IMG/VR virus record: IMGVR_UViG_3300028996_000015 | Reading direction: 5' to 3' (one strand) | From: a virus | Taxonomy: Duplodnaviria > Heunggongvirae > Uroviricota > Caudoviricetes | DNA: 5,855 bases | In this document: one piece after another, positions 1 to 5,855 of the stretch | Position numbering within the stretch: position 1 is the first letter of the stretch | How the letters are laid out: each line of letters starts with the position of its first letter | Notes under the pieces: model-generated | Seen by the model: only the letters and a program-made list of their open reading frames with translations | Told to the model about the DNA's origin: nothing | Database searches by the model: none | Program-made: the position numbers and the translations under genes

Positions 1-592
1 CCGCCGCATCGACCTTCGAGTGAAAACGGGGTCCGAAGCCATCCGGGCGCTGGCCATGCAGATCCCGGCGTTTCGTCAGAAACTGAGCGACGGCTGGTAT
101 CAGGTACGGATTGCCGGGCGGGACGTCAGCACGTCCGGATTAACGGCGCAGTTACATGAGACTCTGCCTGATGGCGCTGTGATTCATATTGTTCCCAGAG
201 TCGCCGGGGCCAAGTCAGGTGGTGTATTCCAGATTGTCCTGGGAGCAGCCGCCATTGCCGGATCATTCTTTACCGCCGGAGCCACCCTTGCAGCATGGGG
301 GGCAGCCATTGGGGCCGGTGGTATGACCGGTATCCTGTTTTCTCTCGGTGCCAGTATGGTACTTGGTGGTGTGGCGCAGATGCTGGCACCGAAAGCTAGA
401 ACTCCCCGTACACAGACAACGGATAACGGTAAGCAGAACACCTATTTCTCCTCACTGGATAACATGGTTGCCCAGGGCAATGTTCTGCCTGTTCTGTACG
501 GTGAAATGCGCGTGGGGTCGCGGGTGGCTTCTCAGGAGATCAGCACGGCAGACGAGGGGGACGGTGGTCAGGTTGTGGTGATTGGTCGTTGA
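1..592 (+). CDS. I: Tail (tip) assembly protein I, 5'-truncated by the window edge; reading frame starts at position 2, stop TGA at 590-592
   Basis: Translation from position 2 gives RRIDLRVKTGSEAIRALAMQIPAFRQKLSDGWYQVRIAGRDV...GGQVVVIGR, which I recognise as close to the C-terminal ~190 residues of phage lambda protein I (comparison from memory). The first ATG in the track (20) is internal; the real start lies upstream of the window. Sits immediately upstream of J as in lambda. Confidence 0.93.
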   Translation, partial: RRIDLRVKTGSEAIRALAMQIPAFRQKLSDGWYQVRIAGRDVSTSGLTAQLHETLPDGAVIHIVPRVAGAKSGGVFQIVLGAAAIAGSFFTAGATLAAWGAAIGAGGMTGILFSLGASMVLGGVAQMLAPKARTPRTQTTDNGKQNTYFSSLDNMVAQGNVLPVLYGEMRVGSRVASQEISTADEGDGGQVVVIGR

Positions 593-610
593 TGAAAAAC
601 GTTTTATGTG

Positions 611-637
611 AAACCGCCTCAGGGCGGTTTTGTCGTT
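611..637 (+). terminator. Perfect 8-bp stem / 4-nt loop hairpin (AAACCGCC-TCAG-GGCGGTTT) followed by a T-rich tract in the I-J intergenic spacer; possible intra-operon attenuator or RNA-stability element
   Basis: Inverted repeat read directly: 611-618 pairs with 623-630, followed by tgtcgtttc. Lies between the I stop (592) and the J start (653). The T tract is interrupted, so strength as a terminator is uncertain. Confidence 0.4.
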
Positions 638-652
638 TCTGGAGCGTGAGGA

Positions 653-3600
653 ATGGGTAAAGGCAGCAGTAAGGGGCATACCCCGCGCGAAGCGAAGGAC
701 AACCTGAAATCATCCCAGATGCTGAGCGTGATAGACGCCATCAGTGAAGGGCCGGTTGAAGGTCCGGTGGACGGATTAAAAAGTGTGCTGCTGAACAGTA
801 CGCCAGTGCTGGACAGTGAGGGGAATACCAATATCTCCGGTGTCACGGTGGTTTTCCGGGCAGGTGAGCAGGAGCAGACACCGCCGGAGGGATTTGAATC
901 CTCCGGCTCCGAGACGGTGCTGGGTACGGAAGTGAAGTACGACACGCCGATTACCCGGACCATCACGTCTGCAAACATCGACCGTCTGCGCTTTACCTTC
1001 GGTGTGCAGGCACTGGTGGAAACCACCTCAAAGGGGGACCGGAATCTGTCGGAAGTTCGCCTGCTGGTTCAGATACAGCGTAATGGTGGCTGGGTGACGG
1101 AAAAAGACATCACCATTAAGGGCAAAACCACCTCGCAGTATCTGGCCTCGGTGGTGGTGGATAACCTGCCGCCGCGCCCGTTCAATATACGGATGCGCAG
1201 GATGACGCCGGACAGCACCACAGACCAGCTGCAGAACAAAACGCTCTGGTCGTCATACACCGAAATCATCGATGTGAAACAGTGCTACCCGAACACGGCA
1301 CTGGTCGGCGTGCAGGTGGATTCGGAGCAGTTCGGCAGCCAGCAGGTGAGCCGTAATTATCATCTGCGCGGGCGTATTCTGCAGGTGCCGTCGAATTATA
1401 ACCCGCAGACGCGGCAATACAGCGGTATCTGGGACGGAACGTTTAAACCGGCATACAGCAACAACATGGCCTGGTGTCTGTGGGATATGCTGACCCACCC
1501 GCGCTACGGCATGGGGAAACGTCTTGGTGCGGCAGATGTGGATAAATGGGCGCTGTATGTCATCGGCCAGAATTGCGACCAGTCGGTGCCGGACGGCTTT
1601 GGCGGCACGGAGCCGCGCATTACCTGTAATGCGTACCTGACCACACAGCGCAAGGCGTGGGATGTGCTCAGTGATTTCTGCTCGGCGATGCGCTGTATGC
1701 CGGTATGGAACGGGCAGACGCTGACGTTCGTGCAGGACCGACCGTCGGATAAGGTGTGGACCTATAACCGCAGTAATGTGGTGATGCCGGATGATGGCGC
1801 GCCGTTCCGCTACAGCTTCAGCGCCCTGAAGGACCGCCATAATGCCGTTGAGGTGAACTGGATTGACCCGGATAACGGCTGGGGNNNNNNNNNNNNNNNN
1901 NNNNNNNNNNNNNNNNNNNNNNNNNNNNNNNNNNNNNNNNNNNNNNNNNNNNNNNNNNNNNNNNGGCTGTACCAGCCGGGGGCAGGCACACCGCGCCGGG
2001 CTGTGGCTGATTAAAACGGAGCTGCTGGAAACGCAGACCGTGGACTTCAGCGTGGGTGCTGAAGGGCTTCGCCATGTACCGGGGGATGTCATTGAAATCT
2101 GCGATGATGACTATGCCGGTATCAGCACCGGTGGTCGTGTGCTGGCGGTGAACAGCCAGACCCGGACGCTGACGCTCGACCGTGAAATCACGCTGCCATC
2201 CTCCGGCACCACGCTGATAAGCCTGGTTGACGGTGAGGGTAATCCGGTCAGCGTGGAGGTCCAGTCCGTCACCGACGGCGTGAAGGTGAAAGTGAGCCGT
2301 GTTCCTGACGGCGTTGCTGAATACAGCGTGTGGGGGCTGAAGTTGCCGACGTTGCGCCAGCGCCTGTTCCGCTGCGTGAGTATCCGTGAGAACGACGACG
2401 GCACGTATGCCATCACTGCCGTGCAGCATGTACCGGAGAAAGAGGCCATCGTGGATAACGGGGCGCACTTTGACGGCGACCAGAGCGGCACGGTGAATGG
2501 TGTCACGCCGCCAGCGGTGCAGCACCTGACTGCCGAAGTCACCGCAGACAGCGGGGAATATCAGGTACTGGCCCGCTGGGACACGCCGAAGGTGGTGAAG
2601 GGCGTGAGCTTCCTGCTTCGCCTGACCGTGGCAGCGGACGACGGCAGTGAGCGGCTGGTCAGCACGGCCAGGACGACGGAAACCACATACCGCTTCAGGC
2701 AACTGGCGCTGGGGCGTTACACGCTGACGGTCCGGGCGGCAAATGCGTGGGGACAGCAGGGCGATCCGGCATCGGTATCGTTCCGGATTGCCGCACCGGC
2801 AGCGCCGTCGCGGATTGAGCTGACGCCGGGCTATTTTCAGATAACCGCCACGCCCCATCTTGCCGTTTATGATCCGACGGTACAATTTGAGTTCTGGTTC
2901 TCGGAAACGCGGATTACCGATATCAGGCAGGTTGAAACTACAGCCCGCTATCTTGGCACGGCGCTGTACTGGATAGCTGCCAGTATCAATATCAAACCGG
3001 GCCATGATTATTATTTTTACATCCGCAGTGTGAACACCGTTGGCAAATCGGCATTTGTGGAGGCTGTTGGCCAGCCGAGTGATGATGCATCCGGCTATCT
3101 GGATTTTTTCAAAGGCGAGATAGGGAAAAGCCATCTGGCTCAGGAGCTGTGGACGCAGATTGATAACGGTCAGCTTGCGCCTGACCTGGCTGAAATCAGG
3201 ACGTCCATTACGGATGTCAGCAATGAAATCACGCAGACCGTCAATAAGAAACTGGAAGACCAGAGTGCGGCAATTCAGCAGATACAGAAGGTTCAGGTTG
3301 ATACAAATAATAACCTGAACAGCATGTGGGCTGTGAAGCTGCAGCAGATGCAGGACGGACGCCTTTATATCGCGGGTATTGGTGCCGGTATTGAGAACAC
3401 CCCTGACGGCATGCAGAGTCAGGTGCTGCTGGCGGCGGACAGGATTGCGATGGTTAATCCTGCGAATGGCAACACAAAGCCGATGTTTGTTGGTCAGGGC
3501 GATCAGATATTCATGAACGAAGTGTTCCTGAAATATCTGACGGCTCCCACCATTACCAGCGGCGGTAATCCTCCGGCATTTTCCCTGACACCGGACGGGC

Positions 3601-4136
3601 GGCTGACGGCGAAAAATGCCGATATCAGCGGTAACGTGAATGCGAACTCCGGGACGCTCAACAACGTCACGATTAACGAGAACTGCCGGGTTCTGGGAAA
3701 ACTGTCCGCGAACCAGATTGAAGGCGATCTCGTTAAAACAGTGGGTAAAGCTTTCCCCCGGGACTCCCGTGCACCGGAACGGTGGCCATCAGGGACCATT
3801 ACCGTCAGGATTTATGACGATCAGCCGTTTGACCGACAGATTGTTATTCCGGCGGTGGCATTCAGCGGCGCTAAGCATGAGAGAGAGCATACTGATATTT
3901 ACTCCTCATGCCGTCTGATAGTGCGGAAAAACGGTGCTGAAATTTATAACCGTACCGCGCTGGATAATACGCTGATTTACAGTGGCGTTATTGATATGCC
4001 TGCCGGTCACGGTCACATGACGCTGGAGTTTTCGGTGTCAGCATGGCTGGTAAATAACTGGTATCCCACAGCAAGTATCAGCGATTTGCTGGTTGTGGTG
4101 ATGAAGAAAGCCACCGCAGGCATCAGTATCAGCTGA
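653..4136 (+). CDS. J: Tail tip host-specificity protein / central tail fiber J; a single gene interrupted by an 80-nt N run (1885-1964) that shifts the apparent frame
   Basis: The two track ORFs 653..2014 and 1863..4136 are the two halves of one protein. The N-terminal half ([34 protein letters not shown]...NWIDPDNGW) and the residues after the gap ([31 protein letters not shown]...) both match lambda J as I recall it, and are collinear. Start ATG at 653 with GGAG at 641-644; stop TGA at 4134-4136. Lambda J is known to carry fibronectin-III-like repeats centrally and a C-terminal receptor-binding domain. Confidence 0.95.
1885..1964. other. Run of 80 N (unresolved or masked sequence) inside the J coding region
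   Basis: Seen directly. 80 is not a multiple of 3, so the J frame changes from phase 2 (before) to phase 0 (after); conserved J protein sequence resumes immediately after the run. Confidence 0.99.
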
Positions 4137-4154
4137 ATTTTATAGCCCCAATAC

Positions 4155-4180
4155 GGGCGTCAGAAATGACGCCTTTTTTA
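4155..4180 (+). terminator. Rho-independent terminator downstream of J
   Basis: GGCGTCA (4156-4162), loop GAAA, TGACGCC (4167-4173), then TTTTTTA (4174-4180); starts 20 nt after the J stop. Confidence 0.8.
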
Positions 4181-4203
4181 TTGCAGAAAAGCGAGAGGTA
4201 ATT

Positions 4204-4803
4204 ATGCGTAAATTATGTGCTGTTATTCTGTCCGCAGTAGTCTGGCTGGTTGCCGCTGGTACGCCAGCGAGCGCAGCAGAGCATCAGTCCACACTAAGCG
4301 CCGGGTATCTTCAGACCCATACTGATATGCCAGGCAGTGATGACCTGAAGGGCATTAACGTGAAATACCGTTATGAATTTACGGACACGCTGGGGCTGGT
4401 GACGTCATTCAGTTATGCCAATGCCAAAGATGAGCAAAAAACGCATTACAGCGATACCCGCTGGCATGAAGATTCCGTGCGTAACCGCTGGTTCAGCATG
4501 ATGGCGGGGCCATCTGTACGCGTGAATGAATGGTTCAGTGCTTATGCGATGGCGGGTATGGCTTACAGCCGTGTGTCGACCTTCTCCGGGGATTATCTCC
4601 GCGTAACTGACAACAAGGGGAAAACGCACGATGTGCTGACCGGAAGTGATGACGGTCGCCACAGCAACACGTCTCTGGCGTGGGGGGCTGGCGTGCAGTT
4701 TAACCCGACCGAATCCGTGGCCATTGACCTTGCTTATGAAGGTTCCGGCAGTGGTGACTGGCGCACTGACGGTTTCATCGTGGGTGTCGGTTATAAATTC
4801 TGA
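4204..4803 (+). CDS. lom: Lom outer-membrane beta-barrel protein (Ail/Lom/PagC/OmpX family), a phage moron
   Basis: 199-aa ORF with an N-terminal signal peptide (MRKLCAVILSAVVWLVAAGTPASA, predicted cleavage before AEHQ), the conserved GINVKYRYE motif, and a C-terminus AYEGSGSGDWRTDGFIVGVGYKF that matches lambda Lom as I recall it, ending in the aromatic residue typical of OM beta-barrels. SD GAGAGG at 4193-4198, ATG at 4204. Position between J and stf is as in lambda. Confidence 0.95.
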   Translation: MRKLCAVILSAVVWLVAAGTPASAAEHQSTLSAGYLQTHTDMPGSDDLKGINVKYRYEFTDTLGLVTSFSYANAKDEQKTHYSDTRWHEDSVRNRWFSMMAGPSVRVNEWFSAYAMAGMAYSRVSTFSGDYLRVTDNKGKTHDVLTGSDDGRHSNTSLAWGAGVQFNPTESVAIDLAYEGSGSGDWRTDGFIVGVGYKF

Positions 4804-4830
4804 TTAGCCAGGTAACACAGTGTTATGACA

Positions 4831-4856
4831 GCCCGCCGGTTCAGGCGGGCTTTTTT
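4831..4856 (+). terminator. Rho-independent terminator downstream of lom
   Basis: GCCCGCC (4831-4837), loop GGTTCA, GGCGGGC (4844-4850), then TTTTTT (4851-4856); GC-rich 7-bp stem. Confidence 0.85.
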
Positions 4857-4867
4857 GTGGAGTGGAT

Positions 4868-5855
4868 ATGGCAGCAGTAAAAATCTCAGGTGTGCTGAAA
4901 GATGGTGCGGGAAAACCAATACAGAACTGCACTATTCAACTGAAGGCAAAGCGTAACAGCACCACGGTACTGGTGAACACGGTGGCTTCTGAAAATCCGG
5001 ATGAAGCCGGACGTTACAGCATGGATGTTGAGTATGGCCAGTACAGCGTCACCCTGCTGGTTGAAGGTTTTCCGCCTTCACATGCCGGGACCATTACCGT
5101 CTATGAAGGCTCCAGACCAGGTACGCTGAATGATTTTCTCGGTGCCATGACGGAAGATGATGTCATGCCGGAGGCATTGCGTCGTTTTGAGGCAATGGTG
5201 GAAGAAGTGGCACGCAACGCCGAAGCCGCCTCTCAGAGCGCAGCGGCGGCAAAGAAATCCGAAACTGCAGCGGCATCATCAAAGAACGCGGCGAAAACCT
5301 CAGAAACGAATGCAGCTAATAGTGCACAGGCGGCAGCGACCTCGCAGACTGCATCGGCAAACTCCGCGACAGCAGCCAAAAAATCAGAAACCAACGCGAA
5401 AAATAGCGAGACAGCCGCAAAGACGAGCGAAACCAACGCAAAGTCCAGCCAGACGGCAGCGAAAACCAGCGAAACGAATGCCAAAGCCAGTGAAACTGCG
5501 GCGAAAAGCAGTCAGGATGCAGCAGCCGAAAGCGAGAGCGCGGCAGCTGGTTCTGCGACTTCAGCTGCTGGATCAGCAACTGCTGCGGCTAACAGTCAGA
5601 AAGCAGCGAAGACGAGTGAAACTAACGCAAAGTCCAGCCAGACGGCAGCGAAGACCAGCGAAACGAATGCCAAAGCCAGCGAAACTGCGGCGAAAAGCAG
5701 TCAGGATGCAGCAGCCGAAAGCGAGAGTGCTGCAGCTGGTTCTGCAAGCGCGGCTGCTGCTTCTGCCACTGCATCAGCTAACAGTCAAAAAGCAGCAAAA
5801 ACCAGTGAAACCAACGCAAAGGTGAGTGAAACAGCGGCTGCGAACTCAGCGAAAG
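4868..5855 (+). CDS. stf: Side tail fiber protein Stf, N-terminal portion; 3'-truncated by the window edge
   Basis: My translation in phase 2 from ATG 4868 (GGAG at 4859-4862) is open to the window end: MAAVKISGVLKDGAGKPIQNCTIQLKAKRNSTTVLVNTVASENPDEAGRYSMDVEYGQYSVTLLVEGFPPSHAGTITVYEGSRPGTLNDFLGAMTEDD..., then an Ala/Ser/Thr/Lys-rich repeat region. The N-terminus matches lambda Stf (orf401) as I recall it. The track ORF 5157..5825 is a different frame of this same repeat and is not the gene. Confidence 0.92.
   Translation, partial: MAAVKISGVLKDGAGKPIQNCTIQLKAKRNSTTVLVNTVASENPDEAGRYSMDVEYGQYSVTLLVEGFPPSHAGTITVYEGSRPGTLNDFLGAMTEDDVMPEALRRFEAMVEEVARNAEAASQSAAAAKKSETAAASSKNAAKTSETNAANSAQAAATSQTASANSATAAKKSETNAKNSETAAKTSETNAKSSQTAAKTSETNAKASETAAKSSQDAAAESESAAAGSATSAAGSATAAANSQKAAKTSETNAKSSQTAAKTSETNAKASETAAKSSQDAAAESESAAAGSASAAAASATASANSQKAAKTSETNAKVSETAAANSAK
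5225..5855 (+). repeat. In-frame 21-nt (heptad) periodic Ala/Ser/Thr/Lys-rich region within stf
   Basis: The translation falls into consecutive 7-residue units (TAAKTSE / TNAKSSQ / TAAKTSE / TNAKASE / TAAKSSQ / DAAAESE / SAAAGSA ...) with no register break for at least 30 heptads, running to the window end. Confidence 0.85.
5420..5797 (+). repeat. Two tandem copies of a 189-bp (63-codon, 9-heptad) unit within stf
   Basis: Copy 1 (5420-5608) and copy 2 (5609-5797) each begin aag acg ag(c/t) gaa ac(c/t) aac gca aag tcc agc cag acg gca gcg. The first ~45 codons differ only at a few mostly synonymous positions; the last ~18 are more divergent. A third, degenerate copy begins at 5798. Confidence 0.9.

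What the first reader, a model, noticed from the sequence alone, without database searches (positions are those of the whole stretch)
3115..4136. J C-terminal third appears mosaic relative to lambda: possible different receptor specificity
The N-terminal two-thirds of J track lambda J closely, but from about the DFFKG motif onward the protein ([35 protein letters not shown] ... [76 protein letters not shown]) seems substantially divergent from lambda as I remember it. Conserved islands remain, such as [21 protein letters not shown] and VIDMPAG. In lambda the last ~250 residues of J bind LamB and set host range, and natural J variants differing mainly here use other outer-membrane receptors such as OmpC. 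This phage may therefore use a receptor other than LamB. The divergence claim relies on memory of lambda J, not on an alignment.
Basis: partly seen in the sequence, partly recalled or inferred. Interest (0 to 1): 0.5.

Follow-up and report, generated by a model that had tools for sequence, protein, structure and literature searches.

The report
Lambda-like tail tip with OmpC-type receptor domain
The tail-tip protein J of this E. coli prophage really is a patchwork whose last ~160 residues differ from phage lambda's, but this version is very common and already characterised: a near-identical domain was shown in 2024 to use the porin OmpC instead of LamB.

Summary
J is about 96-98% identical to lambda J up to window nt ~3113. 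From the residue after DFFKG it falls to about 50%, with a 28-residue insertion. The best statistical breakpoint is nt 3117.

The divergent third is two separate modules.
- nt ~3114-3600 (helical shaft plus beta-prism fibre) is 96% identical to phage 21. Phage 21 uses LamB, so this part says nothing about the receptor.
- nt ~3600-4133 (receptor-binding domain, RBD) is 43% identical to lambda, 65% to phage 21 and 63% to phi330.

The RBD matches two known versions closely.
- It is 99% identical to those of PhiR55_1 and an Stx2a phage.
- It matches 174 of 190 residues of the engineered chimera "gpJ 1A2" of Brödel et al. 2024. Most of the other 16 columns fall at or next to text-extraction errors in the published sequence.

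1A2 particles deliver DNA into lamB/ompC-deleted cells only when a suitable OmpC allele is supplied. This worked for 20 of 23 alleles tested, including EDL933 but not K-12.

It is not new. The RBD DNA occurs at 95% identity or more in 2,490 of the 20,395 records searched (5,426 complete E. coli genomes).

The parts
20..592 (+). 3' part of tail assembly gene I (start lies upstream or near the window edge)
   Evidence: ORF; Pfam Lambda_tail_I match, E = 6e-18; annotated as I in related phages.
653..4136 (+). Gene J (tip attachment protein / central tail fibre). About 1159 codons in intact relatives; interrupted here by an N run.
   Evidence: Pfam FNIII-A_GpJ, Phage-tail_3, Ig_J, Ig_J_second, Phage_Tail_Tip and Ig_GpJ_C are all above their cut-offs. 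Nt 1965-5855 are 99.9% identical to E. coli M-17, where gpJ is annotated as intact at 3480 nt.
1885..1964 (.). Run of 80 N inside J. Relatives have 76 bases here, so the apparent frame change across it is probably a masking artefact.
   Evidence: 76 bases lie between the same flanks in lambda, phage 21, PhiR46_1 and PhiR55_1.
653..3113 (+). Module 1: hub domains plus the FNIII/Ig domains, lambda/21/434-like
   Evidence: 93-95% identity to lambda, phage 21 and 434 over residues 1-815, with the masked residues counted as mismatches. Block-wise identity is 90-100%.
3114..3600 (+). Module 2: alpha-helical shaft plus beta-prism central straight fibre, phage-21 type, with a shaft 28 residues longer than lambda's
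   Evidence: 96% identity to phage 21 against 54% to lambda. DNA is 91-100% identical to phage 21 up to nt 3555. The 28-residue insertion is seen. Domain names are from PMC11101478. Pfam Phage_Tail_Tip covers about nt 3270-3656.
3417..3650 (+). Conserved stretch (…[54 protein letters not shown]…) shared by all J types. This is the likely crossover zone between shaft and RBD.
   Evidence: 88-100% identity to all compared J proteins at residues 961-1000. Phage 21 DNA identity starts to fall after nt 3555, and Stx2a_2499 rises to 96-100% from nt 3601. The Brödel et al. fusion point at lambda residue 964 lies here.
3601..4133 (+). Module 3: receptor-binding domain of the '1A2' type (Ig-like)
   Evidence: Identity is 99% to PhiR55_1 and Stx2a_2499, 65% to phage 21, 63% to phi330, 43% to lambda and 44% to 434. 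174 of 190 residues are identical to gpJ 1A2. Pfam Ig_GpJ_C matches from nt 3741 to 4133. The AlphaFold model is all-beta, and its best PDB matches are 9wca, 8xck, 9wcb and 8xcj.
4155..4184 (+). Terminator-like hairpin with T run after J
4204..4803 (+). lom (Ail/Lom outer-membrane beta-barrel, 199 aa)
   Evidence: Pfam Ail_Lom, E = 1.5e-127.
4868..5855 (+). 5' part of the side tail fibre gene stf, open to the window end
   Evidence: Translation; Pfam phage_tail_N, E = 1e-67.

Best explanation
J of this lambdoid prophage is a three-part recombinant.
1. The N-terminal ~815 residues form the tail hub and the FNIII/Ig domains. They are the lambda/21/434 version.
2. The next ~185 residues form the helical shaft and the beta-prism fibre. 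They are the phage-21 version.
3. The last ~160 residues form the receptor-binding domain. They are the version found in many Stx and ECOR prophages, and the one used as 'gpJ 1A2' by Brödel et al. 2024.

The modules were most likely joined by homologous recombination within short stretches conserved among all J genes: around DFFKG, and around [12 protein letters not shown]…NADISG…NVTINENC.

By inference from 1A2, the trimeric RBD at the fibre tip docks onto the trimeric porin OmpC, not LamB. It should accept most natural E. coli OmpC alleles but not the K-12 allele. As shown structurally for lambda-LamB (described in PMC11101478) and, per its PDB title, for A8 gpJ bound to OmpC (9wcb), binding would then trigger refolding of the shaft and opening of the tail.

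Shown here: the sequence mosaic, its breakpoints, and the near identity to 1A2. Inferred: the receptor itself, and whether this particular prophage is functional.
For: Breakpoints and module identities.

Identity to 1A2. The DNA of gpJ 1A2 and A8 was read from Supplementary file 1 of PMC11338833. A frameshift-tolerant alignment gives 174 of 190 identical residues between the window and 1A2, with 7 more columns lost to text-extraction indels. The window matches A8 at only 125 of 194.

Published function of 1A2:
- The chimeras were screened in a lamB-deleted recipient and in MG1655 deleted for lamB and ompC carrying plasmid-borne OmpC variants.
- The source data show at least 76% delivery at the top MOI for 20 of 23 OmpC variants, and 2% or less for G1, G2 and G40.

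Cross-check of the method: A8 matches the RBD of phi330 at 175 of 190 residues, and phi330 was independently shown to need OmpC by knockout and complementation.

Fold: phmmer finds 9wca (A8 gpJ 713) at E = 2.6e-119 and lambda gpJ chains 8xcj/8iyk at about 1e-97. The AlphaFold model's top PDB hits are the same entries, including 9wcb, 'A8 gpJ 713 central tail fiber with OmpC G17 from E. coli EDL933'.

Functional relatives: PhiR55_1 (RBD 99% identical) and PhiR46_1 (94%) are deposited as complete phage genomes with a named host (E. coli C, ECOR13), which suggests they were propagated as phages.
Against: - No experiment exists on this prophage itself.
- The 1A2 sequence had to be read from machine-extracted PDF text with indels. 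The exact number of true differences is uncertain; at least R->K, S->T, and probably F->L and I->V.
- One difference, R->K in HEREH/HEKEH, lies in the hairpin that aligns with the phi330 hairpin predicted to enter the OmpC barrel.
- Receptor choice in this family is labile. The RBD of phage 21 (LamB) is 81% identical to that of phi330 (OmpC), and a single mutation lets phage 21 use OmpC.
- 1A2 carries lambda's shaft, whereas this J carries the phage-21 shaft. An effect of the shaft on triggering is not excluded.
- The N run prevents confirmation that J is intact in this genome.
Confidence: 0.78

Rival explanations
1. The RBD still uses LamB, as in phage 21. The sequence difference from lambda reflects an alternative way of binding the same porin.
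For: Phage 21 has the same shaft (96% identity). Its RBD is only 47% identical to lambda's, yet its native receptor is LamB. Divergence from lambda does not by itself imply a new receptor.
Against: The window RBD is only 65% identical to phage 21's, but about 92-98% identical to 1A2. 1A2 works in lamB-deleted cells, and its activity switches on and off with the OmpC allele.
Confidence: 0.07
2. The few substitutions relative to 1A2, or the phage-21-type shaft, change or broaden the specificity. This could mean a different set of OmpC alleles, or additional use of OmpF or LamB.
For: Variation within this RBD type clusters in loops. PhiR46_1 differs at HEQDH, AGSGVM and VNGWYP. Single J mutations expand receptor use in phage 21.
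Against: The RBD is 99% identical to those of PhiR55_1 and Stx2a_2499, and occurs at 95% DNA identity or more in 2,490 genome records. This suggests one conserved functional type.
Confidence: 0.1
3. The prophage, or its J gene, is defective, so the domain has no current role in adsorption.
For: An 80-N run interrupts J, and the frames on its two sides differ by one base. In the 99.9% identical M-17 copy, the stf gene is annotated as a pseudogene fragment followed by a second ORF.
Against: Both J segments (410 and 723 codons) are free of stop codons. Relatives have 76 bases where the window has 80 N, so the frame change is most simply a masking artefact. M-17 gpJ is annotated as intact. stf is open throughout in the window.
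Confidence: 0.1

Closest known systems
gpJ 1A2 chimera (Brödel et al., Nature 2024, PMC11338833)
   Same: The receptor-binding segment from lambda residue 964 to the end is the same type. 174 of 190 residues are identical, and most of the remaining 16 columns fall at or next to text-extraction errors.
   Different: 1A2 carries lambda's hub and shaft, whereas this J carries a phage-21-type shaft with 28 extra residues. There are a few real substitutions: R->K in HEREH, S->T in GISIS, and probably F->L and I->V. 1A2 was tested as a packaged-cosmid particle, not as a phage.
gpJ of the E. coli M-17 prophage, and J of phages PhiR55_1 and PhiR46_1
   Same: M-17 is 99.9% identical over nt 1965-5855, and 100% identical in every 45-nt block of nt 2701-4136. 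PhiR55_1 J is 95-99% identical in all three modules, and PhiR46_1 is 94-99%. Gene order is the same: K-I-J-lom-stf.
   Different: Essentially nothing. No receptor data were found for these phages.
Phage 21 J (native receptor LamB)
   Same: Hub (95%) and shaft plus fibre (96%) are the same, including the long helical shaft.
   Different: The RBD is only 65% identical. DNA identity falls from 98-100% to about 50-60% after nt ~3735.
Phage lambda J (LamB; structures 8xck, 8xcj)
   Same: Same domain architecture. The first 819 residues are about 96-98% identical. The [12 protein letters not shown] island is conserved. Same Ig-like RBD fold.
   Different: The shaft is 54% identical and 28 residues shorter in lambda. 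The RBD is 43% identical.
phi330 J and gpJ A8 (OmpC, including K-12 OmpC; structures 9wca, 9wcb)
   Same: Same RBD fold and framework, about 63% identity. Both are OmpC binders according to published work.
   Different: Two of the three loops discussed for phi330/434-OmpC contacts differ in length. DSRAPERW here corresponds to TSTY in phi330. HEREHTD here corresponds to HENFNSNNQQS in phi330. A8 uses K-12 OmpC and 1A2 does not.

Membership tests
Lambda gpJ (tip attachment protein J / central tail fibre) | Position in the tail gene cluster: ...K-I-J-lom-stf | tested here: met
   ORFs and Pfam matches for I, J, lom and the stf N-terminus. The same order is annotated in lambda, PhiR55_1, PhiR46_1 and M-17.
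Lambda gpJ (tip attachment protein J / central tail fibre) | Domain architecture: hub / Phage-tail_3, FNIII-A, two Ig/FNIII domains, tail-tip fibre, C-terminal Ig-like RBD | tested here: met
   PF24801, PF13550, PF24421, PF24489, PF09327 and PF12421 are all above their curated cut-offs.
Lambda gpJ (tip attachment protein J / central tail fibre) | Uninterrupted reading frame of about 1130-1160 codons | tested here: inconclusive
   80 N at nt 1885-1964, and the frames differ by one base across the run. Relatives have 76 bases there, and the M-17 copy is intact.
Lambda gpJ (tip attachment protein J / central tail fibre) | Homotrimeric fibre closing the tail tip | not testable with these tools
   Only a monomer model could be made.
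Lambda-type LamB-binding RBD | RBD sequence of the lambda type | tested here: not met
   43% identity over the RBD, and 40% over the last 133 residues.
Lambda-type LamB-binding RBD | LamB-dependent adsorption | not testable with these tools
   Needs plating or adsorption assays on a lamB deletion.
1A2-type OmpC-binding RBD | Near identity to gpJ 1A2 over the swapped segment (lambda residue 964 to the end) | tested here: met
   174 of 190 residues identical, with 7 further columns unreadable because of extraction indels. The window matches A8 at 125 of 194.
1A2-type OmpC-binding RBD | Entry independent of LamB and dependent on the OmpC allele (EDL933-type yes, K-12 no) | not testable with these tools
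   Published for 1A2 only.
A8/phi330-type OmpC-binding RBD | RBD sequence of the A8/phi330 type | tested here: not met
   63% identity to phi330 and 125 of 194 to A8. Loop lengths differ.
Phage-21-type shaft (helical shaft plus straight fibre) | Sequence of the phage-21 type, including the long helical shaft | tested here: met
   96% protein identity, and 91-100% DNA identity over nt 3106-3555.

The most novel reading that the evidence does not exclude
This OmpC-type RBD, rather than lambda's LamB type, may be the prevailing tail-tip specificity of lambda-like prophages in natural E. coli. Its DNA is found at 95% identity or more in 2,490 of the 20,395 records searched (5,426 complete genomes). 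The matching 1A2 domain cannot use K-12 OmpC, so prophages carrying this RBD would be missed systematically when induced lysates are plated on K-12 indicator strains. In addition, the substitutions in the hairpin loops (HEREH, HEKEH, HEQDH) could mark an ongoing arms race with OmpC alleles.
Probability: 0.3. Interest if true: 0.4.

Novelty: already known. Interest (0 to 1): 0.15.

Why it matters
It matters little as a discovery. Identical or near-identical J genes are annotated in thousands of E. coli genomes, and the receptor of this RBD type has been established with engineered lambda particles.

It is useful as annotation.
- The prophage should be predicted to adsorb through OmpC, in non-K-12 alleles, and not through LamB. 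This affects the choice of indicator strain and any host-range prediction.
- It gives a clean natural example of how J is built from three exchangeable cassettes joined at short conserved stretches. One of those stretches holds the junction that engineers chose for chimeric gpJ.

Tried and rejected
- **PhiR phage papers.** Literature searches for the PhiR phages or their accession numbers found nothing. No receptor data were found for the closest phage relatives.
- **Peptide search in the supplement.** Searching the Brödel et al. supplement for peptide strings found nothing, because the sequences are given as DNA. They turned up on searching for the names.
- **tblastn on the extracted DNA.** Plain tblastn against the machine-extracted DNA gave broken, frame-hopping matches. 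A frameshift-tolerant alignment replaced it.
- **Inferring the receptor from the nearest typed phage.** This was rejected. Phage 21 (LamB) and phi330 (OmpC) are 81% identical to each other in the RBD, and both are about 64% identical to the window.
- **Failed runs.** One alignment call failed on wrong-frame coordinates.
- **Stx2a_2499 breakpoint.** The maximum chi-square breakpoint for Stx2a_2499 was meaningless, because of an unaligned N-terminal overhang. The block table was used instead.
- **Structure model.** The AlphaFold monomer model is only moderately confident: mean pLDDT 70.8, and poor in the part that needs the trimer. It was used only to confirm the fold and to locate loops.
- **Host OmpC allele.** I did not try to type the OmpC allele of the host genome.
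Full report
**What is in the window**

The window holds the distal tail genes of a lambda-like prophage, all on the + strand:
- the 3' part of I (nt 20-592)
- J (nt 653-4136)
- lom (nt 4204-4803)
- the first 329 codons of the side tail fibre gene stf (nt 4868 to the end)

These assignments come from the ORF list and translation and Pfam matches. J is interrupted by 80 N at nt 1885-1964.

Nt 1965-5855 are 99.9% identical to a prophage of E. coli M-17, where gpJ is annotated as an intact 3480-nt gene. The whole window is about 95-96% identical to the phages PhiR46_1 and 2G7b, and most of it (91%) is 96.3% identical to PhiR55_1.

**Checking the observation**

I aligned J to lambda J (NC_001416).
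- Residues 1-410: 400 of 410 identical.
- Residues 437-819: 95.6% identical.
- From lambda residue 820, the residue after DFFKG: 52.9% identical, with a 28-residue insertion.
- Last 133 residues: 40% identical.

A maximum chi-square scan places the breakpoint at window residue 821, nt 3117. None of 1000 permutations reached the observed value, and Fisher's exact test gives p = 9e-79.

[21 protein letters not shown] is identical in lambda, and VIDMPAG corresponds to IVDMPAG.

**Anatomy of the divergent third**

I used the domain names of the lambda gpJ cryo-EM study: hub domains, FNIII-1 and FNIII-2, alpha-helical shaft, central straight fibre, and an Ig-like RBD with four receptor-binding loops (PMC11101478). 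I compared J with lambda, 21, 434, phi330, PhiR55_1, PhiR46_1 and Stx2a_2499. Identity to the window J by module:

| Module (window residues) | lambda | 21 | 434 | phi330 | Stx2a_2499 | PhiR55_1 |
|---|---|---|---|---|---|---|
| Hub + FNIII (1-815) | 93% | 95% | 95% | 63% | 71% | 95% |
| Shaft + fibre (816-1000) | 54% | 96% | 53% | 66% | 64% | 99% |
| RBD (1001-1159) | 43% | 65% | 44% | 63% | 99% | 99% |

The hub figures are slightly lowered because the masked residues count as mismatches.

At DNA level there are two junctions.
- Identity to lambda is still 96% at nt 3016-3060, falls to 73% at nt 3061-3150, and collapses after nt 3150.
- Phage 21 stays at 91-100% up to nt 3555, is intermediate up to nt 3735, and is about 50-60% after that.
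- Stx2a_2499 is 82% or less up to nt 3600, and 93-100% over nt 3601-4095.

Stx2a_2499 combines this same RBD with a different hub and a phi330-type shaft. The RBD is therefore exchanged as a cassette of its own. The crossover zone is the stretch [12 protein letters not shown]…NADISG…NVTINENC, which is conserved in every J compared.

The shaft module, with its 28 extra residues, is shared with phage 21. Phage 21's native receptor is LamB (PMC11336670).

**What receptor does this RBD use?**

Similarity to typed phages does not decide the question.
- The RBD is 43% identical to lambda (LamB) and 44% to 434 (OmpC, as stated in PMC12502783).
- It is 65% identical to phage 21 (LamB).
- It is 63% identical to phi330, for which OmpC was shown by Keio knockout and complementation.
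- Phage 21 and phi330 are 81% identical to each other despite using different receptors.

The decisive lead came from Brödel et al. 2024 (PMC11338833). They fused the C-terminal parts of natural gpJ variants to lambda gpJ at residue 964 and obtained two OmpC-using chimeras, A8 and 1A2. Their DNA sequences are printed in Supplementary file 1. The held text is machine-extracted and contains indels, so I used a frameshift-tolerant protein-to-DNA alignment.

| Comparison | Identical residues |
|---|---|
| Window vs 1A2 | 174 of 190 (7 more columns unreadable) |
| Window vs A8 | 125 of 194 |
| phi330 vs A8 | 175 of 190 |
| phi330 vs 1A2 | 121 of 193 |

The clean differences between the window and 1A2 are R->K, S->T, and probably F->L and I->V. 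The window therefore carries the 1A2-type RBD, and phi330 carries the A8 type. The second pairing is an internal check, because phi330's OmpC dependence was established independently.

The published behaviour of 1A2 is as follows.
[quoted passage not shown] - In the source data, 1A2 reaches 76-99% delivery at the top MOI for 20 of 23 OmpC variants. It reaches 2% or less for G1, G2 and G40.
- G1 carries the same numbers as the MG1655 OmpC panel. G17 is EDL933 OmpC according to the title of PDB entry 9wcb.

**Fold**

The C-terminal 343 residues match two sets of PDB chains by sequence: 9wca/9wcb "A8 gpJ 713" (E = 2.6e-119) and lambda gpJ 8xcj/8xck/8iyk (about 1e-97). An AlphaFold2 model of residues 961-1159 has mean pLDDT 70.8, rising to 78-95 in the RBD core. 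It is all-beta, and its top four PDB matches are those same entries.

In the model, the segments that differ most between RBD types are loops or hairpin tips:
- [14 protein letters not shown]
- the hairpin tip at HEREH
- PAGHG
- [12 protein letters not shown]

These align with the loops that the phi330 study discussed for phi330/434 contacts with OmpC in its AlphaFold3 models (T918-Y921, E953-S962, A1015-P1020). Two of them differ in length between the window and phi330/A8. This fits the different OmpC-allele spectra of 1A2 and A8.

**Most likely mechanism**

J is a three-cassette recombinant. Its tip most likely binds OmpC, in most natural alleles but not the K-12 allele, and not LamB. As shown for lambda-LamB (PMC11101478) and, per its PDB title, for A8 gpJ with OmpC (9wcb), binding would then trigger refolding of the shaft and opening of the tail.
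- Shown here: the mosaic, its junctions, and the near identity to 1A2.
- Inferred: the receptor, and that this copy is functional.

My confidence in the OmpC assignment is about 0.78. It is limited by three things:
- the extraction errors in the 1A2 text
- a real R->K change in a putative contact hairpin
- the known lability of receptor choice in this family, where a single mutation lets phage 21 use OmpC

**Rivals**

- LamB retained, as in phage 21 (about 0.07).
- A shifted or broadened specificity caused by the few substitutions or by the phage-21 shaft (about 0.1).
- A defective gene or prophage (about 0.1). Against this, relatives have 76 bases where the window has 80 N, so the frame change across the run is most simply a masking artefact. 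The M-17 copy is intact.

**Novelty**

This is not new. The RBD DNA (nt 3691-4136) is found at 95% identity or more in 2,490 of the 20,395 records searched (5,426 complete E. coli genomes), usually annotated as gpJ. It is also present at 95% protein identity or more in 53 phage records, including Stx-converting phages, PPompW prophages, PhiR55_1 and vB_EcoS-640R1; VT1-Sakai carries the same region at 96% DNA identity. Protein clusters holding it have thousands of members. Its receptor has been determined with the 1A2 chimera.

The finding is a correct reading of an ordinary and well-represented J variant.

Noticed in passing
window 1885-1964: A run of 80 N lies inside J. Lambda, phage 21, PhiR46_1 and PhiR55_1 all have 76 bases between the same flanks. 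The run is therefore not length-faithful, or it hides a 4-base insertion. It makes J appear frameshifted.
   Followed up: partly
window 5409-5821 (within stf, 4868-5855): The Ala/Ser/Thr-rich N-terminal region of the side tail fibre contains a 189-nt (63-residue) tandem repeat: 2.2 copies, 88% matching, with nested 21- and 42-nt periodicity. This explains the strong AT skew seen there. In the 99.9% identical M-17 copy, stf is annotated as a pseudogene fragment plus a second ORF, whereas it is open in frame throughout the window.
   Followed up: partly
L004 (phage 21 J, 1968-5450) versus L002 (phi330 J, 17482-20610): The RBD of phage 21 (native receptor LamB) is 81% identical to that of phi330 and gpJ A8 (receptor OmpC). 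This is much closer than either is to lambda or 434. LamB or OmpC use therefore does not follow RBD sequence clades.
   Followed up: partly
window 4155-4184 and 4830-4860: Terminator-like hairpins with T runs lie directly after J and after lom, so lom is bracketed as its own unit. No sigma-70-like promoter was found by the simple scan in nt 4100-4900.
   Followed up: no
Phage records PV340571 (PhiR55_1), PV340565 (PhiR46_1), PV340566 (PhiR47_1): The three PhiR phages that carry this RBD type list E. coli C or ECOR13 as host, not K-12. This fits the inability of 1A2 to use K-12 OmpC, but the sample is very small. No paper describing these phages was found.
   Followed up: no
PMC11338833, source data for Extended Data Fig. 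2 (supplementary file 10): The numbers listed for panel C (OmpC-EDL933) are identical to those of panel B (OmpC-MG1655) in the held text. They disagree with the main text and with the G17 data in file 9 and file 16. This may be a copy error in the source-data sheet or in its extraction. I relied on the main text and on files 9 and 16.
   Followed up: no

What the first reader, a model, noticed from the sequence alone, without database searches (positions are those of the whole stretch)
4137..4860. lom moron cassette: an outer-membrane protein gene insulated by terminators inside the tail operon
lom encodes a signal-peptide-bearing beta-barrel of the Ail/Lom/PagC/OmpX family and sits between a terminator just after J and another just before stf. 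That is the classic moron layout of an independently acquired unit inside a late operon. Members of this family in enterobacteria are linked to adhesion and serum resistance, so the gene may contribute to host fitness in the lysogen. Only about 23 nt separate the upstream terminator from the lom ATG, and I could not pick out a convincing sigma-70 promoter in the 3' end of J, so how lom is transcribed in a lysogen is open. This Lom differs from lambda Lom over much of the mature protein while keeping the conserved C-terminal strands.
Basis: partly seen in the sequence, partly recalled or inferred. Interest (0 to 1): 0.4.

Follow-up and report, generated by a model that had tools for sequence, protein, structure and literature searches.

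The report
Ordinary prophage lom gene between terminators
This is the well-known lom outer-membrane protein gene of a lambda-like E. coli prophage, flanked by two transcription terminators between the tail-tip gene J and the side-tail-fibre gene; it is ordinary, but recent data suggest that Lom masks the phage's own receptor rather than acting as a virulence factor.

Summary
Window 4204-4803 (+) encodes a 199-aa Ail/Lom-family outer-membrane beta-barrel (Pfam PF06316, E 1.5e-127). It lies between the J stop (4134-4136) and the stf start (4868). Each spacer holds a GC hairpin plus T-run (4155-4174 with T6; 4830-4851 with T6).

The same DNA, 100% identical and annotated as such, occurs in complete E. 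coli genomes, and 4711 of 5426 genomes have a match. Both terminators are present in 144 of 147 related loci, and the upstream hairpin covaries.

No credible sigma-70 promoter was found, and the literature says the same for lambda lom.

This Lom is 44% identical to lambda Lom. The last 27 residues, the terminator and the stf start are almost identical at DNA level, so a mosaic joint lies inside the 3' end of lom.

The "host-fitness moron" reading is only partly supported. Composition is not distinct, and lom is mostly co-inherited with the J receptor-binding domain. Lambda Lom blocks lambda-vir but not T7 (PMC12366544). PDB entry 9wso contains both Lom and the lambda receptor LamB.

Most likely Lom is a receptor-masking exclusion protein, made weakly in lysogens and strongly by antiterminated late read-through. 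Novelty: already known.

The parts
653..4136 (+). Tail tip / host-specificity gene J. It contains an 80-N masked stretch at 1885-1964. Its last ~150 codons form the receptor-binding domain, of a type different from both lambda and 434.
   Evidence: ORFs. Pfam Ig_J, Ig_J_second, Phage_Tail_Tip and Ig_GpJ_C. The C-terminal 200 aa are 54% identical to lambda J and 51% to h434 J.
4155..4182 (+). Intrinsic-terminator-like element after J: hairpin GGGCGTCA-GAAA-TGACGCCT, then TTTTTTATT.
   Evidence: -13.0 kcal/mol. Present in 146 of 147 related loci. Compensatory changes G-C<->A-U, C-G<->U-A and A-U<->U-A; 93% of cells paired; 0 of 500 shuffles reach the observed value.
4193..4199 (+). Ribosome-binding site GAGAGGT, 4 nt before the lom ATG.
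   Evidence: Invariant across the three Lom allele classes in alignment A2.
4204..4803 (+). lom: 199-aa precursor. Signal peptide residues 1-24 (..TPASA|AEHQ), eight predicted beta-strands, C-terminal GYKF.
   Evidence: Pfam PF06316 E 1.5e-127, full length. PDB lambda Lom, OmpX and Ail matches. AF2 model with 8 strands but low confidence; Foldseek top hits are OmpX and Ail. RefSeq annotates identical DNA as an Ail/Lom family protein.
4690..4870 (+). Conserved junction block (3' end of lom, terminator, stf start), nearly identical in lambda, lambda h434 and this window. It acts as a recombination joint.
   Evidence: Alignments A1 and A4. The homology break with lambda is at about 4676.
4830..4856 (+). 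Intrinsic-terminator-like element after lom: AGCCCGCC-GGTTCA-GGCGGGCT, then TTTTTT.
   Evidence: -17.6 kcal/mol. Present in 145 of 147 loci. A subset with a different 155-157-nt spacer carries its own terminator at the same place.
4868..5855 (+). 5' part of the side tail fibre gene stf. It runs off the window. It depends on read-through of both terminators.
   Evidence: Pfam phage_tail_N E 9.7e-68. No promoter-like site between lom and stf.

Best explanation
The region is the lom cassette of a lambda-like E. coli prophage.

lom encodes a Sec-exported eight-stranded outer-membrane beta-barrel of the Ail/Lom/OmpX family. It sits in the late (tail) operon between the tail-tip receptor-binding gene J and the side-tail-fibre gene stf. 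Each flanking spacer carries an intrinsic terminator.

During lytic growth, Q-antiterminated RNA polymerase must read through both terminators, because stf lies behind them and has no promoter. Lom is therefore made with the late proteins. This step is inferred from the anatomy plus established knowledge of lambda Q antitermination.

In the repressed prophage the terminators isolate lom. Only weak transcription from an unmapped, non-consensus promoter reaches it. For lambda lom, expression in lysogens is reported in the literature; the promoter itself is not known.

The most likely function is homotypic exclusion by receptor masking. Lom would bind the outer-membrane receptor used by the phage's own J protein and block adsorption to lysogens and, above all, to cells late in infection. 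For lambda Lom this rests on published and deposited data. For this 199-aa allele it is inferred. Adhesion to host cells may be a side effect.
For: Gene identity.

Terminators, their conservation and covariation.

All genes lie on one strand and no promoter precedes stf.

Lambda lom is expressed in lysogens: PMC1151598 and the introduction of PMC7067206. [quoted passage not shown] In Phi24B, lom is expressed equally in lysogens and induced cells (PMC3342100).

Exclusion function:
- Expressed lambda Lom gives strong defence against lambda-vir but not T7, while OmpX and OmpA give none (PMC12366544).
- PDB entry 9wso contains lambda Lom (2 chains) and maltoporin LamB, the same construct as in the LamB-J entry 8xcj.
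- The same slot downstream of J holds the Cor superinfection-exclusion gene in HK022 and N15.

Lom class and J receptor-binding-domain class are mostly co-inherited. The classical host-range hybrid lambda h434 carries the 199-aa lom type along with the 434 J end.
Against: - No binding or exclusion data exist for this allele.
- The contents of 9wso are known only from chain names and sequences; I found no title or paper.
- The lambda-vir defence was obtained with plasmid expression. The same paper states that prophage-level Lom does not stop lambda-vir on a lysogen.
- Window-type Lom occurs with at least six J receptor-binding-domain classes, so coupling is not strict. The association could be plain physical linkage.
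- One microarray study did not detect lom in lysogens (PMC2147009).
- Terminator function and read-through are inferred, not measured.
Confidence: 0.55

Rival explanations
1. Classical lysogenic-conversion moron. lom is an independently acquired host-fitness or virulence gene (adhesin or serum-resistance factor, like Ail, PagC and Rck). It is expressed from its own promoter in the lysogen and insulated from the late operon by terminators.
For: It belongs to the Ail/Lom family, whose members mediate adhesion and serum resistance. Lambda Lom is reported to promote adhesion to buccal cells and is listed as a moron product (PMC3594210, PMC8065619). lom is absent from the HK97 J-stf junction. It is dispensable for plaque formation (PMC10695390). 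It is extremely widespread in E. coli genomes, pathogens included.
Against: No promoter was found in the spacer or in the 3' end of J. GC content does not differ from the neighbours. lom is inherited mostly as one block with the J receptor-binding domain. Serum resistance in lambda is due to Bor, not Lom (PMC1151598). Newer phage-exclusion and LamB-complex data fit a phage-directed role better (PMC12366544).
Confidence: 0.25
2. The two hairpins act mainly as RNA-stability or processing elements rather than terminators. They would be 3' protective stem-loops for the J and lom segments of the late polycistronic mRNA, and a 5' stabiliser for a processed lom mRNA. This would set differential expression within the operon.
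For: The hairpins are conserved and the upstream one covaries, which shows selection on RNA structure but not on termination as such. Late transcription must pass both (anatomy). The upstream hairpin lies only ~24 nt before the lom ATG, where a processed 5' stem-loop could stabilise the mRNA.
Against: Both hairpins are followed directly by T6 runs, the defining feature of intrinsic terminators, and the T-runs are conserved in all allele classes. The two roles are not exclusive.
Confidence: 0.15
3. lom is transcribed in the lysogen from a weak promoter inside the 3' end of J and reaches lom by partial read-through of the first terminator. The candidate is TTGATA at 3991-3996, a 16-nt spacer, then TCACAT at 4013-4018.
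For: A -35-like TTGAYA with a 16-nt spacer and a weak -10 lies 178-185 nt before the lom ATG in the window, h434, lambda (perfect TTGACA) and L142. Scores are 6.0-11.7 bits.
Against: The hexamer is encoded by the conserved J protein motif (V/I)(I/V)DMP, which by itself explains its conservation. In the window the -10 lacks the critical A at position 2, and the site ranks only 37th of 11436 positions. The transcript would have to pass a -13 kcal/mol terminator.
Confidence: 0.15

Closest known systems
Bacteriophage lambda Lom (NP_040601; PDB 9wso chain C)
   Same: Same position (J - terminator - lom - terminator - stf), same family, same RBS, and same last 27 residues. The DNA from lom codon ~160 to the stf start is nearly identical.
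   Different: Only 44% identity overall. This protein is 199 aa versus 206 aa, with shorter first extracellular loop segments. The upstream hairpin has a different sequence. The associated J receptor-binding domain is of another type, so the receptor need not be LamB.
Lom of lambda h434 / Stx-phage and E. coli prophage Lom alleles (199-aa class)
   Same: 84-98% protein identity, identical spacers and terminators. RefSeq annotates identical DNA in E. coli Z247, M-17 and GPEC1186.
   Different: Sub-allelic reshuffling of loop segments (QTHTDMPG versus HARTNVPG; ANAKDEQKTH versus AGDKNRQLTR) and of the partner J receptor-binding domain.
Ail (Yersinia) / OmpX (E. coli) / PagC, Rck (Salmonella)
   Same: Eight-stranded beta-barrel family. 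Full-length sequence matches to OmpX and Ail structures at E ~1e-18. Foldseek top hits are 1qj9 and 3qrc.
   Different: Those are chromosomal or plasmid genes with their own regulated promoters and roles in adhesion or complement resistance. Lom has longer extracellular strands and loops (199 versus ~150-170 aa). OmpX gave no phage defence where Lom did (PMC12366544).
Cor (HK022, N15, phi80) and T5 Llp: receptor-blocking superinfection-exclusion proteins
   Same: Encoded directly downstream of the receptor-binding tail gene, in the same J-to-fibre slot, and followed by a terminator. The proposed action is the same: inactivating or masking the phage's own receptor.
   Different: There is no sequence or fold relationship. 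Cor and Llp are small (lipo)proteins acting on FhuA. This is a functional analogy only.
Lambda Bor
   Same: The other envelope protein gene of lambda embedded in the late region and expressed in lysogens (PMC1151598).
   Different: Bor is a lipoprotein, not a barrel. It lies near the lysis genes and is the gene that confers serum resistance.

Membership tests
Ail/Lom family (Pfam PF06316) outer-membrane beta-barrel | Full-length match to the family HMM above the curated cut-off | tested here: met
   423.5 bits against a cut-off of 23; residues 1-199 match profile positions 1-199 of 199.
Ail/Lom family (Pfam PF06316) outer-membrane beta-barrel | N-terminal Sec signal peptide | tested here: met
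   Read directly from the sequence: MRK, a hydrophobic core, then ASA|AE at residues 22-26. There is no lipobox. It aligns with the lambda Lom signal peptide. No dedicated predictor was available.
Ail/Lom family (Pfam PF06316) outer-membrane beta-barrel | Eight antiparallel transmembrane strands (OmpX/Ail fold) | tested here: met
   The AF2 model has 8 strands, but confidence is low (mean pLDDT 55.5). Foldseek best hits are OmpX 1qj9 and Ail 3qrc, probability 1.00. Sequence alignment covers the whole OmpX and Ail chains.
Ail/Lom family (Pfam PF06316) outer-membrane beta-barrel | C-terminal aromatic beta-signal (..Y-x-F) | tested here: met
   The protein ends in GVGYKF. The terminal F is invariant in 36 homologues.
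Ail/Lom family (Pfam PF06316) outer-membrane beta-barrel | Location in the outer membrane | not testable with these tools
   Reported for lambda Lom (Reeve and Shaw 1979, cited in PMC1151598).
Moron (Juhala/Hendrix sense) | Present in some and absent from other related phages at the same map position | tested here: met
   HK97 has J followed by stf with no Lom homologue. HK022 and N15 have other genes (cor) in the slot. A direct pattern search for an empty J-stf junction of the window type in IMG/VR found none.
Moron (Juhala/Hendrix sense) | Own promoter upstream of the gene | tested here: not met
   No consensus-type site on the + strand. A PWM scan gives at most 7.2 bits in the last 600 nt of J and nothing usable in the 67-nt spacer. 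A non-consensus or activator-dependent promoter cannot be excluded.
Moron (Juhala/Hendrix sense) | Terminator downstream of the gene | tested here: met
   4830-4856; conserved in 145 of 147 loci.
Moron (Juhala/Hendrix sense) | Base composition different from the flanking phage genes | tested here: not met
   GC is 0.49-0.56 across lom, against 0.48-0.53 in the adjacent J 3' end and stf 5' end.
Moron (Juhala/Hendrix sense) | Expressed from the repressed prophage | not testable with these tools
   Reported for lambda lom (PMC1151598, PMC7067206) but not seen in PMC2147009. No data for this prophage.
Intrinsic (Rho-independent) terminator | GC-rich hairpin followed immediately by a T-run, on the transcribed strand | tested here: met
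   Both sites were found by the scan. Stem energies are -13.0 and -17.6 kcal/mol. Fold z-scores are -2.7 and -2.4.
Intrinsic (Rho-independent) terminator | Structure maintained by compensatory change | tested here: met
   Upstream hairpin: 3 of 8 pairs have double-sided changes; 93% of cells are paired, against 37-60% for slid registers. The downstream hairpin is conserved mostly in sequence; an alternative spacer carries a different hairpin at the same place.
Intrinsic (Rho-independent) terminator | Stops unmodified RNA polymerase | not testable with these tools
   Needs in vitro transcription or term-seq.
Receptor-masking superinfection-exclusion protein (works like Cor or Llp) | Encoded next to the receptor-binding protein gene | tested here: met
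   lom starts 67 nt after the J stop. Cor occupies the same slot in HK022 and N15.
Receptor-masking superinfection-exclusion protein (works like Cor or Llp) | Binds the receptor of the cognate phage | not testable with these tools
   For lambda Lom, PDB 9wso holds Lom plus LamB chains. For this allele the receptor is unknown.
Receptor-masking superinfection-exclusion protein (works like Cor or Llp) | Blocks infection by the cognate phage only | not testable with these tools
   Lambda Lom: strong defence against lambda-vir, none against T7 (PMC12366544). This allele has not been tested.

The most novel reading that the evidence does not exclude
Lom alleles are receptor-specific masks that co-evolve with the J receptor-binding domain next to them. 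Lambda Lom binds LamB. The 199-aa class found here travels with non-lambda J tips, including the OmpC-using 434 type. It would bind a different porin, such as OmpC, and exclude only phages with the matching tip. The J-tip plus lom block would then be a single 'attack and shield' host-range module. The loop reshuffling seen among Lom alleles would reflect an arms race over receptors rather than immune evasion.
Probability: 0.25. Interest if true: 0.55.

Novelty: already known. Interest (0 to 1): 0.15.

Why it matters
As it stands, this is a routine annotation. The gene, its position and its flanking terminators are the textbook lambda arrangement, and the exact sequence is already annotated in RefSeq E. 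coli genomes.

Two small points remain open.

First, the promoter that gives lom its low expression in lysogens has never been mapped. It is not recognisable by sequence in any of the allele classes examined here.

Second, if Lom is a receptor mask, as the 2025 defence screen and the LamB-Lom PDB entry suggest, then the several Lom allele classes carried by about 87% of complete E. coli genomes form a large uncharted set of phage-exclusion specificities. These could affect prophage competition and the outcome of phage therapy.

Tried and rejected
1. Rfam gathering-threshold scan of the whole window: no RNA family.

2. The 24B_1 microRNA-size RNA of phage Phi24B, 'between lom and vb_24B_43' (PMC4426718). 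That spacer is 428 nt and unrelated. Its primer and promoter sequences are absent from the window. Rejected.

3. The svsR and Pas prophage sRNAs (PMC12803456; bioRxiv 2026.05.13.724894). They lie elsewhere (in cI) or mention lom only in a reference. Rejected.

4. Search for a clean 'empty site', meaning a window-type J end followed within 11-71 nt by the stf start, in IMG/VR: no hit. HK97 lacks lom, but its J and stf are of different types and its 207-nt spacer has no terminator. It is therefore not a true empty site.

5. Promoter hunting: a consensus scan, a PWM scan, a -10-only scan, and a comparison across four allele classes. Only one positionally conserved site turned up, and protein coding explains it.

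6. Reading Liu et al. 2013 (ribosome profiling of lambda) and Casjens and Hendrix 2015 for a lom transcription start: not held in the library.

7. Finding the title of PDB 9wso through Foldseek. The entry is newer than that library copy, which ends 2026-04-08. J and Stf are not in it; LamB is.

8. Test for coupling between Lom class and J receptor-binding-domain class. There is an association, but it cannot be separated from physical linkage and non-independent sampling.

9. The AF2 model came out at low confidence (pLDDT 55.5). It was used only for strand count and coarse fold matching.

Full report
**What is there**

The window is the distal tail region of a lambda-like prophage, with every gene on the + strand:
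- an I-like gene at 20-592;
- J at 653-4136, interrupted by 80 masked N at 1885-1964;
- lom at 4204-4803;
- the start of stf from 4868.

The J stop codon is at 4134-4136, so the finding's start (4137) is the first intergenic base. The 67-nt J-lom spacer holds a hairpin, GGGCGTCA-GAAA-TGACGCCT, at 4155-4174. It is followed by TTTTTTATT and then the ribosome-binding site GAGAGGT 4 nt before the ATG. The 64-nt lom-stf spacer holds AGCCCGCC-GGTTCA-GGCGGGCT at 4830-4851, followed by TTTTTT. The stems alone fold at -13.0 and -17.6 kcal/mol. The spacers fold better than shuffles, with z-scores of -2.7 and -2.4.

**Is it more than chance**

The terminator scan finds 5 sites in the window, against 5.6 +/- 2.2 in shuffles. 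The count alone says nothing. The comparative data decide the question.

I collected 160 loci from IMG/VR with the window Lom and with lambda Lom as queries. They contain three Lom allele classes: 199 aa (the window type), 206 aa (lambda) and 207 aa. All three keep the same layout: J stop, about 20 nt, GC hairpin, T-run, about 15 nt, GAGAGGT, ATG. The spacer is 61-70 nt long.

A hairpin plus T-run is present upstream in 146 of 147 loci with complete flanks, downstream in 145, and on both sides in 144.

The upstream stem changes by compensation: G-C to A-U in 6 sequences, C-G to U-A in 4, and A-U to U-A or U-G in 3. In all, 93% of cells are paired, against 37-60% when the partner column is slid, and 0 of 500 shuffles reach the observed covariation score.

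A subset of loci has a different lom C-terminus and a 155-157-nt spacer. Even these carry a hairpin plus T7 just before stf, although with a different loop. Both elements are therefore selected RNA structures with the anatomy of intrinsic terminators.

**The gene**

The product matches Pfam Ail_Lom over its whole length (E 1.5e-127). It also matches the solved chains of lambda Lom (E 2.6e-49), OmpX and Ail (E ~1e-18).

It has a typical Sec signal peptide (MRK, hydrophobic core, ASA|AE) and ends in GYKF. The AF2 model is of low confidence (pLDDT 55.5) but shows eight strands, and its best fold matches are OmpX and Ail.

The 801 bases around lom are 100% identical to annotated prophage DNA in E. 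coli Z247, M-17 and GPEC1186. Of 5426 complete E. coli genomes, 4711 have a match, with a median of 2 places per genome. Matches in isolated phages reach 97.9% identity.

**Comparison with lambda**

The protein is 44% identical to lambda Lom, and the last 27 residues are identical. At DNA level, the window and lambda are nearly identical from about 4690 through the terminator into stf. They are unalignable or about 60% identical from 3673 to 4676.

The divergent block is therefore the J receptor-binding domain, the spacer and lom codons 1 to ~158, all as one piece. It is not lom alone. The classical hybrid lambda h434 shows the same thing: it carries a 199-aa lom (86% identical to the window's) together with the 434 J end, and returns to lambda sequence in the last ~80 nt of lom.

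In 146 loci the classes pair as follows:
- lambda-type Lom occurs only with the lambda J tip (10 of 10);
- the 207-aa class occurs mostly with one J class (27 of 31);
- the window class occurs mostly with its own J class (83), but also with the 434-type (13) and five others.

Within the window class, the first loop segment tracks the J class, while the second reassorts. This fits linkage that decays with distance. It neither proves nor excludes functional coupling.

**Promoter**

No consensus-type sigma-70 site lies on the + strand anywhere in the window. A PWM scan gives at most 7.2 bits in the last 600 nt of J and nothing usable in the spacer.

The only positionally conserved promoter-like site is TTGAYA, 16 nt, then a weak -10, located 178-185 nt before the ATG in four allele classes. 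The conserved J motif (V/I)(I/V)DMP encodes that hexamer.

[quoted passage not shown] The lambda GenBank records annotate no regulatory feature there.

**How it most likely works**

stf lies behind both terminators and has no promoter. The late polymerase must therefore read through them. In lambda this is the job of Q-modified polymerase (established knowledge). Lom is thus necessarily co-expressed with the tail genes.

In the repressed prophage the terminators isolate lom. Low expression is reported for lambda (PMC1151598, PMC7067206), although one study did not detect it (PMC2147009).

**Function**

The traditional view is adhesion (cited in PMC3594210 and PMC8065619). Serum resistance in lambda belongs to Bor (PMC1151598).

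Three newer observations point elsewhere:
1. A functional screen found that expressed lambda Lom gives strong defence against lambda-vir but not T7, while OmpX and OmpA give none. The authors proposed superinfection exclusion, or prevention of non-productive adsorption late in infection (PMC12366544).
2. PDB entry 9wso contains lambda Lom and maltoporin LamB, the lambda receptor, in the construct used for the LamB-J complex 8xcj. It contains neither J nor Stf.
3. The slot downstream of J holds the Cor exclusion gene in HK022 and N15, and nothing in HK97.

I therefore rank receptor masking first and the host-fitness moron second. For the allele in this window, both the receptor and the activity are untested.

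**Moron status**

Met:
- presence/absence among lambdoid phages;
- a downstream terminator;
- expression in lysogens, for lambda only and from the literature.

Not met:
- an own promoter;
- distinct base composition.

**Verdict**

The feature is already known, and interest is low.

The most novel reading still open is that Lom alleles are receptor-specific shields matched to the adjacent J tip.

Noticed in passing
window 1885-1964: A run of 80 N (masked sequence) inside gene J. It splits the J ORF in the ORF list.
   Followed up: no
L002 (E. coli CFT073) 3761-4462; also L004 and L025; corresponds to window ~4857-4860: An IS200C element is inserted a few bases after the T-run of the lom terminator. 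It lies in the 16 nt before the stf ATG and separates stf from the late operon.
   Followed up: partly
L076 2200-2445: An IS3-family transposase gene ends about 10 nt before the J-lom hairpin, and J is missing. The lom cassette, from the hairpin onward, is intact.
   Followed up: partly
window 5409-5821 (stf): A 189-nt tandem repeat, 2.2 copies at 88% identity, with 42-nt sub-repeats. The region is strongly A-rich (AT skew up to 0.68).
   Followed up: no
L049, L050, L060-L069 (e.g. L060 3040-3260): An alternative lom 3' end (..GIGYRF) and a 155-157-nt lom-stf spacer. The spacer has a terminator of the same stem base but a different loop.
   Followed up: partly
window 4489-4496 / 4531-4538 and 4500-4508 / 4548-4556: Two pairs of short direct repeats lie inside lom: TGGTTCAG 42 nt apart and GATGGCGGG 48 nt apart. 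Lom variants of 185 and 183 aa, common in E. coli and Shigella genomes (P0044, P0069; P0056, P0062, P0081, P0094), lack exactly the 14 or 16 residues between them. These look like recurrent in-frame deletions that remove part of strands 4-5.
   Followed up: partly
window 3991-4018, and the equivalent positions in lambda, h434 and L142: A -35-like TTGAYA (perfect TTGACA in lambda) with a 16-nt spacer and a weak -10, 178-185 nt before the lom ATG. It lies within the J codons for the motif VIDMP.
   Followed up: partly
L162 (HK022) 4690-5738: Two unannotated ORFs (about 100 aa and more than 200 aa) lie between J and the cor exclusion gene, resembling N15 genes 22-23.
   Followed up: no
PDB 9wso (not in the window): A very recent entry holding lambda Lom and LamB chains together. 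No title or paper could be retrieved.
   Followed up: partly

What the first reader, a model, noticed from the sequence alone, without database searches (positions are those of the whole stretch)
5225..5855. Uninterrupted heptad (21-nt) periodicity of small residues across at least 30 repeats in Stf
From about codon 120 of stf to the window end the protein is a continuous array of 7-residue units rich in Ala, Ser, Thr, Lys and Glu, with Ala favoured at fixed positions and no register break. The 189-bp duplication is exactly 9 heptads. This pattern fits an extended fibrous or coiled-coil-like trimeric shaft, though an all-Ala/Ser core is atypical for canonical coiled coils and the fold is not established. 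On the wrong frame the same stretch gives a long Arg/Lys/Gln-rich ORF (track ORF 5157..5825) that could be miscalled as a gene.
Basis: partly seen in the sequence, partly recalled or inferred. Interest (0 to 1): 0.4.

Follow-up and report, generated by a model that had tools for sequence, protein, structure and literature searches.

The report
Ala/Ser heptad coiled-coil shaft of Stf
The repeat is real: it is the alanine/serine-rich, three-stranded helical rod of a lambda-type phage side tail fibre, and this kind of rod has already been described and tested in close relatives, so the finding is correct but ordinary.

Summary
Observation confirmed. Codons 120-329 of stf (nt 5225-5854) are exactly 30 heptads in one register, [A/N]-A-[K/A]-x-S-[E/A/Q]-T. 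Ala fills position 2 in 28 of 30 heptads and Ser fills position 5 in all 30. Lag-7 autocorrelation has z = 12.9, and the Fourier peak is at 7.0 residues. The 189-nt duplication equals 9 heptads. The wrong-frame ORF 5157-5825 exists but is not a gene.

Interpretation supported. AlphaFold2 gives one continuous helix over residues 102-328. Homologues with the same PF08400 N-domain have published evidence. In E. coli prophage fibres this region is called the "PCoil" domain (Ghosh 2012): it is alpha-helical by CD, trimeric by SEC-MALLS, and a 16-nm stalk in EM. Ur-lambda Stf has a proximal coiled coil at residues 102-393 (Yu 2025, cryo-EM/ET plus AlphaFold3).

In my survey, 83 of 88 distinct shafts differ in length by whole heptads, a point Ghosh 2012 also made. 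No atomic structure of the Ala/Ser core exists.

An identical sequence lies in the E. coli M-17 chromosome, where the ORF is 791 codons with about 35 heptads.

Verdict: already known, low interest.

The parts
4868..5855 (+). stf (side tail fibre) coding sequence: the 5' 329 codons, cut off by the window end
   Evidence: ORF read. PF08400 match E 1e-67. phrog_1419 tail protein E 2e-178. 100% identical to E. coli M-17, where the ORF runs 791 codons. Substitutions in 42 homologues fall mainly at third codon positions (886 of 1202), with 854 synonymous against 288 non-synonymous codon changes.
4874..5143 (+). N-terminal beta-sandwich 'collar' domain (aa 3-92), which anchors the fibre to the tail tip
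   Evidence: phmmer match to the solved lambda Stf N-domain 9e7m, aa 3-95, E 7.5e-49. Foldseek match to 9e7m, E 3.7e-10. The AF2 model has strands up to residue 78. The domain's role is taken from Yu 2025.
5141..5170 (+). Flexible linker (about aa 92-101)
   Evidence: AF2 pLDDT is below 50 for residues 85-101. In lambda Stf, residues 92-101 are the linker.
5171..5224 (+). Start of the shaft helix (aa 102-119). It includes two heptads with a conventional core (F107/M110, V114/N117) in the same register as the array.
   Evidence: The AF2 helix begins at residue 102. Heptad rows are shown. The lambda coiled coil also begins at residue 102.
5225..5854 (+). 30 uninterrupted Ala(a)/Ser(d) heptads (aa 120-329): the shaft proper
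   Evidence: register, positional composition, autocorrelation, Fourier. AF2 gives a helix with pLDDT 74-89.
5363..5551 (+). First copy of the 189-nt (9-heptad) repeat
   Evidence: the repeat finder family D2. TRF period 189.
5552..5740 (+). Second copy of the 189-nt repeat, 85% identical to the first. 17 of the 29 differences fall at third codon positions.
5741..5821 (+). Partial, more diverged third copy of the 189-nt unit
   Evidence: TRF reports 2.2 copies ending at 5821.
5157..5825 (+). Wrong-frame ORF (frame +1 of stf, 222 aa, rich in Arg/Lys/Gln): a by-product of composition, not a gene
   Evidence: Listed. In this frame codon changes among homologues are 129 synonymous against 1003 non-synonymous. 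Only 1 of 210 stf second codon positions is T, so stop codons cannot arise in frame +1. No PHROG family matches it.
4830..4851 (+). Terminator-like hairpin followed by a T-run between lom and stf. A GGAG then follows, shortly before the stf ATG.

Best explanation
The stretch encodes the proximal shaft of a lambda-type side tail fibre (Stf). Three identical chains each contribute one long alpha-helix. The helices wind into a parallel, left-handed three-stranded coiled coil. Its inward-facing a and d positions are occupied almost entirely by Ala (heptad position 2) and Ser (position 5), and Lys, Glu and Thr face the solvent. The rod begins at residue 102, just after the beta-sandwich collar domain and a short flexible linker, and is seeded by two heptads with a conventional hydrophobic core. 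In the full-length protein (identical in E. coli M-17) it runs for about 35 heptads to about residue 353. At the standard 0.148 nm rise per residue that is roughly 36 nm. It holds the C-terminal receptor-binding domain away from the tail tip. At the DNA level the rod is built from nested 21-, 42- and 189-nt repeats. Unequal recombination between these repeats adds or removes whole heptads, which changes the fibre's reach while keeping the two end domains in the same angular phase. What is shown here: the periodicity, the coding frame, the predicted helix, homology of the N-domain, and length variation in whole heptads. What is inferred from homologues: the trimeric parallel state and the rod-like shape. 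What is pure inference: the recombination mechanism and any selective value of length tuning.
For: 30 of 30 heptads are in register, with Ser at position 5 in all 30 and Ala at position 2 in 28. Lag-7 z = 12.9 and the Fourier peak is at 7.0. AF2 gives one helix over 102-328 with pLDDT 80-89. PF08400 N-domain, E 1e-67; it matches the solved Ur-lambda Stf collar domain 9e7m. The gene order gpI-gpJ-lom-stf is as in lambda. Lambda, Gifsy-1, 434 and YYZ-2008 Stf all have an uninterrupted Ala/Ser heptad segment starting at residues 117-121, in the same register relative to the N-domain. Published experiments on homologues: PCoil is alpha-helical by CD, trimeric by SEC-MALLS/AUC and a 16-nm stalk in EM (PMC3368898). 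The Ur-lambda Stf trimer has a coiled coil at 102-393 and a visible trimeric bundle (PMC12617516). The same SE[TD]NAK motif region in the DpK2 depolymerase appears as a triple-helical bundle at low resolution. DT57C LtfA forms a three-helix coiled coil. 83 of 88 distinct shafts with the same C-terminal junction differ from the 267-residue form by 0, 1, 2, 4, 9, 11, 14 or 15 whole heptads. The heptad segment alone matches 19 PHROG tail-fibre families.
Against: The oligomeric state of this protein was not tested; only a monomer could be predicted. AF2 often draws a long single helix for low-complexity, Ala-rich sequence, and pTM is only 0.27. No solved structure contains an Ala/Ser-core heptad array: in 9e7m only residues 1-94 are modelled, and in 7lzj/7vyv the helical bundle is not modelled. 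A core of Ala and Ser buries little hydrophobic surface, so stability must come from length, helix propensity or the flanking trimerising domains. The PCoil homologue melts at only 49-52 C. AlphaFold3 folded full-length lambda Stf back on itself, so predictions for such sequences are unreliable. Length variation in whole heptads would also follow from recombination between 21-nt repeats alone, with no selection on protein register.
Confidence: 0.85

Rival explanations
1. The region is an intrinsically disordered, low-complexity spacer. It acts as a flexible tether, and its 7-residue periodicity only reflects the 21-nt DNA repeat that generated it.
For: Composition is strongly biased: Ala, Ser, Thr, Lys and Glu make up about 85%. 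The DNA is a nested tandem repeat, which would give periodicity without any structural cause. The core residues are weakly hydrophobic. The helical bundle is invisible or unmodelled in the depolymerase cryo-EM maps.
Against: The conserved positions are spaced 3/4, as helix-packing positions are, and are far more conserved than the others (30 of 30 and 28 of 30). Diverged homologues whose DNA repeats differ (lambda, Gifsy-1, 434) keep the same Ala/Ser register. Substitutions are mostly synonymous. AF2 gives a helix with pLDDT 80-89. The homologous PCoil has a cooperative, reversible alpha-helical melting transition and is a rod in EM. The lambda shaft is seen as a rigid body in cryo-ET.
Confidence: 0.05
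2. The shaft is a beta-structured fibre: a triple beta-helix or beta-spiral as in T4-type fibres, or silk-like Ala/Ser beta-sheets.
For: Many phage fibre shafts are beta-structured (general knowledge). Ala/Ser-rich repeats occur in beta-sheet silks (general knowledge).
Against: A period of 7 with 3/4 spacing does not fit the period-2 alternation of beta strands. Gly and Pro are almost absent (3 Gly and no Pro in 210 residues). AF2 predicts no strand after residue 78. CD of the homologue is alpha-helical. The lambda proximal shaft is described as a coiled coil.
Confidence: 0.02
3. The helices do not form a simple parallel trimer. They could fold back as antiparallel hairpins into a six-helix bundle, or form an Ala-packed 'alacoil'-type bundle or another oligomer.
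For: Ala every seventh residue is the signature of closely packed antiparallel alacoils (general knowledge). AlphaFold3 predicted a folded-back full-length lambda Stf, and the distal lambda segment is described as six intertwined chains.
Against: Cryo-ET contradicts the folded-back lambda prediction: three collar domains join one extended proximal trimeric bundle. PfN-PCoil is trimeric, and its 16-nm stalk length fits an extended parallel coil. There is no register break or Gly/Pro turn anywhere in the 30 heptads where a hairpin could form.
Confidence: 0.07
4. The +1-frame ORF 5157-5825 (222 aa, rich in Arg/Lys/Gln) is a real overlapping gene.
For: It is a long open frame with an ATG start. 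One database protein (P0045) contains the +1-frame peptide RPRRLHRQT inside its shaft.
Against: In that frame, codon changes among 42 homologues are 129 synonymous against 1003 non-synonymous, versus 854 against 288 in the stf frame. The absence of stops follows from only 1 T among 210 stf second codon positions. No PHROG family matches it. P0045 is a single-member cluster that returns to the stf frame after 9 residues, as a pair of sequencing errors or frameshifts would.
Confidence: 0.01

Closest known systems
[quoted passage not shown] 2025, Sci Adv, PMC12617516; PDB 9e7m/9mgh for residues 1-94)
   Same: Same gene position after J and lom. The N-domain (first 119 residues) is 86% identical. 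The helix starts at residue 102. An uninterrupted Ala/Ser heptad segment lies in the same register relative to the N-domain (lambda 121-342). The fibre is described as a trimer.
   Different: Lambda's heptads are much less regular, whereas here the consensus AAKTSET/NAKxSET is nearly perfect and built from recent 42- and 189-nt duplications. The C-terminal half differs: lambda has a hinge, a gp37-like distal domain and an OmpC-binding tip. The full-length form of this protein (M-17, 2G7b) has a domain matching NF048003 GTA_spike_fiber.
PCoil domain of E. coli prophage collagen-like fibre proteins EPclA/EPclB (Ghosh et al. 2012, PLoS One, PMC3368898)
   Same: It sits directly after the PF08400 (PfN) domain. 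It is Ala/Ser-rich and low in complexity, with a seven-residue A-x-x-A/S-x-x-S periodicity. It is almost devoid of Leu and Ile. Lengths differ by multiples of seven. It was shown experimentally to be alpha-helical and trimeric.
   Different: PCoil is shorter (about residues 101-245), richer in Glu, only 'loosely' periodic, and followed by a collagen triple helix. Here the array is about 35 heptads, strictly periodic, and followed by a globular domain with no collagen.
N-terminal triple-helical bundle of Klebsiella phage K2 depolymerases DpK2 and Depo32 (PDB 7lzj, 7vyv, 7vz3)
   Same: The same sequence motif, SE[TD]NAK[ST]SExAAK, at residues 128-180 (E about 1e-3). It is seen as an extended triple-helical bundle in low-resolution cryo-EM.
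   Different: Only about 5-7 heptads. A different N-terminal anchor and a beta-helix enzyme body. The bundle was not modelled, so it gives no atomic template.
Canonical trimeric coiled-coil phage fibres (T4 fibritin, P22 gp26 needle; from general knowledge) and the DT57C LtfA three-helix coiled coil (PMC10713586)
   Same: A parallel three-stranded alpha-helical rod used as a spacer in a phage appendage.
   Different: In fibritin and gp26 the cores are mainly Leu, Ile and Val, with segment breaks. Here the a and d positions are Ala and Ser for 30 consecutive heptads.

Membership tests
Lambda-type side tail fibre (Stf) / Pfam PF08400 'Prophage tail fibre N-terminal' proteins | An N-terminal PF08400 domain scoring above the Pfam gathering score | tested here: met
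   226.8 bits against a cut-off of 26.6, E 9.7e-68, aa 3-132.
Lambda-type side tail fibre (Stf) / Pfam PF08400 'Prophage tail fibre N-terminal' proteins | N-domain homologous to the solved collar domain of Ur-lambda Stf | tested here: met
   phmmer against 9e7m_Ta, E 7.5e-49 over aa 3-95. Foldseek of the AF2 model against 9e7m, E 3.7e-10, 87% identity.
Lambda-type side tail fibre (Stf) / Pfam PF08400 'Prophage tail fibre N-terminal' proteins | Gene located downstream of the tail-tip genes I and J and of lom | tested here: met
   ORFs at 20-592, 653-4136 and 4204-4803, then stf at 4868. The annotated relatives 2G7b and E. coli M-17 have the same order.
Lambda-type side tail fibre (Stf) / Pfam PF08400 'Prophage tail fibre N-terminal' proteins | Assembles as trimers, four per virion, onto the tail tip and speeds adsorption | not testable with these tools
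   Known only for Ur-lambda.
Lambda-type side tail fibre (Stf) / Pfam PF08400 'Prophage tail fibre N-terminal' proteins | A tail fibre assembly (Tfa) chaperone gene downstream | tested here: inconclusive
   This lies outside the window. In M-17 and 2G7b only short or partial tfa annotations follow, after three (M-17) or four (2G7b) further annotated genes, one of them a second tail-fibre gene.
PCoil-type Ala/Ser-core trimeric alpha-helical coiled coil (Ghosh et al. 2012) | A low-complexity, Ala/Ser-rich region immediately after the PfN domain | tested here: met
   Ala 36% and Ser 20% in aa 120-329, directly after the N-domain.
PCoil-type Ala/Ser-core trimeric alpha-helical coiled coil (Ghosh et al. 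2012) | Seven-residue periodicity with small residues at a/d-type positions | tested here: met
   Lag-7 z = 12.9. Fourier peak at 7.0. Ala in 28 of 30 at position 2 and Ser in 30 of 30 at position 5.
PCoil-type Ala/Ser-core trimeric alpha-helical coiled coil (Ghosh et al. 2012) | Length differences between family members are multiples of seven residues | tested here: met
   83 of 88 distinct shafts are in phase. The in-phase length classes are 267, 260, 253, 239, 204, 190, 169 and 162.
PCoil-type Ala/Ser-core trimeric alpha-helical coiled coil (Ghosh et al. 2012) | Alpha-helical secondary structure | tested here: met
   By prediction only: AF2 gives a helix over 102-328 with pLDDT 80-89. Experimental CD exists only for the homologue.
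PCoil-type Ala/Ser-core trimeric alpha-helical coiled coil (Ghosh et al. 2012) | Parallel trimeric state | not testable with these tools
   The structure tool predicts single chains only. The trimeric state is inferred from EPclA and lambda Stf.
Canonical hydrophobic-core coiled coil (Leu/Ile/Val at a and d) | Mostly large hydrophobic residues at the a and d positions | tested here: not met
   Only the two leading heptads have them (F107/M110, V114). The next 30 heptads have Ala and Ser at those positions.
Beta-structured phage fibre shafts (T4 gp34/gp37-type, triple beta-helix) | Beta-strand repeats forming the shaft | tested here: not met
   No strand is predicted after residue 78. The shaft gives no significant fold match. 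The periodicity is 7 with 3/4 spacing.

The most novel reading that the evidence does not exclude
The strictly regular Ala(a)/Ser(d) core, with Ser invariant at d in 30 consecutive heptads and no atomic structure available, may form a distinct, tightly packed and partly polar or hydrated trimeric coiled coil with unusual mechanics, such as a thin, marginally stable, spring-like rod. Its nested 21/42/189-nt DNA repeats may act as a built-in recombinational 'length dial' that selection uses to match fibre reach to the thickness of the host surface layer.
Probability: 0.15. Interest if true: 0.45.

Novelty: already known. Interest (0 to 1): 0.15.

Why it matters
The result mainly matters for annotation and for phage engineering.

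- **Known module.** It confirms that this low-complexity stretch is the fibre's coiled-coil spacer, a well-known structural module. The module is present in thousands of E. coli prophages: 4916 of 5426 complete genomes have a match to the lom-stf query.
- **Annotation and assembly errors.** The stretch causes spurious wrong-frame or antisense ORF calls, split gene models and contig breaks inside the repeat.
- **Engineering.** Whole-heptad length variants (0 to 15 heptads shorter) occur naturally. This suggests the shaft can be shortened or lengthened in steps of seven residues when designing chimeric fibres.
- **Open point.** The atomic packing of an all-Ala/Ser core has not been solved in any structure.

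Tried and rejected
- **Repeat-specific PSSM.** A position-specific scoring matrix built from the window's own heptads was too specific and missed the heptads of lambda and 434. I replaced it with a generic Ala(a)/Ser(d) Viterbi tracker.
- **Viral-contig scan.** The scan with the N-domain returned only near-identical relatives (96-100%), all with about the same number of heptads, so it said nothing about diversity. Diversity came from the phage tblastn 'spread' list and the protein database.
- **Failed scripts.** One script failed and one printed nothing.
- **Spurious PDB hits.** PDB sequence hits to the RNA polymerase II RPB1 C-terminal domain (E about 1e-3) arise from shared 7-residue Ser/Thr periodicity (YSPTSPS repeats). 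I rejected them as homology.
- **Weak NCBIfam hits.** Matches of the shaft to DnaX, SMC and NlpC/P60 models are far below their cut-offs and are low-complexity noise.
- **Depolymerases as templates.** I hoped 7lzj, 7vyv and 7vz3 would give an atomic template for the SETNAK motif, but the papers say the helical bundle was not modelled.
- **Fold search.** Foldseek of the AF2 model matched only through the N-domain; a lone long helix carries no fold information.
- **The 255-residue length class.** This class (23 proteins) first looked like an out-of-phase exception. It has a different C-terminal junction (PPLPDIW, with the heptads continuing further), so it is not comparable.
- **Trimer prediction.** Not possible with the tools available.
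Full report
**What is in the window**

The window carries the distal part of a lambda-like tail gene module.
- A gpI-like ORF at 20-592.
- A gpJ-like ORF at 653-4136, interrupted by 80 masked N at 1885-1964.
- lom at 4204-4803.
- A terminator-like hairpin at 4830-4851.
- An ORF that starts at ATG 4868 and runs off the window end after 329 codons.

This last ORF is stf. Residues 3-132 match Pfam PF08400 'Prophage tail fibre N-terminal' (E 1e-67). Residues 3-95 match the solved collar domain of Ur-lambda Stf, PDB 9e7m (E 7.5e-49; Foldseek E 3.7e-10).

The closest phage is Escherichia phage 2G7b, 97% identical over 4800-5855. Window 4204-5855 is 100% identical to the chromosome of E. coli strain M-17. 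There the same reading frame continues for 791 codons without a stop.

**Check of the observation**

Written in sevens from codon 120 (nt 5225), the protein gives exactly 30 heptads up to the window end, with no register break. The consensus is [A/N]-A-[K/A]-x-S-[E/A/Q]-T.
- Position 2 is Ala in 28 of 30.
- Position 5 is Ser in 30 of 30.
- Position 1 is Ala or Asn in 29 of 30.
- Position 3 is Lys or Ala in 29 of 30.

Residue identity is 0.53 at lag 7, 0.57 at lag 14, 0.50 at lag 21 and 0.52 at lag 28. Shuffles give 0.20 +/- 0.025, so z is 11.5 to 14.2. All other lags are at or below expectation.

The Fourier spectrum of the Ala indicator has its maximum at period 7.00, about 100 times the median power. 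The Ser indicator peaks at 7.0, 3.5 and 2.33. A Viterbi tracker that allows register shifts finds one segment, 118-329.

The slightly higher lag-14 value and the 42-nt TRF arrays show that the elementary unit is a double heptad, AAKTSET-NAKxSET. The 189-nt repeat is real: TRF gives period 189, 2.2 copies and 88% matches, and the repeat finder gives 5363-5551 against 5552-5740 at 85%. It equals 9 heptads.

Two heptads upstream (106-119, RFEAMVE EVARNAE) keep the same register. They carry Phe/Met and Val/Asn at positions 2 and 5, so the array is preceded by a short conventional core.

**Which frame is coding**

I compared 42 distinct colinear homologues over the repeat region.
- 886 of 1202 nucleotide differences fall at third codon positions of the stf frame.
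- Changed codons in the stf frame are 854 synonymous against 288 non-synonymous.
- In frame +1, which holds ORF 5157-5825, they are 129 against 1003. In frame +2 they are 110 against 1028.

The long open +1 frame has a simple cause. Only 1 of the 210 second codon positions in the array is T, and every stop codon begins with T. The +1 product matches no PHROG family. Phage PY54 carries an annotated antisense 'hypothetical protein ORF26' inside the equivalent repeat region of its fibre gene.

**What the stretch is**

AlphaFold2 was run on a single chain with a 21-sequence alignment. It gives beta strands up to residue 78, a low-confidence linker at 85-101, and then one unbroken helix over 102-328 with pLDDT 80-89 through most of the array.

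The literature has already answered the fold question for homologues.
- **Ghosh et al. 2012 (PMC3368898).** They studied E. coli prophage fibre proteins with the same PF08400 domain. The Ala/Ser/Glu-rich region after it, which they called 'PCoil', has a loose A-x-x-A/S-x-x-S heptad. It is alpha-helical by CD with a reversible transition at 49-52 C, trimeric by SEC-MALLS and ultracentrifugation, and a roughly 16-nm stalk in rotary-shadowing EM. PCoil lengths differ by multiples of seven.
- **Yu et al. 2025 (PMC12617516).** They describe Ur-lambda Stf as a trimer with a collar domain at 1-91, a linker at 92-101 and a proximal coiled coil at 102-393. The proximal bundle is visible in cryo-EM, and the rest was built from AlphaFold3 segments fitted to tomograms.

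The helix start I obtain (residue 102) coincides with theirs.

**Comparison across relatives**

The same tracker finds one uninterrupted Ala/Ser heptad segment in each of these:
- lambda, 121-342;
- Gifsy-1, 117-342;
- 434 and YYZ-2008, 117-235, each followed by collagen Gly-X-Y repeats.

All are in the same register relative to the N-domain. More distant fibres (JenP2, PY54, Hafnia phage yong3) have shorter, interrupted segments. The heptad segment alone matches 19 PHROG tail-fibre families, so the module is widespread.

Among database proteins and viral contigs sharing the QPLPDVW junction to the C-terminal domain, there are 88 distinct shaft sequences. In 83 of them the distance from the N-domain anchor (MTEDD) to the junction equals 267 minus 0, 1, 2, 4, 9, 11, 14 or 15 heptads. 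The five exceptions are singletons. The variant shorter by 9 heptads lacks exactly one 189-nt unit. This reproduces the 'multiples of seven' point of Ghosh et al. on a different subfamily.

**Most likely mechanism**

Three chains form a parallel, left-handed three-stranded coiled coil. Ala sits at a, Ser at d and Ala/Asn at the flanking position. Lys, Glu and Thr lie on the surface. The coil is nucleated by the two hydrophobic heptads after the linker.

In the full protein the rod runs from about residue 102 to about 353, which is 35 heptads counted from R106. With the textbook rise of about 0.148 nm per residue this is about 36 nm. The rod spaces the C-terminal domain away from the tail tip. 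That domain matches NF048003 GTA_spike_fiber and lies outside the window.

The nested DNA repeats make unequal recombination likely, which would produce whole-heptad length variants.
- Shown here: periodicity, frame, predicted helix, homology, and length variation in whole heptads.
- Inferred from homologues: the trimeric parallel state and rod shape.
- Inferred only: the recombination mechanism and any adaptive tuning of length.

**What remains unknown**

No solved structure contains this kind of core.
- 9e7m and 9mgh stop at residue 94.
- The depolymerases 7lzj, 7vyv and 7vz3 carry the same SE[TD]NAK motif at residues 128-180. Their triple-helical bundle was seen only at low resolution and was not modelled.
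- How 30 consecutive Ser layers pack is therefore open.

**Rivals**

- A disordered spacer is unlikely. The 3/4-spaced positions are selectively conserved, register is kept in homologues whose DNA repeats differ, substitutions are mostly synonymous, and the homologue has CD and EM data.
- A beta-structured shaft is contradicted by the period, the near absence of Gly and Pro, AF2 and the CD data.
- A fold-back or antiparallel bundle cannot be excluded by my tools. It is contradicted for lambda by cryo-ET, and here by the absence of any break in 30 heptads.
- The +1-frame gene is excluded.

**Verdict**

The feature is the already described Ala/Ser-core coiled-coil shaft of lambda-type side tail fibres. 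This copy is an unusually regular, recently duplicated example that is common in E. coli prophages. Interest is low. The residual interest lies in the unsolved atomic packing of the Ala/Ser core, and in the practical consequences for annotation and assembly.

Noticed in passing
L092 4665-7040 (E. coli M-17, NZ_CP068394.1), equal to window 4868 onward: The RefSeq (PGAP) annotation splits this intact 791-codon ORF. It gives a 'pseudogene' N-terminal fragment (4665-5031, 'missing C-terminus') plus a separate CDS that starts at an internal in-frame GTG (codon 114) and is named 'phage head spike fiber domain-containing protein'. Translation shows no stop between them.
   Followed up: yes
window 5855 (window end), and proteins P0001-P0120: Most database homologues are labelled 'partial'. 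Several (P0063, P0070, P0071, P0088, P0098, P0108) end inside the heptad array, in clusters of up to 444 member sequences. This suggests short-read assemblies often break in this repeat. The window itself also ends inside the array.
   Followed up: partly
L087 5049-5312 (-), Yersinia phage PY54: An annotated 'hypothetical protein ORF26' lies antisense inside the Ala/Ser heptad region of the PY54 tail fibre gene (4498-6570).
   Followed up: partly
P0045, residues about 158-166: This database protein contains RPRRLHRQT, which is exactly the +1-frame reading of the array. It then returns to the stf frame one residue out of phase. Either it has a pair of sequencing errors or it carries compensating frameshifts.
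   Followed up: partly
window 1885-1964: A run of 80 N (masked or unknown bases) inside the gpJ-like gene. It shows up as X runs in several ORF translations.
   Followed up: no
window 4830-4851 (+): A strong terminator-like hairpin (8 pairs, 7 of them G-C) with a T-run lies between lom and stf and ends 16 nt before the stf ATG. stf would therefore need read-through or its own promoter. No sigma-70-like site was found in 4750-4950.
   Followed up: partly
L001 6069-8444, L092 4665-7040, L090 4498-6564: The C-terminal domain that follows the shaft in the full-length protein starts at ...QPLPDVWIPFNDSLDMITGF. It is shared with the tail protein of the unrelated Queuovirinae phage JenP2 and matches NCBIfam NF048003 (GTA_spike_fiber domain, E 1.7e-13). 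This is a mosaic joint placed exactly at the end of the coiled coil.
   Followed up: partly
L083 4498-5811 (phage 434), L084 4498-5667 (YYZ-2008), L086 1208-2647 (P-EibA): In these relatives the same N-domain and a shorter Ala/Ser coiled coil are followed by collagen-like Gly-X-Y repeats. The coiled coil therefore serves as a universal adaptor between the collar domain and very different distal modules.
   Followed up: partly
window 745-768: A small 12-nt tandem repeat (2 copies, TGAAGGGCCGGT) near the 5' end of the gpJ-like gene encodes the duplicated peptide GPVEGPVDG.
   Followed up: no
PDB searches: The shaft gives weak but repeatable sequence hits (E about 1e-3) to the RNA polymerase II RPB1 C-terminal domain. 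The only cause is that both are Ser/Thr-rich with a 7-residue period. This is a useful example of periodicity-driven false homology.
   Followed up: yes
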